DNA from: a virus
Lineage: Duplodnaviria > Caudoviricetes
Length of the DNA: 64,000 nucleotides
Reading direction: 5' to 3' (one strand)
IMG/VR virus record: IMGVR_UViG_3300047272_000250
Coordinates: 1-64,000 of that record
Both the position numbers and the translations under genes were made by a program. Below, one piece after another: positions 1-64,000 of this stretch (positions within the stretch are counted from its first letter, which is position 1; each line of letters starts with the position of its first letter). The notes under the pieces are model-generated. The model worked only from the letters and a program-made list of their open reading frames with translations. It was not told the origin of the DNA and made no database searches.

Positions 1-50
1 AAAAGAAGGGAAAGTCAAGAGCGGTGTGTGGTGGAACTCTTGACCCTCCC
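1..50 (-). terminator. Hairpin plus U-tract directly after tRNA-Asp (likely intrinsic terminator, 15-nt loop)
   Basis: GGGAGGGTCAAGAG pairs with CTCTTGACTTTCCC (14 bp, 2 G-U), followed by TTCTTTT. Confidence 0.65.
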
Positions 51-52
51 AG

Positions 53-125
53 CGATCTCAAAGGGAAATTGAACCCTTACTTCCACTTCGACAGAGTGGT
101 GTGCGTACCTCTACACTATGAGACC
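53..125 (-). tRNA. tRNA-Asp(GTC), no encoded CCA
   Basis: Acceptor GGTCTCA/TGAGATC, anticodon arm CCACT-CTGTCGA-AGTGG, T arm AAGGG-TTCAATTT-CCCTT. Confidence 0.9.
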
Positions 126-476
126 TTATTTATTTTTTGGCTTATTGATTGATCGCATGTACGTTCTGTGTCTATGACAGTTTGAACAAACAATCTCACA
201 TTTTTCTATCTCTTGCTTTATCTTATCAAGACCAACATTTTTATGAGCATTGCCACCTATCTGAAAGCTTTTATCAGACAAATGATCAAAGTCTAGAACG
301 TGTGGCGGATAAGATATCCCGCAATCAGTACAAACAGAATTTGCTAGCTTATAGTCCCTTATGTAGGTTCTATTCTTATTACGTCGATCTTTTGTACGGG
401 CTTGCGTTAATTCTTTATTTCTTTCGTACCAAGCTTTTTGTGCTGCTTTTTGTGCTAATGGATCTTTATATGGCAT
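126..476 (-). CDS. HNH endonuclease (Zn-binding CxxC type)
   Basis: CTDC...FDH...CSNCHRHRT motif with a basic N-terminus; stop codon abuts tRNA-Asp +1. Confidence 0.85.
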   Translation of the reverse strand: MPYKDPLAQKAAQKAWYERNKELTQARTKDRRNKNRTYIRDYKLANSVCTDCGISYPPHVLDFDHLSDKSFQIGGNAHKNVGLDKIKQEIEKCEIVCSNCHRHRTYMRSINKPKNK

Positions 477-482
477 GGTTCA

Positions 483-512
483 ATTATAGCATTAAGTTTG
501 AACCATTGTCAA
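483..512 (-). promoter_or_regulatory. sigma70/SigA consensus promoter giving a leaderless HNH transcript
   Basis: TTGACA-18 nt-TATAAT with extended TG; ATG lies 6 nt downstream. Confidence 0.85.
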
Positions 513-521
513 TATTAATGT

Positions 522-549
522 TGAGCCTTTTTTACACATGCTCAGGTGT
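522..549 (-). other. Small predicted H-type pseudoknot in the 3' UTR
   Basis: ACAC-CTGAGCAT-GTGT-AAAAAAG-GCTCA: stem 1 ACAC/GTGT, stem 2 TGAGC/GCTCA. Confidence 0.45.
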
Positions 550-559
550 TGTAGTAATA

Positions 560-1621
560 CTACTTGATTAGTGCAACCTTAGCCTTTGGATGAGCCTTGT
601 TCCACTTTGTAGCAAGTGCGTTGTACTTAGCCTTGTATGCTGCGTTAGCAGTTGCAAGTGCTAGGTCAGATGCTGCCTTTGCTGTTGCTGCTGCAGTTGT
701 TGCTGTTGCTGAATCGCTTGCACGACCAGCCTTTTCTGCTGATAGCGCTGCTTCTGCAGTTGTCTTTGCTGCGTTTGCTGCTGCTAGTTGTGCAGTAAGT
801 GATGCAACCTGTGCATTAAGTGCAGTGATTGTTCCATTAAGATCAGTAACTGCAAATGTTGCAACTGCTGACTTTACTGGTGCTGCTAGACCTGTAACTG
901 CTGTAGCAGATGAAGCACCTGTTACTGCAACTGTTACTGTTCCTGCAACTGCTGGTGCAAGCTTCTCAGCCTTTGCTCCCAATACCAATGTTGAGTCTGC
1001 TGTAACCTGAGCTGCAGTAGATGTCAAGATTGACTTTGAGATTGAAAGGTCTGCCCAAGTTGCTCCAACTAGAGTAGCCGTTACTGTTTCTCCGCCAACT
1101 GGGTTGCCGAATACGTCAGTAATGTTAACTGATACAGATGGGATTGTTCCAACTGCTGTTGTTGACGGGACACTCACGCCAACGTTGTAGGCTGCTCCTG
1201 CAATACCCTTTACATAAACAACTGTTGAATATGCACCATTTGTAATGGTTACAGATCCTGTTGCTGTTCCTGTTGTGAATGCATAAACTGTAACTGCTGA
1301 ACCTGCAGAAGTTACTGAATATGCTGTTGCTCCTGCTGCTGCTGTTACTGGAGCTGCTGATGTAGCCAAAGCGGTTACAAGCTTAACTCCTCCTGCTGCA
1401 ACAAAAGAAACTACTGTTCCTGTGTCGGCAGTAGCTGCGATTGCAACTGCATCTGCTGAATCAACAGAGTTATCTGCTGGAACATTTGCTGTCGCTGGCG
1501 CCGTTGCCGTTGTTGTGTTTGCTGAACCAGCAACTGTTACCGCAAGCGGTGCAGCATTAGCTGATGTAGCAAGTGTTGTAGCGGCAAGTACTGCTGCTAC
1601 GATAAGTGATACTTTCTTCAT
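560..1621 (-). CDS. Secreted Ala/Thr/Val-rich Ig-like surface protein (S-layer-like) with C-terminal coiled coil
   Basis: Signal peptide MKKVSLIVAAVLAA...ANA, Big-like TDVFGNPV motif, basic C-terminus. Confidence 0.65.
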   Translation of the reverse strand: MKKVSLIVAAVLAATTLATSANAAPLAVTVAGSANTTTATAPATANVPADNSVDSADAVAIAATADTGTVVSFVAAGGVKLVTALATSAAPVTAAAGATAYSVTSAGSAVTVYAFTTGTATGSVTITNGAYSTVVYVKGIAGAAYNVGVSVPSTTAVGTIPSVSVNITDVFGNPVGGETVTATLVGATWADLSISKSILTSTAAQVTADSTLVLGAKAEKLAPAVAGTVTVAVTGASSATAVTGLAAPVKSAVATFAVTDLNGTITALNAQVASLTAQLAAANAAKTTAEAALSAEKAGRASDSATATTAAATAKAASDLALATANAAYKAKYNALATKWNKAHPKAKVALIK

Positions 1622-1682
1622 ATCTGTTTTTTATTTCCTTTTCTCTATATAGATTTGTGGAAATACCCTTTCGGATATACCG

Positions 1683-1756
1683 CTGGCCTGGAATGATTCG
1701 AACATTCAACCTGTCGATTAACAGTCGACTGCAACTACCGATTGTGCTACAGGCCA
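1683..1756 (-). tRNA. tRNA-Asn(GTT), no encoded CCA
   Basis: Acceptor TGGCCTG/CAGGCCA, anticodon arm GTCGA-CTGTTAA-TCGAC, T arm GAATG-TTCGAAT-CATTC. Confidence 0.95.
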
Positions 1757-1772
1757 TCAACGTGACAATATA

Positions 1773-1802
1773 ACTATATCAAACTGATACAGTACCTGGC
1801 AA
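1773..1802 (-). promoter_or_regulatory. Promoter for tRNA-Asn and the surface protein
   Basis: TTGCCA ... TGATATAGT. Confidence 0.55.
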
Positions 1803-1816
1803 GTCTTTTTTAATTA

Positions 1817-2344
1817 TTAATTTGAAGAATATTTTCCACCACGACGCTTATATTCTGCTACCACCCAAGCATTTGCTACTGCAGATGGATATACATCGAA
1901 TTTACGCTTGGCTTCTGCCTTAACTCTTTCATAAAGTTCTTTATCTGAAGGAGATCCTTTTCTAGGCTTAATAATGTTTCCATAGTTTGGCTTAGATGCT
2001 TTTGTCATTACTGGACTAAACATACCACTCCAACCTAGTGGGCTTTCATCTCCATCTAAAACCGCTTCTCTTTCTTCTCCCATGAGTCCTGGATCTGAGT
2101 CCATAGACTTATTCATAGCATCACGACATTCTTCACAGTCATGATCTTCTCCAATTCTAGGATCATCTTCATCCATAGACTTGCTTTCTTCCGCTGCATT
2201 AGATGCATAAATAGCTGCTTGCTGATTCTGTGCTGCTTGTCTTGTTGTATGGCAACCGTGAACCTTACCTGTATCCCCAACTACTGGATAACCCTTGCAA
2301 CCATGAGTACCCTTACCACCAATTGTATATCTACCTTTAGGCAT
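1817..2344 (-). CDS. Hypothetical two-domain phage protein
   Basis: N-terminal GCH..RQAA..Q.AAI motif; C-terminal YPSAVANAWVVAEYKRRGGKY motif; stop/start coupling with upstream gene. Confidence 0.7.
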   Translation of the reverse strand: MPKGRYTIGGKGTHGCKGYPVVGDTGKVHGCHTTRQAAQNQQAAIYASNAAEESKSMDEDDPRIGEDHDCEECRDAMNKSMDSDPGLMGEEREAVLDGDESPLGWSGMFSPVMTKASKPNYGNIIKPRKGSPSDKELYERVKAEAKRKFDVYPSAVANAWVVAEYKRRGGKYSSN

Positions 2345-2583
2345 TATTTTCCCTCTTCCAATAACTTGTTTAATTCTTCATCCATATTGTATGAAAACGA
2401 TTCTGCAATCGCTTCATCTAGCATATCATCTAAAATGACTTCCAAGTTAGATATAATCTGCTGGGCTAGCAGTGGATCTTTGTACGATATTTCCATATCA
2501 AAGAGGTCATTACACCTCAAGCTGATGTTTATAGTTCCGTCATCATCTTGAAATCCGCTCATCTGGAAATTAAGACCGTCCAA
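2344..2583 (-). CDS. Hypothetical acidic protein
   Basis: TTG start after AGGGG; TAATG overlap with the next gene. Confidence 0.6.
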   Translation of the reverse strand: MDGLNFQMSGFQDDDGTINISLRCNDLFDMEISYKDPLLAQQIISNLEVILDDMLDEAIAESFSYNMDEELNKLLEEGK

Positions 2584-2635
2584 TATTAGCCCCTATCGAC
2601 TTCATATCTAATTCTACCATGCTTAATACCTCATG

Positions 2636-2766
2636 AAAAGGGGGTCGTATATACCTGCGATTTCCATTAGCACATGACGTAGCTGAACTTCCATCTTCAT
2701 CCGAACTCATTACCGAGCTAGGGTGGTATTCGTAACTATAGCATCCTAAGAATGTATATACGACCC
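2636..2766 (-). ncRNA. Candidate structured ncRNA directly 3' of tRNA-Ile
   Basis: 13-bp perfect closing stem GGGTCGTATATAC/GTATATACGACCC enclosing about 100 non-coding nt, followed by TTTT. Confidence 0.55.
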
Positions 2767-2769
2767 TTG

Positions 2770-2844
2770 TCCGCCAGGTTGGATTTGAACCAACGATTCA
2801 TACCTTATAAGAGTATTTCCAAAACCAAACTAGGATACTGGCGG
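2770..2844 (-). tRNA. tRNA-Ile(TAT), no encoded CCA
   Basis: Acceptor CCGCCAG/CTGGCGG with discriminator A, anticodon arm ATACT-CTTATAA-GGTAT, T arm GTTGG-TTCAAAT-CCAAC. Confidence 0.9.
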
Positions 2845-3237
2845 TTTATTTAAATATTTTTTAGCACTATCCAATAAATTAATATCATCATTTAAAAGAC
2901 CTATTGCAGTATTGCAATTACTACATAATACACCACGTATACATTTTCCGCAAGAGAACGTATTATCATTGCAGCATTTATGGTCGTGATCTATATGCTT
3001 TGCATCATTTACTTTACATATCCAGCATTTTCCATTATATTTACTAAGCATTTTATCGTAGGCCTCTTTTGTTGTGTGATGCCTTTTAAATCTTCTTGGA
3101 TCATAGCCCAATATTTCATTATCTTTAGCTCTTTTATTCCTACGATATTCATTAGCTGCTAGCCTACATTTATCACAGGGTTTTTCTTTATTTGCGCCAT
3201 GAGTTATATAACCTGAATAAGTTCCACAATTTACCAT
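2830..3237 (-). CDS. Endonuclease VII-family (His-Me finger) nuclease, probable homing endonuclease
   Basis: CWIC...HIDHDH...IRGVLCSNCNTAIG motif; ATG at 3237 is 6 nt from TGATATAAT (leaderless); last 15 nt overlap tRNA-Ile. Confidence 0.88.
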   Translation of the reverse strand: MVNCGTYSGYITHGANKEKPCDKCRLAANEYRRNKRAKDNEILGYDPRRFKRHHTTKEAYDKMLSKYNGKCWICKVNDAKHIDHDHKCCNDNTFSCGKCIRGVLCSNCNTAIGLLNDDINLLDSAKKYLNKPPVS

Positions 3238-3243
3238 ATACAC

Positions 3244-3252
3244 ATTATATCA
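3244..3252 (-). promoter_or_regulatory. Extended -10 promoter
   Basis: TGATATAAT. Confidence 0.7.
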
Positions 3253-3272
3253 TAAAAAATGTATCATAATAG

Positions 3273-3301
3273 AAAGGTGGTAGGAAAATCCTACCACCTT
3301 T
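3273..3301. terminator. Intrinsic terminator, possibly bidirectional
   Basis: Perfect inverted repeat AAAGGTGGTAGGA-AAA-TCCTACCACCTTT. Confidence 0.85.
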
Positions 3302-3306
3302 GTCTA

Positions 3307-3621
3307 CTATTCTGCGTTCTTATCTATCTTAGAAAACGCTGCATTAATTTCTGATGCAGATAGCTTTCCATCATCGAGGAATGCTCTAGCTAGTCTTTCT
3401 ACTACTGTAGCGACTCCAAGAGTTCCCGCCAAAATTACAGCCTTCATGGTATCAATTCCAACAAGGGAACCTGCACCAATCACAGATAGTCCAGATGCTG
3501 CGAATACTGCAACAATTCTCATGAGAATGTTCCAGATATTAGTAACCGCTGATGAACCAATTACCTCTTCGCCTGTTGTAGGATCAGTTACGGTAATGTC
3601 AATTTCTTTCTTCTTTGCCAT
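3307..3621 (-). CDS. Small membrane protein (2 TM) with EF-hand-like DDGKLSASE
   Basis: Two hydrophobic stretches; GGGAG RBS. Confidence 0.75.
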   Translation of the reverse strand: MAKKKEIDITVTDPTTGEEVIGSSAVTNIWNILMRIVAVFAASGLSVIGAGSLVGIDTMKAVILAGTLGVATVVERLARAFLDDGKLSASEINAAFSKIDKNAE

Positions 3622-3636
3622 TATTTTTCTCCCTTC

Positions 3637-3816
3637 TTATTCATCTTTATTTCGTATTGGGCTTGTGATTATCCATAGAGCGGTAGTTGCTACTATTCCA
3701 TATCCAACAATTGTCTTTGCACTTCCGTCCAAAACAACCCAAGCAATAAACATACCGAGAAGGGTCCATGCTTGGTCTACCATATCTTTTAGGATATTCT
3801 TTATTATTCTTACCAT
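3637..3816 (-). CDS. 59-aa membrane protein (2 TM), missing from the ORF track
   Basis: Hand translation MVRIIKNILKDMVDQAWTLLGMFIAWVVLDGSAKTIVGYGIVATTALWIITSPIRNKDE; start overlaps the end of the upstream gene. Confidence 0.75.
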   Translation of the reverse strand: MVRIIKNILKDMVDQAWTLLGMFIAWVVLDGSAKTIVGYGIVATTALWIITSPIRNKDE

Positions 3817-6173
3817 CTTCTTCCTCCTCTTGAACCTGGTGAATTGGCTCCTCCGCCTCCACCAGAACTTCCTCCGCCACCTGAGCCACCTCCAGTGGCA
3901 CCTCCTGCTGCTGCTCCTACTGCATTAATTGCAGCTCCTGCTGCTACAACTGTTGCAACAACCATATCTGTGGCTTCTTCTCTTTCTTCTTCAGTCATAT
4001 CTGCACCAATGCTTCCAAGCGCTGCTAATGCTGCTGCTGGATTTGTTAACGCTGTTTCAAGTAACGCTGCTGGATTTTGTACAAGTTCAACCTGTGCAGC
4101 AACTTCTGCAGTAATTACAAGAGCGTTTCCATTTTCATCTGTACGGACCTCAACTGGTGTTGATGGTGGTAGATCTGAATAAGAAACTCCAGCTGCTTTA
4201 ATATCTGCTGCTGAAACAGATTGTCCTGGGGCAAGATTCTCTATAAGCTTTTCTACTACAACTTCTTTCTGCTCTTCTGTTAGCTTTCCTTCTTCAGCTG
4301 CTTTCTTTAATGCCTCTTCTTCTGCTTTTGCTTTTTCAGCTTCTGCTTGCTTTGCTTCCGCTTCCTTCTTCAAAGCCTCTGCCTCCGCTGCTTTTGCTTC
4401 CGCCTCTGCTTTAGCATCCTCTTCTGCTTGTCTTGCTGCTTCAGCTTCTGCTTCTAGTTTTTCAGCCTCTGCTTTTGCTGCTGCTTCTTCAGCAGCTAAT
4501 CTTTCTGCTTCCTGCTTTGCAGCCTCTTCTGCTGCCTTTGCTGCGGCTTCTTCAGCTGCTATACGATCAGCCTCTGCCTTTGCGGCAGCTTCTTCTGCTG
4601 CAATTCTATCCGCTTCCGCTTTAGCTGCAGCTTCTTCAGCGGCCTTTTTTTCTGCTTCTGCTTTAGCGGCTGCTTCAGCCGCTGTTTTTGCTTCTGCTGC
4701 TGCACGAGCTGCAGCCGCTTCTGCGGCTCTAGCTTCTGCTGCTGCCTGGGCTGCTTGTTGTGCTGCTAATGCTGCAGCCGCTTCTGCGGCTAATCTTTGC
4801 TGCTCTGCATAATAATTTGTAGCAACCTGAGCAGCATTTGTCATTGCAGTAACAGCTTCATTTACTTTTGTTATTGCATTATTTGCTAATGAATCTGCTG
4901 CCTGAACAGCGACTGTTAGGTTTTCATTTGCAGTTGTTAGGTTTTGCTGCTCTGTTGTTAGGTTTTGGTTAGCTGTTGTTAGGTTTGCTTGAGCGTTTGT
5001 TAGGTTTGTCTCTGCTACCACCTTCTCTGCTGTAACAGTTGTTAATACTGCTGTATCTGTAGATAAGGTAGCCTGGGCTGACTGCAAGGCTGCTATCTGC
5101 TCTGGTGTTGCAGATGTTTGTGAAAATTGATTACCAGGAATAATTGTCCATGCTTGATTTTGCCGATCATACTTATAAAGCCAAACAGCTGCGCCGCCGC
5201 CATTTTCGTAGTACCAAAGTACAAAATCCTTTGCTACATTGGCTTCAGTTTGTATTGTGACTACAGATCCTCCACCGCCTTTATCGTACCAATCATTAAT
5301 CACTAATTGGTTATCCAGATAAAGCTTTACTCCATCGTCTGCTGGTGCATATATGTATGTGCTTTCAGTAATAGTTGGAGTCCATTGACCAGAATATTTA
5401 ACAATAACATCTTCAGCACGATTAGATCCAGCAACATATCCTCCTCCCCAGTTTTCATTAATACCATTTGTATCTGTTGAGGTGAATATAGGAGTGGCAT
5501 TTGCAGGTAGAGTAGGAGCATTGTTTTGTCCTTGAACGTCGTATACTTCTACCTTTAGCCCAGGAGTAGAATTAGCATCAACTGCTGCTTGAGCCTCTGA
5601 AACCAAGGTAGTGTCAGCTTGAACTACTGCTGTTTGTGAATCAACTGCTGCTGTTGCTGTAGCCACCGTTGTGGTTGCTGTGGCGACTGTTGCTGTGGCT
5701 GACTCAACTACTGTTACGGCTGTCGCTACTACTGCTGTTTGTGAATCAACATTAGCCTGTGCCGTTGTGGCAACGGCTACGGCTGTCTCTGCAGACTGAA
5801 TAGCAGTATTTGCTTCTGATACCTTTACTGTAGCCTGTGCTACCGCTGTAGCTATAGGCTCTTGTGTAGTAGCAATTGTATTTGCTGTTTGGGTATCTGT
5901 ATTTGGTACATTAGCTTGAATAGTAGTTATAATGGCATTACCCTGTGTTGTAGCAGCCTCCTGAAGTGTTGTTTGGGCTGTCTCAATTTTCTGCTCAACC
6001 GCTTGAACTGTGATCTGAACTGTCACTGTTGCGGTATCTGATGAGGGTGCTGGGGTAACCTGAGCGGTTACTTCGTCTGCAATTGCCTGATTTACGGGGG
6101 ATAAAGTTAGCCATAGAAATACAAATAGACCCATTAGGCCTGTTTTAATTAAAATTTTCTCTATTTTCCTCAT
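3810..6173 (-). CDS. Large exported membrane protein: signal/TM, helical stalk, PA14 domain, TolA-like Ala/Glu/Lys coiled coil, C-terminal hydrophobic and Gly-rich tail
   Basis: PA14 motifs ADDGVKLYLDNQLVINDW and YYENGGGA; AAEEAAAKAEADRI repeats. Confidence 0.8.
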   Translation of the reverse strand: MRKIEKILIKTGLMGLFVFLWLTLSPVNQAIADEVTAQVTPAPSSDTATVTVQITVQAVEQKIETAQTTLQEAATTQGNAIITTIQANVPNTDTQTANTIATTQEPIATAVAQATVKVSEANTAIQSAETAVAVATTAQANVDSQTAVVATAVTVVESATATVATATTTVATATAAVDSQTAVVQADTTLVSEAQAAVDANSTPGLKVEVYDVQGQNNAPTLPANATPIFTSTDTNGINENWGGGYVAGSNRAEDVIVKYSGQWTPTITESTYIYAPADDGVKLYLDNQLVINDWYDKGGGGSVVTIQTEANVAKDFVLWYYENGGGAAVWLYKYDRQNQAWTIIPGNQFSQTSATPEQIAALQSAQATLSTDTAVLTTVTAEKVVAETNLTNAQANLTTANQNLTTEQQNLTTANENLTVAVQAADSLANNAITKVNEAVTAMTNAAQVATNYYAEQQRLAAEAAAALAAQQAAQAAAEARAAEAAAARAAAEAKTAAEAAAKAEAEKKAAEEAAAKAEADRIAAEEAAAKAEADRIAAEEAAAKAAEEAAKQEAERLAAEEAAAKAEAEKLEAEAEAARQAEEDAKAEAEAKAAEAEALKKEAEAKQAEAEKAKAEEEALKKAAEEGKLTEEQKEVVVEKLIENLAPGQSVSAADIKAAGVSYSDLPPSTPVEVRTDENGNALVITAEVAAQVELVQNPAALLETALTNPAAALAALGSIGADMTEEEREEATDMVVATVVAAGAAINAVGAAAGGATGGGSGGGGSSGGGGGANSPGSRGGRRW

Positions 6174-6234
6174 CTCCCTAGGGTCAGAATGTCTGACAAA
6201 CCTATTATATCAAGGAATGAGTGCTAGTTCTATT

Positions 6235-8034
6235 TTAAATTATGCCCATATTCTCAAGCGCATCTGCTAATTCTTCTGGCATTCTTCTAGGTGGTCTAAC
6301 CACGTTATTTTGCTTCTGTTGTTTTTCCATTTCCTCTAGGTAATTATCTCTCTGTAATTCCCTAAATGTATGGATCTCTACTTCTTTATTCTCTGTTCTC
6401 TTAGAATGATACATGGCATTATAGATAGCCCCGCAAACTGCGTCCGCTAAGTCTTTAGATCCCTTTCTTGGGTGGTCTACTCTATCTCTAATAATACGAA
6501 GTTGTAGCATTTCATCAATAAGCAATTGAATTGCTGGACCCTTAACTCTTTCTTCTGCAATGATAAGCGCAAAGTCTTCGTAGTGTTTCTTGGCTACTGA
6601 TAGAAGTTCTGTGTTTACTCCATAACCCTTTAGCTGTTGCATCATGTCATGTGAGTTCCATCTATCGAATGTAGAAAGCTTTAAGTTAAATCCCCGCTGT
6701 TTTAGGGAGACGATGTAATCCTTTACTTCAGTAAAGTCTACGCTCTTAGAAGCAGTTGGAGTCCAATATCTTACTGCATCTACGACAACAACTGGAGCTG
6801 TCTGGGCATACTCATTACCCACCTTCATGTTAACCCACTTATCTACGTGAGCCATAGCAACGGCACAATGGTCATGCTTCTGTGCAAGGTCAATGTGTAA
6901 GAAGTATTCCTTGTCTGGCAGTGGCTGGAACCAGTCTGCGAATCTACTTGTGTCGTCTACGGCTAGGTTTGGATTATTAAATGCAGCCTCAACCTTTTCT
7001 CTAGACTTAAAGAATGCATCCACAGCTTCTGGTGGCATGCAGGCAAATCTAGATAGGGCGTCTTCAGCATTTCTATAAAACTCAATCTTGAAGTCCTCAA
7101 TACTTCTGGTAGGGTTAATCTCCCATGTTGGCCTCTTCAGGGCGTATACATTTGGGATCTTGTAGGCAACAATTCTGTCCTCTTCCCACTGAATACTAAA
7201 CTTATTCCCTGGCTCATCTTCTGGCAGGTCTGGGTTCAAGATAAATGTGTGTGACTGGATTACAACTTCCTTCTGAGAAATTACTTCCTCATACTTTTGT
7301 TGAATAAAGTCATTCTTAAAACGAGGGAATGATAGTAGGATTAGTTTACCAAAGTCTGGAAAACGTGATGACACAGATGCACGATACATGTCATAGATAG
7401 CAGAAGCTGTTTTAGACTGATCATGTCCTGTTGTAGACTCTAGGGCAAAGCCTGAAATTTCGTCAAGGACCACAACCATTACGTTATATCCTTCCCAGGC
7501 TTCTCTTTCTGAGTGTCCTGAGTGTACTGTAATGTTCTTCGGGAACTCTACGCTTCCCGCCTTGGCGTTGTATTTACCAACAAACCATGGAGACTTATCT
7601 AGTCTAGCCTTAAATCCCTTAAAGAAAACGTTGTTTGCCTGTACTGCGTTGATAGCAATATTAAGAATATCGATAGAGTCGCCTGAAGGCTTGCCATAAT
7701 ATGTTGCTGGATCTTTTAGACATAGCAGTAGGTATGAAATATAAGCAGCGGCAATAGTAGATGTATAGTCCTTACCAGAACCCTTACCAAGCTGGAAGAT
7801 AACTTCGTTACAGGTTTGCTTCCATCTCTTCTCACCCTCTTCTTCTCCCAGCCATCTGTGCAATGTATCTCTTTTATAAATCTGAGTCATTGCCTTAAGC
7901 ATTGTGTACTGGTTATCTGATAGTGGTGGTAGACCAAGATACTTAGTATCTGTAACAAACTCAGCTAAGTCTACGGGGACTTCTTCGAATTCATCATCCT
8001 GTAATGCGTCTAAAAAATCGTCTAAGTTAAGCAT
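6235..8034 (-). CDS. terL: Terminase large subunit
   Basis: Walker A GKGSGKD, Walker B VVVLDE, nuclease motifs HIDLA...D and KDLADA. Confidence 0.92.
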   Translation of the reverse strand: MLNLDDFLDALQDDEFEEVPVDLAEFVTDTKYLGLPPLSDNQYTMLKAMTQIYKRDTLHRWLGEEEGEKRWKQTCNEVIFQLGKGSGKDYTSTIAAAYISYLLLCLKDPATYYGKPSGDSIDILNIAINAVQANNVFFKGFKARLDKSPWFVGKYNAKAGSVEFPKNITVHSGHSEREAWEGYNVMVVVLDEISGFALESTTGHDQSKTASAIYDMYRASVSSRFPDFGKLILLSFPRFKNDFIQQKYEEVISQKEVVIQSHTFILNPDLPEDEPGNKFSIQWEEDRIVAYKIPNVYALKRPTWEINPTRSIEDFKIEFYRNAEDALSRFACMPPEAVDAFFKSREKVEAAFNNPNLAVDDTSRFADWFQPLPDKEYFLHIDLAQKHDHCAVAMAHVDKWVNMKVGNEYAQTAPVVVVDAVRYWTPTASKSVDFTEVKDYIVSLKQRGFNLKLSTFDRWNSHDMMQQLKGYGVNTELLSVAKKHYEDFALIIAEERVKGPAIQLLIDEMLQLRIIRDRVDHPRKGSKDLADAVCGAIYNAMYHSKRTENKEVEIHTFRELQRDNYLEEMEKQQKQNNVVRPPRRMPEELADALENMGII

Positions 8035-8566
8035 TCTCTACATTAATAACATTGATAGGTTCTACAACTCCAGATATTCTGGACAATCTAGATGCTACTT
8101 CCTTACGGCAGTTAGGGCACTTAGATGTAACATCTCTTAGGATACCTACAAGAATCTCCTGCTTTTCTTCTGACTCTGCAATTCTGGCACCAATCTCTTC
8201 GTTATCTAGAAGTCCCGCCTTCTGCAACATTTCCATTTGCTTAGACTGAATATCAGAAACTAACTTGAGTGATGCTACCTTAGATCTTAAATCGGCAACA
8301 GAATCTGACTGCTCTACAGTCTCCCAAGCTTTGTTGATCAACATAGCAAAGTGTTGGTCTGCTGCTACGAGAGACTCTCTGGCTCTCTCCTGAATACTCT
8401 TATCGTTCTTCGCATAGTCTTTCCATTCATCAACGAGTCTAAGAACTTCTGCTCGCTTTATTTCTAGTTCTTTTGCAATGTCAGATGGGTTGTATCCCTT
8501 AAGTGTAAGTTCAACAACCTTATTCATTCTGTCAAATCCGTCTGCAACTTCCATGTCTGTGCTCAT
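8027..8566 (-). CDS. HTH protein, probable terminase small subunit
   Basis: N-terminal HTH (GYNPSDIAKELEI), helical, directly upstream of terL. Confidence 0.6.
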   Translation of the reverse strand: MSTDMEVADGFDRMNKVVELTLKGYNPSDIAKELEIKRAEVLRLVDEWKDYAKNDKSIQERARESLVAADQHFAMLINKAWETVEQSDSVADLRSKVASLKLVSDIQSKQMEMLQKAGLLDNEEIGARIAESEEKQEILVGILRDVTSKCPNCRKEVASRLSRISGVVEPINVINVENA

Positions 8567-8755
8567 TTATCTCCCATGATCGGTTTTATAAAAACCGCTT
8601 CCCTTAAACTGAATGCCAAATGAGTTAAACATTCTTATCATATCGGCTTCGCACTCTTCACACTTATAGCCAGGATCAGATTCTGAAATAGATCTGGTTA
8701 CATTCAGTAGCGCATGTGAATCATCCACGCTGCACTTATACTCATATACTGGCAT
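8567..8755 (-). CDS. FmdB-family zinc-ribbon protein
   Basis: MPVYEYKC...CEEC...FKGSGFYKTD. Confidence 0.85.
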   Translation of the reverse strand: MPVYEYKCSVDDSHALLNVTRSISESDPGYKCEECEADMIRMFNSFGIQFKGSGFYKTDHGR

Positions 8756-9006
8756 TAGTCTGGCTTCACATCCCAGTTTGCATAATGCTCTTTCCAGTTA
8801 TCTGTCCCGTAAAAGTCCATTTGACTAGAGATGAAGTCATCTCCTTCTGGCAAGCGCTTCTGGGTTCTTGTACCAGAAATTCCATACCATCTGACTAGCT
8901 TTTCATTACAGGTATCGCAGTTATATCCTGGATCCTCTTCATTTATGCTTCTAAAGTGTGTGTACTGAACCTCACACTTTTTACATTCGTACTGATACGA
9001 AGGCAT
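8755..9006 (-). CDS. FmdB-family zinc-ribbon protein (second copy)
   Basis: MPSYQYECKKC...CDTC. Confidence 0.8.
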   Translation of the reverse strand: MPSYQYECKKCEVQYTHFRSINEEDPGYNCDTCNEKLVRWYGISGTRTQKRLPEGDDFISSQMDFYGTDNWKEHYANWDVKPD

Positions 9007-9290
9007 TACAGTCCTCTTTCTTTAACCGCCCGATATACCTTCTTTAGAATAATATACCCAGCCAGATCATCAAGGTCGTTGTCACCAGCAAAGTTGCCGT
9101 GGTTCTTGATCCTTGAAAGCTTATCGTCAATGCGGACATTGATTTGTTCATCCGTCTCAACCTTGCTGAAAATCCTAACGGGATCAGAGAAGCTGCTGCC
9201 GTATGACTTATTCTTTTCAATAAGCATATCCTTAATTGTATCACAAACTTCGGCAATAACTTTTTGTACTTCTGTTAGGTCGTTACTCAT
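9006..9290 (-). CDS. DUF1599-like (nucleotide-modification-associated) protein
   Basis: KNKSYGSS...RIDDKLSRI...DLAGY. Confidence 0.7.
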   Translation of the reverse strand: MSNDLTEVQKVIAEVCDTIKDMLIEKNKSYGSSFSDPVRIFSKVETDEQINVRIDDKLSRIKNHGNFAGDNDLDDLAGYIILKKVYRAVKERGL

Positions 9291-10093
9291 TTTCTTCTCC
9301 TCAATACTCCCATAGTTAGGTCTTCTAGCTTTTCGAAATCTAATCTTGATAGTGGCACCTCTTCACCAGTCACGGTCACATGGCTTACTTCATAGTCATT
9401 ATATAGCTGGTCAATGAACTCTGATGGCATATATGGACCAAACTCAATGATTACCAAATCTGTCTTTGATAATGTCTTCTCCATGCCCTTCCACGCTAAA
9501 GGCTCTGCACCTTCAATATCTATTTTAATTATATCAATATGATCGAGTCCTAGCAAGTGGTCTACGGTGTCTGATTCTACTTCTTGAGATACCGTCCATT
9601 CTTCTTCTGGAATAGTAGAAGGAAGCTCTTGCTTACCCCATACCATTGATGACCCGCCAAGGAATTTAGGGGGTATGTGAAGGGTAACTGTACCCTTGCT
9701 ATCAGATACAGCAACGCTAAATACTGTAACTGGAGCTCCGTTGTCGATTGGATAATCAACAATAGATTTAGAAATCATATTTGAAAGGTTCTTGTTAGCC
9801 TCAAATGCATAGACCTTACCAGAAGACTCTGCTAGTCTTTCCATAATTCTAGTATAGTAGCCATAATTAGCTCCAATATCTAGGCATACAAATCCTGGCT
9901 TAATATTATTTGTCATCCAAGAAGTAATCCATGACTCCCAATAGCCTGTATTTGATAGCCATTGTCCTACTGATTGCTCTTCTCTATCTGTATAAAGGTA
10001 TACATCATCTAGGATCTTGGCTAGATCTTCCTTTGTTGCTCCCTTAATCCCGACTCTTTCAACATAGTCTTTGGACATTCCATGCGTAATCAT
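9287..10093 (-). CDS. FkbM-family SAM-dependent methyltransferase
   Basis: LDIGANYGYY, VYAFEAN, IKIDIEGAE. Confidence 0.9.
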   Translation of the reverse strand: MITHGMSKDYVERVGIKGATKEDLAKILDDVYLYTDREEQSVGQWLSNTGYWESWITSWMTNNIKPGFVCLDIGANYGYYTRIMERLAESSGKVYAFEANKNLSNMISKSIVDYPIDNGAPVTVFSVAVSDSKGTVTLHIPPKFLGGSSMVWGKQELPSTIPEEEWTVSQEVESDTVDHLLGLDHIDIIKIDIEGAEPLAWKGMEKTLSKTDLVIIEFGPYMPSEFIDQLYNDYEVSHVTVTGEEVPLSRLDFEKLEDLTMGVLRRRK

Positions 10094-10233
10094 TTTCTAA
10101 TAAGTCCGAATTTCTCTAGGTATCGCTGGATTGTCATATGTGAGCAACCAGCTTCTTTTGCTATCTCAACGATAGTCTTCTTTTGAACTACATATCTTCT
10201 ATATAGCCAGTCTTTGGATTCGTATAGCTTCAT
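10090..10233 (-). CDS. 47-aa HTH DNA-binding protein, missing from the ORF track
   Basis: Hand translation MKLYESKDWLYRRYVVQKKTIVEIAKEAGCSHMTIQRYLEKFGLIRK; ATGA overlaps at both ends. Confidence 0.8.
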   Translation of the reverse strand: MKLYESKDWLYRRYVVQKKTIVEIAKEAGCSHMTIQRYLEKFGLIRK

Positions 10234-10796
10234 CGTGCAGTCAGATTCTCGTATGCGTAATGAGCAATACCTATTGCATCACCGACATCGTGATCTTCTA
10301 CAGTCACGCCAAACTTCTTATTAACAAAGTCCATAGTTCTTTGCTTTCTCATTTCTCTAATCTTATTGCTATACCAGGTATCTGATTTACCTGGAAACTC
10401 TAATTTAACTGCTGTCTTTTCAGCCTTACCAAATACCTTATTACCTATGAAGCTTTGCCATGAGGAAGGCTGTACCGTCATTACCTTAGTCCCGTCCTGC
10501 ATTAGCTGGGAGATAATAGCCCCATAAACGTAGGACAACTTAATCACAACATCAGCAGACTTAACGAATACTGCACCCTCGATAGCAATATAATCAGAAC
10601 TTAAATGACTATGCATTGCTGCAATTTTCTTACGTGCATCATAGATTCTTTCGTAGATATCATTACCATTGACAATAATCTTGCCATGAGAGACAAGGTT
10701 TCCTCCATCAATAATGCCAAAAGCAACCGACGCTGTTGAAGCATCGATTCCAATTACTCTACTAGCCTTATGCTTGGCTAGGCTTGCTATGCCCAT
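10230..10796 (-). CDS. RuvC-like Holliday junction resolvase
   Basis: IGIDAS, IAIEG and DVGDAIGIA acidic motifs. Confidence 0.85.
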   Translation of the reverse strand: MGIASLAKHKASRVIGIDASTASVAFGIIDGGNLVSHGKIIVNGNDIYERIYDARKKIAAMHSHLSSDYIAIEGAVFVKSADVVIKLSYVYGAIISQLMQDGTKVMTVQPSSWQSFIGNKVFGKAEKTAVKLEFPGKSDTWYSNKIREMRKQRTMDFVNKKFGVTVEDHDVGDAIGIAHYAYENLTAR

Positions 10797-11058
10797 TTAT
10801 CATATCCAATAACTCTTGTCGTTGATCATATACATCCTTTTCATCGCAAGTAACGCATACGTCATCATAGTTGTATCTGCTTAGCTGGATCTTACAGATC
10901 TTACAGTTTCTTACTGACCCAAGTTTAATGGCACGTCGCTCATAGTAACGCTCCATAGTTCTTTTGTTAGTTGCTAGTCTGCAACACTCATCAGAACAAT
11001 ACTTTTGGTTGTGTGTAGCCTTCTCGAACTGGGCGTTACACTCATCATAAGCACATAT
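10768..11058 (-). CDS. Cys-rich zinc-finger protein; frame extends upstream of the tracked ATG to a probable ATA start
   Basis: Extension ICAYDECNAQFEKATHNQKYCSDECCRLATNKRT is in frame with ORF 10768..10956. Confidence 0.65.
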   Translation of the reverse strand: MCAYDECNAQFEKATHNQKYCSDECCRLATNKRTMERYYERRAIKLGSVRNCKICKIQLSRYNYDDVCVTCDEKDVYDQRQELLDMINGHSKPSQA

Positions 11059-11825
11059 TAAAGTTTCAGGACTGGTATTAATTTTTCACCGTCTTCCATC
11101 TCAAAGCACGTATTGCGAACTGGGCAATTGGTGCAGATCTGATTATTCTTTCTGAATGGTCTCTTAGGAGCTTCTCCTGAGTCATACATTGAGCGAACTT
11201 CTCTCATCCATGTATAGACATCTTCAAGGAACTCTCTATTGGCTTCGTTCATCTTGACTGGAAGAATAAGGACCTCTTGGTTATTCTTATTCTCGTACAT
11301 CAAGAAGCCTTCTTCAGCCTCAGATACATCCATGTAAATTAAAATTTGTAGTAGGTGATTCTGGGATGGCTTCATAGAGTTCTGTCTAAATAGATAAGCT
11401 TCATCCTTAGTAGTCTTGATTTCACCAATGACTTCTTTGCCTTCCCAATCAAGGATAAGGTCTGCGAATCCTCTTACTGGTGGATCATTCTTTAGAATCT
11501 CCCGCTCTGTCTCCTTAAGAACTCCAGTCTTTTCAAATAGTTTCTGTAGTCTTTCGTGAGCCGCTGTTCCGTTAGCCATATTGGCAACTGAGATAGCATC
11601 AAATGTATCGTTGAACTCTGTGCCAGTAAAGGCAATGAACCAATATCTAGCGCAGTTTCCATGACCATACCCTACTGTACTTGGAGAGAATGTAGTTTTC
11701 TGCATAAACTTCGCAGTATTCTTACCTTCAAGGTACGCAGCATCGATGAGCTTTGACAGCTCTGCTGGATTAAATCCAGATACATGCTTTTTAAATTTTA
11801 AGTTTGTTACTAATTCTCTTCCCAT
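11058..11825 (-). CDS. Cas4-like PD-(D/E)XK exonuclease
   Basis: CARYW, GFADL, GEIKT, Q..IY and C-terminal CxxCxxxxxC cluster motif. Confidence 0.85.
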   Translation of the reverse strand: MGRELVTNLKFKKHVSGFNPAELSKLIDAAYLEGKNTAKFMQKTTFSPSTVGYGHGNCARYWFIAFTGTEFNDTFDAISVANMANGTAAHERLQKLFEKTGVLKETEREILKNDPPVRGFADLILDWEGKEVIGEIKTTKDEAYLFRQNSMKPSQNHLLQILIYMDVSEAEEGFLMYENKNNQEVLILPVKMNEANREFLEDVYTWMREVRSMYDSGEAPKRPFRKNNQICTNCPVRNTCFEMEDGEKLIPVLKL

Positions 11826-11826
11826 A

Positions 11827-12144
11827 TTACTTCATGCCATACTTGAGTGCAGCCACTAACTTGTCGATTGAATCGGCAACAGTATAGTAAACATTCTTCT
11901 TCTTGCTGGCAGTCTCTCCCTTTTCTAAAGTCGTGTAGTATCTCGCCAATATTGATAGTTTAGCAGATATTGCTTGCAGTTTAATAATTAAGATAGATGC
12001 TGCTGCAGGTGGAATGTCTGGCTTAGCAATAAGTTTGATGATTGATTCTAGTGCTGAGTCTAGGTCTGGATCAGCCATGAACTCCTTCATGTCATTAAAC
12101 TCAGATACTTCGCTGAGAAGTTCTAGTGGTGACTTATCGCTCAT
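11827..12144 (-). CDS. Hypothetical helical protein
   Basis: ORF with RBS inside an operon. Confidence 0.75.
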   Translation of the reverse strand: MSDKSPLELLSEVSEFNDMKEFMADPDLDSALESIIKLIAKPDIPPAAASILIIKLQAISAKLSILARYYTTLEKGETASKKKNVYYTVADSIDKLVAALKYGMK

Positions 12145-12235
12145 TCTTAATCCTCTTATCTAGCTTATCTATAAATAATCCCAATGGGTATCCAACTGAA
12201 AACCCAATCATTAATCCAAACAGGAATGTTGTCAT
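12134..12235 (-). CDS. 33-aa single-TM protein, missing from the ORF track
   Basis: MTTFLFGLMIGFSVGYPLGLFIDKLDKRIKNER fills the gap, with GGAGGAG RBS and ATGA overlap. Confidence 0.6.
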   Translation of the reverse strand: MTTFLFGLMIGFSVGYPLGLFIDKLDKRIKNER

Positions 12236-12537
12236 TCGTGATTCTCCTCCCAGAACTCAATCAGTTCTTCTAGTATTGCCCACTCAATAATCCCAAGTCT
12301 TACCTTGGCTTCTGAGCCTATAATAATCTTTAGTGCTGGATGCATATCTCTGCTTACCTTAAAGGTATCTGTACATATCTTTGCCCAGTTATCTTTGTTA
12401 AGCGTAAATGATTTACCAGCTTCTTTATAATCTACTAGGAACTGCTTCCACTTAGCATCCCCCTTTTGATACTGACCTCTGCCAGAGTTCTTCTGTGCTT
12501 TAGCCCCGTCTCTTTTTACTTCACCACGCTCAGACAT
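12232..12537 (-). CDS. Small PD-(D/E)XK nuclease / resolvase-like protein
   Basis: NSGRG..KGDA...VDYKE. Confidence 0.7.
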   Translation of the reverse strand: MSERGEVKRDGAKAQKNSGRGQYQKGDAKWKQFLVDYKEAGKSFTLNKDNWAKICTDTFKVSRDMHPALKIIIGSEAKVRLGIIEWAILEELIEFWEENHE

Positions 12538-12728
12538 TATAGTCGTCCTTTTGAAACGTGATCTTTAGAGCATGTCCAAGTAAGTTCTCTAGAGTCTTCA
12601 TCATATAGCGCAACCTTAACTACTTCATTACACTCTTCGCAAGAGAATGAGCCGTCAACTGTAGCTCCCGCTTTCTTTATCTCTGGAGTCTTCTTGGACA
12701 TAAAGTCCTCTATCTTAGGACTTGGCAT
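12537..12728 (-). CDS. Small zinc-binding hypothetical protein
   Basis: CEEC...CSKDH. Confidence 0.7.
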   Translation of the reverse strand: MPSPKIEDFMSKKTPEIKKAGATVDGSFSCEECNEVVKVALYDEDSRELTWTCSKDHVSKGRL

Positions 12729-13716
12729 AGATCTCTTCTTTTAGCTTTTCAACTATCTCTGGATTCTCTCTGAGATATTCAACGGTCTTAGCACGTCCTT
12801 GGAATCTTTCTTCTCCAACTGTGTACCATGCTCCACCCTTTTGGATAATTCCAAACTGTTCTGCAACATCTAGGATTTCTCCTACGCCGTCTACGCCTAG
12901 AGTTTCCCCCTGAAAGTAGAAGTCGTATTGTCCCGAAAGATTAGGGGGGCCGAGTTTGTTGTAATCAATAATCCAGTTAACTGGTCTTCCGACTCTTTGT
13001 TCGATAATCTTGTCGCCAACTTTAACACCAGATTTAATAGCATTCGCCTCAGCTTCAGACGACCAGAGCTTGATGACAGTGGAAGAGAAGAACTTGACAG
13101 CCATTCCGCCTGTGGGGATGTGGCTAGCATGCATAGATCCAAACTGATTTCGTTGCTGTGAGATGAGAACAAGTAATGTGTTTTTGTTTGCGTAGTTGAG
13201 CATTTTGACTGCATGTGTCATATCCTTTGCTTCTGCACCAATCTGCTTGGTGTCTTCTAGTTTCTTTAACTCAGAGCTATCCTTTTCAAAGTAAATAGCT
13301 GGTAGCAATGCTGAGATAGAGTCAACGACAATAATATCTACGCCTGCTTCCATCAACTGTGTTCCGATATCAACCATATCGTTAATTGTTTTGACTGGAG
13401 AATAGATCAACTCTTCTGAGTTTACACCTAGCTTCTCAGCCCAGTCTCGTGAGTAAGATGCTTCTCCATCAATCCAAGCACATGTCTTACCTTCTTTTTG
13501 TGCCTGTGCAATCATCTGCAAGCAGAAAGATGACTTACCTGCTGACTTATTCCCCCATACTAGGATCTGTCTCCCGTACCCTAGGCCGCCTTTTAGGGCT
13601 ATGTTTAGACCTATGCTTGGAGTTTTCTGCTTTGGGGTTTCTACTTCTAGTGCTATTTGAACCCTTTGTCTTGTCTTTGGGTCCAGCTTTGACATTATAT
13701 CCGTTGCTACGCTCAT
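12715..13716 (-). CDS. recA: RecA/UvsX-like recombinase
   Basis: GNKSAGKS P-loop, IIVVDSISAL, GG.AVKFFSS, IIQKGGAWY. Confidence 0.93.
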   Translation of the reverse strand: MSVATDIMSKLDPKTRQRVQIALEVETPKQKTPSIGLNIALKGGLGYGRQILVWGNKSAGKSSFCLQMIAQAQKEGKTCAWIDGEASYSRDWAEKLGVNSEELIYSPVKTINDMVDIGTQLMEAGVDIIVVDSISALLPAIYFEKDSSELKKLEDTKQIGAEAKDMTHAVKMLNYANKNTLLVLISQQRNQFGSMHASHIPTGGMAVKFFSSTVIKLWSSEAEANAIKSGVKVGDKIIEQRVGRPVNWIIDYNKLGPPNLSGQYDFYFQGETLGVDGVGEILDVAEQFGIIQKGGAWYTVGEERFQGRAKTVEYLRENPEIVEKLKEEIYAKS

Positions 13717-13870
13717 AAAAACTTTCTTCTAGTTCTGAGGCTAATGCCTTCATTTCTCTGCTACGCATTGTAGCTATCTTCTTTATTATGTTTATAATCT
13801 CTTCTTCCGAAGATGATTTAAAGACAAGTATTATCTCGTCATTGGTTCCAAATAAGAAGTAACCATTCAT
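13547..13870 (-). CDS. Hypothetical protein (leaderless; tail overlaps recA)
   Basis: TGGTATACT 8 nt upstream of ATG. Confidence 0.55.
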   Translation of the reverse strand: MNGYFLFGTNDEIILVFKSSSEEEIINIIKKIATMRSREMKALASELEESFYERSNGYNVKAGPKDKTKGSNSTRSRNPKAENSKHRSKHSPKRRPRVRETDPSMGE

Positions 13871-13887
13871 TTACTTATAGTATACCA

Positions 13888-14208
13888 TTAAAAGAGGTTC
13901 CCGTGAAGTGCTGGTCTCTCTCTATTTTTATTCATCTTCATCTCATAGATATCTGTTAATGAATGTTCAATCTGTCCTGCATTCTCCATAGCCTGATAGA
14001 TGTCTAGCAATCTAATTAGAACATCAGCCATTTCTTCTACAATCTCTTGGCTACCTTTAGACTTTCTAATAGCTTCAAGTACCTCTGTGACCTCTGAATG
14101 TACTAGTGCTAGCTTATTACCAAGCTTGTCATATGTTACTGCCCCGTCCCAAAATCCCTTGGACTTTGAGATCGTGTGGATTTCACTCGCCATCTGGTTG
14201 AGATTCAA
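13888..14208 (-). CDS. MazG-like NTP pyrophosphohydrolase
   Basis: SEVTEVLEA...EEMADVLIRLLD; probable TTG start at 14208 after GGGAG. Confidence 0.88.
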   Translation of the reverse strand: MNLNQMASEIHTISKSKGFWDGAVTYDKLGNKLALVHSEVTEVLEAIRKSKGSQEIVEEMADVLIRLLDIYQAMENAGQIEHSLTDIYEMKMNKNRERPALHGNLF

Positions 14209-14395
14209 CTTGCTCTCCCATTCTAATAATGAATTCTTGTGACTCTGTATCGATATCAAGCATTAGGCCCTTAGTCTCAAGTCCAGGTGACATATAGTCT
14301 GCTACCTTTACTCTGATCTCTCCATTAGATACCGCTGCTGCTAGCAGAAGTCTAGGAAGATTAATTTCGATATCTTGCTGTTGTTCTTCGCTCAT
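14183..14395 (-). CDS. Hypothetical protein
   Basis: AGGAG RBS; ATGA overlap with dnaE. Confidence 0.65.
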   Translation of the reverse strand: MSEEQQQDIEINLPRLLLAAAVSNGEIRVKVADYMSPGLETKGLMLDIDTESQEFIIRMGEQVESQPDGE

Positions 14396-17300
14396 TTTAT
14401 CTCCTTTAGTACGATAGTCCCATCATCAGTATTGCTAAATACTAGCTCTACATTCTGACCTGGTTTCATTTTACCCAGTGCTCTTGCGTATAGTGTAGGG
14501 AATGCAATTGCTCTAATCAATCCCTTATCCTTATCTGAGACAATAGTGTGAGCCATCATCTTACCAGCCTTGGTCTTGTAGTTTGTAAAATCAACTACAT
14601 AAAAATTGTTTTCTTCTAATTCAAACTTCTTAGAGTATAGGAAGTTAACGAAAGCATCAGACCTATCCTCACGGACAACTCTATCTACTTCTACATATCT
14701 ATGAATACGGTTATCTCCCACCAAGAAGAAATACATCTGTCCTGGCTCAATTGAAGTTCCCTCGTCATGGAATACTCCAGCAGAACCACTCTCATCTACC
14801 AGCTCAACTCTAGACCAGCCTGTTCCTCGCTTGATAGACTTAACCATAGACATAAACACAAATGTGCCAAGCTCTTCAAAGTCTTCTAGTCTGTTGATCT
14901 GTGACTTAATTGCTGGGGTAATACCACTAATATCGAACTTAGGGATATTAAGATACTCGTAGAAGCTATCCTTTTCCTTACCAGTTCTAGGGTTGTCATC
15001 AAATGAAGCACCGCCAATTAGGTTAAGCGCATCAATAGCTCTGCTACTAATACCACTTCCCTTTTCCCCAGCCTTTTCCTTTAGGTCAGCGTAGTTTGCA
15101 AATGGTCTGTTGGAGATAATGTTGTGTGCAATCTTTTCAGAGATAAACTTAACGTTACCTAATCCAAATCGAATGCTGTTATCTTGAATACTGAAGTCAA
15201 TATCAGACTCGTTAACGTGTGGAAGCAGAACCTTGATACCTAGGCGCTTAGCCTCAATAAGATAGTCTGTTCGTGCATCCTTGTCACCCTCGTTCTTTAG
15301 GAGGGCAAACATAAACTCTAGCGGATAGTAAAGCTTAAGCCAAGCTGTCCAATAAGAAACCATAGAATAAGCGATAGCGTGAGACCTGTTAAAAGAGTAC
15401 CCAGCATGAGCTTCAAAGCTATGCCATAGAGAATCTGCTGCCTCTTTTGTGATGAATCTAGCAGCGCCCGATGTAAACTTTTCTTTGAATTGATCAAATT
15501 CTTTTGCATCCTTCTTCTTTCCAATGATCTTACGGACCTTATCTGCTTCTGCCCATGTCATTCCACCTAGGTGCACACAGGCCTGCATAACTTGCTCCTG
15601 ATATATAATAACACCATATGTTCTCTCAGTAAAATCCTTCATGATTGGGTGGATATAAGCCACTTCTTCATTCATATTCTTACGATTAATATATGCTGCG
15701 CCTACAGTATTCATAGCACCTGGACGTACAAGAGCATTTGATGCTGCAAGATCCTCAAACTTATCTACACCCATCTTCATAAGAAGGTTTGTGTAAGGTA
15801 CCGCTTCTGCCTGGAACACGCCCTTGGTAAAGCCCTTTGAAAGAGATTCATATACCCTTGGATCATCTAGCTTAAGAGATGACAAATCAATTGTATTAGA
15901 ATGTCTAGACTTAATCATGGCAAGCGTATCAGAGATAACTGCTAGTGTCTTTAGGCCAAGTACGTCAAGCTTAATAAGCCCAATATCTGCAACAGTGTCC
16001 ATATCATATGCAACGACTGGGACTCTACCGCTAACCTTGTCTGAAGGGTCTGTACGTGTTTCAATAGGTGCATAGGTATTCAGCTCTTTCTTTGCAACGA
16101 CAACGCCTGCAGCATGCATACCCACAGAACGAATTCGTCCACGGAGTTGACGTGCAAGCTTAACTACTTCTGGATACTTCTTTCTAAACCACTCTACGTT
16201 ATCTGATTCTTCAAAGTCTTCAAATGTATCGATAACCTTAAGGGCCTTGTTAACATCTCCTAGCGGAACCATGTAAACACGAGCAGCATCACGAACAACA
16301 CCCTTATCCTTAAAGTATGTAAAGGTTGAGATAGATGCTACGTTCTTAAACTTCTTTCGAATGTAATCCTTAACCTCACCACGACGTCTATCCTCAAAGT
16401 CTGAGTCGATATCTGGGAAGTCATTACGCTCTTCATTAATAAATCGGAAGAACAGTAGGTCATACTTAATAGGATCAACCTCTGTGATACCCATTAGATA
16501 ACATACTAAAGAGCCTGCAGCAGAACCACGACCAGGACCAACCATAATCCCGTTGTCCTTAGCCCACTTAATCATATCTGCAATAACCAAGAAGTAGGAA
16601 GCAAAGTCTTTGTTCTTGATAACTCGAAGCTCTTCATCCAGTCTAGATTCATACTGGTCATTACCAATATCTTCTGATGTAAGATTCATCTTCTTCATAG
16701 CCTCTAGGCAGATAGACTTAACCTTCTCGTCTGGATCTTCCTTTGGGCGTGGAAGGATATTAAGTCCTTGCTGGAACTCATACTCTTCAATGCTGTCTGA
16801 GATAGCAACTGTGTTGTCATAGATATCTGTTCTAGTAATACCCTGAGCAGCCATCTGCTTTTCCATTGTTGCTCTATCCATAACATAAACATCAAGATGC
16901 TCAAAGCTAATCTTGCGGTCAGGATATAGATAGTTAAATCTTTCAAATACGTTATTAATAAGTCTAGACTTCTCAAAGTCTACCTCTTTGTTTGCCTTTG
17001 GTGAAGTAGATAGGATTAGCATTGCTTCTTCTAGTGCCCGCTCTTCTTCTCGTGAGAAGTGGCAGTCTGCAGTTACGACTGGCTTAATGCCTACGGCATC
17101 AGCAATCTCTAGCAACTTATGGTTTAATTCTTGTGGGTTATGTGGCTGAATCTCCATGTAGAAGTTATCGCCAAACGTTGTAGCAAACCACTTAGCCAAC
17201 ATACGTGCTTCATCTTCTTCTCCACGCTCAATAGCTTTAGATATAAGACCATTCATGCAACCAGAAAGGACAATAAGACCTTCCTTATACTCAGCAAGAA

Positions 17301-17685
17301 TCTCACGATCAATACGTGGCTTGTGATAGTATCCTTCTGTCCAAGCAATTTCAGATAGCTTGTTTAGGTTCTTAACACCCTGCTTATTTTGTGCAAGCAA
17401 GATAATGTGGTTAAAGATAGATGTGTTGTCATCACGCTTACTTGTATCACGCTTATCAAATCTGTCGGTAGCAGAAATGTACGCTTCTATGCCTAGGATA
17501 GGCTTCATGCCTAGTTCCTTGGCTGATATCTGCATATCTCTGTGACTTGATAGCGTTCCATGATCTGTAATAGCTAATGCATTTTGACCTAAGTCTTTTG
17601 CAGCCTGCAATAATTCGGCAGTGCTATTGAGACCATCCATAACACTATACTGTGAATGAACATGTAAATGTGTGAAGTTTGACAT
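14392..17685 (-). CDS. dnaE: DNA polymerase III alpha subunit with intact PHP domain
   Basis: HLHVHS, TDHG, GRGSAAGS, PDIDSD, YSFNRSHA. Confidence 0.97.
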   Translation of the reverse strand: MSNFTHLHVHSQYSVMDGLNSTAELLQAAKDLGQNALAITDHGTLSSHRDMQISAKELGMKPILGIEAYISATDRFDKRDTSKRDDNTSIFNHIILLAQNKQGVKNLNKLSEIAWTEGYYHKPRIDREILAEYKEGLIVLSGCMNGLISKAIERGEEDEARMLAKWFATTFGDNFYMEIQPHNPQELNHKLLEIADAVGIKPVVTADCHFSREEERALEEAMLILSTSPKANKEVDFEKSRLINNVFERFNYLYPDRKISFEHLDVYVMDRATMEKQMAAQGITRTDIYDNTVAISDSIEEYEFQQGLNILPRPKEDPDEKVKSICLEAMKKMNLTSEDIGNDQYESRLDEELRVIKNKDFASYFLVIADMIKWAKDNGIMVGPGRGSAAGSLVCYLMGITEVDPIKYDLLFFRFINEERNDFPDIDSDFEDRRRGEVKDYIRKKFKNVASISTFTYFKDKGVVRDAARVYMVPLGDVNKALKVIDTFEDFEESDNVEWFRKKYPEVVKLARQLRGRIRSVGMHAAGVVVAKKELNTYAPIETRTDPSDKVSGRVPVVAYDMDTVADIGLIKLDVLGLKTLAVISDTLAMIKSRHSNTIDLSSLKLDDPRVYESLSKGFTKGVFQAEAVPYTNLLMKMGVDKFEDLAASNALVRPGAMNTVGAAYINRKNMNEEVAYIHPIMKDFTERTYGVIIYQEQVMQACVHLGGMTWAEADKVRKIIGKKKDAKEFDQFKEKFTSGAARFITKEAADSLWHSFEAHAGYSFNRSHAIAYSMVSYWTAWLKLYYPLEFMFALLKNEGDKDARTDYLIEAKRLGIKVLLPHVNESDIDFSIQDNSIRFGLGNVKFISEKIAHNIISNRPFANYADLKEKAGEKGSGISSRAIDALNLIGGASFDDNPRTGKEKDSFYEYLNIPKFDISGITPAIKSQINRLEDFEELGTFVFMSMVKSIKRGTGWSRVELVDESGSAGVFHDEGTSIEPGQMYFFLVGDNRIHRYVEVDRVVREDRSDAFVNFLYSKKFELEENNFYVVDFTNYKTKAGKMMAHTIVSDKDKGLIRAIAFPTLYARALGKMKPGQNVELVFSNTDDGTIVLKEIK

Positions 17686-17698
17686 AATTACTTTCTGG

Positions 17699-17726
17699 AA
17701 AGGGTGGGGGCTTTTACACCCCCACC
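17699..17726 (-). terminator. GC-rich hairpin between SSB and dnaE
   Basis: GGTGGGGG-TGTAAAAG-CCCCCACC followed by CTTT. Confidence 0.65.
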
Positions 17727-17731
17727 GACGA

Positions 17732-18409
17732 TTACCACTCTACTTTAGATGAAGTGTCTGCAGAAGAATCTTCTGCGCCTTCTTCGGACTCACCGAACAT
17801 ATAGAACTTCTCTTGCTCGTCAAATGCAACTTCCTTGACTGCAACCTTTTCAAGATCAAAGAGTTCATACTTTGCAGCATCAAACTTTTCTTTGTCTTGA
17901 CCTAGAGAAATACCTACATACTCAGTTGAAGTACCTGTGCCTGAACGCTTCAAGCGCCATGTGAGATTTGAGATACTTCCCATTTCTCCAGCATATTCAA
18001 TAAGTGTTGGTGTGATTGTCTTGCCACTTGTACCCTGCGAAAGGATAGCGACGTAAGGATCTTCCTTGCCGTCATCGACGAGAACGTTAATGTATAGACG
18101 ACTACGAGCTTTCCAGCCTGCCTTGTAGTCCTTGCGGTGTTGCTCACATGCCCAGCAACGACCCTGGTCATCTGAAGTACAGAGAGCCTTTGAGCGATAG
18201 TTGTTTGGATTTGTGTGTTCGGCTGCGATGAAACCTAGTCCAGCCTTTTCGTTGTAATCTGGTGAGTCTGGATCAAGTTCCTGTAGGAAGCGCATCTTGA
18301 TTGATTCGCCATCCGCTAGCTTAACCCAACGTGCTTTGCTGCCATCTGAATCTCCAGATGACTTGTCCATTACGGACGTGATATTTTTTAGACCTTTTAC
18401 GATAGCCAT
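17732..18409 (-). CDS. Single-stranded DNA-binding protein (T4 gp32-like)
   Basis: H...C...CWAC zinc motif, LKRSGTGTSTEY, acidic C-terminal tail. Confidence 0.82.
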   Translation of the reverse strand: MAIVKGLKNITSVMDKSSGDSDGSKARWVKLADGESIKMRFLQELDPDSPDYNEKAGLGFIAAEHTNPNNYRSKALCTSDDQGRCWACEQHRKDYKAGWKARSRLYINVLVDDGKEDPYVAILSQGTSGKTITPTLIEYAGEMGSISNLTWRLKRSGTGTSTEYVGISLGQDKEKFDAAKYELFDLEKVAVKEVAFDEQEKFYMFGESEEGAEDSSADTSSKVEW

Positions 18410-18474
18410 GTGTTATATATATTCCTTTTCATATAGTTTGAAGCTATAAATGCTTCTGTCATTCTAGTATACAC
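18410..18474 (-). promoter_or_regulatory. SSB promoter and structured AU-rich leader (candidate autoregulatory operator)
   Basis: GTGTATACT -10 element; GAAGC-ATTTATA-GCTTC-AAA-CTATA potential pseudoknot. Confidence 0.5.
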
Positions 18475-18478
18475 TATC

Positions 18479-19504
18479 TTAGTAGATTCCCCAAGAGGCA
18501 TACTCATAATTTGGGACGGAATTTTCAATACATTGTTTGATCTCTGCATCTGTCATATCTCCCATATCCTTAGCCCCATGTGGATAAATAACTTTATAGT
18601 CATAGGATGCCCATTGAACATCCTTATTTTTTAGCTTATAGGCAATTGAGTTACCTAAATCCCGTCCTGGATTCTTTCCATTATGGGTACTCTTATCGTC
18701 AAAGTCTGTGGCTATAATTATCTTGGTAAAGTACCTGTTTAATAGATTATAGTTTGTTGGACTTAAATGTCCTCCAAGAGTAGCTACGACGTTTGGGTAT
18801 CCCGCCTGATGAATTCTCATTGCATCAAACGAAGCTTCCGTGATGATTACCGTGGATGAAAGACGCTTAGCTCTATGAATATTGAACAGTGTCTTAGTCT
18901 TTGGTAACCCTGTAGAGTTTTTGAACTTCTTCTCTTCTGTGCCCCGACCAACAATTCCTATAGGTAATCCATCTGGTGCATGGACTGGAACTGTAACCAT
19001 TTTCTGATTGTGTGAGTAACCAATTTGGAAGTAATGAATAGTGTCGTCATTAAATCCACGAGAGTGCATATAATCACGCCCCTCTTTGTACTCAGCCATT
19101 TCTTTCCAGAGCTTGTCCATTGTTTCTGGTGGGAAAGGAACAAACTCTGGCTTCTCTTCTAATACTTCGATGATCTGTTCATCGAAATCCTGTAGTGAAT
19201 CTGTTACGCTCTTTGAGATAAGTCTAAGAGACTCAAACTCATTACGCTTTGTGATTGTCTTAACTAGTTCTTGCAAAGATCCGCTTGCACCGCATGAAGG
19301 GTTGAAGCATAGGAATAGACCAGTCTCTTTTGAAACTGATAAGCTTGGTGTATTTTTATTTCCGTGGATAGGGCAGAGGCAGAGAAAGTCGTTTCCAGTT
19401 TCGCCTACGATTGAGACAGAGATTGCTTTGAGGACCTTTTTGACTTGTCTCTCTGTATACTGCGTGGAAGCATCTTGTTGTTTGAGATTCCCTCTATATG
19501 CCAT
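18479..19504 (-). CDS. DnaG-type DNA primase
   Basis: CPIH...CFNPSC zinc finger; TOPRIM motifs ITEASFD and ATDFD. Confidence 0.92.
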   Translation of the reverse strand: MAYRGNLKQQDASTQYTERQVKKVLKAISVSIVGETGNDFLCLCPIHGNKNTPSLSVSKETGLFLCFNPSCGASGSLQELVKTITKRNEFESLRLISKSVTDSLQDFDEQIIEVLEEKPEFVPFPPETMDKLWKEMAEYKEGRDYMHSRGFNDDTIHYFQIGYSHNQKMVTVPVHAPDGLPIGIVGRGTEEKKFKNSTGLPKTKTLFNIHRAKRLSSTVIITEASFDAMRIHQAGYPNVVATLGGHLSPTNYNLLNRYFTKIIIATDFDDKSTHNGKNPGRDLGNSIAYKLKNKDVQWASYDYKVIYPHGAKDMGDMTDAEIKQCIENSVPNYEYASWGIY

Positions 19505-19749
19505 GCCTTAACCTTTCCTACGTATACTCCATGTGTGGTCAACATAAATGACCAAGTTTGATCTTCGCTATTATATGATACAGAGAACGTAGGGTCTATG
19601 TCAAGGACTGGAATATATCCATCTCCACGCATAGACTGCACGATCATAGATTCGTATTGGGCACGGACTCTGATCATATCAGAGTCATCTCTAAATATTC
19701 CATCAATCTGGAATCTCTTTATTCTTTTGTGGGTCAAACTGCATGCCAA
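19405..19749 (-). CDS. Hypothetical phage protein
   Basis: ORF between helicase and primase. Confidence 0.7.
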   Translation of the reverse strand: MACSLTHKRIKRFQIDGIFRDDSDMIRVRAQYESMIVQSMRGDGYIPVLDIDPTFSVSYNSEDQTWSFMLTTHGVYVGKVKAWHIEGISNNKMLPRSIQRDKSKRSSKQSLSQS

Positions 19750-19750
19750 T

Positions 19751-20974
19751 CTACTCGTACAGTTCTTTAATTATACCCCTATCGATATCCCAGTCCAAAT
19801 AAAAGCTGAAGTCTTTGCCATGTCGGTTCTTGCGTGAAACTACCTCAATAAGGTTAGTGTCAGGGTGTCTGTGGATAGCCATGGCGATATCCGCATCATA
19901 TTCAATAGCCTTTGACCAAGCAACTTGGCTCATCATTGGCGGATTATCCTGGTCTGAAACATCATCTGCAGTTGCAGCTGTAATGTCAATAACAGGGATA
20001 TTGTTAGTAACTGCTAGCATCTTAAACTCACGAGATACGTTTCTGTTACGTTCTACTTCTGAGTTTGAGCGCTTGTTATCATTAAACAACTGGTGATAGT
20101 CAAGGATAACTAGATCAGGCTTATGCTGGTCAATCTTTCCCTGTACTGTAGCAGGTGTAACTTCATTAGTACCTTCGTTAGATACTAGGATAAACCCACG
20201 CTTATCCTTGAAGCTTGTCCCCGCCCAGTTGCTAAAGTCATCAATGTTTACATCTCCACGCTGGAAGTTAGAGGCTCTAAACATACCGCTACCCAACATT
20301 GTGTAGATACGGTCACGCATATTCTCTGGTGACATTTCAAGAGAGATGATCATTGGCTTAAAACCTGCTTCCCAAGCCTTACATGCAAGGTAGGATGTAA
20401 ACCATGTCTTACCACGTCCTGGCCAGCCGATAGCGACGATTAGGTGTCCAGGGGCCATACCAGTTGGGTATGCAGCATCAATAGCCTTAAAACCCGTTGG
20501 AATGCCTGGAGAACCACCCATAACGGCAGAGCGTTCACGAACTGCTAGATAGTGGTTAGTCGCAGACTCAACATCTGTAATGTCTAGGTCTCGAACGTTA
20601 TTAGTAAACTTACTTAATCCAGCTAACTGCTGTTGCATCTGCTGCAGCACTCTTGCTGGAGCATTCTCTTTAAGAGCTGAGCCAGAGTTTAGAAGAACAG
20701 TCTTGATCTTATTGCCAAGGAACTCTGACTTCATCTGCTCTAGATAGAATCCAGTTTCAGCCTTTACCTCAACTGCATCAAAGTCTCTAAACTTATCTTG
20801 TAATACACCTACGTCAGGCACTGCTCTGAACTTATAATAGTATGACTTTAAGCCATCCCATACGTCCTTGTGTGACTGAAAAACTTCATCAACATTGTCT
20901 GCTAGGAGAACGCTAATATCTTTATTCTTACATACTGCGCTAATTACTGCTGCTTCTGTGTTCACTCTGTTCAC
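19751..20974 (-). CDS. dnaB: DnaB-like replicative helicase
   Basis: GWPGRGKT, ISLEM, ILDYHQL, IEYDAD, KNRHG. Confidence 0.94.
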   Translation of the reverse strand: MNRVNTEAAVISAVCKNKDISVLLADNVDEVFQSHKDVWDGLKSYYYKFRAVPDVGVLQDKFRDFDAVEVKAETGFYLEQMKSEFLGNKIKTVLLNSGSALKENAPARVLQQMQQQLAGLSKFTNNVRDLDITDVESATNHYLAVRERSAVMGGSPGIPTGFKAIDAAYPTGMAPGHLIVAIGWPGRGKTWFTSYLACKAWEAGFKPMIISLEMSPENMRDRIYTMLGSGMFRASNFQRGDVNIDDFSNWAGTSFKDKRGFILVSNEGTNEVTPATVQGKIDQHKPDLVILDYHQLFNDNKRSNSEVERNRNVSREFKMLAVTNNIPVIDITAATADDVSDQDNPPMMSQVAWSKAIEYDADIAMAIHRHPDTNLIEVVSRKNRHGKDFSFYLDWDIDRGIIKELYE

Positions 20975-21293
20975 GCTCCTCTACCATTTGCTTAGTTAAT
21001 TCTTTTAGCTTTCTTCTGTGCTCTATATCTTCAGCCTGTGCTTCTAATGTCTTATCAATATTATCAAAGTTCATGAAGAAGTAATTGACTGGGTGACCAT
21101 ACTTAGATGTCTTAAAGTAATACTCAAGGAGCTCTTTGGCTCTATCAAACCCGACGGACTCGATAACATCTTGCATTCCCCACTTCTCACGATATCTATT
21201 TACTACTGGCTTCTTGCCATACTTTTCAGTATACAGTACCTCATAAAGAGAAATCAATACATAAGGAAGCTTTGGATCACTTTTTGTTGCCAT
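20940..21293 (-). CDS. Hypothetical protein upstream of helicase (possible loader)
   Basis: Probable start MATKSDPK; position in the operon. Confidence 0.65.
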   Translation of the reverse strand: MATKSDPKLPYVLISLYEVLYTEKYGKKPVVNRYREKWGMQDVIESVGFDRAKELLEYYFKTSKYGHPVNYFFMNFDNIDKTLEAQAEDIEHRRKLKELTKQMVEEREQSEHRSSSN

Positions 21294-21501
21294 GAAGTTC
21301 TTCTGCAATCTCCTCAGACTTCTCAATAAGCTTTTCTTCTACAAAAGCATATACTCTATCTGTGGCTTCGCCAATCTTTTCTCCTGGCCTTACATAATCC
21401 TGAATACCAATATCTACACGCAGACTTTCAAAGTTTCCTAGATTCTTGGTAAATCCCAAAGATACGTTGATCTTGGTTCCTGTTGATTCAATATCTGTCA
21501 T
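21277..21501 (-). CDS. Conserved phage hypothetical protein
   Basis: LGFTKNLGNFESLRVD motif. Confidence 0.75.
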   Translation of the reverse strand: MTDIESTGTKINVSLGFTKNLGNFESLRVDIGIQDYVRPGEKIGEATDRVYAFVEEKLIEKSEEIAEELHGNKK

Positions 21502-21752
21502 TATTCATCCTCATCATTAGCGTGAAATCCCAGTTTAGCACGTCTTCCTGGTTCTTGTCCAGGACCAGAGTCCATCATGTCTCCAAGTTCCATCCAACCC
21601 TTAGCAACCATGAGCATGCCCTCAATGTTTCTAGAATTAACTGCAACCTCTCCAGCTTCTTCTAAATATGTGGCAGATCGTGCAAATGCTAAGTTTTGGC
21701 TCATAACAATATCCTCTACTGTCTCTTCTTGTTGCTGCTTTTTCTTAGCCAT
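21501..21752 (-). CDS. Hypothetical protein
   Basis: Translationally coupled ORF. Confidence 0.7.
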   Translation of the reverse strand: MAKKKQQQEETVEDIVMSQNLAFARSATYLEEAGEVAVNSRNIEGMLMVAKGWMELGDMMDSGPGQEPGRRAKLGFHANDEDE

Positions 21753-21755
21753 ACA

Positions 21756-22271
21756 TCACCACTCTGGTTGCTTCCATACTGGTACAAACTCTCCGTCTTC
21801 TGTTTGTTGATAAAGAATTGTTTCATTCTTCATTCTAGATCTAAGCTCTTGCTTAGTTGGGACATTCTTTGCAGTTATAAGTCCATCTTTTCTTGGACGA
21901 CCTCTATGCAATGAAGATAGAAATTCTCTTACATCCATAATATCATCCTCTGATAGCAAGTACTTTACTGGTTGTCTTTTCTCGTCTAGGGTATAAGTCA
22001 TCTTAGGCTTCTTAATCTGCCCTCGCTCAATGTACTCTAGTATACGATTTCTATGTCTATTAAGAAGTCCTGCGGTTTCATTAATAGTATAAGCTTGCTG
22101 CAGGTTTCTTTTGGTATCGCTCCATAAATAACCTACACGCTTGCCTTGGTCATAGTTCCAAGAGGTAATCATGTCAGAAGCTCTATTTACGTGGAGCTTC
22201 TTATGAAGTTCCCCGTTTAGGAAAAAGTACCGTAGACTCTTGCTCTTTCGGCTTCCCTTTTCATTAGCCAT
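21756..22271 (-). CDS. HTH (MerR/excisionase-like) DNA-binding protein
   Basis: YTINETAGLLNRHRNRILEYIERG; GRPRK AT-hook-like motif; start re-called at MANEK. Confidence 0.7.
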   Translation of the reverse strand: MANEKGSRKSKSLRYFFLNGELHKKLHVNRASDMITSWNYDQGKRVGYLWSDTKRNLQQAYTINETAGLLNRHRNRILEYIERGQIKKPKMTYTLDEKRQPVKYLLSEDDIMDVREFLSSLHRGRPRKDGLITAKNVPTKQELRSRMKNETILYQQTEDGEFVPVWKQPEW

Positions 22272-22408
22272 GACGCAAATCTGCTCCCTTGTTTGTGGAA
22301 AATCCATCTCTTTGCACATTTAATGCAATACAGCTCTAAGTGATCATACTGTGAGTAAACTCTGTCGATAAAGACTCGACCACCATTACATCGTCTACAC
22401 GTCATCAT
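22217..22408 (-). CDS. Zinc-ribbon protein
   Basis: CRRC...CIKC. Confidence 0.75.
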   Translation of the reverse strand: MMTCRRCNGGRVFIDRVYSQYDHLELYCIKCAKRWIFHKQGSRFASWLMKREAERARVYGTFS

Positions 22409-23205
22409 ACTTTAAATACCTTACCATCTACCACGCAAGAATAGTCTGGGGCAACATGGATCATCTGAATATGTGGATAATCATTTACAATATGTGCTAT
22501 GGCAAAGCCCTTCTGCCAATCGTGATGTTGTGTATACTTCATTCCTGGACCCTTTTCATCACACATGTGACCAATTTCATATCCACGCAATGTCTCACCT
22601 TCGCCATTGTTACGCAACTCGTAAGTAACTAGGTGTGAGGCAATTCTGTGTGAGTGTCCTCGGATCAAGGAAACCTGTAGGTCTTCCATGTCTTTTCTAA
22701 CAGCACCCGTGGCTGATACTGAAAGACCATGGTGTACGTGAATGTCTCCAAAGCGTCGCTTAGGAAGCTCATTGTAATAGATATACTCATAGCCCAAAGA
22801 GTCTAGAGACCATAGCGATTCTGGAGTTACGTCGTTTGCGTAATCTGGAAGCTTCTTGTCAACATAATCAAAGATACGAATATCATGGTTTCCTAGCGCA
22901 GAGAACAACTGTGCGTTTGGAAGCATCTCTCTTGTCTTTGTATAAAAATCTCTTGCGCCCTTTGACTCATGGCGCATCAGTGGGACAATTAAATCCTTGC
23001 TATCATTCTTGTGGTGCTCTAAAAATTCTGCTGAACGACCTTCTGTATATTTACTATAGCATGCCTGATCATCCGTATCTCCAAGATAATCCACTACGTC
23101 TGGCTTAAACCACTTCATTACTTTAAACCATAGCTCAATCATCTTATCATCTTGGTATGGAAATTGCTGGTCGGATGAAAGCATCCACTTTAAATCGTTG
23201 CTCAT
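22405..23205 (-). CDS. Calcineurin-like metallophosphoesterase
   Basis: SD, GD..D, GNHD, HHG, GHSH. Confidence 0.88.
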   Translation of the reverse strand: MSNDLKWMLSSDQQFPYQDDKMIELWFKVMKWFKPDVVDYLGDTDDQACYSKYTEGRSAEFLEHHKNDSKDLIVPLMRHESKGARDFYTKTREMLPNAQLFSALGNHDIRIFDYVDKKLPDYANDVTPESLWSLDSLGYEYIYYNELPKRRFGDIHVHHGLSVSATGAVRKDMEDLQVSLIRGHSHRIASHLVTYELRNNGEGETLRGYEIGHMCDEKGPGMKYTQHHDWQKGFAIAHIVNDYPHIQMIHVAPDYSCVVDGKVFKV

Positions 23206-23230
23206 TAAAAGCCTTTCTCGCTCTTATACA

Positions 23231-23259
23231 ATAATACTCTTGCCCTGACTAACTGTCAA
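23231..23259 (-). promoter_or_regulatory. Consensus promoter heading the replication block
   Basis: TTGACA-17 nt-TATTAT. Confidence 0.75.
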
Positions 23260-23519
23260 GTGTTTTTATGTGCATATCGATGTTCTCTTTCCAAACATGG
23301 GAAGAGATTGTTTATCGAGTTGTTTTCTGTATTACCATCTATATGATGAACTGTTTCCCAAGCTTTGAGAACTCTACCTATAGATCTTTCTACAGATAGT
23401 CTATGTTCATAATACCACCCGCCGTCAAATGACTTTGGATGTTCTGGTATCCAGATGACTATATATTTATTTAGTTTTTTATTCTTACGGTTGGACCAAT
23501 TCAAAATTGGTTCGTACAT
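23256..23519 (-). CDS. HNH endonuclease (minimal HNH_3-like)
   Basis: YEHR...VHHIDGNTENNSINNL...EH. Confidence 0.85.
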   Translation of the reverse strand: MYEPILNWSNRKNKKLNKYIVIWIPEHPKSFDGGWYYEHRLSVERSIGRVLKAWETVHHIDGNTENNSINNLFPCLEREHRYAHKNT

Positions 23520-24106
23520 CAGTATGTAACTTTAATGTCCAAGCCTAGATTTACGTACAGTCTACCGTACATTCCAGTAGAAGTACTACTTGGACCAGTG
23601 CTGCCAGAAGTATATTTTCCAGTTACTGGCTTTGGCGTATATGAAAGCTGGTTATTACTTACTTGAAGCCCAGATAGTTGTGCTCCAGTTGCAGCACGAA
23701 GAGTTCCTTCTTGTGCTCCTGCTGGGATAAACATAAGGCTTTTAACATTAACTCCAACACATTGGAATGACTTAATTGTCTTTCCTCCAAGTGCTGATTG
23801 AACCATCTCAACAGTAATATTCTTCTTTGTAAGAGTCTGCTGATTAAATCTTGCAATATAACTTAGATTAATAGAGAGATCTGTGATTGGGGCATAAGCA
23901 TCTGCTGGATTAGTTTGAGTAGTTGTTGATCCAGAAGTTCCTCCAGTTGCACCAGCATTAGTTACCACAGGTGCCTGTGGAGCAGGAAGCTTATATATCT
24001 GAGCTATTTGACTAGCAAGGAAGTTGACATTCTGAATGACCTTATTAAGGACTTCTATGTCTATAGGCTCCCCTGGTTCAAACTGCTTCAGATAATTTAT
24101 TGTCAA
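23519..24106 (-). CDS. Putative minor tail protein
   Basis: GEPID...LN N-terminal motif; located at the end of the tail operon. Confidence 0.55.
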   Translation of the reverse strand: MTINYLKQFEPGEPIDIEVLNKVIQNVNFLASQIAQIYKLPAPQAPVVTNAGATGGTSGSTTTQTNPADAYAPITDLSINLSYIARFNQQTLTKKNITVEMVQSALGGKTIKSFQCVGVNVKSLMFIPAGAQEGTLRAATGAQLSGLQVSNNQLSYTPKPVTGKYTSGSTGPSSTSTGMYGRLYVNLGLDIKVTY

Positions 24107-24513
24107 TTGATAGACTCCCCGTTTTTATGTAAATCAGCCTCTTTAGCACTAACCTCGATAATATATCCAGGATCTATACCAAACTTGGTAAAGAAATCTG
24201 GTGTAGTTATATGCTGCTTTAAACCGTTTACCACTAAGTATATTTTACCATTTGAGACGTCCTTGATCACACTACCGTCTCTAAAGGCTAGAATGCCCCC
24301 TAGAACGATCTTTGAGAGTGATTCTGGACTTCCATACCAAACCTTAAATCCCCAGCTCTGCAGAGCCCTGTCAGAGATAATCCTATACTTTTTATTATTC
24401 TTAATAAAATAAGTATTGGTACCATCAAAAACGGCAACTCCGCTAGGATATGCCGTAGGAACTAATGGTGGTTTTATTTCAGCCTTGGGCTGTTCCTTCT
24501 TCTTTCTTAGCAT
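24103..24513 (-). CDS. Hypothetical protein with internal duplication
   Basis: YFIKNNKKYRI and YLVVNGLKQHI repeats; start re-called at MLRKKK. Confidence 0.7.
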   Translation of the reverse strand: MLRKKKEQPKAEIKPPLVPTAYPSGVAVFDGTNTYFIKNNKKYRIISDRALQSWGFKVWYGSPESLSKIVLGGILAFRDGSVIKDVSNGKIYLVVNGLKQHITTPDFFTKFGIDPGYIIEVSAKEADLHKNGESIN

Positions 24514-24640
24514 TTTCCTTCTCTTCAATAAGTTGAGTTATCTCTGCTCTAAGAACAGCTACCTGTGTCTCATAATTTACTACAATTTCACCAATGCGTT
24601 GCTGTAGTGCAGTAAGCACTAGTTCTACTTTGTCAGACAT
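24479..24640 (-). CDS. 53-aa coiled-coil protein, missing from the ORF track
   Basis: MSDKVELVLTALQQRIGEIVVNYETQVAVLRAEITQL...; TAATG overlap, AGGAG RBS. Confidence 0.7.
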   Translation of the reverse strand: MSDKVELVLTALQQRIGEIVVNYETQVAVLRAEITQLIEEKENAKKEEGTAQG

Positions 24641-24936
24641 TATTCTCCTAATGTAATTGCGTCGATAATACGGTCAAATGTGCTTAGCTTAGCAAGAGCC
24701 ATATTAATCTCTTGGCCTACTTCATAGTCGCCAGAGTCAATCTTTGTATCTACCTGTGTCATTAAAGATTTTAGGTCTTCTGACATTGCCTGGAGGATCC
24801 CGTCCATCAATGGCTTTGTTTCTGGGTTGTCTATAGCATCCTTAAATGGGACAGGAATTTCTCCCACAAGGACGTCGCTATCGTCAAATATTCTTTTGAC
24901 TACTAGATTCCCCATTGTTTCATAGGCTATTCTCAT
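24640..24936 (-). CDS. Hypothetical protein
   Basis: Translationally coupled ORF. Confidence 0.7.
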   Translation of the reverse strand: MRIAYETMGNLVVKRIFDDSDVLVGEIPVPFKDAIDNPETKPLMDGILQAMSEDLKSLMTQVDTKIDSGDYEVGQEINMALAKLSTFDRIIDAITLGE

Positions 24937-25160
24937 TATTCAGCCTCTACAGTAGCAAGTTCTGCCTTGATTGCATCGATCTGTGTTTGCTTTTCGGCAA
25001 TTTCAGTAGTAAGTCCAGATAGCTTTTCGGCATCTGGAGCAACTCTAGCCTGCTCAGCAATTTTATTTACTTCTAAAGAAAACTGTGAATACTCAAGGTT
25101 TCTTAGCTGCCCCTCTAGAATATTTACTTTTTCGTCTTTTGATAAGTATTGATATGTCAT
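24936..25160 (-). CDS. Small coiled-coil protein (possible fibre chaperone)
   Basis: Start MTYQYLSKDEK after AGGAGG. Confidence 0.7.
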   Translation of the reverse strand: MTYQYLSKDEKVNILEGQLRNLEYSQFSLEVNKIAEQARVAPDAEKLSGLTTEIAEKQTQIDAIKAELATVEAE

Positions 25161-25185
25161 TATTTCCTCCTTTTCTATTATAGCA

Positions 25186-25389
25186 TTAAGCATTCAACTC
25201 GTCTAGGATATTCTCCAGAGACATTATAATGTTTGAATAATCAATTATATCTTGATTGTTCATATCTATTTTTATCTGATCCCCGTGATTCTCCAGGAAA
25301 CTGACTGAATTGATACTCTCCTGAAGTCTTTCTCTCCAGAAATCTATCTTATAATTTATTAAGTAAATCTTATCTTCTTTTGCTATCAT
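25186..25389 (-). CDS. Small coiled-coil protein, possible paralog of its neighbour
   Basis: KEDKIYLI resembles KDEKVNIL. Confidence 0.6.
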   Translation of the reverse strand: MIAKEDKIYLINYKIDFWRERLQESINSVSFLENHGDQIKIDMNNQDIIDYSNIIMSLENILDELNA

Positions 25390-25396
25390 ATTTATC

Positions 25397-27466
25397 CTAA
25401 TTCATATAAGTAGTTTGACTTGAAACTACGCTATTTCCACCAGAGTTTGTAGCAGAAACATAAAGAGTATAGTTTCCAGCACCCTGCCAACCGCTTCCAT
25501 CATATCCTGGCCTAAATGTAGTTCCACTATAGGTATAGGCGTTGTTTGTTGTAAATACAGTTCCTGTAGGACCTTGGCAAAGAATAGAGTAGGCTGTTGG
25601 GGAGTTTGTATAACTCCACGAGAATGTACCTCCAAGAGACAAGGAGTTATTACCCGATATTGAAGATAGGACTGGGGCTGGTGTTGTTGGTGCGGAAGCC
25701 CTAGTTCCATTGTTAGGACCTCCCCAATCAGATTTTGTTCCTGCTGGATTACCAGAGGCATAAGCTTGTACATAATAATCACGGCTACTTCCAGCAGATA
25801 TACCAGTATCTAAAAATGAAGTACCCAATCCATTCCAGCCACCAGCATTATTTGGTCCGCCAAAGTCTGGGGCATTATCGTAACCTGGTGCGCCACCCCA
25901 CCAAATTCCATAATATGCAGCACCAGATACAGCGTTCCAGCTAACTAAAACTCCATCTGTTCTTGTGTCTGATGCATTAACTCCAGTGGGTGTAGAGAGC
26001 TTAGATACTGGTGCAGATACGCTAAAGCTAGAAGATGCAACTCCATTTGGAGAAACACCGTTAGATACAGTTGCTATGACCTGCCAAGCATATGCAGTTA
26101 CATTTGGAGCGACTGCTGTAGAACCAGTAGCAAATTGTACCCATTGAAGACTTGTGTTTAAATACTGCCAAGAGTATGTGGCTGTAAAAGTACTTGGGTT
26201 TCCAGTCCATCCAGATATAGATGCAGTAAATGTTGTGCTTCCAGCTGTTCCAGAAGATGGCGATACAGATACAGATCCTCCACTTGGAGCTGTCTGTGGT
26301 GCTGGAAGTGGTCCAAGCTCTTGTCCAGCGACAATTCCAGAATCAGTTCCATTGGTGGCTGATGCAAAAGCTCTATAGTAATATCTGTTATTAGTCTGTG
26401 CATTTGTATAATCAGATAAAGGAATAGTATAACTTACTCCAGATGTTTCTGAATATACCGTCCCACTTTTTACAAAAGTTTCAGAGGTTGCAACATTTTG
26501 AGTTCCCCTATAAATATATACTGTATAGCTTGTTGGCGAGTTAGACCAGGATCCTGGCTTAGCTGTTATTGTTCCGTCAACTGCTAGAGTCCCAGTCAAT
26601 GTTGGCTGAGAAGTATTTACTGGAGCTGGGACAACTACACCTGTTGCAACTGATGTAACTACATAAGGTGTCCAAGTAGTACCGTCTGATGAAGCAGAAA
26701 CCATGAAGTATTGTGGACCTCTTCCTGCGGGAACATTTCCATTTTTATCTGGGTCTGACGGACCCCAAGCCCAAGAACCACCTGTCGATGTTATAGTTGA
26801 TCCATTTACAATTTTTTCTTCATCCCAATATGTATCAGCAGAACCAGGTACTGTTCCATTAATATTCCAATAAATTCTATACCTGCCTGCGTTAGCTGCA
26901 CCAGACCAAGAAACCGTTACTGTTGTTTGACTTCCATTATTAGAAGCTGTAACTGAAGTTGGAGCTGTTGCAGATTGAAGCTGGGTAATAAGGCTTGGAC
27001 TATATACAGTAGTTGATCCTCTTTGGTTTGTTGCAGTTACTGAGCATCTAATGCTTGCCTCTTCTTGCGGAGTATATGTATCGGTAGTTGCACCATTGCC
27101 AGATAAGTTTGCCCAATAGTAGATATTTGGTCCAGGAATATAAGTATATTTTTGCCACTGATAATCATAAGTATTGCTAGTATAGTCATAATTTTCTCCA
27201 GCAGTCCATGTAGCACTTACTGTTACGGGACTTCCTATATAAGCTTTATAAACACCGCTAAAATAAGTTGCTCCTGAAGAGTAATAAGGCTCTACTGATA
27301 TTTTAGGAAAGTCTGGGTACGACATTTTAAAGTACGATCCATCATGTACGTATACCTTACTAACATAATTAAAGATACCATTATTATATAGACGAATCTG
27401 AGATGCCTCGCCAAATGCTACTGTGTCGCTAAATGGGTTATAATTTGTGACTACTTTAATTGTCAT
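25397..27466 (-). CDS. Tail fibre / receptor-binding protein with FN3/Ig-like repeats
   Basis: APTSVTAS...VSW..A...YRIYW repeats; Ser/Thr/Gly-rich. Confidence 0.75.
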   Translation of the reverse strand: MTIKVVTNYNPFSDTVAFGEASQIRLYNNGIFNYVSKVYVHDGSYFKMSYPDFPKISVEPYYSSGATYFSGVYKAYIGSPVTVSATWTAGENYDYTSNTYDYQWQKYTYIPGPNIYYWANLSGNGATTDTYTPQEEASIRCSVTATNQRGSTTVYSPSLITQLQSATAPTSVTASNNGSQTTVTVSWSGAANAGRYRIYWNINGTVPGSADTYWDEEKIVNGSTITSTGGSWAWGPSDPDKNGNVPAGRGPQYFMVSASSDGTTWTPYVVTSVATGVVVPAPVNTSQPTLTGTLAVDGTITAKPGSWSNSPTSYTVYIYRGTQNVATSETFVKSGTVYSETSGVSYTIPLSDYTNAQTNNRYYYRAFASATNGTDSGIVAGQELGPLPAPQTAPSGGSVSVSPSSGTAGSTTFTASISGWTGNPSTFTATYSWQYLNTSLQWVQFATGSTAVAPNVTAYAWQVIATVSNGVSPNGVASSSFSVSAPVSKLSTPTGVNASDTRTDGVLVSWNAVSGAAYYGIWWGGAPGYDNAPDFGGPNNAGGWNGLGTSFLDTGISAGSSRDYYVQAYASGNPAGTKSDWGGPNNGTRASAPTTPAPVLSSISGNNSLSLGGTFSWSYTNSPTAYSILCQGPTGTVFTTNNAYTYSGTTFRPGYDGSGWQGAGNYTLYVSATNSGGNSVVSSQTTYMN

Positions 27467-27467
27467 A

Positions 27468-30400
27468 TTAATATACTATCCAAAGATCTCCAGCTTGGAA
27501 TGATGCCGTTGGCTGAACTCCAGTGGTATAGAATATTTTATTAGATGTTGATGATCCAGTTCCGTTTGTATAACCGCCAGAGGTTCCACCAGTACCATCT
27601 GAAGCTGATGTAATTCTTCCATAAGGATCCACAGTAATATTAGCATTTGTATAAGATCCAGAAATTACATTTGTCTGTGCAAGATCTATATCGTTAGCAT
27701 TAACAACAATTCTTCCAGTGTCTGCTGTTGCTACGTTAAGCGTTACAGTACCAGTTGTTCCTCCGCCTGTTAAACCTGCTCCAGCGGTGACTCCAAGAAT
27801 GTCTCCAGTGCCAGATGCACTAGAGCTTCCTAGGCTTACGTATCCAGATGAGTCAACTCTTAGATTAGCATATGTTCCTGCGCCAGACTTAAAACCATCA
27901 AGTCTTATATTGGTCGCCTTTAATCTTAGCAGCCCCATGTTTAAGCTACCGCTTCTAGGACCAATAGTCATAGTAGTATCTGCTGGGGTAGCCATCCAAA
28001 CTCTAGTATTTCCGCTATAGTCTACTCCACCCGCAGTTTCATTTGCTCTTTCTATATGAAGTCTAAGTGGGCCAAATAAGTTAGCTCCATATGACCCGCC
28101 ACCATGATACCCATTCCATCTCATAACCTCTATACCATTTTGTAGTGGCCATAGCTGCTCTGTATTATAATTATCTACGTCTGTTCTTACAGAAACAGTT
28201 GGTCCATAAACAGATTCTCCAGACTGTGCATCGCTAGCATTATTACTACTTACCAAAATATAAGAAGAGTCTGTAGAGCTAGTAAACGTTCCACCCATAA
28301 TCTGGAGAGTATTAGCATCTCTTGCAACAATAGATGAGGTCTCTCCATTTAGATATATTCCGCTAAGACCGTTAGCCGAGAATATCTTCATGCTAGTTCC
28401 GATTGCTACTCCATGTGCAAGAGTTCCAGACTCTGCGTTAATGTCTCCCTGCATGAATAGGTCGCCAGAAGTATTAATTCTAAATCTTTTAGCAGTAATT
28501 GCTCCAGTATCAAGATTAATAGCTGTGCCTGATGTTGAAAATGCTGATCCATCTGTTGCACTAGCGTATCCAGAAGACTTTATAACTCCAGTAGATATAA
28601 CTCCTCCAACAATGCTTGTTGTGTTTGTTGATCCCGCCGAAGAGTTAATCTTTGCAATAGCAGAGCTACTTGCAACATTTCCAAGAGTTGCGTCGGCCTT
28701 GGCTGCAAGGTCTCCTGTTGTTGCATAACCATTTAAATCATCTTGCTGGACTATATTAGATCCAGTTCCTATAATATTTAATGTACCACTAATACTTACA
28801 GATCCATCTGCTCCAACACTAAAGTTTGGACCCATATAAATACTGCCATCTGAGTATAAACCAACTAGCTGATTGTTAGCATTTCTAGTTGTTAATGCTC
28901 CCGCCTCAATATCCCATCCACCAATTTCTCCACCTATTGCATATAGCTGTCCAGTGTTTGAGTAGATAGCAGCCTGAAGAGTTCCACCAGTTGTTGCATT
29001 ATATCCAAATACGCCGCCTGAACCTATTTCTACACGACCAAGGTTTCCAGTGGCACGTATTGCTCCACCATTTAGTAGAATGTCTCCACCGCTATTTAGT
29101 GTTACGTTTGCTCCAAATGTTGAAGCCTGGGTTACATTAAGAGAACCTTTAACTGTTAGGGCTGCTCCATCCCAAGAAAGCTGGTCCTTTAAGCTAAACT
29201 TGCCAAGAGCGTCAAAGTAGAATGGGGTGTTAGTATTGTTATATGTTCCAGTTCCATAGTAAACTGCTGGTACTGATGCTGTTCCATCAATAGTAATCTT
29301 ATTTGCGCCTTCGTCATCACCGACAAAAAGCTTTCCTACGATACCTGTGTTTGTCTTAAGTCTATCTGCATCGATTGTATTTGCAACAACCTTGTCTCCA
29401 ACAATAGTATTTGCTGCTATAAGATTGCCTACAATAGTTCCAGAAGTAATAGAAGTCTCTGCATTAATAGTTCCAGGTGTTGCAGATACTCCCGCCGTCC
29501 AAGTTCCCTGGTTACCGCTTGAGTCGATAGCACGGACTCTTACATAGTAGGTTGTGTTAGTAGTAAGCCCAGTAAATGTTGCAACTGTTCCAGTAACAAC
29601 TCTATCCTGTATTGGGCTAGAAAAATCAGAGTTATCATCTATCTGGAACTGGTATGTTCCTCTTCCAAGGTCTACGTCGTTCTCAGAGTTTCTATTCCAG
29701 TATGCAACTATATTATTAAATCCCGCAACCGCTACTAGGCCAGTTGGAGCTGATGGTACTGTTGTGTCTCCAGGAATCAATACTGAAACTGGAGTAGTTG
29801 GTATATATCCAGTTGGATTACTTCCATCGGTAGCATTTACTTGGAAGTAGTAAGTGGTGCCTGATCTTAATCCAAAAATTCTTGTAGTTACTTGTGGATG
29901 CTGAATAAACATGTATGCATCCCATGTTGTAGCGCTTCTTCCATATCGAATGTAGTATCCAAGTGCATCTGTTGATGTTGATCCAGTCCAGCTTACATCA
30001 GCATAACCAGTTGAGCCAGATGGGTCAGCTGAATCATTTGAAGCTGTAACAGACAGCCCAGAAGGTGGCGCTGGTGGAGTTGTATCAATATCCAAGCTTC
30101 CTGCGCTTACAGAGTCTGAAGCTTCAGAAAAAGCTGATACATTGTTTGATCTATCTACTCCAGTAAACTTAAATGTAAATGGACCAGTGCCAAGTGTAGA
30201 TACGTATGTAATTGTCGCACCCTTAGATGCTATTGAGCCAAACTTAGTATATGTAGTTCCGTTAGTAGATACGTATACGTCTACTCTATTGAAGTCTAGT
30301 GGTTCTACATATCCAGCGTCTGACCACTTTACTGATACCCCGCCTACAACAGAAGTTACTTGTGGCTTAGATGGAACTGGTGGTGGAGTTTGATCTCCAG

Positions 30401-30518
30401 TAACTGTATAGTTAAAGAATGCAGACCATGGACCAGTTTGTCCTTGATCATTGCTTGCCCTAAACCTAAAGGTCCAAGTTCCTGGGACTAAGCCCTGTAT
30501 CGTCTTCTTATAGGCCAT
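27468..30518 (-). CDS. Central tail fibre / tail tip protein with FN3 repeats
   Basis: DTTPP.PP..L FN3 modules; beta-helix-like region. Confidence 0.8.
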   Translation of the reverse strand: MAYKKTIQGLVPGTWTFRFRASNDQGQTGPWSAFFNYTVTGDQTPPPVPSKPQVTSVVGGVSVKWSDAGYVEPLDFNRVDVYVSTNGTTYTKFGSIASKGATITYVSTLGTGPFTFKFTGVDRSNNVSAFSEASDSVSAGSLDIDTTPPAPPSGLSVTASNDSADPSGSTGYADVSWTGSTSTDALGYYIRYGRSATTWDAYMFIQHPQVTTRIFGLRSGTTYYFQVNATDGSNPTGYIPTTPVSVLIPGDTTVPSAPTGLVAVAGFNNIVAYWNRNSENDVDLGRGTYQFQIDDNSDFSSPIQDRVVTGTVATFTGLTTNTTYYVRVRAIDSSGNQGTWTAGVSATPGTINAETSITSGTIVGNLIAANTIVGDKVVANTIDADRLKTNTGIVGKLFVGDDEGANKITIDGTASVPAVYYGTGTYNNTNTPFYFDALGKFSLKDQLSWDGAALTVKGSLNVTQASTFGANVTLNSGGDILLNGGAIRATGNLGRVEIGSGGVFGYNATTGGTLQAAIYSNTGQLYAIGGEIGGWDIEAGALTTRNANNQLVGLYSDGSIYMGPNFSVGADGSVSISGTLNIIGTGSNIVQQDDLNGYATTGDLAAKADATLGNVASSSAIAKINSSAGSTNTTSIVGGVISTGVIKSSGYASATDGSAFSTSGTAINLDTGAITAKRFRINTSGDLFMQGDINAESGTLAHGVAIGTSMKIFSANGLSGIYLNGETSSIVARDANTLQIMGGTFTSSTDSSYILVSSNNASDAQSGESVYGPTVSVRTDVDNYNTEQLWPLQNGIEVMRWNGYHGGGSYGANLFGPLRLHIERANETAGGVDYSGNTRVWMATPADTTMTIGPRSGSLNMGLLRLKATNIRLDGFKSGAGTYANLRVDSSGYVSLGSSSASGTGDILGVTAGAGLTGGGTTGTVTLNVATADTGRIVVNANDIDLAQTNVISGSYTNANITVDPYGRITSASDGTGGTSGGYTNGTGSSTSNKIFYTTGVQPTASFQAGDLWIVY

Positions 30519-31471
30519 TACAAATTAAATCCTAATCTGTATTCAATATCAAATGGGTATCCGCCTTCAACTACTAACGGTGTTGCAAGTAGTGATCTGC
30601 TGACTAGTGTCGCTTTATCAAGATCAGAGTACTCATCAAATCTAATACCATCCATTGTAACTACAGAAGAGGATGAACTTGCTACTGATACTGAAATGCT
30701 TGTTGTGTTTTGAATAAGCGGTGTTCCAGTTACAGTCATAGAAGAAAAATCAATTGTTTTAACGTTATAGCCTAGAGCCATGTCAGCTGCAGCTATTGTA
30801 GCTGTATAGTAGTTTGAAGAATCGTTTGCAAACTTAATCGATACAGATGTAGGTATAGATGAGGCAACATTAAATGCCACCTTCATTTTATCTCCAGTAG
30901 TATAGCTTCCAACGTAAGAAGATATATTGTCATATGTAGAAGTTGTAGTTCCGCCAGAAGCAGTAATCTGTAGTCCAGAATCACCAATTCTAAGTAGCGG
31001 TGTACCCTCAAGATCATTAGAAACAAATACTACATTTGCTGGTGTTGACCAAGCTTCGTAGGTATCATCAAATACTGCTATCAAATCATTGTTGTCGTTG
31101 ATATCGCTAATACCGCCAAGTAGAACTCCGCCTATTGAAGCAAGTCCTGCCTCTGTGATAACACCCTTAAATACTGCTGGAAGAGTTGCTCTAAATACAA
31201 TTTGGGTTGGAGTTTGAGTTGCATCAATAGTCTTGAACTGTACTGGGACTGGGAAGATTTCAAATCCCATAAACTCATCAGTAACAGCTGGAGTACCTGT
31301 ACCTACCCCTAAAGTAATCTTAGTAGCATACTCATATGACTGCTTAGATAAGTAAGCAATTACTGAATCCTTACCCTTTGTGGTAATAATGTTTTTAGAA
31401 CGGTATACTTCAACACCGTTCTTATAGAATACATATTCTCCCTTAAGAGATTCTGTAGAATTCAACTTCAT
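30518..31471 (-). CDS. Minor tail/baseplate protein
   Basis: NIITTKG...LGVGTG...ITEAGL motif typical of tail-fibre N-termini. Confidence 0.7.
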   Translation of the reverse strand: MKLNSTESLKGEYVFYKNGVEVYRSKNIITTKGKDSVIAYLSKQSYEYATKITLGVGTGTPAVTDEFMGFEIFPVPVQFKTIDATQTPTQIVFRATLPAVFKGVITEAGLASIGGVLLGGISDINDNNDLIAVFDDTYEAWSTPANVVFVSNDLEGTPLLRIGDSGLQITASGGTTTSTYDNISSYVGSYTTGDKMKVAFNVASSIPTSVSIKFANDSSNYYTATIAAADMALGYNVKTIDFSSMTVTGTPLIQNTTSISVSVASSSSSVVTMDGIRFDEYSDLDKATLVSRSLLATPLVVEGGYPFDIEYRLGFNL

Positions 31472-31841
31472 AGAAATCCGCTCCCGTCAGATCAGGCAAT
31501 GTAGCAATAACATCTGCTATATATGTACCGTCTCCAGTAAATTTTCCAACCTGGCTAAATTCAACAGTAGTAATTACGCCAAGAGGTGTGTTTTCGAGCT
31601 CATCGTCAAATGGTAGCTCAATATCGTACTCTTCTTTGTCCATTGTTTGATCAACAACGTCAACAGTCTTTCCTTCATACTGCTCTGCAGTATCTACCCC
31701 GCCTTGCTTTACATAGGTATAGCCATACGGATCTTCTTGATTTTTACCGCCTACAAGGTCTGCGTCTAGGTCACCTGGACCGAATAGGTCTTCAGTGCCC
31801 TTTACTTGCCTATTTGAATAGGTTACTTTAGATTTTGTCAT
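31443..31841 (-). CDS. Hypothetical tail-region protein
   Basis: Translationally coupled ORF. Confidence 0.65.
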   Translation of the reverse strand: MTKSKVTYSNRQVKGTEDLFGPGDLDADLVGGKNQEDPYGYTYVKQGGVDTAEQYEGKTVDVVDQTMDKEEYDIELPFDDELENTPLGVITTVEFSQVGKFTGDGTYIADVIATLPDLTGADFYEVEFYRIS

Positions 31842-34800
31842 GACACTTCCTGTAGCGTTAAACTAGTAGTCAGCCCATTTTCAAATGACTGGCTAATTCC
31901 AGTCACAATAAATGAGTGCGTTGAAGAAGACAGACCTAAATCTGGATGCTCAACATCTACTGTATCTCCTAATTGTACCAGAGGATTGCTAAATATTTCA
32001 ACATTTACATTAATAACGTCATTAGTCTTACCATTTTTAACCACAGAGGACTTAGACTTAATAAAATCAGCTAACCCCTTAGCCTGATCATAGGACTGAA
32101 TCCACTCTGAGTCTACCTCAAACTTTGCGTCATCTGATCTAGCCTTTGAAATAGAAATTTTATATTCTTTAGCGTCAAATTTCTTTAATGCATAACCAAT
32201 TAGTTTAGGATATTGAGCTGTAGCAGTTCCTGGGAACGAGCTAGCTAATGATGTAGGAGATGTTGACTCATTGATCAAGGCTATCTTGGCTCTAAATGAA
32301 TTAGATGACAAGATGGTAGCTCCATATCTAGTTACAGATGCACCTGCAGCAATTTTAACTGGGGTAGCTGGGAACTTCAAATAATCAAACTCCTCAACTC
32401 TAATCTCTCTAATTACTGGATAGAACTCATAGTAGTCATATGTATTATCTTGGTTAGGCTTATTGACTGCTCCTAGATATCCCGCCGCAACTACCTCTGT
32501 TGTAAATCCTCTAATTGAGTCTGCAAAGAATGCGCCATCCTGTAGAGAACCAGAATTATTTGCTCCCCAGGCACCAAACTTTGAGAAGAAGGCTGTGCTG
32601 TCTCCAGCCACAAACACTCCTGCCTTTGTAGTTCTTGGTAGTGGGGTTGGATCTTCAACCTGACAGATTAGCTGTCCCATGATGTATAGATCTAGGCACA
32701 TCTTTTTATTTCTTTCTATTCTTAGAACCTGAATATCATAATCTTGAACGGTCTGGAATGATACGCTATCTTTAAATATAGTATTCTCGCTATCTCTTTT
32801 AAACTTAGCGTCCACTGCGTCTATAGATGCAATGTTAGTTCTTACTCCAGAAGTAAGCTTATAAATATTAATCGTCTTGTTTGCATTAGCCTTATTGTAA
32901 GAATCAACTGTGGCACCTAGGCTAAACTCTAAGAAGTATCCGCTGTTATTTGATTCGTTGTAATCTATCACTATTCCGCCCAAACTGTCTGAGTCATTAT
33001 TAACCTCGTCAGGCTCTTTTATAACAATACGCATAGTTGTCTCAAATCTCTTGTAGTTATCTTTTTTCAGAGTAACTAGTCCAAGCTGCATATTTTTTCT
33101 GCGCTCTGCGGCTTTGGTTTCCTTGAGTGTGCTCTTACCAGTTGTATTGTCTGTTGATAAGCGAAGTGCTGTATTCTCTATGCTAAACGTAGGATTATTT
33201 ACAAAGGTGGAGGAAGCTGTTCCAACTTTAGCAGTTCTAATAGACCATGCCCCGTTATCTGGGCTAGCTGCAGAGTGTGCTTTTTCTGTTGTACCAAACT
33301 GACCACGCTTAATTCCAGTAAGCTTTCCTGTATGATTAATAAATGCTATGCCAGGATCTGAGGCAATAAGCGACTGATACTCTTCCTTGCTCTGAATCTT
33401 TTTCTCTTCCTGACCACGGCCATCGTTATATTGAACTAAAAACTTTGTGCCATCGTAGTAAATAATTTCGCCGTTTATATAAAGGTAACCCTTATGAGAA
33501 GAAATTCCATCAGCAATGATAAGCTTAGGCTCTGAGTTCTTTTGAATTACCTGTTGAGTAGATGGAATCTTTATCTGTATATCAGCTGTTCCCATAGGAA
33601 TCGCATAGGCTAATCTTGTTGCTCCAAGGGTCCACTCTGTGGATGGTTCCCAAATAGTTGTAGCGTAGCTGGCCCCTCTAAATCCTCTAACCGTATTTTT
33701 ATTTGTTGAAGACTGCGCTTCATTGTATGTTGTTAAAACATCGTCTTGAACCTCATAGCCTCTAGCAGCATACTTTACTACCAGATTACCAATTCTTGGC
33801 TTTGCACTTTGCTCAAAGTTTATGATGTTAGGAAGAGTAGAGCCATTTGTATTGTAGGTTAGTACCTGCTCTGTTGTCTGTGCGTCAAGCACGTTACCCT
33901 TTGCCTTAAAAACTGGTCTTCCAACTTCATCAAAGAATACTGCTGACTGGTAAGAAATACAAAGCTGTTGCAGAGTATCCCAGAATGTTTGTTCATTGCT
34001 CATCCAGAAAGTTCCTACTGTTTCATTTAGGCTATTCTCAACATTGATGATAGCCTCATTAAGACCTACTGCATCAAATACTGTTCTAATTGCCTTCCCG
34101 ATTGTATACTTTGGCCCAATAACCATATCAGGGGCAGTTGTCTGCTGAAGAATCTTTGCCATGTCGTAGCACTCAATCGAAGCAGTTGTGTTTGGGCTTA
34201 TAGTCCAGGCATCCATAAATCCAGTAAATTGAGGAATAACGTCTGAGCCAATGATCGAGTAAATCTTAACACCAACACGCTTATCTAATATTCCATAGTA
34301 CTTTGCAGATTCTTTTTCATAGCTAAAGTCATTAAGTGTATTATCAAATACTACCGAAGCAGAGTTAGAGCTTATCTGTCCTACTGGCAGAACCCCGCCA
34401 TCTTCAAACAGATTCTTTTGTATGCTCCAAGAAACAACGTCTGCTGATACATCTGCCTCTAATCTAGGAGACATTTCAATAATTTCAACTGGGTAGTATC
34501 CAACATTAACTGTCTCTACTAGAACCTTGATTCCAGAAATTGTATCTACATTTGTAGATATAGACGGAGATGTATGCTTTGTTGTCGTCCAGGTAGTGCC
34601 GTTATAGTAAATTATTAATCCGCCTGTAGTCAGGCCGTTAGTATTGTCATAGGCAAATAGCTGGGTCCAGGTATTATTCTTAAATCCATAAACCTTAAAC
34701 TTTTTAGGAGTTGAGTGTGCTGTTTCAAACTTTACAACAATCTTATTAGTCTTAAATGATCTATCATACTTTGCATAGATAGACTTGTTAACAGATGTAG

Positions 34801-35215
34801 AAGACTGTCCCTTTCTGAGGAATGCCCAATACTTATATCCATCATCTTTTGATACAAAGTAGTTTCTTATAGGGTTTGTGTATGATGTTGTTACAGCAGA
34901 TATTGCCCCATAGATTCCCTTTAGGATCCCGCCAACATATGTTCCATTATGGACAGCATACTCACCAGGTCTAATAAAATTAACTACTGAGGTTAGAGGG
35001 TAAACCTCTTCCTTATATCTATCATAATTAGTTGAAGTTTCAATTACTTTTAGGTCGCCAGTTTCTTCATCATAAGAGTAAAGGGCAGAGTCATCAATAC
35101 CCATTTCAGTAATTCCAGCATGGATATTATAATTCCACTCAAGCATAACCTTTTGTGAGGTTTCTAGATTATGCTGGGTGTCTATAGCCGTTTTAGCATT
35201 TGGAAAGTTTAACAT
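31838..35215 (-). CDS. Large minor tail (hub/Tal-like) protein
   Basis: Second gene after tape measure; C-terminal NPLVQLGDTV...VTGISQS motif. Confidence 0.8.
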   Translation of the reverse strand: MLNFPNAKTAIDTQHNLETSQKVMLEWNYNIHAGITEMGIDDSALYSYDEETGDLKVIETSTNYDRYKEEVYPLTSVVNFIRPGEYAVHNGTYVGGILKGIYGAISAVTTSYTNPIRNYFVSKDDGYKYWAFLRKGQSSTSVNKSIYAKYDRSFKTNKIVVKFETAHSTPKKFKVYGFKNNTWTQLFAYDNTNGLTTGGLIIYYNGTTWTTTKHTSPSISTNVDTISGIKVLVETVNVGYYPVEIIEMSPRLEADVSADVVSWSIQKNLFEDGGVLPVGQISSNSASVVFDNTLNDFSYEKESAKYYGILDKRVGVKIYSIIGSDVIPQFTGFMDAWTISPNTTASIECYDMAKILQQTTAPDMVIGPKYTIGKAIRTVFDAVGLNEAIINVENSLNETVGTFWMSNEQTFWDTLQQLCISYQSAVFFDEVGRPVFKAKGNVLDAQTTEQVLTYNTNGSTLPNIINFEQSAKPRIGNLVVKYAARGYEVQDDVLTTYNEAQSSTNKNTVRGFRGASYATTIWEPSTEWTLGATRLAYAIPMGTADIQIKIPSTQQVIQKNSEPKLIIADGISSHKGYLYINGEIIYYDGTKFLVQYNDGRGQEEKKIQSKEEYQSLIASDPGIAFINHTGKLTGIKRGQFGTTEKAHSAASPDNGAWSIRTAKVGTASSTFVNNPTFSIENTALRLSTDNTTGKSTLKETKAAERRKNMQLGLVTLKKDNYKRFETTMRIVIKEPDEVNNDSDSLGGIVIDYNESNNSGYFLEFSLGATVDSYNKANANKTINIYKLTSGVRTNIASIDAVDAKFKRDSENTIFKDSVSFQTVQDYDIQVLRIERNKKMCLDLYIMGQLICQVEDPTPLPRTTKAGVFVAGDSTAFFSKFGAWGANNSGSLQDGAFFADSIRGFTTEVVAAGYLGAVNKPNQDNTYDYYEFYPVIREIRVEEFDYLKFPATPVKIAAGASVTRYGATILSSNSFRAKIALINESTSPTSLASSFPGTATAQYPKLIGYALKKFDAKEYKISISKARSDDAKFEVDSEWIQSYDQAKGLADFIKSKSSVVKNGKTNDVINVNVEIFSNPLVQLGDTVDVEHPDLGLSSSTHSFIVTGISQSFENGLTTSLTLQEVS

Positions 35216-35670
35216 TAAACCTCCTCTAGCGTTATTTGAATATTCATCCTCATGTATGGCGTAGTCGCTGATGGATTACGCTTAACTATATCAAATGAGC
35301 ATGATGAAAAATTAACTAAAAACTCCTGGTATGTGTTAGCGCCTGTGGTGCTAAATTTCTGCACAATCTTAATATAGAATGGCTGAGTATTATTCTTATA
35401 GAATTCGTATATCTGACTTGCAGCCCAGCCGCCATCGACTGTATATTGAGACATATTTGGAACATCTTTCCAAGACATATCAAATCTATGCTTCTGAGCT
35501 ATAACATTTTTTCTCATTGTTCCGTTAGCGGTTCTTTGGCTATTAGATATTTCTTCCATGTTTACGCCAAGCTCTGATCTGTTATGATCAGTTAGCTTTG
35601 TATACTCTGTAGCCCCCACCCCCTTAACATATATCAAGGAATCCTTTAAACCATTAACTAGCCATGTCAT
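35215..35670 (-). CDS. Distal tail (Dit-like) protein
   Basis: Follows tape measure; RTANGTMR...LEEV. Confidence 0.7.
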   Translation of the reverse strand: MTWLVNGLKDSLIYVKGVGATEYTKLTDHNRSELGVNMEEISNSQRTANGTMRKNVIAQKHRFDMSWKDVPNMSQYTVDGGWAASQIYEFYKNNTQPFYIKIVQKFSTTGANTYQEFLVNFSSCSFDIVKRNPSATTPYMRMNIQITLEEV

Positions 35671-38600
35671 ACGCTCATATACCTCATATCTGTAGTTCTC
35701 TTAACTGCCGCTCCAAGATCCTTCTTAATTTTAGCAATGATTTCATCCGAACTACATCCTGGCTCTGTAATATTAATGTTACCAATAGATACTGTTACTC
35801 CACCATTCTGTCTTGCTCCTGCATCCTGAACATTTTCAAATACTCTTGGGTCTACTTGTCTTCTATTAAGTCTTTCCATGTTAGCAACACCATAGTAGTT
35901 AACAGCTCTTGCATTATGCATGAATTCACCCTTAGAAGCTCTAATTAGATTAGAGTCTGAAACGGAAGTTCCAACACCTTCCATAAGTCCTCCCATATGG
36001 TATCCCTTAATTGATCCGCCCATCCACTTTCCTTCTGACTTCTGTCTAATAAGGTCATCTTTGGCTAGGTCGTATCTGTATACGTAGTCGCCGAACTCTA
36101 CATACTCGTCAGCCATAAGCGCAGCCCCTTTTCGGGTTGCGTTTGCAATAGCCTTATCCTTTTCCTCAGCAGTAAGTACTCCAGTAACCTTGCCAGAAAG
36201 TAATCCTGCACCAGATCTTGGATTTGCTCTAGTTCCAGTATCTCCGCTCATTCCAGATTCAGCTAGAGCTAAAAGACCCTTAAGTTTTTCAAACTCGCCC
36301 TTCATCTTTGCAACAGCATCTGCAAATGCGTCTGGGCTTAGCATTCCCTTAAACTTTGCTTCAAACTGCTTAAACTGTGGGCTATCATTAAAGTCTCCTA
36401 GAACAGCACCAACTTCTCCAGACTTAGAGAATCCGCTCTTAAGGCTTTCGATAAACTTAACAATATCCGCCTGCATCTTTTCAATCTTTGCCCCAGTGTT
36501 ATTAACTGCAGCTGGAGCATTGTCCAATGCCTTAATCTGATCCTGCAGAGCCTTCTTCTTGTTGTCTCTTGCAATTTCTTTTTCTGCCTGAGCTTTATCC
36601 TGAATATACTGCACTGACTGAGCTTGCATATCAATCTGTGCTCTAAGTGCTGCTTCAAGATCTCCTGAGCTAATAGCAGTTAGGTAGTCTACTGCTAGGC
36701 TTCTACGTTTTTCCTCATACTTAAGCTGAAGCTCCTTAAGTCTGTTAATATTCTTTTCTTTGCGCTCAATTTCTTCAAGTGCATCGATCTGTGCCTGTAG
36801 AGCTTTCTTCTTAGCATCATTATTAGGAGTAGAGCCCCCAGAGAACTGTGCTTGTAGTGCTGCTTTAAGATCAGCATCAGCCTTCTTAATAGCTTCATCT
36901 GCCATGTACATATCAAATGTTGCACGAATCTTCATACCATCAAAATCTTTTACGGCTTCAAGGCTAGGTATTACTCCTTCTATTCTCATCTTTAGGGCAA
37001 GCATTATGTCAGATGACTCTACGCCATTTCTTTGCAACCCGTCAAGAACAGTATTCTCTACTCTTGATAGACCCTTAATTGATTCTTGAACTCCATCTAA
37101 AGCATCTTTAGTAATAGTTCCAGACTTTCCAGCAGAAGCCATAGCATCAGAGAATGCTTTAAGGTCTTGATTTGCAAGAGCGTTGTTTAGGATATCAACC
37201 GCTTGCGCTGTCTGAACTGTTGTTCCATAAATTAAATTATTATCAGCAATCTCTTTTTGCTTTGTATCTAGAGACGCATAAGCAGTCTGCAACTCTCTGA
37301 CATATTTTATCTGCTCTTGTGTATACTTAAAGCTCTTTAACTGCTCATCGGTATATCCAGCCAAACCTCTAGCAAAGTTTTCAGTCATACCGAATCCTTC
37401 TGCTCTTGAGGCTACCTTGTCATACTGAGTTCCTGATAATGTTCCAGCAGAAGCTCTTCTCAAAGATGTCGCAGTTGCCTCTGATGCAGTCTGTGTCTTA
37501 TACTTATTAAGAGATAAGTTTAGATCAGGAGCAAATTCTTCTTTACCAGCAGCCTTAAGGATAGCAGCCATCATGACTCTAGCAGTTTCTTCTGGTACTC
37601 CCGCTGCAAGGTAAGATAAGTACTGGCTTTCAAATTCTTTTCTGATTACACTAAAGTTATCTGCGCCCTTTGTTTTCTCTCTTAGCTTTCCAGTAGTTGT
37701 ATTAGTAGAAGCTTCTAGAGCAGCTTTTGAAAGGATGTCTAGTGCGGAAGCTGCTTCTGCAGACTTGCCAGTAACTTGAGTTAACTGAATGTCTCCAATT
37801 GTTTTTATATTTACGCCTGCAGCTTTTGCATATTCTTTATCAATTTCATATTGCTTAGCAGTCAGCTCTGCAATATCTCTCAATCTATCAAATGCTTTCC
37901 ATAATGCAGTAGCAGCAGGAACAAGAGCTCCGAGTGCTGCACCAATTGCTGCTCCGCCTGGACCAAACATCATTCCCATTGAAGCGCCCATCATTGCACC
38001 ACCAGCAATATTTCCAGCAGTGTTAACTGCACCATTTCCGCCAGTAGGCATCATAGAAGCGCCTAGTCCTAATCCCATCATAGCCATGGATGATCCCATT
38101 CCTGGTTTCATTAATCCCTTAATACCTTGCTTAGAAAACATTCCCTTAACCCTAGAGAATCTACCACCAGCTGCAGCTTTAGCGCCGCCCGATGCTCCAT
38201 TGTCTGCACTCATAACTGCTGACGCATTGTGAGCTGCTGTATAAGCTTCTTGAATCTCTCTCTGAGTTTCAAGCTCTAGCTTCTCTTTAGCAATTTGAAG
38301 TTTTCCTATTGCTGCACGAACTTTTGGATTCTTAGCAGCATCATCTGCAGCTAACATATTTCCAGCAGCGTCAAAGACTTGAGCTATCCCATCAACAAAC
38401 TTAATTGTGACAACGCCAAGGCGCTTTGTTTTTGTATCTACAGTAGCAGAAAGTCCAGAGACCTGTGATTTAAAGTTTGCTTCTGCCTTTTGAATAGTGC
38501 TCTGTAGCTGTGTTAATGCAATTCCAGATAGATTGGCTAGGTTAAGAGCCATCTTGTTTACATTTCCGCTTTCTGTAAGAAGCCACTTAGACATTTCTGA

Positions 38601-41171
38601 ATCTGCTGTTATTAGTCCAACTTCAAGCTCTTCAAATTTTCCTAGCAAGGCCTTACTTCTAGACTGTAGATCGCTACCACTATTGTAGGCAGCTCTTCCG
38701 ATATCAGAATATGATTGAGCAACATCGTCAAATGAGATACCCTGAGCAGCAGCACTTCTCTTAATGGCTAGGACTGCCTCTTCTGCATTTCCAGAAGACA
38801 TTGCCTTTAATACTTCTTCTCTCAAAGCATTTGCTTTATCCTTGCTTAGCCCCTGGAAAGTTTTCCATGATGCTAGCTGCTGAGATTGAGTTTCTAGGTA
38901 TGTATCCAAGCTTGGCATCAATGCTTCTAATTCATTAGCGTTTAGCTGATTGAACTCAGGCATCTTTTTAGCTTTTTCTGCATAAGGTCTCATAGCAGCA
39001 GCTCTGTCTTCACCATTTACAATTAATCCTGGCATGTTTGTAGACATCTGCTCTTGGAAGGTTGCTCCTTGTGCATACTCTCTTGTTTGTGGCAGGTAAG
39101 CTCCTTGAGTCATAAGGAGGCTAGCTACTGATTTGCCGTACTTATCTCTTAATTCTTTTGACAACTGAAGGTGGCTAAAGTTAGCAGCTGTAGTAATATC
39201 ACCAGATCTTGTTGATCCTCGTGTATTAAAATTCATTCCAGATGAGCCCATTGCTGCACCTGTTGATGAAGTTTCTTGTACTGCCATCAGGTTTTGCATT
39301 GAGGCAATAAGCTTATCAATTTCCATTCTTGCAACTTCTGTTGCTTTGGCTTGATCATAGAAGCTATTAGACATTTGGTCTGTAGATAGCTTGTTAGCCA
39401 TGATTCTTTCGTTTAGTAGTTCAAAGCCCTTTGTTCCTGTGAATAGTCTTCCCATAAAGCCAGCAGCCTTTGTAAGGTAACCAAAGAAGTTGAGGAATAC
39501 ACCAGATAACATGATAAGTGGACCTGCAAGTCCTACTACTACTCCAAGGATAGTCATAATGTTCTTTACGCCATCTGGAAGTTTATTAAATCCATCAAGA
39601 AGCTTGTTAAGTACTCCTAATACTCCAGAGAAGATTCCTAGGAAGCCTTCTCCAACTCCTGCCATGTTTGCCTTAAATGATTCTAGTTGTCTTTGGAACT
39701 TACCAGAAGCAGACTCTGTGAGTGTTGCTAATTCTCGATTAGCTACATTTGCAAGCTCTACTGTTGAGGCTTTCATGAGATCCATAACCTGAAGAGTCTG
39801 GCTACCGCTTGCTCCAAGGTTATCGAATAGTGCTGACATACGAGCAAACTGGAACTTACCGAATAGCTGCTCAATTGCCTTAGACTTTGAAAGTGGGTCT
39901 AGCTTTGATAAAGCAACCTGCAATGCCTGTACTGTTCCAACAAGGTCTCCAGCATTTGAGTTAACAATGCTTTGAATATTAATTCCAAATCCATTAAGAA
40001 CTTCGGTTGTTTGCTTTGTAGGATTAATAATAGATGCCAGACCTGACTTGAGTGCGTTAGCACCTTCTGAAGCATTAATTCCACCTTCCTTCATTGCTGT
40101 AAGGAATAGTGCAAGATCTTTTACATCTCCGCCCAAAGACTTTACAACTGGACCAGCTTTTGGAATTGCTGTAACCAAATCGTCCAAGCTTGTTGATGTT
40201 TGGTTTTCAACTGCGTTAAGGAAGTTAATTGATTCGCCAAGTTCTTGCGTAGAAAGATTAAATGCATTCTGCAATGATAGTGTTGCTGACATAGCGTCTT
40301 GTCTATCTACTTCACCAAGAATAGCAAGTCTCGTAGTTTCTGCAACCGACTTCAGTAAGTCGTCTCCCATTTTTCCAGTTGCGGCAATGTCTGCAGCTAA
40401 ACCAATTGTGTCTTGGATTGGCGCACCAAGATCTGCAGCTAGGCTCTTTGCTAAAGCAGTTGTCTGTGTTCTAATTGCAGCAATCTCACCAGTGGTTGCT
40501 CCACCGACATCTCCATAAACCTTTGCAAGTCTTGTGAGTTGCTTATCTACTTCTTTAAATGCTGTTGCAGCTGAAGCCGCAAACATTGTCAGTGGTACTG
40601 TCAGACCAACTGTAAGCTGACGACCAGCCCACTGGGTATTCTTACCAAGATTAATAAGCTCAGTAGATACTCCCTGAATAGACTTTCCAATAATTTTAAA
40701 TGTTTCGGCTTTAAGAGCCTTCATTGTTGCAGGGTCTAATCCGTCTAGTCCTGTGGGAGTAGATATAACATTTCTTGCTTGACCCTGTGGGCCTACTGTT
40801 GTTGTGAGAACTGATCTCTGTAATCTAACCTGCTCTTCAGCAAGCTTTCTGATCATGCCTCTCTGGCCTTTAACCTGAGTATTAAATTCTCTAAAGTAAT
40901 CCTTTAGCTTTAATCTACCTTGGTCTAGGTGCTTTCCAAATTCTCTTGTCTCGTTTGTTACGTCTACAAAAGTAGAAGACCACATGCGGCTATTCTTCAT
41001 ACCCTCAATAAATTGTTTATTGAGTAAGTCTAATGAACCAAATGATGAGGATCCAAGTCCTTGCAACTGATTTTGTAGTACGCCAATTTCTGCATTAGCC
41101 CTTTTAATTTCACCGATTAGATCGGAGAAATTGGCATTAGCATTGAAACTAATTACTACTTGTTGCGCCAT
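35667..41171 (-). CDS. Tail tape measure protein
   Basis: 1834 aa, Ala/Gly-rich helical; TP901-type core; C-terminal GG...G...SDS...SKGEF. Confidence 0.95.
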   Translation of the reverse strand: MAQQVVISFNANANFSDLIGEIKRANAEIGVLQNQLQGLGSSSFGSLDLLNKQFIEGMKNSRMWSSTFVDVTNETREFGKHLDQGRLKLKDYFREFNTQVKGQRGMIRKLAEEQVRLQRSVLTTTVGPQGQARNVISTPTGLDGLDPATMKALKAETFKIIGKSIQGVSTELINLGKNTQWAGRQLTVGLTVPLTMFAASAATAFKEVDKQLTRLAKVYGDVGGATTGEIAAIRTQTTALAKSLAADLGAPIQDTIGLAADIAATGKMGDDLLKSVAETTRLAILGEVDRQDAMSATLSLQNAFNLSTQELGESINFLNAVENQTSTSLDDLVTAIPKAGPVVKSLGGDVKDLALFLTAMKEGGINASEGANALKSGLASIINPTKQTTEVLNGFGINIQSIVNSNAGDLVGTVQALQVALSKLDPLSKSKAIEQLFGKFQFARMSALFDNLGASGSQTLQVMDLMKASTVELANVANRELATLTESASGKFQRQLESFKANMAGVGEGFLGIFSGVLGVLNKLLDGFNKLPDGVKNIMTILGVVVGLAGPLIMLSGVFLNFFGYLTKAAGFMGRLFTGTKGFELLNERIMANKLSTDQMSNSFYDQAKATEVARMEIDKLIASMQNLMAVQETSSTGAAMGSSGMNFNTRGSTRSGDITTAANFSHLQLSKELRDKYGKSVASLLMTQGAYLPQTREYAQGATFQEQMSTNMPGLIVNGEDRAAAMRPYAEKAKKMPEFNQLNANELEALMPSLDTYLETQSQQLASWKTFQGLSKDKANALREEVLKAMSSGNAEEAVLAIKRSAAAQGISFDDVAQSYSDIGRAAYNSGSDLQSRSKALLGKFEELEVGLITADSEMSKWLLTESGNVNKMALNLANLSGIALTQLQSTIQKAEANFKSQVSGLSATVDTKTKRLGVVTIKFVDGIAQVFDAAGNMLAADDAAKNPKVRAAIGKLQIAKEKLELETQREIQEAYTAAHNASAVMSADNGASGGAKAAAGGRFSRVKGMFSKQGIKGLMKPGMGSSMAMMGLGLGASMMPTGGNGAVNTAGNIAGGAMMGASMGMMFGPGGAAIGAALGALVPAATALWKAFDRLRDIAELTAKQYEIDKEYAKAAGVNIKTIGDIQLTQVTGKSAEAASALDILSKAALEASTNTTTGKLREKTKGADNFSVIRKEFESQYLSYLAAGVPEETARVMMAAILKAAGKEEFAPDLNLSLNKYKTQTASEATATSLRRASAGTLSGTQYDKVASRAEGFGMTENFARGLAGYTDEQLKSFKYTQEQIKYVRELQTAYASLDTKQKEIADNNLIYGTTVQTAQAVDILNNALANQDLKAFSDAMASAGKSGTITKDALDGVQESIKGLSRVENTVLDGLQRNGVESSDIMLALKMRIEGVIPSLEAVKDFDGMKIRATFDMYMADEAIKKADADLKAALQAQFSGGSTPNNDAKKKALQAQIDALEEIERKEKNINRLKELQLKYEEKRRSLAVDYLTAISSGDLEAALRAQIDMQAQSVQYIQDKAQAEKEIARDNKKKALQDQIKALDNAPAAVNNTGAKIEKMQADIVKFIESLKSGFSKSGEVGAVLGDFNDSPQFKQFEAKFKGMLSPDAFADAVAKMKGEFEKLKGLLALAESGMSGDTGTRANPRSGAGLLSGKVTGVLTAEEKDKAIANATRKGAALMADEYVEFGDYVYRYDLAKDDLIRQKSEGKWMGGSIKGYHMGGLMEGVGTSVSDSNLIRASKGEFMHNARAVNYYGVANMERLNRRQVDPRVFENVQDAGARQNGGVTVSIGNINITEPGCSSDEIIAKIKKDLGAAVKRTTDMRYMSV

Positions 41172-41174
41172 GTG

Positions 41175-41591
41175 TTAATTATCCCAGATTTCGTATCCCA
41201 GACCCATTCCAATTCCAAATCCTTCTTCTCTCGCTAGAGAGCCTGAAAGGCTTGCTATGTCATTTGTCTCTGGATCGTCTCCTAGGGCTTCCCTTCTTAC
41301 ATCGTCAAACGATTTGGTTTCCCCACCGCTTTCGCCGTCAAGATCAACACCCTGCATAGCTGCGAGGAACTTCTTATCCTCGTAGTCACGCCTGTTCATC
41401 TCTTCAACAGTAGCAATGAGCTCCGTTAACGATATACTTTCTTCTAGCTCTTGGTAATTTTTCCAAATACCTAAAAGAAAAACTTTTGCTTCTAAGGCAG
41501 CAAGATCAAGATCTTCCCAAGTCTGTGAGGACTTAGTTTTATTGGCTAGTTCTCCCCAACCATCTTGCTCGCTGCCGCTATCAAATTTGGG
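41175..41591 (-). CDS. Tail assembly chaperone GT extension (-1 frame)
   Basis: The -1 frame is open from the CCCAAAT slippery site through ORF 41175..41399. Confidence 0.8.
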   Translation of the reverse strand, partial: PKFDSGSEQDGWGELANKTKSSQTWEDLDLAALEAKVFLLGIWKNYQELEESISLTELIATVEEMNRRDYEDKKFLAAMQGVDLDGESGGETKSFDDVRREALGDDPETNDIASLSGSLAREEGFGIGMGLGYEIWDN

Positions 41592-41881
41592 TCACCAAGT
41601 TTGATTCCGCCGCAAACTTCCATAATTTTCCAAATTGTTGGAACATCAAGAGCACCTTCAAGTGCGTCTGGGTCTGAAGCTAAGTCTGGCAAAGTCCCTC
41701 TCAGGGCAATAGCGCTTGCTTTTAAAAATATATTAATTGCTTCGTCTTCGGTCTTAACGCTGTCTAGTCCTGCGACAACTTCCATAAATTCACGAAGTGC
41801 TTTAATTGGGAGCGGCTTTAAAACAGCCTTATTCCCGTTTTGTAGTTCAATTTCTACGATATCGTATAGCTTGGTAGCCAA
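41546..41881 (-). CDS. Tail assembly chaperone (gpG-like)
   Basis: Between tail tube and tape measure; TTG start after AGGAGG. Confidence 0.85.
   Translation of the reverse strand: MATKLYDIVEIELQNGNKAVLKPLPIKALREFMEVVAGLDSVKTEDEAINIFLKASAIALRGTLPDLASDPDALEGALDVPTIWKIMEVCGGIKLGDPNLIAAASKMVGEN
41582..41591 (-). promoter_or_regulatory. Programmed -1 ribosomal frameshift site
   Basis: C CCA AAT and A AAT TTG heptamers in the correct phase. Confidence 0.8.
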
Positions 41882-41928
41882 TAGATGACCTCCTAAATAG
41901 TCCCTATTATTATACCAATAAACAGGTT

Positions 41929-41958
41929 AAAAAGACAAGGCCCCAGTTTCCTGGGGCC
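41929..41958 (-). terminator. Intrinsic terminator after the tail tube gene
   Basis: GGCCCCAG-GAAA-CTGGGGCC-TTGTCTTTTT. Confidence 0.85.
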
Positions 41959-41984
41959 AAGGCTTTAATTAATATAAAATTAAT

Positions 41985-42629
41985 TTAGTTCAGACGATCT
42001 ACGATCTTGCCGTATGCATCTGAGTATGATGGATCTCCCAAGAGACGGAATGTCACTGGGAAAAGTGTTGCTTCATTACGCTTCAATGAGTGTGATGATG
42101 ATTCTACTGAAAGCACACGACGTGCATAGTAGATACGCTCACGGTCATTGTTATTTGTTGAAGTTCTAGGAGCGTTACCGACTGCTACGAGAGCACGTTC
42201 AGTAGGCTCTTCGTTCAAAGCACCGATACCAAGAAGAATTGATTCCTCTGCTGTATCTGCGCCTGAATATTGAGACTCCTTAAGACCGAACACGATAAGA
42301 AGATTCTTAAGTGTTGCTTCGGTAAATGTTGTCTTGAGCATAACTCTCTGTGAAGACTTGAAGAGCTTTGCAACGTCGAGTTGCTGATCTACTTCTACCT
42401 CACCATAGGTTGGCTCATATGTAACTTCTAGACCATCAGATGTAAATCCTACGTTGTTCCACTTTGCGCTGTCAAGAGCCTTACCAGTTCCCTGGTTTAC
42501 TGCATCGTTAAAAGAACCTGTTGTTGTTACTGCGAATGGATCTGGAATTGTATAGCCAGCTACAGTAGAATCTGACTTTGTAAGAAAGATATTTGCTGCG
42601 CCAATAATAATATTACGGGTTGTTGCCAT
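41985..42629 (-). CDS. Major tail tube protein
   Basis: VGFTSDGLEVTYEP...EATLKNL; strong RBS; position in the operon. Confidence 0.88.
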   Translation of the reverse strand: MATTRNIIIGAANIFLTKSDSTVAGYTIPDPFAVTTTGSFNDAVNQGTGKALDSAKWNNVGFTSDGLEVTYEPTYGEVEVDQQLDVAKLFKSSQRVMLKTTFTEATLKNLLIVFGLKESQYSGADTAEESILLGIGALNEEPTERALVAVGNAPRTSTNNNDRERIYYARRVLSVESSSHSLKRNEATLFPVTFRLLGDPSYSDAYGKIVDRLN

Positions 42630-42709
42630 TTTTTATTTTTCACCTCCTCCTTTCGGATACTAGGGTTTGCGACATTTCCTCAAGACCAATAATACTTGAT
42701 TCCTGGTTA

Positions 42710-43237
42710 TTACGCAAATCTCCCCTCCGTATTTAAATCTCTAGAATAGGAATACATAATTGCTATGTCTGCCTCTAGTCTCCCGTCCAGCTCCTCGGCT
42801 GGATTTGGGGAATTTGCCTCTGTTAGGGCAAAATAATGATACCTAAATGGACTATTGGTATTTAGGGTTTTAACGTACTTATTTAAGTCCTTAGCGCTTG
42901 CATCAAATCTTCTAAATAGGTCAACCATCAAATTAGTGATAGTCAAAACCTTTGAGAAGGAGTTTGAGTAAATTTTAAATGTTAATCTTTCTTCGCAGAT
43001 CATCCAGTCTGTTCCATATCCAACAGTATCTAGGTCATAGACAATATATGGAAGTGGGTTTTCTCTATTTAGAACAAACTTGGTCTTGAAGATATCCTGC
43101 TCTTGAGTAGGCATAATTGGGACATATTGGACATTTCCATCTCTATAATCAGAAGCAAGCATAATGCCTTTATCCTGTAATTCCTGCCAAAGCATCTTTC
43201 TAATTTCGTATACTGCACCTAATGCGTAATCAGCCAT
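42710..43237 (-). CDS. Tail terminator-like protein
   Basis: LPYIVY motif; directly upstream of tail tube. Confidence 0.7.
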   Translation of the reverse strand: MADYALGAVYEIRKMLWQELQDKGIMLASDYRDGNVQYVPIMPTQEQDIFKTKFVLNRENPLPYIVYDLDTVGYGTDWMICEERLTFKIYSNSFSKVLTITNLMVDLFRRFDASAKDLNKYVKTLNTNSPFRYHYFALTEANSPNPAEELDGRLEADIAIMYSYSRDLNTEGRFA

Positions 43238-43979
43238 TTATTTCTCCGTCCGCTTTGTACATTCTTGTGACTTGGTTAATATGTCTAGCAGAATTCCCCT
43301 TTGCCATCTTAATAAATGTTGATGGCGTAGATCCTGTTGCTACAGACGACGGCATGTCCATCCCTGAAGCCTTCTGTGCCAGCTCTAAGCGCTTTAGAAT
43401 GCCAGACTGTTCAATATCAGCAAGGAACCTTGCAGAGCTCTGAAACCTGCGTAGAGTCTTTGCGTAGGCACCCTTAACAAACTTTCCACCTGGGGATTTA
43501 ATAACTACACTTCTAGACTTAGGGATAAATACTGGGTCGCCACTCTTTGAGTAAAAGAATAAGGCGTTTGCATTCTTTGCCTTAATTGTTACTGGCTTAC
43601 CCTTTTCCATAATATCTGCCTTGAAGGTAAACTTATGTCGTCTCTTTGTTCCTGGAGTTAGAGGAACGAAAGTTCTTGATTGTCTAAAGTCTGAGCTAAT
43701 TGCAATGACTCCTGGTTTATATGTAGATTCTATCTTCCATAGTCTTCCAGTTGGCTTACCTATCTGATTCCACTCATAAACATGGTGCATTGATGCTGGG
43801 CTAAGTCTAGCCTCTTGGTCTATAAAAGAAGATAAGGATCTCTTGGCAATGCTAGCAAAAGCCTTGCCTATTTCAGTATTTACCATTGCATCTTTGGGTG
43901 CTTCTGCTACACCCTGCATATATGCCATAGAGTTATTGATTGCCTGTATTGCATTAGTCTTAATCTTAATTGAGGGCAT
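43230..43979 (-). CDS. Neck/tail completion protein
   Basis: Synteny; start re-called at MPSIKIK after GGAG. Confidence 0.65.
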   Translation of the reverse strand: MPSIKIKTNAIQAINNSMAYMQGVAEAPKDAMVNTEIGKAFASIAKRSLSSFIDQEARLSPASMHHVYEWNQIGKPTGRLWKIESTYKPGVIAISSDFRQSRTFVPLTPGTKRRHKFTFKADIMEKGKPVTIKAKNANALFFYSKSGDPVFIPKSRSVVIKSPGGKFVKGAYAKTLRRFQSSARFLADIEQSGILKRLELAQKASGMDMPSSVATGSTPSTFIKMAKGNSARHINQVTRMYKADGEING

Positions 43980-44397
43980 TTTGTATATCGCTCCTCTGAA
44001 TTGTTGTCTCATATTCAAGGATCTGACCAAACCCGTCGATGATTGGGGTTGATCCAACGATATCAAATATAGTTGCGGGATTGCCAGATATTTCTGCCTC
44101 TTCCCATAGAACAAGTCCGTTTAGATCACGGATATTGCTAATCTTAGAATTGCGTGGGAGCTTGACCAAAGTCATGACCTTTAGAATTTCTTCTACCATG
44201 TATCTTGAATCTACAGTCTTGTCATTAGACGGACTTCTAACTCCAGATGAAATAATTGATTTAGCTAAGCATGGAAGAGTTTCAGTGTATATCCACTTTC
44301 TCTTTATCTCTCCGCTATTAGGGTCTTGATCTATTTGAACTCTATACAAATCTAATTGCATAGCGTACTTGGCTTCAACTACATATGAGCCTATCAT
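43966..44397 (-). CDS. Head closure (stopper)-like protein
   Basis: Synteny and size. Confidence 0.65.
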   Translation of the reverse strand: MIGSYVVEAKYAMQLDLYRVQIDQDPNSGEIKRKWIYTETLPCLAKSIISSGVRSPSNDKTVDSRYMVEEILKVMTLVKLPRNSKISNIRDLNGLVLWEEAEISGNPATIFDIVGSTPIIDGFGQILEYETTIQRSDIQNALN

Positions 44398-45326
44398 TAG
44401 ATTACCGCCATATTAGTAGACTTATACTCATCAAGGAGCTTATCTACGTAGAAATTACCTGTCCCTCTGAAAGCTAGCTTTGAGAATTGCATATCGGTAT
44501 CTCCAAATGAAACGCTGTTGACGTATCTGGCTCTCCAAATATTGTCCTTACCAAAATAATCTCTCATCAGCATAACTACAGCTGCCTGTACTTTTTCTGG
44601 TACGCTCTTGTATCCAAATACGCCTGTGACGTCATATCTATAGCCGCCATAGAAACTTCCAGTAGAAGGATATACGATATCTTTCTTTCCGCCCTCATTG
44701 ATGTCGTCATCAGAGATGATTCTAAGAGAATGGTTTGTATCTGTAATTTCTACAGCATGACTAAATAGATTAATATTGTTTGTCTTATCAATAACTACTT
44801 TATTGTTTTCCTTGATTACTGTGTAGGAGATTATTCTTTCTCCTAAGAAAAGAACATCTGCATCCTGCCCATAAGCTGATACAACTCTTTCCTTCTTACC
44901 AAAGTCTACGCCTGTGTAGTTCTGAACCATAAATCTAGCAAACTTTTCAGCATCTGCCACTTCATGGAACTTCATGTAGTTGGCTTCGCCTTCATTACGA
45001 CCTATGTGAAGCTTGGTGTAAACTTCAGCCAGGGATATATACGGAGTCACAACATTGTAGTAGTTAATGCTGCTCATAGCATTTCCGTCTACAGCATATG
45101 TCCATACAGCCTTAATCAACTTATCTGTCAATAGGTGATTATCTATAATACGGAATGCGTACTTTCCTTCATCGTTATCCTCTGGAAGAGCATAACCACT
45201 TGTTAGTAGAACGTCTGTATCGCCATCGTAAATAGTAACTGTAGGATTTACGTCTGCCTCTCTGATCTCATCTTCAACGTATATGTCTAGATAGATATCT
45301 TGAGTCTGGCCTGTGTATAACTCCAT
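44397..45326 (-). CDS. Head-tail adaptor protein
   Basis: FGYKSVPEKVQAA...GTGN..VD.LL..Y. Confidence 0.8.
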   Translation of the reverse strand: MELYTGQTQDIYLDIYVEDEIREADVNPTVTIYDGDTDVLLTSGYALPEDNDEGKYAFRIIDNHLLTDKLIKAVWTYAVDGNAMSSINYYNVVTPYISLAEVYTKLHIGRNEGEANYMKFHEVADAEKFARFMVQNYTGVDFGKKERVVSAYGQDADVLFLGERIISYTVIKENNKVVIDKTNNINLFSHAVEITDTNHSLRIISDDDINEGGKKDIVYPSTGSFYGGYRYDVTGVFGYKSVPEKVQAAVVMLMRDYFGKDNIWRARYVNSVSFGDTDMQFSKLAFRGTGNFYVDKLLDEYKSTNMAVI

Positions 45327-45334
45327 TTATGCTC

Positions 45335-45727
45335 TTAGGAGTAGAACTCCTGAGCCTCCTTCGGCGTAGCAAGGCGGAAGCCCTGTTGAGTATCAAAAAT
45401 CTCTTGTGCCTTCTTCTCGGTCATCACAATAAATGGATTATCCTGAGTAAAAGTAAATTCATTAACATCGTATCTAGGGTTCATTCTTTCCATCTTTACG
45501 AGGACCTGGCCCACCCCTGGAGTCTCTGGAGCTGACTTTGTAACACGCTCATCGACTTCTACTTCAGCCTTATCAGCCTCTGTAAACTTAGCATACATAT
45601 CGTAGCTAACGCCCTCTTCGGCTAGAAGGGCGATTAAATCTGCTTTATTCTTCGCTGTTTCGTGCTCTACGGCAAAGGTTTCAGCTACCTTACGAAGCTC
45701 GTCGAGCTTCAAATTACTAAAAGACAT
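45335..45727 (-). CDS. Rho-N/HeH-like domain head-associated protein
   Basis: LKLDELRKVA...KADLIALL. Confidence 0.65.
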   Translation of the reverse strand: MSFSNLKLDELRKVAETFAVEHETAKNKADLIALLAEEGVSYDMYAKFTEADKAEVEVDERVTKSAPETPGVGQVLVKMERMNPRYDVNEFTFTQDNPFIVMTEKKAQEIFDTQQGFRLATPKEAQEFYS

Positions 45728-45775
45728 TATTTCTCCTCTCGTCTTTTCCTTCTAATTATAGCACCAATAATGACT

Positions 45776-45802
45776 AAAGGGGAGCCCTTTCGGACCCCCC
45801 TA
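45776..45802 (-). terminator. Terminator after the capsid gene
   Basis: GGGGGGTCC-GAAA-GGGCTCCCC-TTT. Confidence 0.7.
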
Positions 45803-45826
45803 TAGACTATTTAGTTGTGTTTGCTG

Positions 45827-46813
45827 TTATGCAGAAACCTTTACGTTCTTTACAACAACGAATGCCTCTGGATTCTCGATTGCACAACCTGTTCTTACGA
45901 ACATTGTGTATTCGATTGTATCCTTCTTTGGCTTGAATTCACGGTAGACCTGAATCTCACGCTTTACACCAACAACTAGGTTGTTAGCGAATGTAAGATG
46001 GATGTCACCATGATCTCCTGTAGCACCTGAGTAATCGCCGTCCTTTGTCTCATCGATCAAAGGTACTTCAACTACTGGAATACCGAATGCGAATGGAATT
46101 ACGCCTCCTGGAGCACCTGCTGGACCATTTGGGTTACCACGGAGAATTGAAGACGCAATGTCTTCAGGAGTTCCGCCGTTACCGATTGTAGTCAAGTTGT
46201 ATAGGTAGTCCTGTACCAAGTTAGAACCTGTAAAGAACTTAAGTTCATTACGGCGCTGCTTGTACTTACGTGGCATAGCCTTAATTGCACTGTTGAAAAC
46301 TGCCTTAGAGATTACTGCACCGCCTGCGTTTACAACGTTTGCTGACTCAAGTGCTAGTGCACGGAATCCCTTAAACGCTGACATCAAACCAGAACCTGTT
46401 CCAACACCGTTGATCAAAAGATCTTCGATATCGTTACCAGCCTGAGTTGCCATTAGGCGAGCAATGTGATCTTCAAGATCAGTTCCCTCGATGTTATCTT
46501 CAAGAGCTTCGCTTGAAAGTTCCCAGTCAAGACGGAGCTTCTTTGTTGTCAAAGAAATCTTTGTGAATGTGACTGCTGCATTAGCACCTGTTTGGGTTGC
46601 TTCTGTAGCTACTGTCATCAATCGTGTACCAACGCCAACCTTATCAATGTCTGCTGTGTTAGAACGCATGCGAACTGTACGAGCTGCACGGGCAAGGATG
46701 GTAGCATCGAACATGTAATCGATGAATCGGTTAGCCTGGTCTGTGTTAAGAAGACCACCATTTCCTGATCCAACGTTTGTAGTGTCTACTACTTTTTGTA
46801 GAATATCGCTCAT
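45827..46813 (-). CDS. Major capsid protein (HK97 fold)
   Basis: GGLLN..QA..FID, ELSSEALEDNIEG, FGIPVVEVP. Confidence 0.93.
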   Translation of the reverse strand: MSDILQKVVDTTNVGSGNGGLLNTDQANRFIDYMFDATILARAARTVRMRSNTADIDKVGVGTRLMTVATEATQTGANAAVTFTKISLTTKKLRLDWELSSEALEDNIEGTDLEDHIARLMATQAGNDIEDLLINGVGTGSGLMSAFKGFRALALESANVVNAGGAVISKAVFNSAIKAMPRKYKQRRNELKFFTGSNLVQDYLYNLTTIGNGGTPEDIASSILRGNPNGPAGAPGGVIPFAFGIPVVEVPLIDETKDGDYSGATGDHGDIHLTFANNLVVGVKREIQVYREFKPKKDTIEYTMFVRTGCAIENPEAFVVVKNVKVSA

Positions 46814-46846
46814 TTTATTTATTTCACCTCTTTCCTTTTTCTAGAA

Positions 46847-48169
46847 TTAGTAAATGTCACGGACGCTGAGGAAATGCCCGCCCCACTTATTGTTATTTTT
46901 TGTTATTTTAACATCTGACCCGTCCAGATCAGAAGACTTTTTGATTGCTGTTTCGCTCTCAACACCATCTACACGCTTCTCAACTGATGAGATATGTGCC
47001 TTGATATTATTAACGACCTCTGCGAGTTCGTTGTACTTTGTTGTAACTTCTGCAATCTTTGCATCAACCTGAGTAGTAAGATTAGATACTGCCTCCGCTG
47101 TTGCTGTTTTTGTAATTTCCGCTGAGAAGAATGCCTTCATGTCATCAAACATCTTTGCAAAATCAGTTTCTTCAACTTCTACTTCCGCTACTGGTGCGCT
47201 TGCTTCTTCAGCTGGCGCAGCTGCTTCTTCTGTAGGTGTTGCTTCCTCCGCTGGTGCTGCTGGTGCTTCCTCAGCATCTGCAGACTTTGTGAGTTCAGCT
47301 TCAGTTACCTCTTCGACGTTAGCTACTGCTTCTGCCGTTACTTCGTCCTGTGTTATTGTTGCTTCTGCCACAGTAACACCTCCTTCGGTATTTGAATTAT
47401 TTTGCTCAGACTTTTCGACAGTCTCAGACAAAACACCTCTCGATTGCTTGTATGCATCAAGAATTCTGTTGATTTCGTTTGACTTATTTGTGTCAGATGT
47501 TTCTACCCAACCAATGTTCTCAAGAACTCTGTCTGTTGTTGGTGACTTAAATTCTGATTCCTTAGAAAGGAAAACTTCATCTGAAGTTGAATCATAAAAA
47601 ATGTTTTCTACTTGTACATCTGCTGCAATACCAGAAAATGTATTTCCGTCTGCAGTCTTCTGAATTGAAAAAATATTTGAAAGCTGATTTGCTGGATTGT
47701 CTACTAGTGAAAGTTCTGTAAGATCGTATTCCTTGATAACACGAATTGACTTATCCATCTCAGAGTTAAATTCATTATCGGTCTTCTTTACATTCCCGCC
47801 GATTGAGAATCCTGAAAGAGTTCCATCAAGAACTTTCTCCCATGTATCTTGTGCGCCCTTTGAAACATATACGTCTACGAATATTCCGTTGTGCTCCTTG
47901 CCAGTCTTTTTATCGAAGAATGTTTCCTTGCGGAATGAAACCATCTTGCCTACTGCAAGTGGTGTGTGCATTTCACGGATGTTTCCACGGAAGTTTTCAA
48001 ATGCTTTTGTTGACGCATCTGCGGCGACGATATCACCGTGCTGATCAATATTATCTAGGGTAGCAAAGCCAGAAACGAGTCTACGTTCTTTGTCGACTTT
48101 AGCGATAGGCATTGACAGTCTGAGACTATCCCCATCACTGTACCAATTTGATTTGATTATTTCAGTCAT
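46847..48169 (-). CDS. HK97-type prohead protease with scaffold extension
   Basis: GFSIGG, ELSLVDNPAN; acidic Ala/Glu-rich coiled-coil C-terminus; leaderless after TGCTAAAAT. Confidence 0.92.
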   Translation of the reverse strand: MTEIIKSNWYSDGDSLRLSMPIAKVDKERRLVSGFATLDNIDQHGDIVAADASTKAFENFRGNIREMHTPLAVGKMVSFRKETFFDKKTGKEHNGIFVDVYVSKGAQDTWEKVLDGTLSGFSIGGNVKKTDNEFNSEMDKSIRVIKEYDLTELSLVDNPANQLSNIFSIQKTADGNTFSGIAADVQVENIFYDSTSDEVFLSKESEFKSPTTDRVLENIGWVETSDTNKSNEINRILDAYKQSRGVLSETVEKSEQNNSNTEGGVTVAEATITQDEVTAEAVANVEEVTEAELTKSADAEEAPAAPAEEATPTEEAAAPAEEASAPVAEVEVEETDFAKMFDDMKAFFSAEITKTATAEAVSNLTTQVDAKIAEVTTKYNELAEVVNNIKAHISSVEKRVDGVESETAIKKSSDLDGSDVKITKNNNKWGGHFLSVRDIY

Positions 48170-48207
48170 AAGCTTATTTTAGCAACGTTTTTGTATAAAT
48201 ACCAAAA

Positions 48208-49785
48208 TCAGGGCGTAACACGCCCTTCTCCTTGTGGATTTCTAGCATTTCCTGGTGTATCAACTTGATTACCTTGTCTTTCTTGATCACGTCGTCTGTT
48301 ACCAGTTGCTTGTGCTGTTGCTTCTGAAGCTTGCTGTCCAGTAAGCTGAACTGGCTCATCCCCACCAGATCTGCCAGCCATACCTAGTCTAGCACGAACT
48401 TCATTAGGAACAATGACCTTCATTCTCAAATATCTTTCATCGATCTTTGACTGAGTGTCTTCATCTGTTAATGTTAATTCGTTGAACTTAAGTGTGAATG
48501 CATCTGTAAACTCTGCGATGATTCTATTGATCTTCTTTTCAAGATTCTTTTGTTCTGGTCTTGCAACCTGCTCCTTGAATGTCTTGTCTGCATCTTTAGC
48601 TGCTGCAAGAGAGACGCCTTCTGGAAGTCCCAGCTTTGAAATTGGAACTCTATGTGAAATAAGAATTTCATCTCTGTTCATTCTACGGTATTGATTAAAT
48701 GATGAGTCTTGAACTCCTGATTCAACCGCTTCCATTTTGAACTCTACCTTATTACCATCTTCATCTGCAGGAAGTGGAATATAAAGTGATCTATGATTCT
48801 TACCCTTAAGATTTGTCTGGAAGAATTCAAGCAACTTAGCTTCTGATGAACGGCTAAGTGTTGCACCCTTTACAGTAATGATATATCTTGGAACCGCTTT
48901 GTTTTCAAAGTAGTCAAGGTTAAAGCGCTGTGCAAATTCATCTCCAGCTAATGCTGTCTTTGCTGGGATAATGTCTGGTACGCCATAATAGCTATTATTT
49001 GGTGTGTACTTCTTTAGGTGAATAACTTCGTTTGGACGTGGATCATCTCCGATTGGATTTTCTGTTTCTGTGTCCTGGAAGTTTCTAAAGAATGTGATTC
49101 TATTTCCAACGATTTGAACAAAGCCATCACGCTGCTTACGTACACGCATTGTAGTAGCAGGGATATGTCCAATAAATCCTATCTGTCCGTTTACCTTACG
49201 GCCAATTTCAATAAAGCCATTTCCTGTTGCCTCACGGTCTAGGAATGCTTTTGTTAATGTCTCTGTGAATGTGTCTTCTTCATTCATCAATTCTAGTTGA
49301 TCCTGAAGTTCTTCCTTCAGGCTTTCTAGTCTTCTTCTAAATGCAGCAAGCTTCTTCTGATCATCTCCGTATTCAGACATCTTCTCTTTTGTCTTACGTG
49401 TCTCAAGGAATTCATATCCGAGACCGACGATGTTTGAAGCCTTTGCATTACATGCAGCGAAGTGTGGTGAAGATACTTCGTAAATCTTTGCTAGGTAGTC
49501 TAGATTGTATGGAGGGGTAACAACATCCATGATGTCGTATCCCATAAGGATTTCTGTCTCGACCTTCTTTGATTCTGCACCGTCTTGTCCTCTTTGGAAC
49601 TTCTGGAGAAGTCTTGTATTCTTTCTCTTGAAGTTTGGAGAGAAGCCACGATACTTAGCAATGTCTTCTGCCTTTGCATCAAATGGATCTGCGCTAGATT
49701 CTGTTTCTGATACTCCAAAGAATTCGCCAGATATTCTAGCGTGAATTTCTCTTGTGTTATCTTCGTCGTTAACTACGTCTGACAT
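48208..49785 (-). CDS. Portal protein
   Basis: TGNGFIE, YYGVPD, YFENKAVP, HRVP, PNEVRARLG. Confidence 0.93.
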   Translation of the reverse strand: MSDVVNDEDNTREIHARISGEFFGVSETESSADPFDAKAEDIAKYRGFSPNFKRKNTRLLQKFQRGQDGAESKKVETEILMGYDIMDVVTPPYNLDYLAKIYEVSSPHFAACNAKASNIVGLGYEFLETRKTKEKMSEYGDDQKKLAAFRRRLESLKEELQDQLELMNEEDTFTETLTKAFLDREATGNGFIEIGRKVNGQIGFIGHIPATTMRVRKQRDGFVQIVGNRITFFRNFQDTETENPIGDDPRPNEVIHLKKYTPNNSYYGVPDIIPAKTALAGDEFAQRFNLDYFENKAVPRYIITVKGATLSRSSEAKLLEFFQTNLKGKNHRSLYIPLPADEDGNKVEFKMEAVESGVQDSSFNQYRRMNRDEILISHRVPISKLGLPEGVSLAAAKDADKTFKEQVARPEQKNLEKKINRIIAEFTDAFTLKFNELTLTDEDTQSKIDERYLRMKVIVPNEVRARLGMAGRSGGDEPVQLTGQQASEATAQATGNRRRDQERQGNQVDTPGNARNPQGEGRVTP

Positions 49786-50114
49786 TATTTAATCCCCGAA
49801 TTTCTTAGAGCCTCTTTGTATTCACCAATGTCCAATGGATCTGGTGTAAGTCCCCACTTAAGTCTTGCCTTCTGTTCTTCATATTCCTCGTCATTAATTT
49901 TTCTCTGACCAGAAAGAAATACTGCACTACCAGTTTCAATTCCGAAACCTTTGACAACCTCTGTGATTGCATCTACCTTAGTCTTGTCGCCTTTAAATGC
50001 AGCCACTGACAAATAGTTACCCTGGTCGTCTCCCACCCAGCGTCCGTCTGGCATCTGCCAGATATACACGCCTAGCGTGGTCTCTTCTAGAACTGATGTT
50101 TTAATTGATTTCAT
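49785..50114 (-). CDS. Conserved hypothetical protein upstream of portal
   Basis: Leaderless ATG 6 nt after TGGTATCAT. Confidence 0.75.
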   Translation of the reverse strand: MKSIKTSVLEETTLGVYIWQMPDGRWVGDDQGNYLSVAAFKGDKTKVDAITEVVKGFGIETGSAVFLSGQRKINDEEYEEQKARLKWGLTPDPLDIGEYKEALRNSGIK

Positions 50115-50174
50115 ATAGCAATGATACCATCTTTTATGATAATATGCCAGGATTTGTCACAAGTAAGTACAGAT

Positions 50175-52463
50175 TTATGATCTTTGTAGGGCATAGCGGT
50201 ATGGAATAAGACCATAATCGATAATCTCTAGCCCAATATTGTCCGTAACCAAGGACTCTTGTGGATATCCAGTAAATGATTCATACTCGTTCTCTACGTC
50301 ATACTGGTCTAATACATAGGCTGCCATAGCAAATACTCCAAGTGAAAGATCAGTTTGGTTTGCTCCCGTCGAATCTGACCCTACATAAATATCTGTTCCA
50401 GCGTTTATCTTTGAAGTAGAAGTTAGGACAACGTGGACCCAATCTCCAACCATAGCCTGATTGTCAAATATCTCTGAGCCATTTACGTACATCTTATTAA
50501 AGCCTGGGTGTTGCCAAGCTGAGCCATCCCAGTGCAAAGACTTCGATCCAGACTGAAGAATATACTTCGTTCCAGATAGAGCCTCGTTAATTTTAAATAC
50601 AATAGTTATAGATTTGGTTCCATTAAATCCACCAGCATCTTGGTTTTTAGATTGAGACGGGATTGTGAGATAAGAATTACCAGCAAGTCTTATTCCAGCC
50701 TGATCTATTCTGTCTAAGATTTCTACATCGTCATCAAATATGACAGCATTATCCTTATTGTGAATAGTGGCTACTTCATGAGAGTTCTCTGAAATAACCC
50801 GCTTCATATCTTCACCGTAAACATAAAGTCCTAGGTTCTTCAACTTAGGAAGATCATTAACTGAATCATCTGTACTTAGCTTAATATTGATATTATAAGT
50901 ATTAACCTGATTTGTTGGATCATCTAAAAGTCCTGGCATAGAAGCAAACTTTGGCCAAGCCTGTCCGTTATTATATGTGACATAAATATTATCTGAGCTT
51001 GCTGTATAGAAAGCAAGAGATCCATCATAGTCATAGCTAGGAACGTATATAAGGCCTTCTGAGTACCCATACTGTGACCACTTAAGGTTTCCTGCCAACT
51101 TCAGTATAAAGTCGCTCTCAAGGCCGTATAGGGTTGCTGTTGGTGTGCTTTCTAGCTGTGTGCCAGACTTAATTGCAACCCATGAAAAATTAGTAGCTGA
51201 ATAAATACTATTTACTCTACCAATATATGCTAAAGTAATTGAAGATAGATATGCAACCTCAGAATGAATATTAGATCCATTTAAGTAAATATTAATTGAC
51301 CCTGACTTTAGATTAACAAGAACTTCATTCCATCCAGATATTGGAGATACTGTTGTTACTGTTTCTTGTCCATTGATTCCTATTACTAAGAATCCCGCCG
51401 TATTTGAATAAACATATAGGCTTTGGGCAGAGTTTGAATTCTCTAAAGATAGGATTGCATATTCTCCAGATTGCTTGTAGAAGCTTGTGGCTATTGCAAC
51501 TCCAGTATCTGCTAGCTGGACTATGCTGGATACGTCAAGGTACTGTGATCCAGATAGGGCCAGGGAGTTTCTTGAGCCCACTGTTGAAAATGACGGGGTG
51601 CCAGAAGATACCTTCTGATCATCGATATATCTAAGGGTAAGCTCATTCTTATCTGTAAATACAGAGTTAGTAAATTTGAATGACTGCCAGTTATTTAAGA
51701 ATGAGTAGGCAAGTACGCACTCATTATTATTAGGCATATAGTAGACCTGTGAGTTTGCTGTAAAGTAGTTACCTTTATTTAGGGACTTTCTAGAAAGATC
51801 TGAATGGTCAATAGCACGGGACTTATCAATGTTGTATCCATAGATAGCTACAGAGTCTATTGTTATATCATAGACATTTGATCCCGCCGTTTTAATTTTA
51901 TTTGAAGTCTGGCTAAACGAGAACTCTCCATTAATTGAAGATGAGTACTTAGATGAGATATTCTTTCCATTTACAGTCAAGGAGATCTGGCTAGACGAGT
52001 AATTAGCAATTACATGATATCTGCGCTTCCAGTCAGGAACTTCATAGGAAACAAAATAGTCAGTATTTGGCTCTGGCTTAAAGTAGATCTTGTTGCCAGA
52101 TACATAAATTCCATACTTATTACTAGCAATGTTTCCTAGAATAATTAGATCTTCTGATAAAGATGTGTCATTTGTCTCTAGTTTAAAGTATGCTTCAAGG
52201 GAGAATGCTTTTTGTTCCCGCCCCTTAGTCCAAATTCCAGGGGATCCTGGGAGAGTGTATTCAATGACTGCAGTAGAGTCTGTAAGTCTTGTTCCGTAAA
52301 TTCCATTTGAGACTAGCGGGATAGCCTTATCAAAAATTGCACCTGAGTATGTGGCGTCTACGCCATAGCCTGTTGCCTCCGCCGCTATTCCTAAAGATGC
52401 ATTATCGTCTAATGGCCAGTAAGAGAGCGGGCTTTGAGACATTATTATCTCTCTATATCCCAC
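50175..52463 (-). CDS. LamG/concanavalin A-like multi-domain structural protein
   Basis: PLSYWPLDD, FSLEAYF, IDSVAIY, WVHVVLT. Confidence 0.78.
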   Translation of the reverse strand: MGYREIIMSQSPLSYWPLDDNASLGIAAEATGYGVDATYSGAIFDKAIPLVSNGIYGTRLTDSTAVIEYTLPGSPGIWTKGREQKAFSLEAYFKLETNDTSLSEDLIILGNIASNKYGIYVSGNKIYFKPEPNTDYFVSYEVPDWKRRYHVIANYSSSQISLTVNGKNISSKYSSSINGEFSFSQTSNKIKTAGSNVYDITIDSVAIYGYNIDKSRAIDHSDLSRKSLNKGNYFTANSQVYYMPNNNECVLAYSFLNNWQSFKFTNSVFTDKNELTLRYIDDQKVSSGTPSFSTVGSRNSLALSGSQYLDVSSIVQLADTGVAIATSFYKQSGEYAILSLENSNSAQSLYVYSNTAGFLVIGINGQETVTTVSPISGWNEVLVNLKSGSINIYLNGSNIHSEVAYLSSITLAYIGRVNSIYSATNFSWVAIKSGTQLESTPTATLYGLESDFILKLAGNLKWSQYGYSEGLIYVPSYDYDGSLAFYTASSDNIYVTYNNGQAWPKFASMPGLLDDPTNQVNTYNINIKLSTDDSVNDLPKLKNLGLYVYGEDMKRVISENSHEVATIHNKDNAVIFDDDVEILDRIDQAGIRLAGNSYLTIPSQSKNQDAGGFNGTKSITIVFKINEALSGTKYILQSGSKSLHWDGSAWQHPGFNKMYVNGSEIFDNQAMVGDWVHVVLTSTSKINAGTDIYVGSDSTGANQTDLSLGVFAMAAYVLDQYDVENEYESFTGYPQESLVTDNIGLEIIDYGLIPYRYALQRS

Positions 52464-52506
52464 GATACTCCTTTATTTATAGTATACCAATTATAAGTGC
52501 TGAAGG

Positions 52507-54099
52507 CTAGAAAGTAATTGTTCCAGTTCCCGCTGTAAATCGATAAACTCTATATCCAGAGCGAGTTGGAGTGTCGTATGTTAATGTTCCAGGAATACTT
52601 GATATTGCTGGCATTGTATCTGGATATGCAACAATTACTACTCCAGAGCCTCCAGTACCACCTGGTCCAGCATCTCTAGAGCCTCCGCCACCGCCACCAG
52701 TGTTTGCAGCTCCATTTTGTGCATACTGAGTTGTACTTATTCCACTTCTATTATCATATCCAGCACCGCCGCCGCCTTGTCCACCTTGGCCATGTCCAGC
52801 ACTGCCGTCACCACAGCCACCACCGCCTCCTGCATAATAAGTTGCAGTTCCAGTAATAGAATATTGTTTTCCTATTCCACCATTTCCTCCAACGCTTGGT
52901 GTTGCATTAGCTCCTGCTCCGCCTGCGCCTCCACCACCGCCGCCTGCCCAGCTGCCTTGATATCCAGTTCCTCCTGTAAATCCAAATCCTGTTGCGTCAG
53001 ATGGAGATGTTTGAGTTGATACACCTGCTGCACCATTAGATTCTGCAGCTCCTCCGCCTCCACCAGATCCTCCAGGTCTGCCAGTTTGTGTAGTATATCC
53101 ATCAGCTCCAGATGCTGGGTTATTACTGCCATGGCCACCGCCTCCACCACCACCAAGTGCCAATAGTGTTCCAAATACTGAGTTAGAGCCATAGCTTCCA
53201 GGTCTTGATCCACTTTGCTGTGTTGGTCCTCCTGCTCCTCCAGAGCCTACAGTAATTGTTTTAGTAGAAGATAGTGTAATTGGATATGATGCAGAATATA
53301 CCAATCCTCCTGCTCCTCCGCCACCACCAACTTGTGAACCACCGCCGCCACCGCCTGCTACTACAAGGACTTCAATATTAGTAATGTTAGCTGTTAAGCT
53401 AAATGTTCTTGGCACAGTATTTGCACCATCTGTTGCATTTACTGTAAAAGTATATGTTGTATTTGTCGTGATATCTGGCAAAGTTCCTGAAATTACTCCA
53501 GAGCTAGAATTTAAAGTAACTCCAGAAGGGAGGCTTGATCCGTTAGCCAATGCATATGTTATAGTGCTAGATTCTGGATCTGTTGCAGAAAGAGCAGATA
53601 AAGTTATGCTTAGTTGTTCATTAAATGTACCAAGGCTTCCTGCTGGTGTCTGCCAAATTGGGCTCTGATTAATATAAAGTGCATCTGGGAGTAATCCAAA
53701 AAGATTAGACGTATTTGTAACCTTAATGTCATAAGGCTCGTATGCTGCAGATAGACCTGAAAACGTTGTAGTAATAGATACGATAGAGTTTACAGTTGTT
53801 GAATTAGCATTTACCTCTACGCCATTTGTTCCAATTGCTGAAGCAATTGCCCCTGTTGAAAAATTTGTTCCTGTAATATCTAGAGTAGCTGAGCCTACTG
53901 ATTCAAGATAGTTACCAGATACTGAAACTACACCAGGTGTCTCAGATACAATATTCTGCCAACCAGTATTTGTATAAAGTTCTAGACGCTTTTCTTCTCC
54001 ATTTGAATACAGCTTACCTATACCTGCATTAGCTGGACGACCAGCATTATTACCATATGGAATTCCTCCACCAGTAATATCTGAGAATTTAATTGTCAT
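52507..54099 (-). CDS. Modular fibre/adhesin: N-terminal Mtd_N-like motif, IPT, Ig (He_PIG-like), Gly-rich C-terminal domain
   Basis: GGIPYG...RP, LPSGVTLNSSSGVISGT, EVLVVAGGGGG...GGSGVVIVAY. Confidence 0.8.
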   Translation of the reverse strand: MTIKFSDITGGGIPYGNNAGRPANAGIGKLYSNGEEKRLELYTNTGWQNIVSETPGVVSVSGNYLESVGSATLDITGTNFSTGAIASAIGTNGVEVNANSTTVNSIVSITTTFSGLSAAYEPYDIKVTNTSNLFGLLPDALYINQSPIWQTPAGSLGTFNEQLSITLSALSATDPESSTITYALANGSSLPSGVTLNSSSGVISGTLPDITTNTTYTFTVNATDGANTVPRTFSLTANITNIEVLVVAGGGGGGSQVGGGGGAGGLVYSASYPITLSSTKTITVGSGGAGGPTQQSGSRPGSYGSNSVFGTLLALGGGGGGGHGSNNPASGADGYTTQTGRPGGSGGGGGAAESNGAAGVSTQTSPSDATGFGFTGGTGYQGSWAGGGGGGAGGAGANATPSVGGNGGIGKQYSITGTATYYAGGGGGCGDGSAGHGQGGQGGGGAGYDNRSGISTTQYAQNGAANTGGGGGGSRDAGPGGTGGSGVVIVAYPDTMPAISSIPGTLTYDTPTRSGYRVYRFTAGTGTITF

Positions 54100-54488
54100 C
54101 CTAGTCTCCATCCAAGAGTCGGACCAGTATATATTAATACCGCCGCTGCTTTATCTACGTCAATTATAGCATTTTCTGCTACCCCGTTAATATTTTTATT
54201 ATTACGGTTAATTATAATGTTATGTGTTCCCGCCGTTCCAGATGCATCAAACAACTGAACCTCGTCTCCTAGAGACGGGTTAGCAGGAAGTGTAATAGTT
54301 CTTTCAGATGAAGTGTCTACAAAGTAACGATATCCTGGTTGAGCAGTTATATCAGAAGATACAGATGCTGAAACTTCTTTTTTGCGCTGAATAAGGTCTG
54401 CCTGTGTTACATAATCTGGCGGGATAGCAGCCATTATGCCTACATTTACCCACTCAGTTCCGCTCCATACCTTAATTGTTTTAGCCAT
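54096..54488 (-). CDS. Small fibre-associated beta protein
   Basis: YFVDTS..TITLPANPSLGDEVQLFDASG...GW domain shared with the C-terminus of 58416..60272. Confidence 0.75.
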   Translation of the reverse strand: MAKTIKVWSGTEWVNVGIMAAIPPDYVTQADLIQRKKEVSASVSSDITAQPGYRYFVDTSSERTITLPANPSLGDEVQLFDASGTAGTHNIIINRNNKNINGVAENAIIDVDKAAAVLIYTGPTLGWRLG

Positions 54489-54684
54489 TTATAGCACCCC
54501 ACTTATTCATTGGACACGAGGAGTAGTCTACTAAAATCTTTGAGTTCATGTTGCAACCACACAAAACACATATATTTTCGTTAAGCTTATCGCAACCATT
54601 GCAGAATTCTGCTCTTTTTATAATTACATCTTCTCCTACAAAGCCAATCTCTCCTACATGGCTAGTATCTAAATTATTTAACAT
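54481..54684 (-). CDS. Small Cys-rich protein (DUF6171-like)
   Basis: R...CNGC...CVLCGC...K...CPMNKW. Confidence 0.75.
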   Translation of the reverse strand: MLNNLDTSHVGEIGFVGEDVIIKRAEFCNGCDKLNENICVLCGCNMNSKILVDYSSCPMNKWGAING

Positions 54685-56563
54685 ATATTGAAAACGCCTC
54701 CGTTGAAGAATCTCCCCATTTTATTTCCCCATCACTTTGCTTTGAGTTAATTCCAGACATAAAGTGTAAATTTGTCCCAACATAATTAGGATAGAATCCC
54801 CAACATATAGGAGAGCCTAAGCCAGTTGGGAAAGCACTTGCTACGTTTGTATAGTTATGGTCTGAAATCCATTGGAAGTTTCCGCTTCCATGGGTACATC
54901 TACCTTGTGGGTCATTACTGTATGTGCAATAAAAACTATATGTTCCGTTATTATGTGGGTCTACAGACAAGGTGTAGTTTAGGGTAGGATCTAGGTCGGT
55001 ACCCCATGCTGGTAGTGAAGATGTATATGTAAGCTTTCCAGTTCCTCCGCCATAGGCAAACAATGAGTCTCCAGCAGTACCATTTCCATAAACTCTTTGA
55101 ATTCCACAAGCTGAATTATTTGGAACTGCAAAATTTGTACCCCATTGAGTCCATGTTGTTCCATTATCACTATAATAAATTCCTGCAGCTCCAGTTCGTG
55201 AGCCGCCATTATATACAGAGTAGAAGTATGAACCTACTACAGTTTTTGGTGTTACAAAGTCATATGTGTACTCTGTTCCAGTTCCTGGGATAGATCCGCT
55301 ATCCGAACAGTTATCTGTAGTAAAATTAATAATATCTTGATCTGTTGTTGTTCCAGCTAACATAAGACCAATACGTGATGCACGAGGATAATGTGTTGAT
55401 CCGTTTTCTACACGATACTTCCAATATCTATGAGGTGATGACGCATTTCCATTATTTGCTTTCATCAGAATACTATTTGTTGTTTGAAGTGCTGTTATAT
55501 CTGCAGTTCTTAACTTACCAGGGGCCAAGTTATTTTCTGCTTCTATCCAGGCTCCATTTTCGTTAATAGAGCTAGCTGTAGACATTGAAGTATTGTTGTT
55601 ATAAGAAAGAGCTTTAACCCATCCTCCGCCATCTCTACTATTTATTACGTAGGCCTGGAAAGCATAAGAACCAGTTGGATTCAACCAGAATATTCCATCA
55701 GTTGTTATTCCAAGATTGCGTATGGCTGTTCCGCTTGCAGCAGCTCTTGCTTGACTTGATCCATCAGCTAGCAACCTTGATACATTAAAAGACCTAGATG
55801 AAGTATTTAATCCATCTGATGCTGTAACATTAAAGTTATACGTTGTATCTGATGAAATAGATGGAAACGTACCCGTAATGCTTCCAGTTGAAGAGTTTAA
55901 CGACATCCATGGCAGTAAATCTGTTGATGAATATATCACCTGGGTTCCATCTGGGTCTGTTGCGGAAACAGAAGTAGATAAGCTAGATACGTTGGTTGAT
56001 GTAGTAAGAATATTTCCACTTGCAGTATTCCAGTTAGGATTTCCTCCAGCATCTAAGCAATTTTCTAAAATACTAAACTGGCCGTCATTATTAATAACCT
56101 TAACATCATAAGGTTCGTATGCTACTGGAAGATTTGGCGTAGTTGCAGATATTCCAGTCGAAGAAACATACGTTACTACCTGCGCTTCTCTTTCGACTAA
56201 ATCTGTTCCAATGAATCTTACAACTGGACCAGTTTTAAAAGATGCCCCAACAATATTAACTGTAGTTCCAGCAACTGGAGCTGATGAAGGATTAATAGAA
56301 GCAACTTCTGGAGCAGGATCTTGAGACACCTTTTCCCATCCAGCTATTCTATATCCAATCAAAGCATTCAATGTTGTATCAAAGTATATGTCACCTATTG
56401 ATGGTGATGAAGGCCTATTTGCTGTTGTTCCTCTACCTACATGTCCGTTTGCTGCAGTCGCATGTGTTGAAACTGCAGCGGACACAGCAGCGGTAACCTC
56501 AGTATCAGTAGCAATAGCTGTGTTTGCTGATAGTATATTTGCTATATCTCTGGCTTTAGACAT
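54674..56563 (-). CDS. Modular fibre/adhesin with IPT, Ig, fibrinogen-like and discoidin-like domains
   Basis: MSKARDIAN, GTTANRP, DGIFWLNP...DGGGW, RYWKYRV, YYSDNGTTW. Confidence 0.78.
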   Translation of the reverse strand: MSKARDIANILSANTAIATDTEVTAAVSAAVSTHATAANGHVGRGTTANRPSSPSIGDIYFDTTLNALIGYRIAGWEKVSQDPAPEVASINPSSAPVAGTTVNIVGASFKTGPVVRFIGTDLVEREAQVVTYVSSTGISATTPNLPVAYEPYDVKVINNDGQFSILENCLDAGGNPNWNTASGNILTTSTNVSSLSTSVSATDPDGTQVIYSSTDLLPWMSLNSSTGSITGTFPSISSDTTYNFNVTASDGLNTSSRSFNVSRLLADGSSQARAAASGTAIRNLGITTDGIFWLNPTGSYAFQAYVINSRDGGGWVKALSYNNNTSMSTASSINENGAWIEAENNLAPGKLRTADITALQTTNSILMKANNGNASSPHRYWKYRVENGSTHYPRASRIGLMLAGTTTDQDIINFTTDNCSDSGSIPGTGTEYTYDFVTPKTVVGSYFYSVYNGGSRTGAAGIYYSDNGTTWTQWGTNFAVPNNSACGIQRVYGNGTAGDSLFAYGGGTGKLTYTSSLPAWGTDLDPTLNYTLSVDPHNNGTYSFYCTYSNDPQGRCTHGSGNFQWISDHNYTNVASAFPTGLGSPICWGFYPNYVGTNLHFMSGINSKQSDGEIKWGDSSTEAFSIYVK

Positions 56564-58416
56564 TACTTAATCCACATCCAAAGGTTTGTGTCGCTTCCCA
56601 AAGTTCCTGTTTGAGCATTCATATTGTAGGTTGCAGAGTCTCCGTAGACTTTACAGTTTGGCTCTGCTCCAATTGCTGAATTGTCGTCTGCTCCAAATTT
56701 AGTTTGTGCTTCATTACAGTCTTGTCCTGCACCTGTCGAAGAAGATCCCTGTGGAAGAATTGCAATTGATCCGTCGCCTGCAGCATTCCATCCAATTCCT
56801 GTTGCTGTACCATTGAGTCCATTCCACCAGTCACCCTGAATACCTTGTTTTGGTGCAGATCCACCATCGGAAAGGTTATTCCAAACTTGATTTACTTGGT
56901 AAGAGTACTTTAAGTTATAAGAATGGCTAAATTGCTTCATAGATTCACGGAATGTCTCAACATAAACGTTGCTCTGGTTTTTATTTACTGTTGTTGACCA
57001 GTTAATATTGTTTGAGCTATCTGTTACCCACCATTGTCTCCATGGTGTTGCAGTTGATGCATAATGGTAAAAGTCTGCGCTAGTTGCACTTGCACCAGAA
57101 CTTGATATAGAAGATGAAACTTGAAATCTAACAAATTTTGTATCCATAGTTCCAAAGTTTGCGCTAAAACAATTTCTAGGAGTAGTTCCATCAAAGACGC
57201 CTCCGTCAGTTGTAGCCTGGATTGACCATCTAGATGCCTGGCTCCATGAGCCAACCAACATCCAGCCAGCCTTTCCAGTAGTTGGATCTACTGTTGAAAG
57301 ATCAACGTAAACTTGCTTAGCTCCTTGACTTGTAGACACATAATAAAGACCGCTTGTTCTATATCCATAGTCCCAAAGCTCGACTCCGTTAATAGCTGGT
57401 GCTGCTTGAGTTCCAATGTTTGGAAGCATGGTAAATTCTCTATCAATAGTGTTTCCGCCTGCATCTACAGCTCTTATTGTAAATACTTTTACTTCTTTTA
57501 ATGTAGCTGTTCCAGATATAACACCAGTTTCTTGATCTAATGATAATCCAGTAGGAAGAGTTCCAGCAATGATTGAGTAGTCTATATCTGTTGACTCAGA
57601 GTCAGTTGCTAATAAAGTTGTAGAATAAGCAGAGTTAACATTATAAGATGGCAATGTTGCTGATGTTGTCCAGTTTGGTGTTGTTCCTGCTGTAACCGCA
57701 TTATTTAATATATGTAAAGATGATCCTGTTGGTCTAGTAATTCCTGGGTTTTCAACGATAACCTTGTAGCTGCCTAATGTTGTTGGAAAATTATCTGGTC
57801 TAGTTACTATAAGAGAACTGGAAGAAGATCTTACTACTGATTTAGCAGCTCTTTCAACATTATCAGAACCCATAAAGTATACTGCTACGTTTGAGGCAAA
57901 ATTTCCTCCAGATACTACAGTAGTATCGTCAATAGAGTTTAATGCTGTTGGTGTTACTGATGTAACAAAGGCTCCAGCAGTAATTTCTGCAGTTGTATTG
58001 GCTGCAGTAAATGTTGTTTTATAGCTAAAGGAAAGTAGATCTCCTTGAGTTCCGCCAACAATTACTATTTTATTAAAATTTCCTGTTGCGTTTAGGGATG
58101 GAGACTTAGTATATCCAACATTTTGACCAGCTGTATTGTATACATATATGTCATATGTTGCATCACCTAGAGATGAATTGATTGTATATGCACCTTCAAA
58201 ATATTCCTTTGTAAATGTAGCAGTTGTTATTGTTCCGCTAAGTGTTACGTTAAAGTCGTTTGCACCTGTTGCTGGAAGCCATCCAGATGCCGTATAAATT
58301 TCTTGTACACCCAGTGTACCATTATAAAAGGTTTGACCAATTTGTGGGCTTGCTGGTCTCTCTGAGGTTGGTCCAAAAGGTACTCCACCTAAACCAGATG
58401 TTCTAATATCTCCCAT
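56563..58416 (-). CDS. Modular fibre/adhesin with IPT, Ig and fibrinogen-like C-terminal domain
   Basis: GGVPFG...RP, LPTGLSLD..TGVISGT, SGLYYV...VYVDL...GWMLV; start re-called at MGDIRTSG. Confidence 0.78.
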   Translation of the reverse strand: MGDIRTSGLGGVPFGPTSERPASPQIGQTFYNGTLGVQEIYTASGWLPATGANDFNVTLSGTITTATFTKEYFEGAYTINSSLGDATYDIYVYNTAGQNVGYTKSPSLNATGNFNKIVIVGGTQGDLLSFSYKTTFTAANTTAEITAGAFVTSVTPTALNSIDDTTVVSGGNFASNVAVYFMGSDNVERAAKSVVRSSSSSLIVTRPDNFPTTLGSYKVIVENPGITRPTGSSLHILNNAVTAGTTPNWTTSATLPSYNVNSAYSTTLLATDSESTDIDYSIIAGTLPTGLSLDQETGVISGTATLKEVKVFTIRAVDAGGNTIDREFTMLPNIGTQAAPAINGVELWDYGYRTSGLYYVSTSQGAKQVYVDLSTVDPTTGKAGWMLVGSWSQASRWSIQATTDGGVFDGTTPRNCFSANFGTMDTKFVRFQVSSSISSSGASATSADFYHYASTATPWRQWWVTDSSNNINWSTTVNKNQSNVYVETFRESMKQFSHSYNLKYSYQVNQVWNNLSDGGSAPKQGIQGDWWNGLNGTATGIGWNAAGDGSIAILPQGSSSTGAGQDCNEAQTKFGADDNSAIGAEPNCKVYGDSATYNMNAQTGTLGSDTNLWMWIK

Positions 58417-60272
58417 TATCCAACCTTCCATCCATAAGTAGCTCCAGTATAAAGTAATGTATACCAGCCACCGTTATTGTCAATTATTAAATTGCCAGTC
58501 CCGCCATTTATTTTATTGCCGTTTCTAGCCACAGTTATATTATACGTTGAAGCATTGCCTGAAGCATCTACTAGCTGAATTTCATCATTAAGCGCAGGTG
58601 TTGCAGGAAGTGTAAGTGTAAGCGCAGAAGCTGATGTAACAAAATATCTTTTCTTGGCTACTAGGTTAGTATTAGCAGATATTGATAATGGGGCTACTGA
58701 AGTATTAGCTGCAAGAAGTGCATCTGTCTCTGCCTGTGTATATGTATCTACTGAATTAAAATTAGTTACTGTGATTACATCTATGATGTCCCCCGCCGCT
58801 GCATCTGCAGCCAATACGACTGTGTGCTCTGTAGGGGTTGTGTAGTCTGTAGTGCGAAGTAAAAGAATGCCATTCATAAATACTTGCTCGTATCCAGGAA
58901 TGAACTGCACGTCTACTGTAAAAGTGTCTTGTTCTGCTACAGCTGTGAATGTCTGGCGACGAATGATATTCTTATCAAATACGTCTACCTCATCGTCTGA
59001 ATCAATCCAGATCTGCCCTACTTCTGGAGATGTTGGAGCAGTTGTTTGATAGAGAGCACCTGGTTGTGTAGATGCATCAATCTGATCAATAACGAAAGCT
59101 GTTGTAGCAATCTGTGTGCTATCTGTTCCTACCGCCGCTGTAGGGGCTGTAGGTGTGCCTGTAAGGGCGGGAGAAGCTAGAGGAGCCTTTGTCCCTAAAG
59201 CAGTAGTTACTGTAGCTGCAAATGAAGCATCATCATTAATAGCCGCTGCTAATTCATTTAAAGTATCTAGTGTTGCTGGAGCAGCATCTACAATTGCAGC
59301 AGCAGCTGCTGAAGCAGCATTATCTGCATAAGTCTTTGTAGCAAGCAAAGAAGTATCTGCTATACCGTGAATATTAGTTGTATCTGAATCGTGTGCTGTT
59401 AAATTAGTTTGGACTGCCGCCGCAGATCCTGCGGGATCAAACAAGTTATCAATTGTCTGATTAGACCATTGCCCAGTAGTAGAGTTATATCTAATTACTT
59501 GGTTGTTCTGCTTATTAGAAATAGCAACATCGTGAAGCTCATCTAATTCAAACCCGTTTTGAACCTTAACAAAGATAGATCCTGTATTTTGCTGTACTCT
59601 ACCAACTATACCAAGAAATACTAAGTGGTTTGGGGCTGCTGGCTTATTGGTTAGCCCGAAAATTAATTGTCCTGGAGTTGATCCTAGCCATACTGGATCT
59701 CCTGGTTGTGCTGTAGAGGTATCTAGTCCTTCTAGAAGACCCTCTGTTACTACCGTTCCAATTGCACCATTTGCGACGGTATCTTCCATAATTCCAAATG
59801 TCTTAGATGATGTTGACTCTGTTGTATTTGAAGAAAGAGAGACTCTTAGTTGTCCAGAAGCTCCAACTGCTCCAGATGCATATACTGCTTGACCCTTGTT
59901 TAAGGTTGCTCCAGTATTATTTACAACTTCCTGAGAGATCTTATTGGCTGTCCCGCCAAGACCTGTGAGTATTACCTGATTTGATACATCATCGTATACT
60001 GCTGTAAGGTTAACGTGGTTAGCATGGGTAAATAAAGATGCTGAAGCATCCTGAGCCATCTCATTTGTATAAGTAGGATTTACCTCAAGCTGGGAAACAC
60101 GGTAGTCTAAAGATGTAGTATTAGCAGAGCTATTAATTCCAACCTTAGCCTCTAGCGCTTCAATAGCGTCATTCGCATTAGCATGTTGCTGGGAATGCGA
60201 TGGAGCGTCGGTGGGATCAGTACTGGCGGGATTCGTCAGATTGTCCAGGGAATTAGGGAAATTAGTAGCCAT
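58416..60272 (-). CDS. Long fibre structural protein
   Basis: MATNFPNSLD, APATLDTLNELAAAINDD, APLASPALTGTPTAPT tail-fibre repeats. Confidence 0.82.
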   Translation of the reverse strand: MATNFPNSLDNLTNPASTDPTDAPSHSQQHANANDAIEALEAKVGINSSANTTSLDYRVSQLEVNPTYTNEMAQDASASLFTHANHVNLTAVYDDVSNQVILTGLGGTANKISQEVVNNTGATLNKGQAVYASGAVGASGQLRVSLSSNTTESTSSKTFGIMEDTVANGAIGTVVTEGLLEGLDTSTAQPGDPVWLGSTPGQLIFGLTNKPAAPNHLVFLGIVGRVQQNTGSIFVKVQNGFELDELHDVAISNKQNNQVIRYNSTTGQWSNQTIDNLFDPAGSAAAVQTNLTAHDSDTTNIHGIADTSLLATKTYADNAASAAAAAIVDAAPATLDTLNELAAAINDDASFAATVTTALGTKAPLASPALTGTPTAPTAAVGTDSTQIATTAFVIDQIDASTQPGALYQTTAPTSPEVGQIWIDSDDEVDVFDKNIIRRQTFTAVAEQDTFTVDVQFIPGYEQVFMNGILLLRTTDYTTPTEHTVVLAADAAAGDIIDVITVTNFNSVDTYTQAETDALLAANTSVAPLSISANTNLVAKKRYFVTSASALTLTLPATPALNDEIQLVDASGNASTYNITVARNGNKINGGTGNLIIDNNGGWYTLLYTGATYGWKVG

Positions 60273-60299
60273 ACTTCCTCAATTATACCTCAGATTCTG

Positions 60300-61010
60300 T
60301 TATTTATAGCTCTTCTTATTCCAGAACATATTCTTATAAGCCTCAAAAAATACAGATCTGACCGAATTTGAGCTCTTTAATGAATCTTTTGGATCATCAT
60401 TTATAGACATTTTCCAGTCTTCTCTTTTGAACGGGATTACCTGTGCTATCGGTGTTCCTGCTGGAATTATGATCTTTTCCTCTTTTGTATTAACGGTAAA
60501 GGGAAAGTTTGTTACATCATGAAATGAATCAGAATCAATAATTCCTGGGAAAATATTAATAATATTATTTCTATGCATTGGTGGTAATATCAAAGATGAG
60601 TAACCTGGTGAAGTTTTTACTGCCCAAAGATTTAATAACTTTGGCACATATGTATGCCTATTATTAACACCTGGGTGCCCAGTAACTTGACCAGCACTAT
60701 GTCCAACTATAACCTCTCCATAGTAAGGTGAGGTTACAAACTCATAAGAAATCCCATCCCATAAAATCTCTATATCGCAGTATGTCTTTAAAAGATAACC
60801 GCTAGATATGCTATCAAATACTGGCATGCATTTCTTTATGGTTGATAAGGTTTCACCTTTTCCAATGACAGCTTTATCTCCACCCATATAAGATGAGATA
60901 TTTTTATACCACTCTGGAATCTCTTTACTGGCTGGAACAGGAAAATATAAATCAGAGACTTTATCGCTTGTCTTAATAAACTCAATTTTTTTAATATTAT
61001 TTTTTTTCAT
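60300..61010 (-). CDS. Hypothetical protein, dUTPase-like beta fold (DUF6065-like)
   Basis: PEWYK, TIKKCMP, KTSPGYS, GIIDSD, IPAGTPIAQVIPFKR. Confidence 0.7.
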   Translation of the reverse strand: MKKNNIKKIEFIKTSDKVSDLYFPVPASKEIPEWYKNISSYMGGDKAVIGKGETLSTIKKCMPVFDSISSGYLLKTYCDIEILWDGISYEFVTSPYYGEVIVGHSAGQVTGHPGVNNRHTYVPKLLNLWAVKTSPGYSSLILPPMHRNNIINIFPGIIDSDSFHDVTNFPFTVNTKEEKIIIPAGTPIAQVIPFKREDWKMSINDDPKDSLKSSNSVRSVFFEAYKNMFWNKKSYK

Positions 61011-61018
61011 TTTATCCC

Positions 61019-61303
61019 TTAAATAAAGTGTTTGGTAATTGCGCCAATAGCCAGAATACTCCAGCCTACGTTAAAGTAGATAATAGTAGGCAAGGTCTTG
61101 ACTGTAGAAGTAAGGATCAAGGCAATGCTGGAAACTAAGGCAAATATATAATACCACCAAAACTGGATTCCAAAAAGTAGCCCAGGAATGATAATACTGA
61201 GCTTTGTGCTAAACGCCCAAAATTCAATTATATTTGTCTTAGTCCAGTAAGACCTTTGACCTAATTGCTTCGTTACTTCTAATATCTCTTTAGGAGTCAG
61301 CAT
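61019..61303 (-). CDS. Small membrane protein (about 3 TM)
   Basis: Hydrophobic stretches. Confidence 0.7.
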   Translation of the reverse strand: MLTPKEILEVTKQLGQRSYWTKTNIIEFWAFSTKLSIIIPGLLFGIQFWWYYIFALVSSIALILTSTVKTLPTIIYFNVGWSILAIGAITKHFI

Positions 61304-62882
61304 TATGGATATTTTCCTTCAGCCATTGATACATAGTAGGTGAAGCATCTGCTTCTTCCTGCCAAAGTTTACGGAATATATCCCATGTCTTCCAAGTCTC
61401 TTTACAGTATTCATAATAGTCAATACCGTCATAATGTTTCCATCTTTCTACGGTATGTTTATTAACAGGGAAATAATTTAGACCTGTAGCAATACAGTGA
61501 ATTCCACCTAGCCCATCGTATCTCTGTCTATTAATATGAAGATCTGCTAGATCATTGAATCCAACAACAGTAGAAGGATCTAGGGCAGGCACCTGTGGCT
61601 GATACTCTTTTTCAGTGATAGCTCTCCAATACTCTGTATCAGTTCTATTAGAAAGAGCATAGTGCTGAGCTACAAACTCCTTGAATCCAAGATACTGTCT
61701 GCGTGTTGTAGCATTGTATGCATCTCGATCCCATTGAGTAATAGTTCCTCTGGAGAGAGTTTTTACTAGCTTGTCCAAGAACTCGTGGACTGTAAATAGA
61801 CCATTAGATTCTAGTGGTTCAATAAATCCAGCAGCAAATCCAATAGCAACCACATTCTTTACAAATGTGCGTCTATGAATTCCTACCTTAAACTTAATAT
61901 AACGATATTCATAAGAGTCTACATCACGATTTGGATCATGGATAGTCATCTTGTCTGATCTTAGATGATTCTTGAATTGCTCTAGAGCTTCTTCCTTAGA
62001 TACAAATTTATCGCTAAATACGTAACCTGTTCCAATGCGTTCCCAGGAAGGGATATTCCAGACCCAGCCATTTTCAATTGCAGTACAGTTAGTGTATGGT
62101 TCCATCTCCTTTTCCTTATCTGTATAAGGAATACGTGTAGCCCATGCGCTATTATTTGGAAGCATGTGCTCAAAGTTATCGAATGGCTCACCTAGTGCTT
62201 CTTCTAGGAGCATAGACTTAAATCCAGTACAGTCAATAAATAGATCTGCAGTTAACTTTTCTCCAGTAGTAAGAGTTACTGATTCAACCCCTGATTCGCC
62301 CGTAGAGACTTCTGTCACTGTATCTGCAACTACTTTTACTCCACGAGGAATACAGTAGTTATTCTTTATCCACTGACCAAACTTAGTAGCATCAAAATGG
62401 TATGCAACATCTTGATTAAAGTTAAAGTTACCTAGCTTTCCTGACTCATTCCAAGATAGCTTGTTTTGCTCAGCCAAAGTAAGTGCTGGGTAAAAAGTAC
62501 GAGCATAATCTGCTACGTCTAGATCTGGAAACTTAGCCTTCTTAACATACCAGTCATTAAGATCATTTACTGTTCCGTCTAGGAACACCTTGCCAAATGG
62601 ATAGTGGAATCCACCAGCATCTTTCTTATAAAAATCTGTAAACTTAATAGACATCTTATATACAGCATCTGTTGCTGGCATAAAGTCTTTTTCATCAATA
62701 CCAATCCACTTTGCCCATCCAGTAATCCCGCCTAGTGTGGATTCTCCAACACCAATAATCGGATAATCTGGTGATTCAATTACAACAATTTCCTTATCTG
62801 GAAATGCTCTAACCATAGTAGCAGCGGACATCCATCCAGCTGACCCTCCACCAACAATAACAATCTTATTTAAATTAATCAT
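61290..62882 (-). CDS. Flavin-dependent tryptophan halogenase-family protein (PrnA/RebH-like)
   Basis: GGGSAG, IGVGEST, YKMSIKF (catalytic Lys position), FIDCTGF, WVWNIP, FIEPLES. Confidence 0.92.
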   Translation of the reverse strand: MINLNKIVIVGGGSAGWMSAATMVRAFPDKEIVVIESPDYPIIGVGESTLGGITGWAKWIGIDEKDFMPATDAVYKMSIKFTDFYKKDAGGFHYPFGKVFLDGTVNDLNDWYVKKAKFPDLDVADYARTFYPALTLAEQNKLSWNESGKLGNFNFNQDVAYHFDATKFGQWIKNNYCIPRGVKVVADTVTEVSTGESGVESVTLTTGEKLTADLFIDCTGFKSMLLEEALGEPFDNFEHMLPNNSAWATRIPYTDKEKEMEPYTNCTAIENGWVWNIPSWERIGTGYVFSDKFVSKEEALEQFKNHLRSDKMTIHDPNRDVDSYEYRYIKFKVGIHRRTFVKNVVAIGFAAGFIEPLESNGLFTVHEFLDKLVKTLSRGTITQWDRDAYNATTRRQYLGFKEFVAQHYALSNRTDTEYWRAITEKEYQPQVPALDPSTVVGFNDLADLHINRQRYDGLGGIHCIATGLNYFPVNKHTVERWKHYDGIDYYEYCKETWKTWDIFRKLWQEEADASPTMYQWLKENIHNADS

Positions 62883-62920
62883 ACATAACCTATTCTCTAA
62901 TAAAAAATCTCTCCATAAGT

Positions 62921-62950
62921 AGTATATACCTATTAAGAGATTCTTGTCAA
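62921..62950 (-). promoter_or_regulatory. Consensus promoter for the halogenase unit
   Basis: TTGACA-18 nt-TATACT. Confidence 0.75.
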
Positions 62951-62958
62951 TCTAATAT

Positions 62959-63252
62959 TTAAATTTGTGGAACCATCTTGACCCAAGAAAGGTCAGACTC
63001 ATTCCAGAAGTATGCAAAGCCATCATTAGGCTTTTCTGATGGAGCTGCCCATACATTATCTTCTAGTGTCCAAGAAGTATATGGCTTTGGATCAATAAAT
63101 CTAGATATAGATCTATTGTATGTCCCACCAATCACTGCTTCACCAGTTGACTCTGTAGAAATAACTTCATTATCGTTCAAGGTATGATCTTCATCTATAA
63201 TTATTACATTTAATACAAGATCATTCTCATTTAAAACTGCTGCTTTTATCAT
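62959..63252 (-). CDS. Small fibre-associated protein
   Basis: FIDPKPYTSW...WAAP..KP....YFWNE motif; follows a Gly-rich gene. Confidence 0.7.
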   Translation of the reverse strand: MIKAAVLNENDLVLNVIIIDEDHTLNDNEVISTESTGEAVIGGTYNRSISRFIDPKPYTSWTLEDNVWAAPSEKPNDGFAYFWNESDLSWVKMVPQI

Positions 63253-64000
63253 GCGTAGTACCTCAAAACAATTCCCCCTTGAACTCCAGGTGTTTGTCCA
63301 TCGTGATTAGAGTTTGCTCCCTGACCCCAGTTTCCAGCACCCTGTCCAGATGTTCCATTAATCTTAAGGTCATGGTTTGCCCCACCGCCACCTGCGCCAT
63401 AAAACTGATAATCTATTTGAGATAAATGTCCTGGGCCACCAACACCTTGAGCATTTGCAGGTTGATCTGATGCAGCTCCGCCTGCTCCACCGCCACCTGC
63501 GCCAGCATGCTGAGATGATTGATTGATATTTCCACCTCTGAAACCATACCCAACTGCAACTGTTGGAGATGTAACTGTTGGAGATGTTTGTGTTGGGCTT
63601 CCACCAGTTCTATTTCCTCCAGTACTTCCATTAGATGCAGCACCTGAACCATTTCCTCCAGAAACACCATCATTTCTTGGAGCTGGACCATAAGCGCCAC
63701 CAATTGCTGTTATAACCCCGTCTAAAACAGTGTTACCACCGTTTGAGTTATATGCTCCGCCTGCACCAATGCTCCAAGATGCCTGGTTATTTGATACTGG
63801 GTAATAAGAAAGATTAACTACTCCACCGCCACCTCCTCCACCACCGTGGTGATGTGCTCCACCGCCACCTGCAATTACATTTATATCAATTAAAGGCATT
63901 GCAGACTTTGGCAAAATCCAAGGATTTGAAGTATTTGTTGTTGCAGACTTATATACATAAGCGGTATATTTAGAATTATAAAGCCAGTCAACATATTTTG
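63249..64000 (-). CDS. Gly-rich domain fibre protein (5' truncated by the window edge)
   Basis: Frame is open to the window end; VIAGGGG...GGIVLRY domain like that of 52507..54099. Confidence 0.75.
   Translation of the reverse strand, partial: KYVDWLYNSKYTAYVYKSATTNTSNPWILPKSAMPLIDINVIAGGGGAHHHGGGGGGGGVVNLSYYPVSNNQASWSIGAGGAYNSNGGNTVLDGVITAIGGAYGPAPRNDGVSGGNGSGAASNGSTGGNRTGGSPTQTSPTVTSPTVAVGYGFRGGNINQSSQHAGAGGGGAGGAASDQPANAQGVGGPGHLSQIDYQFYGAGGGGANHDLKINGTSGQGAGNWGQGANSNHDGQTPGVQGGIVLRYYA

Follow-up and report, generated by a model that had tools for sequence, protein, structure and literature searches.

For SegB of phage T4, both a nuclease gene within a phage tRNA cluster and its control by tRNA processing at the stop codon have already been described (PMC2330249). 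SegB is a free-standing GIY-YIG homing endonuclease encoded in the T4 tRNA gene cluster (PMC2330249; PMC13096335), and members of the SegB family show statistical co-localisation with tRNAs (PMC13096335). It recognises the T-psi-C motif, and no promoter maps near its gene (PMC2330249). The 2008 study of segB reported a cut, made during maturation of tRNA-Arg, that separates the last codon of segB from its stop codon and was proposed to act as a brake on expression (PMC2330249). The tRNA gene region of phage T5 encodes the HNH endonucleases named F-TflI, F-TflII and F-TflIV, which are cited in PMC2330249 with a mention that processing of the primary transcript lowers their expression. For the homing nuclease genes of I-TevI, I-TevII, I-TevIII and Aeh1 MobE, the same paper summarises a sequestering hairpin combined with an internal promoter (PMC2330249).

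Here we describe a 104-kb lake phage of actinobacteria with two unrelated small nuclease genes, each placed before a tRNA. This extends the phenomenon known from the coliphages T4 and T5 to uncultured freshwater actinophages, with two different His-Me nuclease families. As with T4 SegB, each is a free-standing nuclease gene in a phage tRNA region that is missing from otherwise homologous regions of relatives, and the ORFs end at the 5' boundary of a tRNA (distances 0 and -15 nt), a geometric likeness to segB. Unlike the GIY-YIG enzyme SegB, both proteins are of the His-Me finger type, and the systems are similar in working without being members of one family; the setting is an actinobacterial lake phage rather than a coliphage. 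In contrast to segB, each cassette has its own consensus promoter and a predicted leaderless mRNA, and whereas segB lies between tRNAs of one operon, the insertions here lie between a tRNA's own promoter and its +1. The likeness to the T5 F-Tfl genes is one of description, namely an HNH-type nuclease ORF within a phage tRNA cluster, with a different host and phage type. As for I-TevI, I-TevII, I-TevIII and MobE, only transcripts from the HNH cassette's own promoter would be translatable; in those systems a Shine-Dalgarno sequence is unmasked, whereas here translatability would come from the 5'-terminal AUG of a predicted leaderless message. The second nuclease shares PF02945 with T4 endonuclease VII (gp49), and the two align at their zinc cysteines and at the catalytic H-x-D-H-D-H ... 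C-N motif. Unlike gp49, which is a core resolvase, it is encoded by an accessory, patchily distributed gene, and its 135 residues include an additional module at the N-terminus, CGTYSGY..H...C..C, with a match to the C-terminal part of WhiB-like PHROGs.

Two nuclease units and their tRNAs

The window, that is, the whole 64,000-nt stretch of DNA analysed here, carries every feature described for it on the minus strand. The phage genome contains two WhiB genes, and the host is therefore inferred to be actinobacterial. A search with the terminase returned at least 600 matching stretches, and the uncultured freshwater actinophages to which the phage belongs form an abundant family. tRNAs were called with ARAGORN and Rfam, which agree for tRNA-Asp(GUC) and tRNA-Ile(UAU). 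Each nuclease unit of the window is laid out as terminator, promoter, nuclease ORF, tRNA and terminator. Since no promoter besides the nuclease's own is evident in either unit of the window, the tRNA of each unit most likely derives from the nuclease transcript. The same genome also offers an example of a nuclease-free tRNA unit, that of tRNA-Asn.

1682..1802 (-), nuclease-free tRNA-Asn comparator unit: tRNA at 1756-1682, own promoter TTGCCA-18-(TG)TATAGT at 1802-1773

The features of the HNH unit are as follows.

483..512 (-), HNH cassette promoter: TTGACA-18-TG-c-TATAAT, 12/12 consensus matches plus TG, then 6 nt, then ATG 476
126..476 (-), HNH-type nuclease ORF: 116 aa, ATG 476, TAA 128-126
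52/53-125 (-), tRNA-Asp(GUC): ARAGORN and Rfam
1..51 (-), terminator-like hairpin with U-rich tail that closes the HNH/tRNA-Asp unit: 15-bp stem, -23.4 kcal/mol, z -5.5, kept in the relative G002

The HNH ORF matches PHROG HNH families (E 1e-24 and 3e-23) and shows the pattern CxxC...DH...N...CxxCH; it matches no Pfam HNH model at E<=0.01, and its match to the HNH protein 4h9d in the PDB is weak (E 0.06). Its TAA abuts the +1 of tRNA-Asp (position 125), giving a stop-to-tRNA distance of 0. Around the -10, AUGGUUCAA / UUGAACCAU form an inverted repeat that includes the AUG (9 bp, -9 kcal/mol, z -2.5). Read-through RNA would fold the AUG into this 9-bp hairpin, with the cassette promoter in the hairpin loop, while transcription from that promoter would begin beyond the 5' arm. 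A promoter of the same kind (TGnTATAAT-N6-ATG) with a covarying inverted repeat occurs in three further loci (L020, L022 and L036).

The endonuclease VII-type (EndoVII) unit comprises the following features.

3262..3306 (-), terminator-like hairpin that follows the 104-aa gene upstream: -21.4 kcal/mol, z -6.8
3244..3269 (-), EndoVII cassette promoter: TTATGATACA, N4, TTATGATATAAT; extended -10 TGATATAAT at 3252-3244, then 6 nt, then ATG 3237
2830..3237 (-), endonuclease VII-type nuclease ORF: 135 aa, ATG 3237, TAG 2832-2830
2769/2770-2844 (-), tRNA-Ile(UAU): ARAGORN and Rfam
2636..2766 (-), structured element right after tRNA-Ile: 13-bp closing stem, then U-tract, present in filled and empty alleles

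The EndoVII ORF matches Pfam PF02945 over residues 54-133 (60.8 bits against a cut-off of 23.6), PHROG endonuclease VII families (E 9e-23) and the T4 EndoVII structure 1e7d (E 7e-6, covering 1e7d residues 9-73). The catalytic and zinc-binding residues of the His-Me finger (the D40/H41/H43/N62 region of T4 EndoVII) are present; HIDHDH and CNTAIG are conserved relative to 1e7d, and the catalytic IDHDH and CNTAIG are invariant in 11 homologs. With dN/dS at 0.18 and saturated synonymous sites (dS about 1.3), the gene is under purifying selection and the nuclease is kept functional. Its TAG forms positions 13-15 of tRNA-Ile, and the last four codons (P-P-V-S) plus the stop are the first 15 nt of the tRNA, by which ORF and tRNA overlap. 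The earlier note had placed the HNH TAA against tRNA-Asp +1, the EndoVII TAG 15 nt inside tRNA-Ile and both starts 6 nt after an extended -10, and this geometry is right to the base.

Both nuclease genes carry TGnTATAAT-N6-ATG without a Shine-Dalgarno sequence. Because the -10 ends 6 nt before the ATG, both mRNAs are predicted to be leaderless and to start at the A of the ATG. Actinobacterial hosts translate leaderless mRNAs well. The promoter pattern exceeds chance: the coding strand has 12 copies of TGNTATAAT and the opposite strand 2, and 7/7 homolog loci examined carry the EndoVII promoter with the same N6-ATG spacing, whatever lies upstream. Each nuclease brings its own promoter, which travels with the gene across genomic contexts. 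The hairpin at 3262..3306 insulates the EndoVII cassette from the upstream 104-aa gene, and at its 5' edge the -35 of the old tRNA promoter (TAGACA) survives; alignment with relatives shows that this promoter is broken after the -35. Downstream, the core TTAGGATG..TAGTTAC of the element at 2636..2766 is invariant in an alignment of 5 relatives; no Rfam family was found for the element, which probably ends the tRNA-Ile transcription unit.

Nuclease-free alleles in relatives

Empty alleles, with the promoter directly before the tRNA, were sought in relatives as the earlier note had proposed and were found for both genes. A relative of 104.5 kb (G002; 85% complete, terminase 81% identical) has neither nuclease. 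At its tRNA-Asp locus, the stop of the homolog of the 353-aa gene is followed by 45 nt with TTAACA-16-TATAAA and then by tRNA-Asp, and the 3' flank is nearly identical to that of the window. The first 11 nt of the tRNA are conserved together with this flank, and the tRNA body is divergent. This was the one HNH empty allele found, and the search for HNH relatives returned none above 60% identity.

For EndoVII, six close relatives (L065, L067, L068, L074, L078 and G002) share an empty allele at the same site, in which TAGACA-17-TATAGT is followed by 13 nt and tRNA(CAU). In a second context, empty alleles have TTGACA-18-TACAAT, about 8-11 nt and tRNA(CAU); the filled alleles retain this promoter, and the EndoVII cassette starts about 3 nt past its -10. 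One further locus (L163) has tRNA-Ile(UAU) with TGCTATAAT 11 nt upstream and no nuclease. The site of the nucleases is the interval of 8-13 nt between the -10 of the tRNA promoter and the tRNA +1 of nuclease-free relatives.

By these comparisons both nuclease genes are accessory, that is, dispensable and patchily distributed. The earlier note had described mobile nucleases that occupy the 5' leader of a tRNA and share its promoter. The first half of this description holds, given genes that are dispensable, patchy and seated between -10 and +1; the sharing does not, as the promoter of each nuclease travels with its gene, EndoVII is insulated in the window by an upstream terminator and the old tRNA promoter there is broken.

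On the terminase tree, 8/56 tips are EndoVII-positive and require 7 parsimony changes (gains or losses) against a mean of 7.6 for shuffled labels, a distribution indistinguishable from random. The sampling was biased, as filled loci were fetched by nuclease or tRNA search and empty loci by terminase search. Part of the patchiness could come from recombination between terminase and tRNA locus or from repeated loss. No co-conversion tract is visible in the flank identities around EndoVII, and with the saturated dS recent homing events are therefore not demonstrated.

Probable homing-type cassettes and a proposed role of tRNA processing

The homologs of the nucleases show a positional link to tRNAs. 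Each of the 15 close EndoVII homologs (15/15) lies directly upstream of a tRNA, at -15, -10, 0 or +26 nt, and has the same predicted leaderless promoter; they precede three different tRNA sequences in at least three genomic contexts. One of them, the L161 variant, has its own TAA abutting the tRNA +1 and lacks the 15-nt overlap. For the HNH homologs, the ORF end lies from -51 to +6 of a tRNA +1 in 10/39 loci, and about 14/39 are directly flanked by tRNAs (about a third inside tRNA arrays). The earlier note had named stop-to-tRNA distances across homologs as a check and homologs free of any such link as evidence against it; the positional link is supported.

Together, our results suggest, with a probability of roughly 0.7, that the two unrelated His-Me-finger nuclease genes (HNH-type and endonuclease VII-type) are free-standing, probably homing-type selfish cassettes inserted precisely between a tRNA promoter and the tRNA +1, each with an extended -10 promoter of its own, from which a leaderless mRNA is predicted. 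We then propose a mechanistic model. In genomes free of the nuclease, the enzyme would cut at or near the promoter/tRNA junction, a site that is split wherever the cassette is inserted, and repair would copy the cassette in, sometimes with the linked tRNA allele. RNase P at tRNA-Asp +1 would leave the HNH message ending just behind its stop codon, and at tRNA-Ile +1 it would deprive the EndoVII message of its stop codon; cleavage at +1 would thereby limit nuclease output. The relatives form an unusually clean natural allele series (empty; filled with a 15-nt overlap; stop abutting +1; 26-nt gap; two genomic contexts), so that the cut sites, the limit set on expression by tRNA processing and the exchange of tRNA alleles are directly testable with synthetic DNA.

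It is tempting to go further and to regard the fusion of nuclease and tRNA as a switch of expression that is selected and limits itself, and that also drives the turnover of tRNA alleles. Each transcript would then yield either a mature tRNA or a full-length nuclease, because RNase P would remove the EndoVII stop or trim the HNH message at its stop, and the target of the nucleases would be the junction of promoter and acceptor stem in tRNA alleles that lack a nuclease. Such targeting would explain why nuclease-bearing genomes have different tRNA alleles, including tRNA(CAU) replaced by tRNA-Ile(UAU), and why canonical tRNA(CAU) has fast-varying acceptor stems (60 loci with 19 sequences; lineages 72-87% identical to one another). 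It would also explain why the nuclease-linked tRNA-Ile(UAU) is 97-100% identical, in relatives with terminases just 66-68% identical, beside a gene with saturated synonymous sites. Nuclease-driven exchange of tRNA alleles would be of current interest, since phage tRNAs are now known to work against host defences that target tRNAs (PMC13096335). We hold this wider reading to be possible but unlikely.

Among 184 distinct tRNA contexts, an ORF ends 0-10 nt before +1 in 57 and overlaps +1 in 24 (81 in total), and most of these ORFs are from non-nuclease families. An 83-aa family ends 6-26 nt before +1 (n=34, with 31/34 at 6-11 nt), a 107-aa family ends from 10 nt inside the tRNA to 7 nt before it (n=28), and a 503-aa family mostly overlaps the tRNA by 23 nt (n=6). 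In the genome studied here, non-nuclease ORFs end 1 nt before the +1 of tRNA-Gly and 5 nt before that of tRNA-Arg. The stop-to-tRNA geometry is generic in these phages rather than nuclease-specific, and therefore cannot be read as a nuclease adaptation; as a caution, a stop codon abutting or overlapping a tRNA 5' end is commonplace in these genomes and no nuclease signature. L161 shows that EndoVII can do without the 15-nt overlap. The suggestion that two instances of the same geometry point to a general strategy is accordingly weakened.

The same observations fit plain genome compaction, in which ordinary accessory genes landed in a variable, tRNA-rich region with no targeting of tRNA loci and no use of tRNA processing. 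Abutting or overlapping stops would then be a by-product of tight packing and of stop triplets supplied by tRNA 5' parts (TAG at 8-10 or 13-15, TAA in the anticodon loop). Every reading frame that enters tRNA-Ile meets a stop within 45 nt, which, like the abundance of non-nuclease ORFs at tRNA 5' ends and the EndoVII variant without overlap, is what compaction would give. However, it leaves aside that EndoVII sits directly 5' of three different tRNA sequences in at least three contexts, that in two contexts the boundary of its insertion lies no more than a few nt from the -10/+1 interval, and that the HNH family recurs in the tRNA arrays of unrelated contigs. Two unrelated nuclease families behave alike, as do known homing nucleases, and we consider compaction an improbable account.

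Domestication, by which the EndoVII-type nuclease would serve the phage (for example by resolving branches or Holliday junctions or by helping the terminase in packaging, like T4 gp49 or HNH-terminase pairs) or exclude competing phages, its place before a tRNA merely securing co-expression, has little probability: the gene is absent from most relatives, a near-complete genome included, and its random-like spread on the terminase tree also speaks against it, although the ORF is homologous to the T4 EndoVII resolvase. The strong purifying selection also fits a domesticated function, as the invariant core and dN/dS of 0.18 at saturated dS mean that the protein was kept active for long, but such selection is also expected for an actively homing nuclease. 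In a larger lineage the EndoVII gene follows directly on the large terminase gene and the small 83-aa gene, whereas in the window and L064 it lies 3 kb from the terminase and still directly before the tRNA; the gene tracks the tRNA and not the terminase.

Anatomy and predicted transcription of the two cassettes

Every gene of the nuclease/tRNA region is carried on the minus strand, and strong hairpins bracket each cassette. The features are:

52/53-125, minus strand: tRNA-Asp(GUC), on which ARAGORN and Rfam agree; cloverleaf fold
476 to 126, minus strand: HNH-type ORF, 116 aa; PHROG HNH families, E 1e-24
2769/70-2844, minus strand: tRNA-Ile(UAU), on which ARAGORN and Rfam agree; cloverleaf fold
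3237 to 2830, minus strand: endonuclease VII family ORF (EndoVII), 135 aa; Pfam 60.8 bits against a cut-off of 23.6
After tRNA-Asp, minus strand: hairpin with a 15-bp stem and U-rich tail; -23.4 kcal/mol, z -5.5
Before the EndoVII promoter, minus strand: hairpin with a 12-bp stem and U-rich tail; -21.4 kcal/mol, z -6.8
2636-2766, minus strand: structured element of ~130 nt directly after tRNA-Ile, ending in a 13-bp closing stem and a U-tract

The anatomy described in the earlier note is confirmed, its ORF ends, tRNAs and promoters all being accurate. The HNH TAA is the triplet immediately 5' of tRNA-Asp +1. The EndoVII TAG ends 15 nt within tRNA-Ile, so that the tRNA sequence supplies the nuclease codons P-P-V-S and the stop. 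The structure of T4 EndoVII aligns with the 135-aa protein over the zinc and catalytic motifs. Residues 5-41 (ORF at window 2830-3237, minus strand) form an N-terminal module, CGTYSGY..H....K..C..C, that every close homolog keeps and that hits PHROG 'WhiB-like' families in their C-terminal part (E 2e-7); it probably binds the DNA and thereby determines the target specificity.

Both nuclease ATGs lie 6 nt downstream of an extended -10 box, which is TGATATAAT for EndoVII and part of a perfect TTGACA-18-TG-c-TATAAT promoter for HNH. The motif TGNTATAAT occurs 12 times on the coding strand versus 2 on the other. The N6-ATG spacing recurs in front of a 440-aa ORF (48169-46847, minus strand; TGCTAAAAT-N6-ATG at 48169-48184), the third start predicted to be leaderless, and such starts would thus be a trait of the phage and not of the nucleases alone. 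No convincing promoter match was found on the coding strand within either nuclease ORF, and the 3' ends of the nuclease homologs hold no conserved -10-like hexamer. The simplest reading is a unit of promoter, nuclease, tRNA and terminator, in which the tRNA would be derived from the nuclease transcript.

The HNH promoter is enclosed by a covarying inverted repeat, lying in its loop, and in read-through RNA this repeat is predicted to pair with the AUG. This type of repeat flanks the -10 box of the nuclease promoters and extends into the ATG (window 470-515, minus strand). It also occurs upstream of the HNH ATG in three other loci (L020, L022 and L036), and its arms covary: GGTTCA/TGAACC in the window, GGTTC/GAACC in L022, GTTCGA/TCGAAC in L036, and AGCTCA/TGAGCT at an EndoVII-like gene (L116:8640-8690). 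The 5' arm resembles the tRNA T-loop motif (GGTTCAA, GTTCGAA). The repeat may serve as an operator, may block translation of read-through RNA as a hairpin, or may be what is left of a target site.

Empty alleles and the point of insertion

The window is bases 1-64,000 of an IMG/VR virus record of 104,393 bases (G+C ~40%), whose assembly is circular, as its terminal repeat of 127 bases indicates. The genome holds eight distinct tRNA genes and two WhiB genes, the latter pointing to an actinobacterial host. The phage family is abundant in lake metagenomes, where a terminase search returned at least 600 matching stretches; a megablast with window positions 1-3600 as the query found nothing among GenBank phages.

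G002, a 104.5-kb relative that is 85% complete and has an 81% identical terminase, contains no homolog of either nuclease, and both are thus accessory. A whole-genome blastn of the window's genome against G002 covered 64%, a divergence too great for a full list of indels. At the HNH site of G002, the homolog of the upstream 353-aa gene is followed by 45 nt, holding a hairpin and TTAACA-16-TATAAA, and then directly by tRNA-Asp. Downstream of the tRNA, G002 and the window are nearly identical, terminator included, and the tRNA-Asp body differs except for the first 11 nt. An exact-pattern search of viral contigs for the window's tRNA-Asp allele found none, nor was a second HNH/tRNA-Asp unit of the window's type found. 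G002 also has an extra 161-aa ORF between tRNA-Asp and the homolog of a 94-aa ORF (L146:9320-9805, minus strand), absent from the window; inspected by eye, its sequence is like that of the pyrimidine-dimer DNA glycosylase family, and it is another accessory insertion adjoining a tRNA.

The EndoVII site is empty in six close relatives (terminase 81-86% identical), where the stop of the upstream 104-aa gene is followed by TAGACA-17-TATAGT, 13 nt, a tRNA with anticodon CAU and, as in the window, a structured element. In the window the TAGACA is retained; beyond it, terminator, promoter, EndoVII and tRNA-Ile(UAU) take the place of this arrangement, and homology returns immediately past the 3' end of the tRNA. 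A second context comes from a lineage that is larger and less closely related (terminase identity 66-69%), in which an 83-aa gene follows the terminase. The 3' end of this gene contains TTGACA-18-TACAAT, and tRNA(CAU) starts ~8-11 nt downstream. Since the filled alleles retain this promoter and the cassette starts ~3 nt past its -10 (TTATGAKACA ... TTATGATATAAT-N6-ATG, EndoVII, then tRNA), the EndoVII cassette fills the interval between the -10 of the tRNA promoter and tRNA +1, bringing its own promoter. The cassette promoter is present in all seven homolog loci inspected, regardless of the upstream sequence. The earlier proposal that the nucleases share the tRNA's promoter is therefore not borne out, while its view of them as mobile nucleases in the tRNA leader holds, on the empty alleles, the patchy distribution and the link to tRNAs. 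We consider the best explanation to be that both are accessory nuclease cassettes, probably of the homing type, lodged at the junction of promoter and tRNA (probability roughly 0.7).

The structured element after tRNA-Ile is conserved in filled and empty alleles (L065:11009-11100, L074:4486-4580, L146:12150-12248 on the minus strand, and L064). Its core, TTAGGATG-N1-3-TAGTTAC, is invariant, and the closing stem, followed by the U-tract, varies by genome (GGGTCGTATATAC, CCCCATATGG, GCCCCACAG). It matches no Rfam family, and a 46-aa ORF within it (2710-2570) is probably no gene.

Linkage to tRNAs and stop-codon spacing

Each of the 15 close EndoVII homologs (70-80% identity) has a tRNA immediately downstream. 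In eleven loci the ORF runs 15 nt into the same tRNA-Ile(UAU); in L055 the overlap is 10 nt with a different tRNA-Ile(UAU), in L161 the nuclease's own TAA abuts tRNA +1, and in L050 and L054 a 26-nt gap precedes a divergent tRNA(CAU). A 48-50% identical homolog lies 86 nt before tRNA-Gly and has a leaderless promoter of the same kind. Rfam does not recognise a tRNA in the tRNA-like sequence that separates the L116 nuclease from tRNA-Gly, which was accordingly not added to the variant-tRNA cases as a third one. An obligatory two-gene unit of EndoVII and tRNA-Ile was rejected, because two loci have tRNA-Ile(UAU) without the nuclease (L162, and L163 with TGCTATAAT 11 nt upstream) and L050 and L054 have the nuclease before a different tRNA. 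In the HNH family, tRNAs occur within 3 kb in 18 of 39 loci and flank the gene directly in ~14 of the 39. Ten loci end at -51 to +6 of tRNA +1, seven of these ten lying between tRNA-Asp and tRNA-Glu; some homologs have a Shine-Dalgarno site in a tRNA operon, others TGnTATAAT-N6-ATG.

The spacing itself is widespread. In this genome, non-nuclease ORFs end 1 nt before tRNA-Gly and 5 nt before tRNA-Arg. Among 184 distinct tRNA contexts in relatives (ORFs of at least 50 aa), an ORF ends 0-10 nt before +1 in 57 and overlaps +1 in 24, mostly in non-nuclease families. In every frame, the 5' part of a tRNA provides a stop triplet within 45 nt. A stop codon close before or inside a tRNA is a general feature, common as it is in non-nuclease genes, and alone is no evidence for a nuclease strategy; the general strategy that the earlier note suggested from this geometry is thus weakened. 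As an explanation of the cassettes as a whole, plain compaction is improbable. Among ordinary genes, the conserved overlap reaching furthest into a tRNA is that of a 503-aa non-nuclease gene, which extends 23 nt into the tRNA(CAU) directly downstream in several relatives (L105, L106, L108, L110-L112, L115).

The window's nucleases appear to work like T4 SegB and the HNH nucleases of the T5 tRNA cluster. T4 segB lies within the T4 tRNA cluster, is missing from T2L, RB1 and RB3, and its product cleaves tRNA genes at the T-psi-C motif (PMC2330249). According to the authors, maturation of tRNA-Arg cuts between the last codon of segB and its stop codon, which was proposed as an expression brake, and the T5 HNH nucleases were named in the same context (PMC2330249). 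Control via tRNA processing at the stop codon is therefore not a new idea, having already been proposed for T4. In a 2026 study, co-localisation of SegB homologs with tRNAs was significant, and SegB was shown to be able to amplify tRNA genes that act against host defence (PMC13096335). However, the window's nucleases are not members of the SegB family, since they are His-Me finger proteins and SegB is a GIY-YIG enzyme. Unlike the T4 and T5 cases, each cassette has its own predicted leaderless promoter and is inserted between the tRNA's own promoter and +1, and the host group also differs. The predicted promoter-in-hairpin of HNH recalls the control of T4 intron nucleases by a hairpin plus internal promoter.

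Distribution and tRNA variation

On the terminase tree, the nearest neighbours of the eight EndoVII-bearing genomes are all empty; the distribution requires 7 parsimony changes versus a mean of 7.6 for shuffled labels, with filled and empty alleles retrieved by different searches. The EndoVII catalytic motifs are invariant and the median dN/dS is 0.18 at a dS of ~1.3, suggesting that the protein has been kept active and that the copies are old. A domesticated function is slightly less probable even than compaction.

The nuclease-linked tRNA-Ile(UAU) is 97-100% identical between lineages with terminases 66-68% identical, and the canonical tRNA(CAU) of those lineages is only 72-87% identical. 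This near-identity holds despite saturated synonymous sites in the adjoining EndoVII (L056-L064, L159-L161). A recently captured host tRNA was dropped as an explanation, as tRNA-Ile(UAU) has no exact copy in 185,579 prokaryote genomes.

tRNA(CAU) is absent from the window's genome, which carries tRNA-Ile(UAU) twice; G002 lacks tRNA-Ile(UAU) and carries a single tRNA(CAU) gene. When the relatives' tRNA(CAU) was compared with annotated E. coli tRNAs to type it as Met or Ile2, the best hits were instead Thr and Lys tRNAs, at ~75% identity. It may be a lysidine-type AUA decoder, in which case the CAU/UAU swap would be iso-functional. At the locus of the nuclease-linked tRNA-Ile, the canonical tRNA(CAU) comes in 19 sequence variants across 60 loci of the compared set (L065-L144, with the tRNA directly after the terminase or 104-aa gene); by eye, it is mostly the acceptor stem that varies, with conserved D and anticodon arms.

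Follow-up and report, generated by a model that had tools for sequence, protein, structure and literature searches.

An RNA family from the tRNA regions of uncultured lake phages with a conserved core antisense to helix 69 of 23S rRNA

The stretch of phage DNA analyzed here, referred to as the window, comprises 64,000 nt (positions 1 to 64,000 of IMG/VR record IMGVR_UViG_3300047272_000250), and the features described below lie on its minus strand. An endonuclease VII-family gene (2830-3243; Pfam PF02945, E = 1.2e-16; PHROG endonuclease VII with a WhiB-like N-terminus) extends 15 nt into the gene for a tRNA-Ile with the anticodon UAU (2769/2770-2844; identified by ARAGORN and, at 56.9 bits, by the Rfam tRNA model), in which CCA is not encoded. 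Directly downstream of this tRNA on the same transcript strand, after a spacer of 2-3 nt, is an element at 2642-2766 delimited by an exact inverted repeat, GGGTCGTATATAC (2766-2754) and GTATATACGACCC (2654-2642), 13 nt each and 100% complementary, so that the perfect 13-bp terminal stem described in an earlier note on this DNA is confirmed to the nucleotide. The 5′ arm GGGUCGUAUAUAC (2754-2766) and the 3′ arm GUAUAUACGACCC (2642-2654) of this stem, P1, enclose an interior of 99 nt, close to the ~100 nt of the earlier note. The start at 2636 that the note assigned to the element falls outside the stem, in a 3′ tail CCUUUUC (2641-2635) consisting of a short, weakly terminator-like U run after CC. 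Further downstream are an extended -10-like box, TGGTAGAAT (2611-2619), represented by TGGTACAAT or TGGTAGAAT in relatives, and a gene for a 175-aa protein (1817-2344) with the N-terminal sequence MPKGRYTIGGKG and a C-terminal DUF5872 domain. Judged by sequence only, the box is a predicted promoter for the next genes and, given its location just downstream, the element would close a transcription unit.

The inverted-repeat pattern is found once in the window and the element once in the complete 104,393-bp genome, and a repeat or mobile element with terminal inverted repeats was accordingly rejected. A coding role was rejected as well: the ATG of a 46-aa ORF (2710-2570) is missing beyond the closest (~95% identical) relatives, and the reading frame of a mini-ORF starting at a conserved AUG shifts between relatives, in agreement with the previous observation that no credible ORF is enclosed by the stem. 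Taken alone, the fold of the whole element shows no unusual stability (z = -1.6), and the case for more than a chance structure is therefore comparative rather than thermodynamic.

The element had not been matched to a known family by eye, and the Rfam search proposed at that time yields none. Across the window, the 4227 models of Rfam 15 at gathering thresholds match only tRNAs; for the region 2540-2860, nothing is reported for the element even at E<=10; and in twelve relatives only tRNAs and one tmRNA pass the gathering thresholds. Neither ARAGORN nor the Rfam tRNA model ever calls the element a tRNA. Suggestions that it could be 6S-like or a ribozyme found no Rfam match and no specific support. 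Similarly, the idea of a Y-RNA-like decoy is rejected: the ends of Y RNAs (YrlA), which associate with Ro/Rsr and are found in phage tRNA regions, likewise form a terminal stem, but the element matches neither the Y_RNA nor the YrlA covariance model, has no tRNA-like T or D arm, and resides in a complete 104-kb genome that lacks a TROVE/Ro gene (PF05731, detected in control genomes).

Homology searches show that the element belongs to a real, widespread RNA family of uncultured lake phages, with ~118 credible distinct elements in IMG/VR and metagenome contigs. All known members come from metagenomes or from three MAG contigs. When the region and two members of the family were compared by BLASTN with 50,697 phage records, no homologue was found, and the motif does not occur in the 19.8 kb surrounding the terminase and adjacent tRNA genes of Streptomyces phage Gilson, whose terminase is 64.5% identical. 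A covariance model of the family, R1, recovers additional members at 50-66 bits in loci that were fetched only via a neighboring protein, including the motif variants CUUGGGA and CUUAGUGA. The family is apparently undescribed: a literature search found no account of the motif or of a phage anti-rRNA RNA, and the catalogue of 8,495 candidate RNAs from IMG/VR (PMC10690425) may include the family unnamed.

The contexts of the members bear out the earlier proposal of a discrete small RNA made together with the tRNA. Of the unique members, 47 begin 0-2 nt after a tRNA, 26 of them with another tRNA 2-10 nt downstream, and 66 unique members begin 6-7 nt after a TATAAT-type -10 box, although these are counts of phylogenetically related elements and not of independent events. 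The layout of the former group, a non-tRNA RNA gene abutting a tRNA on the same strand with tRNA-like spacing, is of the type seen for T4 rnaC/rnaD. The predicted RNA is ~125 nt in the window and 80-135 nt in relatives. Moreover, P1 covaries strongly, with double changes in 12 of 14 pairs and 93.9% of positions paired, a value reached by none of 500 shuffles; controls in which P1 was slid drop to 38-67% paired. G.U pairs favor the tRNA strand (129, vs 52 A.C).

These contexts also bear on the simplest alternative, namely that the element only punctuates the transcript, as a terminator, insulator or processing signal that ends the tRNA unit, and has no function as a free RNA. Such a role would fit the succession of P1, CCUUUUC and an extended -10 box in the window, as well as the U-rich tails of several relatives. 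However, the "loop" of the supposed terminator is 99 nt long, the 26 members flanked by tRNAs on both sides lack a U tract, and the dedicated promoters of 66 members would drive nothing other than an RNA of ~80-100 nt. The CC(Y) tail itself is common to most, not all, of the tRNA-linked members shown. Furthermore, termination requires neither a near-invariant interior of 18-20 nt nor additional conserved blocks, and we consider this explanation improbable.

Among the neighboring genes, that for the 175-aa DUF5872 protein family is the commonest, being present at 32 of 49 loci, usually downstream and on the same strand. The endonuclease VII gene, which had been suggested to encode a protein partner, is not a conserved neighbor, being adjacent in 11 of the 49 loci examined, all of them close relatives. 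Phage ribosomal protein S21 was rejected as a partner since it is absent.

The interior can be divided into two modules. Module A, CUUAGGAUGCUAUAGUUACG (2731-2750), is a 20-nt motif that contains two blocks near-invariant in the family, CUUAGGA (2750-2744) and UAGUUAC (2738-2732). The helix P2 proposed in the earlier note pairs UAGGAUG (2748-2742) with CACCCUA (2719-2725) and would close a hairpin with UAGUUAC in its loop. It fits the family in that its 5′ strand is invariant, whereas the 3′ strand varies (CAUCUA, CUAUUUU and AUAUCC in relatives); in the type-1 alignment P2 is 89% paired yet almost invariant, with one variant showing a double change, A-U to G-C. The next hairpin, P3 (AGCUC-GGUAAU-GAGUU, 2704-2719), holds only for the subgroup of the window (ACUC/GAGU, ACUCG/CGAGU, AACUC/GAGUU), and includes a conserved GAGU block whose GAG is invariant in the long-type alignment. 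The suggested loop-loop pairing GTTAC/GTAAT is not conserved, the P3 loops of relatives being GGAA, GAAG, AAUA, GAAA and GGAU. The rest of module B (2655-2703) carries the family blocks GAAGAUGG (2698-2691), ACGUCAUGUGC (2680-2670) and GGAAAUCGC (2665-2657), taken from a hand-built block table. For the long type, RNAalifold on MAFFT alignments recovered P1 only, and the hand-built alignment yields conserved blocks but no definite fold. Across the family, the same blocks occur in two topologies, one collinear (type C) and one circularly permuted (type P).

The two blocks of module A are perfect complements of two neighboring segments of 23S rRNA: UAGUUAC of GUAACUA at 1910-1916, in the loop of helix 69, and CUUAGGA of UCCUAAG at 1923-1929. 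Each of the two rRNA heptamers is unique in Escherichia coli 23S rRNA and absent from 16S rRNA. The rRNA sites are 6 nt apart and the family blocks 4-5 nt apart, in the correct antiparallel order, and the number of such collinear two-heptamer matches expected in 4.6 kb of rRNA is, by our arithmetic, ~2e-4 (4566 x 13 / 4^14). The entire motif is near-perfectly antisense to 23S 1909-1929, a stretch comprising the loop of helix 69, the 3′ strand of that helix and the junction. With RNAduplex, the best site for the window motif over 16S, 23S and 5S rRNA is 23S 1908/1909 at -22.5 kcal/mol; the same site is the best over all rRNA for five of seven motif variants, and for four variants only 0-8 of 200 shuffles are equally stable. 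A motif variant with an A-to-G change still pairs with U1926, as G.U. No antisense target was found inside the phage itself at <=3 mismatches. Helix 69 is a universally conserved 23S hairpin that forms the intersubunit bridge B2a and is essential for subunit joining, recycling and termination. This antisense match of the conserved core to helix 69 and its neighborhood, the defining property of the element, had escaped the earlier note.

A likeness of the P2 hairpin to a different part of the ribosome also had to be considered. In the short type, the hairpin (GG-AUUAGAUAC-CC) is identical at 11 of 12 positions to the 790 loop of 16S helix 24 (GG-AUUAGUUAC-CC; sequence from PMC4613259), with the same 9-nt loop and closing pairs, and could conceivably serve as a decoy for a protein factor of that loop, e.g., IF3 or KsgA. 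However, the local alignment is not significant (68 of 200 shuffles score equally well), the loop in the window agrees at only 6 of 9 positions, and CUUAGGA has no counterpart in helix 24. Moreover, it is through the sole fixed difference, A792 to U, that the loop becomes perfectly complementary to helix 69. Mimicry of the 790 loop thus appears very improbable. Neither a likeness of the long type to helix 23 nor an alignment of the whole element to 16S rRNA was significant.

The antisense relationship extends into module B, which lacks the motif used to find the family. In many relatives, the interior beyond module A is collinear antisense to 23S ~1930-2010 with helix 71 skipped, and the equivalents of GAAGAUGG, ACGUCAUGUGC and GGAAAUCGC are antisense to 23S ~1986-92, 1964-72 and 1933-42, respectively. 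The best antisense match of module B fell within 23S 1925-2060 in 25 of 49 long elements, compared with the 4.6% expected. Scored against 95 diverse 23S sequences, module B beats all 60 shuffles in L104, L368, L180, L299, L276, L255, L109 and L341 (z 3.6-5.5) and likewise in L325 (z 2.5), and in these significant members the sense orientation scores lower than the antisense one. For the collinear-topology members L087, L091, L377 and L415, none of 60 shuffles is as good. Across the family, the alignments run collinearly across 23S 1909 to ~2010 with helix 71 deleted. In the copy in the window, the blocks of module B are degenerate, and on its own the module does not reach significance (z 0.9, with a higher sense score); when the whole interior is permuted and reverse-complemented, it aligns to 23S 1909-2009 with a score of 38, compared with at most 35 among shuffles. 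In the short types, too, module B is not significant. Further tRNA spacers of this genome, examined as negative controls, showed no 23S antisense signal, and T4 rnaC/rnaD no antisense likeness to E. coli rRNA. Taken together, the two heptamer sites, the collinear alignments, the location enrichment and the negative controls place the extended complementarity to 23S rRNA beyond chance. The best 23S matches differ by subfamily, coming from Actinomycetota, Alphaproteobacteria, Gammaproteobacteria or Flavobacteriia, which hints that module B may track host-specific 23S differences at ~1975-2010.

A relationship to rDNA could also operate at the level of DNA, with the element resembling rDNA and serving the homing-type endonucleases of these tRNA regions (EndoVII, HNH) as a target, decoy or recombination site. 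In 23S rDNA, intron and homing-endonuclease sites are classically concentrated at ~1917-1951, and P1 lies opposite ~1930-1932; in addition, an HNH cluster is found near 20 of 49 loci and EndoVII near 11 of 49, and the rDNA likeness holds for either strand. Nevertheless, the covariation of P1, the G.U pairs on the tRNA strand and the promoters placed for that strand are RNA-level constraints, and nuclease adjacency is not conserved. Furthermore, given that identity to rDNA is ~75%, helix 71 is deleted and the order is permuted, an rDNA-specific nuclease is not expected to recognize the site. A DNA-level function therefore seems distinctly improbable.

A more serious alternative is that the element is a structured RNA that acts through its own fold, as a protein decoy or scaffold or as a ribozyme, and that its likeness to 23S rRNA is the relic of an inverted, captured rDNA fragment, later permuted and remodeled. 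Circular permutations such as types P and C are characteristic of RNAs under selection for a three-dimensional fold, many of the conserved blocks are unpaired, P1 and P2 are retained in the window and the short types even though module B has decayed there, and the antisense of a structured RNA is itself structured. On the other hand, it is precisely the best-conserved nucleotides that complement the exposed helix 69 loop and its flank, and in a relic these blocks would have drifted across such divergent phages. Nor was a conserved protein partner found for the family, whose commonest neighbor (32 of 49 loci) varies in position, or any match to an Rfam ribozyme or other family even at E<=10. 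We regard this explanation as unlikely, albeit one to be taken seriously.

Given the conserved core antisense to helix 69 and nearby 23S rRNA, the RNA probably acts through pairing with the ribosome's own RNA. Specifically, we propose, with a probability of roughly one in two, that the element is a stable phage RNA, co-processed with tRNA, that pairs with host 23S rRNA at helix 69. Under this hypothesis, the ~125-nt RNA would be transcribed together with tRNA-Ile and freed by the host tRNA-processing enzymes, RNase P and the 3′ enzymes, whereas in other phages the same RNA would be driven by its own promoter. The covarying P1 would clamp both ends, and the P2 hairpin would display UAGUUAC in its loop, so that UAGUUAC and the adjacent CUUAGGA could complement the loop and 3′ flank of helix 69 (23S 1909-1929). 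As a trans-acting antisense RNA against host 23S rRNA, it would first contact helix 69, loop to loop, on 50S subunits that are free or still being assembled, with the pairing then lengthened by flanking complementarity, to which the fuller members would add their blocks antisense to 23S ~1930-2010. Large subunits or nascent 23S rRNA might in this way be withdrawn from their normal role, whether because subunit joining or assembly is blocked or because the duplex is cleaved.

Several observations count against the proposed pairing. In the single-sequence partition function, the anti-helix 69 loop of the window copy is mostly paired internally (unpaired probability 0.1-0.2 for CUAUAG), in contrast to the comparative P2, which places UAGUUAC in the loop; CUUAGGA lies partly in the P2 stem and to that extent is not free to pair. 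In the copy carried by the window, clear antisense character is limited to module A. Because most of 23S 1920-2010 is base-paired or buried in the mature 50S subunit, full pairing would need nascent or unfolded rRNA, and an interior closed by P1 cannot wind many turns around a long target unless P1 opens. Phages, for their part, need ribosomes themselves, which makes any gain from acting against them doubtful.

Known systems offer partial parallels. The closest in context are the T4 RNAs rnaC and rnaD (species 1 and 2), non-tRNA RNAs of ~120-140 nt that lie 1-6 nt after a tRNA (tRNA-Arg in T4), in a tRNA cluster shared with a homing endonuclease gene (segB), and that are co-transcribed and processed with tRNAs, as we infer for the element; the T4 RNAs have no known function. 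There is, however, no sequence or motif similarity, T4 lacks CUUAGGA..UAGUUAC, the lack of antisense likeness to rRNA noted above sets the T4 RNAs apart, and the tRNA-like T arm in which T4 rnaC ends is absent from the lake-phage family. This resemblance is thus an analogy of context only. With respect to mechanism, the antisense RNAs of the CopA/CopT and RNAI/RNAII systems begin pairing via a loop-loop "kiss"; the element would share with them a hairpin loop with a 7-9-nt seed complementary to a target hairpin loop, here predicted to be helix 69, and flanking complementarity that could lengthen the duplex. Unlike these RNAs, the phage element has its ends clamped by a terminal stem and is found within tRNA arrays, its putative target is an rRNA functional center rather than an mRNA or a replication primer, and the antisense complementarity of its extended members covers ~100 nt of rRNA, arranged in two circularly permuted ways. 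That the target hairpin can be reached by a complementary strand is indicated by PMC12828698, citing Kulik et al. 2017, according to which a peptide nucleic acid (PNA) complementary to helix 69 blocks translation and the growth of E. coli. The PNA described there is man-made, short and uncharged, in contrast to the natural phage RNA, whose binding is predicted from sequence.

To our knowledge, the small non-tRNA RNAs of phage tRNA clusters have been unexplained since T4 species 1 and 2 were sequenced, and the present family provides a concrete, testable hypothesis, namely that such RNAs can target the RNA of the host ribosome itself. Helix 69 does not vary across bacteria, which makes direct testing in E. 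coli possible. Should the pairing hypothesis prove wrong, the family would remain a new, widespread and well-supported structured RNA with natural circular permutation and a clear sequence relationship to rRNA. We advance, at a little below even odds, the wider proposal that uncultured phages encode natural anti-ribosome RNAs, coexpressed with tRNAs, that pair with helix 69 and the domain IV core and thereby sequester large subunits, cause their mis-assembly or trigger their cleavage. If so, an rRNA functional center would for the first time be seen as the target of a natural trans-acting antisense RNA, and at least one unexplained small RNA of phage tRNA arrays would have a function. Helix 69 is a validated antisense drug target, and the way in which an RNA can invade it would be revealed by a natural RNA that had evolved to do so. 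Such an RNA would also expose a new layer in the phage takeover of translation or ribosome turnover, which, as we infer, may be of particular importance in nutrient-poor lakes, rRNA being the largest reserve of nucleotides and phosphorus in the cell.

The stem-enclosed element flagged in the earlier note is an exact inverted repeat that is unique in the window, and the element is present in a single copy in the whole genome, a complete IMG/VR phage of 104,393 bp with direct terminal repeats, the first 64 kb of which form the window. On the minus strand, which carries every gene in this part of the window, a gene of the endonuclease VII family (Pfam PF02945, 3243-2830) is followed by tRNA-Ile(UAU) (2844-2769), a spacer of 2-3 nt, the 5′ arm of the terminal stem P1 (GGGUCGUAUAUAC, 2766-2754), a 99-nt interior and the P1 3′ arm (GUAUAUACGACCC, 2654-2642), with the tail CCUUUUC directly 3′ of it. 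Further 3′ lie an extended -10-like box (TGGTAGAAT, 2619-2611) and, downstream on the same strand, a 79-aa gene and then a 175-aa DUF5872 gene. Extended -10 boxes (TGGTAGAAT/TGGTACAAT) also lie 3′ of the element in the related loci L004-L016, ~100 nt beyond the tRNA. Where relatives are of the promoter type, the ATG of the next gene lies just 6-9 nt downstream of a TATAAT box, a spacing which suggests that the mRNAs of these genes are leaderless.

The neighborhood has several features of its own. The endonuclease VII ORF overlaps tRNA-Ile by 15 nt (2830-2844), with its stop codon within the tRNA acceptor/D region, and the arrangement of a homing-type nuclease gene directly ahead of a tRNA recurs in the window with an HNH gene (476-126) and tRNA-Asp (125-52), both pairs resembling segB and tRNA-Arg of T4. 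The neighbor protein family (1817-2344 in the window) is conserved in 32 of 49 related loci and combines the N-terminal motif MP(Y/K)xxGxKG(S/T)xGCxGYP(V/A)V with C-termini that vary (DUF5872 in the window; other loci have forms of 370-460 aa); it shows a weak PHROG match to head maturation protease. Two proteins are encoded between the terminase and the tRNAs, one of 787 aa (3810-6173) with a PA14 domain and long low-complexity Ala/Glu/Lys-rich and Ala/Thr-rich stretches, the other of 353 aa (560-1621), Ala/Thr/Val-rich with a signal-like N-terminal segment. Beyond the window there is another tRNA-Ile(UAU) (80130-80205 of the full genome), which is identical to the 2769-2844 copy at only 45 of 76 positions and is followed by no copy of the element. 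At 98160-98528 of the full genome, non-coding spacers of 164 and 129 nt lie between tRNA-Gly, tRNA-Leu and tRNA-Trp, and one of the two holds a 10-bp inverted repeat (CTGTTATACC/GGTATAACAG) around ~66 nt; these spacers are possibly further small RNAs, and their antisense likeness to E. coli rRNA is not significant.

The single-sequence fold of the window element is unexceptional (z = -1.6), and the case therefore rests on comparison with relatives. All loci fetched via the 175-aa neighbor protein carry a stem-enclosed element after tRNA(CAU), with differing P1 sequences and a common interior motif, CUUAGGAUG-N2-3-UAGUUAC. Viral, genome and metagenome contigs were scanned for the pattern and then for stems, which yielded 129 unique candidates, ~118 of them credible. 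Sixty-six members begin 6-7 nt downstream of a TATAAT-type -10 hexamer and in 47 the gap to a preceding tRNA (Met/Ile-CAU, Ile-UAU, Leu, Gln, Thr) is 0-2 nt, with a further tRNA 2-10 nt downstream in 26 of these. The element thus either takes the place of a tRNA in tRNA arrays or is transcribed as an independent unit of 80-100 nt. When a covariance model was trained on 24 promoter-type members, it detected more members, at 50-66 bits, in loci for which protein homology was the sole basis of retrieval; since these lack the exact motif and have CUUGGGA or CUUAGUGA instead, the family is no product of the pattern search. Across the 24 aligned members, P1 is 93.9% paired with two-sided changes at 12 of 14 pairs (0 of 500 shuffles as good; slid controls 38-67% paired), and its G.U pairs favor the tRNA strand; the family couples a conserved insert to a covarying terminal stem. 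No Rfam 15 family matched the element in the window or in 12 relatives, BLAST against 50,697 cultured phage records found no copy, and the literature searched contained no description of the motif or of phage antisense RNA to rRNA. The Y-like identity proposed earlier is ruled out, given that the genome encodes no Ro and Rfam 15 gave no match. The window element truly belongs to a phage RNA family that is new and widespread; it is a conserved RNA gene, strand-specific and clamped by a stem, that lies together with tRNAs.

Three layouts occur in the family. Short members (70-98 nt) contain, besides P1 and the hairpin P2, a single small 3′ hairpin that ends in ..GUGC..GRAU ahead of P1. Long members (100-136 nt), including that of the window, contain extra conserved blocks in fixed order, namely the C-rich P2 3′ strand, RGAGU, GNGAGAYAG, YCAUUNGUGC and GGAAU(CG). 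In type C (L073, L087, L091, L177, L311, L377, L396, L405 and L415), often directly followed by a tRNA, the same blocks are arranged with module B, the remainder of the interior, ahead of module A, the CUUAGGA and UAGUUAC part, and the outer ends make up P1. Type C and the permuted type are a natural circular permutation in an RNA family; in both, modules A and B make a ring with two closures, one covalent and the other P1. The P2 5′ strand UAGGAUG is invariant and its 3′ strand varies (CUAUUUU, CCAUUUU, CAUCUA, AUAUCC, CACCCUA), so that direct P2 covariation is scarce, one strand never changing; the CUUGGGA variant converts a P2 A-U pair to G-C. Comparison of relatives places UAGUUAC in the P2 apical loop of ~9 nt. 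As for the remaining pairings put forward in the earlier note, the P3 helix AGCUC/GAGUU has support in the subgroup of the window only, and relatives do not conserve the loop-loop pairing.

Module A is antisense to helix 69 of 23S rRNA, GGCCG-UAACUAUAA-CGGUC (also in PMC4613259), which lies within E. coli 23S 1900-1935 (AACGGCGGCCGUAACUAUAACGGUCCUAAGGUAGCG). UAGUUAC is complementary to G1910-A1916, the closing G and 5′ half of the helix 69 loop, and CUUAGGA to U1923-G1929; in E. coli 23S the respective targets GUAACUA and UCCUAAG occur at 1910 only and at 1923 only, and neither occurs in 16S. A gap of 6 nt separates the rRNA sites and one of 4-5 nt the RNA blocks, in matching antiparallel order, with a chance expectation for such a two-heptamer collinear match in all rRNA of ~2e-4 (4566 x 13 / 4^14). 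In the window, the 20-mer CUUAGGAUGCUAUAGUUACG (2750-2731) is complementary to 1909-1929 apart from a single mismatch and a single bulge, 10 contiguous pairs spanning 1909-1918. RNAduplex over 16S, 23S and 5S placed the best site at 23S 1908/1909 for 5 of 7 motif variants, and shuffles reached the observed energy in 0/200, 1/200, 2/200 and 8/200 cases for four variants. A likeness of P2 to the 16S 790 loop was not significant; the sole fixed difference between the two is exactly the change that makes P2 a perfect helix 69 complement.

Short members have module A only. In fuller members, complementarity extends to 23S ~1930-2010. When the part of the interior after UAGUUAC was moved ahead of the part before it and the whole reverse-complemented, the result was collinear with 23S 1909-2009, scoring 38 for the window against a maximum of 35 in 100 shuffles and 50 for L165 against 36; the permuted interiors of L267, L259, L299, L276, L255, L109 and L341 also exceeded all 100 shuffles. 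Module B alone is the cleaner test because it excludes the motif used to collect the family, and its best antisense match on the whole E. coli 23S falls within 1925-2060 in 25 of 49 long elements (4.6% expected). With nt 1930-2030 from 95 distinct 23S sequences of bacteria as the target, module B exceeded 60/60 shuffles in L104, L368, L180, L299, L276, L255, L109 and L341 (z 3.6-5.5) and in L325 (z 2.5), with lower sense-orientation scores; the type C members L087, L091, L377 and L415 gave the same result with no permutation needed. The alignments place GGAAU(UCGC) opposite 1933-1942, (CA)UUCGUGC opposite 1964-1972, GAGAYAG opposite ~1986-1992 and GAGUC opposite ~2004-2008, skipping helix 71 (1943-1963), and in the permuted layout P1 exits opposite 1930-1932. 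As controls, T4 rnaC/rnaD and the remaining tRNA spacers of the window phage genome showed no antisense likeness to rRNA. Antisense complementarity to helix 69 and beyond, non-random and centered on helix 69, is the defining feature of the family, statistically solid at the family level. The window copy itself is clearly antisense in module A only; in its module B the blocks GGAAAUCGC, GUGC and GAGU are still recognizable, and module B alone is not significant (z 0.9). A partition-function fold predicts that part of its anti-helix 69 loop pairs with its own 3′ region, a pairing not conserved in relatives.

With respect to hosts, an actinophage is the probable identity of the window phage: terminases of Streptomyces phages (Stanwilliamsviridae) share 64.7% identity with its own, start codons lie within a few nt of the promoters that precede them, and a PHROG match identifies a WhiB-like N-terminus in the endonuclease VII protein, which hints at an actinobacterial host. 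Other members come from MAG contigs that carry the labels Bacteroidia, Methylococcus and Polynucleobacter, and the hosts of the family may therefore be diverse. In the variable stretch, the best 23S matches differ in phylum between subfamilies and are Actinomycetota MAGs for L104, L368, L299, L267 and L341, Rhodospirillales for L276, Flavobacteriia for L109 and Gammaproteobacteria for L165 and L255. This pattern is suggestive of subfamily module B tracking host 23S, with phyla here denoting best 23S matches rather than identified phage hosts. Streptomyces phage Gilson has a ~400-nt unannotated gap after tRNA-Ile (13384-13786) with several tRNA-like fragments (repeated GGGTCGGAT... starts, T-arm-like GGTTCGAATCC), in which the family motif is not present. 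The contig L137 of a related phage, with a promoter-type member, also encodes a tmRNA (2646-2891, minus strand; Rfam, 111 bits).

By context, the nearest analogue is T4 rnaC/rnaD, which differ in having no homology to the element and no rRNA complementarity. From established tRNA processing, RNase P cleavage at the downstream tRNA, together with 3′ trimming of the upstream tRNA, would free the element. The CCA end of tRNA helps RNase P to cut, and the CC(Y) tail that follows P1 in most of the tRNA-linked members inspected could likewise aid cleavage at the P1 5′ end. The freed RNA might then form loop-loop pairs with helix 69 on the free or nascent 50S subunit, to be extended by the flanking complementarity. 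Most of 23S 1920-2010 is paired or buried in the mature 50S, which argues for nascent or unfolded 23S as the target of the extended modules. The outcome could be a block of subunit joining, a block of assembly or cleavage of the duplex. As related in PMC12828698, citing Kulik et al. 2017, a complementary oligomer reaches helix 69 and translation is lost.

We propose, with a probability of roughly one half, that the element RNA pairs with host rRNA, which is the best-supported hypothesis and is directly testable in E. coli.

Follow-up and report, generated by a model that had tools for sequence, protein, structure and literature searches.

How does a phage gene for a potentially harmful nuclease come to end inside the tRNA gene that follows it, and is the overlap a device to control the nuclease? 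The question is raised by a locus in a freshwater phage represented by a 104,393-bp IMG/VR record, of which the first 64 kb (64,000 nucleotides) are called the window here. The genome has 127-bp terminal repeats, a GC content of 40.2% and nine tRNA genes, and nearly all of its genes are encoded by the minus strand. At a distance of about 3 kb downstream from the gene for the terminase large subunit (6235-8034), an ORF of 135 amino acids encoding an EndoVII-type (beta-beta-alpha-Me, zinc-binding) nuclease (2830-3237(-); Pfam PF02945) starts with the ATG at 3237, with an alternative GTG at 3243, and stops with the TAG at 2830-2832. ARAGORN placed a tRNA-Ile(UAU) gene with a C1-G72 acceptor pair, discriminator A and no encoded CCA at 2769-2844(-), and the Rfam tRNA model matched positions 2770-2844(-) over its full length with 56.9 bits. 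The predicted tRNA-Ile features comprise the cloverleaf, the conserved tertiary positions, the anticodon UAU, A37 and discriminator A73. Both genes share 15 nt (2830-2844(-)), in which tRNA nucleotides 1-15 also serve as codons P132, P133, V134 and S135 and the TAG. On the minus strand the junction reads ...AAT AAA CCG CCA GTA TCC TAG, where CCGCCAG forms the 5' strand of the acceptor stem, U8 and A9 follow, and UCC-UAG begins the D arm. An earlier, sequence-only reading of this DNA had assigned the terminal P-P-V-S-stop to the acceptor stem and the start of the D arm, and ARAGORN, Rfam and the junction itself agree with it exactly.

The same reading had found the gene seemingly AT-richer than its neighbours, as would fit a recent acquisition. 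At 31.9% GC, compared to 40.2 ± 3.4% in a set of 125 genomic ORFs (z -2.5), the nuclease ORF is indeed the third lowest, and its recent arrival is supported by the low GC content together with the sporadic, tree-discordant distribution described below. Six of its seven Ile codons are ATA, the codon decoded by the tRNA fused to the gene. Pooled over 10 homologs, whose counts are not independent, ATA accounts for 45 of 83 Ile codons, compared to 22% across the genome and 27.6% among other genes of low GC3. A second tRNA-Ile(UAU) of quite different sequence and without a nuclease gene upstream is located outside the window (G000 80130-80205(-)), so that the phage has two AUA readers.

The protein matched Pfam Endonuclease_7 (PF02945) with an E-value of 1.2e-16 and 60.8 bits (cut-off 23.6), the domain ending at residue 131, and a PHROG annotated as endonuclease VII with an E-value of 3e-23. 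For residues 3-39, the match is to the tail of WhiB-like phage PHROGs. H84, D85, H86, N109 and six cysteines are invariant across 12 homologs. A profile built from these homologs matched residues 6-72 of the 157 residues of T4 endonuclease VII (E 4e-8) and, more weakly, the restriction enzyme Hpy99I. T4 EndoVII was also the top structure in a Foldseek comparison with the PDB, although the match was weak (TM 0.33, E 8e-3). In the AF2 model (pLDDT 77) the last helix ends at residue 129, and the tail encoded by the tRNA is modelled as coil; 5-7 residues separate the last helix of the core from the end of the protein, and the four tRNA-encoded residues lie beyond both the Pfam domain and this helix. 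As the T4 match is confined to residues 6-72, the EndoVII catalytic core is present and the C-terminal half is missing. It is the C-terminal half of T4 EndoVII that builds the domain-swapped dimer, which binds four-way junctions, and the C-terminal helical domain for such a dimer is lacking here. At its N-terminus the nuclease carries a 50-residue Cys/His module that is absent from T4 EndoVII. A core without the C-terminal half and with an added N-terminal module would fit a nuclease directed to a sequence better than a resolvase acting on junctions.

A vertically inherited housekeeping resolvase of the EndoVII type, which clears branched DNA before packaging and overlaps the tRNA merely as a result of genome compaction, would account for several observations. 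The protein shares its Pfam family with T4 gp49 and is under purifying selection, most carriers have the gene about 280 bp past the pair of terminase and 83-aa genes, and overlaps of ORFs with tRNAs are frequent in this family of phages. The distribution of the gene argues against such a role. No close nuclease homolog was found in the best 80 terminase relatives (67-86% identity), most of which have a tRNA(CAU) in the corresponding slot, and a complete relative of 106,882 bp, whose slot likewise holds just a tRNA(CAU), contains no nuclease homolog anywhere in its genome. Complete genome G001 already suggests that packaging proceeds normally in nuclease-free relatives. On an approximate terminase tree (FastTree, 71 rows), the eight carriers require eight gains or losses among 60 informative rows. 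Nuclease and terminase do not co-diverge; their pairwise identities are uncorrelated (r -0.09), and discordant pairs include L009/L012 with 88% against 64% and the window/L002 with 67% against 79%, where the 79% is that of the nuclease. Given also the missing C-terminal domain and a predicted promoter of its own that, as shown below, is carried into three different contexts, we regard a housekeeping resolvase as highly improbable. The sporadic, discordant pattern is the signature of a putative mobile accessory element.

Comparison with nuclease-free alleles revealed collinear swaps. The 715 bp between positions 3300 and 2586 of the window correspond to only 238 bp in L018 (10896-11133), which contain a hairpin, a tRNA(CAU) and a stem element like the one found here; likewise, L009 4349-4892 corresponds to L037 8034-8139. 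The left edge of the cassette lies 2-4 nt past the stop codon of the upstream gene and the right edge coincides with the 3' end of the tRNA. Neither a duplicated tRNA 5' half nor a leftover tRNA fragment was detected upstream of the cassette. Two hallmarks of homing genes are found at this locus, namely close relatives with a clean 'empty' version of this site and a gene history that does not follow the carrier genome's, as seen from the tree, the r of -0.09 and the low GC content. The explanation that we favor, with a probability of roughly 0.6, is a mobile cassette of a homing-type nuclease and a tRNA, in which coupling to RNase P is a side effect. What weighs against it is that ordinary recombination shuffling the cassettes would produce the same distribution.

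To describe the cassette, we turn to its 5' edge. The upstream three-gene module ends with a hairpin and T-run read from the sequence (GGTGGTAGGA-TTT-TCCTACCACC followed by TTTCTATT; 3273-3300(-)), which probably blocks read-through into the cassette; the nuclease-free relative L018 has a different hairpin at the matching position. The adjacent 5' edge (3244-3269(-)) holds a predicted promoter composed of TTATGATACA, a spacer of 6 nt (4 nt in relatives) and TTATGATATAAT, and includes the extended -10 box TGATATAAT (3244-3252(-)). This element is kept in all 10 cassettes compared and in three genomic contexts, while the sequence farther upstream differs. The octamer TTATGATA occurs twice at the 5' edge, its second copy overlapping the -10 box. 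The distance between the starts of the two copies is 16 nt in the window and 14 nt in relatives, and the repeat, which is likewise present in 10/10 cassettes and three contexts, could be an operator or a candidate recognition element. Between -10 box and start codon lies the 6-nt spacer GTGTAT, and no Shine-Dalgarno sequence precedes the ATG (3235-3243(-)), suggesting a start of the leaderless type. The arrangement TATAAT-N6-ATG is present in all homologs, where it is visible in frame as 'YNxxM'. On the coding strand of the genome there are 12 TGnTATAAT boxes, and an ATG follows after 6 nt in two cases only, both of them nuclease genes, the EndoVII-type nuclease and an HNH gene at 126-476. A consensus promoter and terminator scan listed neither the extended -10 box, which has no -35 element, nor the hairpin at 3273-3300; since its promoter calls were no better than those on shuffled sequences, it carries no weight either way.

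Several features suggest that nuclease ORF and tRNA are likely to share one transcript: the single conserved -10 box, the upstream hairpin, the lack of an internal promoter signal and the folding of tRNA-Ile(UAU) into its cloverleaf within a 301-nt context. No terminator was found between ORF and tRNA. A tRNA promoter inside the 3' part of the ORF was considered as well and rejected, because synonymous-site identity among 10 homologs is flat (0.5-0.6) as far as the overlap, without excess conservation, so that nothing points to a promoter hidden in the ORF. The primary transcript would likely consist of the leaderless ORF and the tRNA. Downstream of the tRNA, folding predicts a terminator-like 13-bp stem (GGGTCGTATATAC / GTATATACGACCC) around about 100 nt, followed by CCCCCTTTTC (2630-2766(-)). 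The cassette can be described as a compact unit of extended -10 box, 6 nt, ATG of the leaderless type, nuclease, tRNA and terminator-like stem, as far as its sequence tells. The stem element itself belongs to the tRNA slot and not to the cassette, as a homologous element follows the tRNA(CAU) of L018. It comprises 13 bp in the window and 9 bp in L018 (11010-11100), encloses about 60-100 nt and is followed by a U-tract. Its interior shares a TTAGGATG..TAGTTAC core, it is present behind the slot tRNA in carriers and non-carriers, and it is too large for a simple terminator. The gene right after the slot tRNA starts with GTATAAT-6 nt-ATG, again of the leaderless type, in some relatives and with an AAGGAG-type leader in others (L009, L010, L012, L014, L034, L037, L043 and L075 versus L002, L006, L011, L046, L047 and L069).

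A protein-based scan of IMG/VR yielded seven loci and a scan with an exact 30-base tRNA pattern nine stretches. Together with the window these represent seven distinct cassettes of type A, all with TATAAT-N6-ATG and the 15-nt overlap. Type A nucleases are 64-82% identical to each other, and the tRNA differs only at D-loop nucleotides 16-17. The type A tRNA was behind a nuclease in all nine IMG/VR stretches and never found nuclease-free, although diverged nuclease-free copies could have been missed by the exact pattern. In type B (L007), a nuclease of 70% identity is joined to a different tRNA-Ile(UAU) by an overlap of 10 nt, with tRNA U8-A9-G10 as stop codon. Type C comprises L002 (79% identical) and L006 (74%), the closest alleles to the nuclease of the window. 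Here, the ORF has its own TAA and is separated by 26 nt including a TATAAT-like box from a tRNA(CAU), and the nuclease is a simple insertion ahead of this tRNA. Promoter and leaderless layout are kept in all three types. At the DNA level, the GenBank phage collection yielded a 90-bp match only.

A metagenome scan, which re-found types A and B, provided 75 EndoVII-like loci with enough downstream sequence to judge. Among these, only loci at least 45% identical to the query directly precede a tRNA, with identities of 45-58% in the wider clade. When overlaps are given as negative and spacers as positive numbers of nucleotides, its junctions are -10 (L102, L106), +4 (L101) and +8 (L103) with tRNA-Asn, -10 with tRNA-Thr (L104) and -10 with tRNA-Val (L115). 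Most of these loci have the -10 box 6 nt ahead of the ATG (L101, L102, L104, L106), and the proteins bear a different N-terminal zinc module. The Asn-linked proteins have the same aligned end whether they overlap the tRNA or are followed by a spacer; in this group the spacer appears to come and go, and the protein end is constant. Adjacency to a tRNA was not found for the homologs in the cultured phages TunaTartare (Streptomyces) and HTVC100P (Pelagibacter). A paralogous nuclease of 45-50% identity is located near a tRNA-Gly in L069 (9128-9212; the same in L079 and L083). Five nucleotides past its stop codon begins a tRNA-like stretch of 85 nt with an 8-bp acceptor-like stem, a TTCGAAT T-loop and CCA, which received no tRNA call by ARAGORN or Rfam (E <= 1) and may be a decayed or unusual tRNA.

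A parallel arrangement involving an unrelated fold is present in the same window. The HNH nuclease gene at 126-476(-), with the layout TGCTATAAT, 6 nt and ATG, precedes a tRNA-Asp gene (52-125(-)), and its TAA is the last triplet ahead of tRNA position +1. Relatives of the HNH gene in IMG/VR (58-60%) end 3-6 nt upstream of a tRNA-Glu(UUC). Several more distant relatives have the layout of -10 box, 6 nt and ATG without a tRNA, and one of the distant relatives (L212) overlaps a tRNA(CAU) by about 39 nt, its TAA being U36-A37-A38 in the anticodon loop.

Given these junctions, the possible function of the overlap can be assessed. The sequence-only reading had proposed that RNase P processing removes the stop codon, so that each transcript gives either mature tRNA or full-length nuclease; the stalled product would be tagged through tmRNA and degraded, capping expression of a toxic enzyme. 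Rescue of stop-less mRNAs by tmRNA is established knowledge. If one transcript spans ORF and tRNA, cutting by RNase P at +1 would indeed remove the stop codon, and this part of the proposal holds insofar as co-transcription is likely. A switch selected for this purpose would also be in accordance with the single promoter behind a hairpin and without a sign of an internal one, the folding of the tRNA in context, the identical overlap in seven cassettes, the renewed appearance of overlaps with other tRNAs (Ile in type B; Asn, Thr and Val at -10) and the leaderless start, which suggests low expression. Spaced nuclease alleles and overlaps of non-nuclease ORFs argue against a selected, nuclease-specific design. 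Conservation of the overlap in homologs, proposed in that reading as a test, gave a divided answer: the 15 nt are retained in seven cassettes, but the closest alleles L002 and L006 stop 26 nt early, their spacer holding the TATAAT-like box, and in the Asn-linked group both -10 and +4/+8 junctions occur without a change in protein length. The HNH family, moreover, docks at 0 to +6.

As a control for the junction, we inspected 113 distinct tRNA contexts in the loci fetched for comparison. ORFs ending at or inside tRNAs were common there and not confined to nucleases. In the same phage family, non-nuclease ORFs of about 480-503 amino acids overlap tRNA(CAU) by 23 or 10 nt and 95-aa ORFs overlap tRNA-Asn by 10 nt (L058 11572, L061 7692, L064 11521, L089 6530 and L081 10539; L058 11935, L061 8058 and L064 11887). 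An ORF of 115 amino acids abuts tRNA-Arg, and many other ORFs stop 2-8 nt short of a tRNA. The overlap lengths of 10, 15 and 23 nt are simply set by the first in-frame stops available in tRNA 5' regions. Furthermore, the four residues that would be lost lie outside the fold, and only an unstructured tail is affected. An overlap is also not needed to shut off an upstream gene. In the secG-leuU transcript of E. coli, RNase P cleavage at tRNA +1 leads to exonucleolytic decay of the secG mRNA with a half-life of <30 s, while the precursor has a half-life of 17 min in an rnpA mutant (PMC2241853). This decay occurs despite a 14-nt spacer, making an overlap unnecessary for the shut-off. By analogy, shut-off would accompany any ORF-tRNA co-transcript, and the overlap would only stop ribosomes on processed RNA from finishing. 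We consider a selected off switch unlikely. RNase P coupling is a plausible by-product which the nuclease cassette would have in common with other ORF-tRNA junctions, and not a nuclease-specific device.

The tRNA could also be the selected part of the cassette, with the nuclease serving to spread or amplify either an AUA reader that does not depend on TilS or a substitute for a tRNA that host defence attacks, and the AUA-rich nuclease being translated only once the tRNA has accumulated. In agreement with this, the tRNA is near-invariant while the nuclease diverges, UAU takes the place of CAU in the slot, and SegB is reported to amplify anti-defence tRNA loci (PMC13096335). The ATA-richness of the nuclease genes fits too, although the pooled codon counts lack independence. 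Such cargo would, however, be carried by a genome that already has another tRNA-Ile(UAU) without a nuclease, and the isotype is not fixed, since related nucleases precede Asn, Thr, Val and CAU tRNAs. We judge selection for the tRNA to be rather improbable, less so than a housekeeping resolvase and more so than a selected switch.

Under the favored explanation of a mobile nuclease and tRNA cassette, the nuclease would most likely act as a free-standing homing endonuclease. In co-infecting relatives it would cut the allele that lacks the nuclease, in or close to the tRNA slot, and the ensuing repair would introduce the nuclease gene along with its tightly linked tRNA. The imported tRNA may substitute for the displaced tRNA(CAU); that it replaces it functionally, whether the latter is an AUA-reading tRNA of the Ile2 type or a tRNA-Met, is a guess. 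The stop codon inside the tRNA would follow from docking of the cassettes directly on tRNA 5' ends. As tRNAs supply ready stops (U8-A9-G10; here U13-A14-G15), an ORF can shed its own stop and spacer while the folded protein remains unharmed. A likely consequence would be a common precursor of tRNA and nuclease. By cutting at +1, RNase P would free the tRNA and leave a stop-less, unprotected mRNA, and cleavage together with the leaderless start would hold nuclease output low. A broader proposal is that tRNA 5' leaders are a general dock for selfish nucleases of unrelated folds, EndoVII and HNH in this phage. The nuclease would then be translated only from unprocessed pre-tRNA as a leaderless message, RNase P would set its dose, processed RNA of the overlapping forms could not release protein, and the cassette would 'pay rent' with a useful tRNA. 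This generalization is tentative and, on balance, doubtful.

Both free-standing nucleases located in tRNA regions of phages and decay of an upstream mRNA coupled to RNase P are already known. Our literature searches, which covered a minority of subscription journals, retrieved no phage precedent combining RNase P control with a stop codon located within a tRNA. Nor did they retrieve a description of an EndoVII-type clade docked on tRNA 5' ends, of its constant leaderless layout, of tRNA-supplied stops or of the replacement of tRNA(CAU) by a tRNA-Ile(UAU) linked to a nuclease. Free-standing homing nucleases shape the mosaics of phage genomes, and phage tRNA sets are now tied to host range and defence evasion. 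If true, a clade of nucleases that dock on tRNA 5' ends and bring their own tRNA allele would show how phages swap tRNA repertoires. With its shared precursor, the locus would be a simple case, open to testing, of one RNA contested by tRNA maturation and by expression of a potentially harmful nuclease. Even on an ordinary reading, the locus is a warning for annotation: in these phages, several kinds of genuine ORFs have their ends within tRNA genes, and pipelines that forbid overlaps of CDS and tRNA would mis-call them.

Among known systems, T4 endonuclease VII (gp49; PDB 1EN7/1E7D) has the same zinc-binding beta-beta-alpha-Me catalytic core. In contrast to T4 EndoVII, the nuclease described here has a C-terminal half that does not align, an extra N-terminal Cys/His module and a sporadic rather than core distribution. 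The tRNA region of phage T5 harbors HNH (His-Me finger) nucleases between its tRNA genes that are not known from relatives. In mitochondria, tRNA punctuation sets the 3' end of the upstream mRNA by excision of the tRNA, ORF and tRNA may overlap, and polyadenylation completes U or UA to UAA. Unlike in mitochondria, the cleaved mRNA of the present locus would end with ...AAU AAA, and added A residues cannot make a stop codon. With secG-leuU the cassette shares an ORF that is followed at once by a tRNA on a single, here predicted, transcript. The differences are that the 14-nt spacer of secG-leuU keeps the stop codon on the mRNA and that secG is a housekeeping gene with a normal leader and ribosome-binding site. 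The nearest documented system is SegB of T4, a free-standing GIY-YIG homing endonuclease encoded in the T4 tRNA cluster and missing from relatives (PMC2330249). The available text of that paper describes neither an overlap with a tRNA nor a leaderless start, both of which the present cassette displays. The fold differs as well, being of the EndoVII/His-Me type in our case, and cleavage at the tRNA slot by the nuclease of the window is a proposal, whereas SegB was shown at the bench to cut tRNA genes and drives preferred inheritance of the tRNA region (PMC2330249). The tRNA alleles beside SegB differ between carriers and non-carriers (PMC2330249), and in both phages a free-standing nuclease gene is lodged among the tRNA genes.
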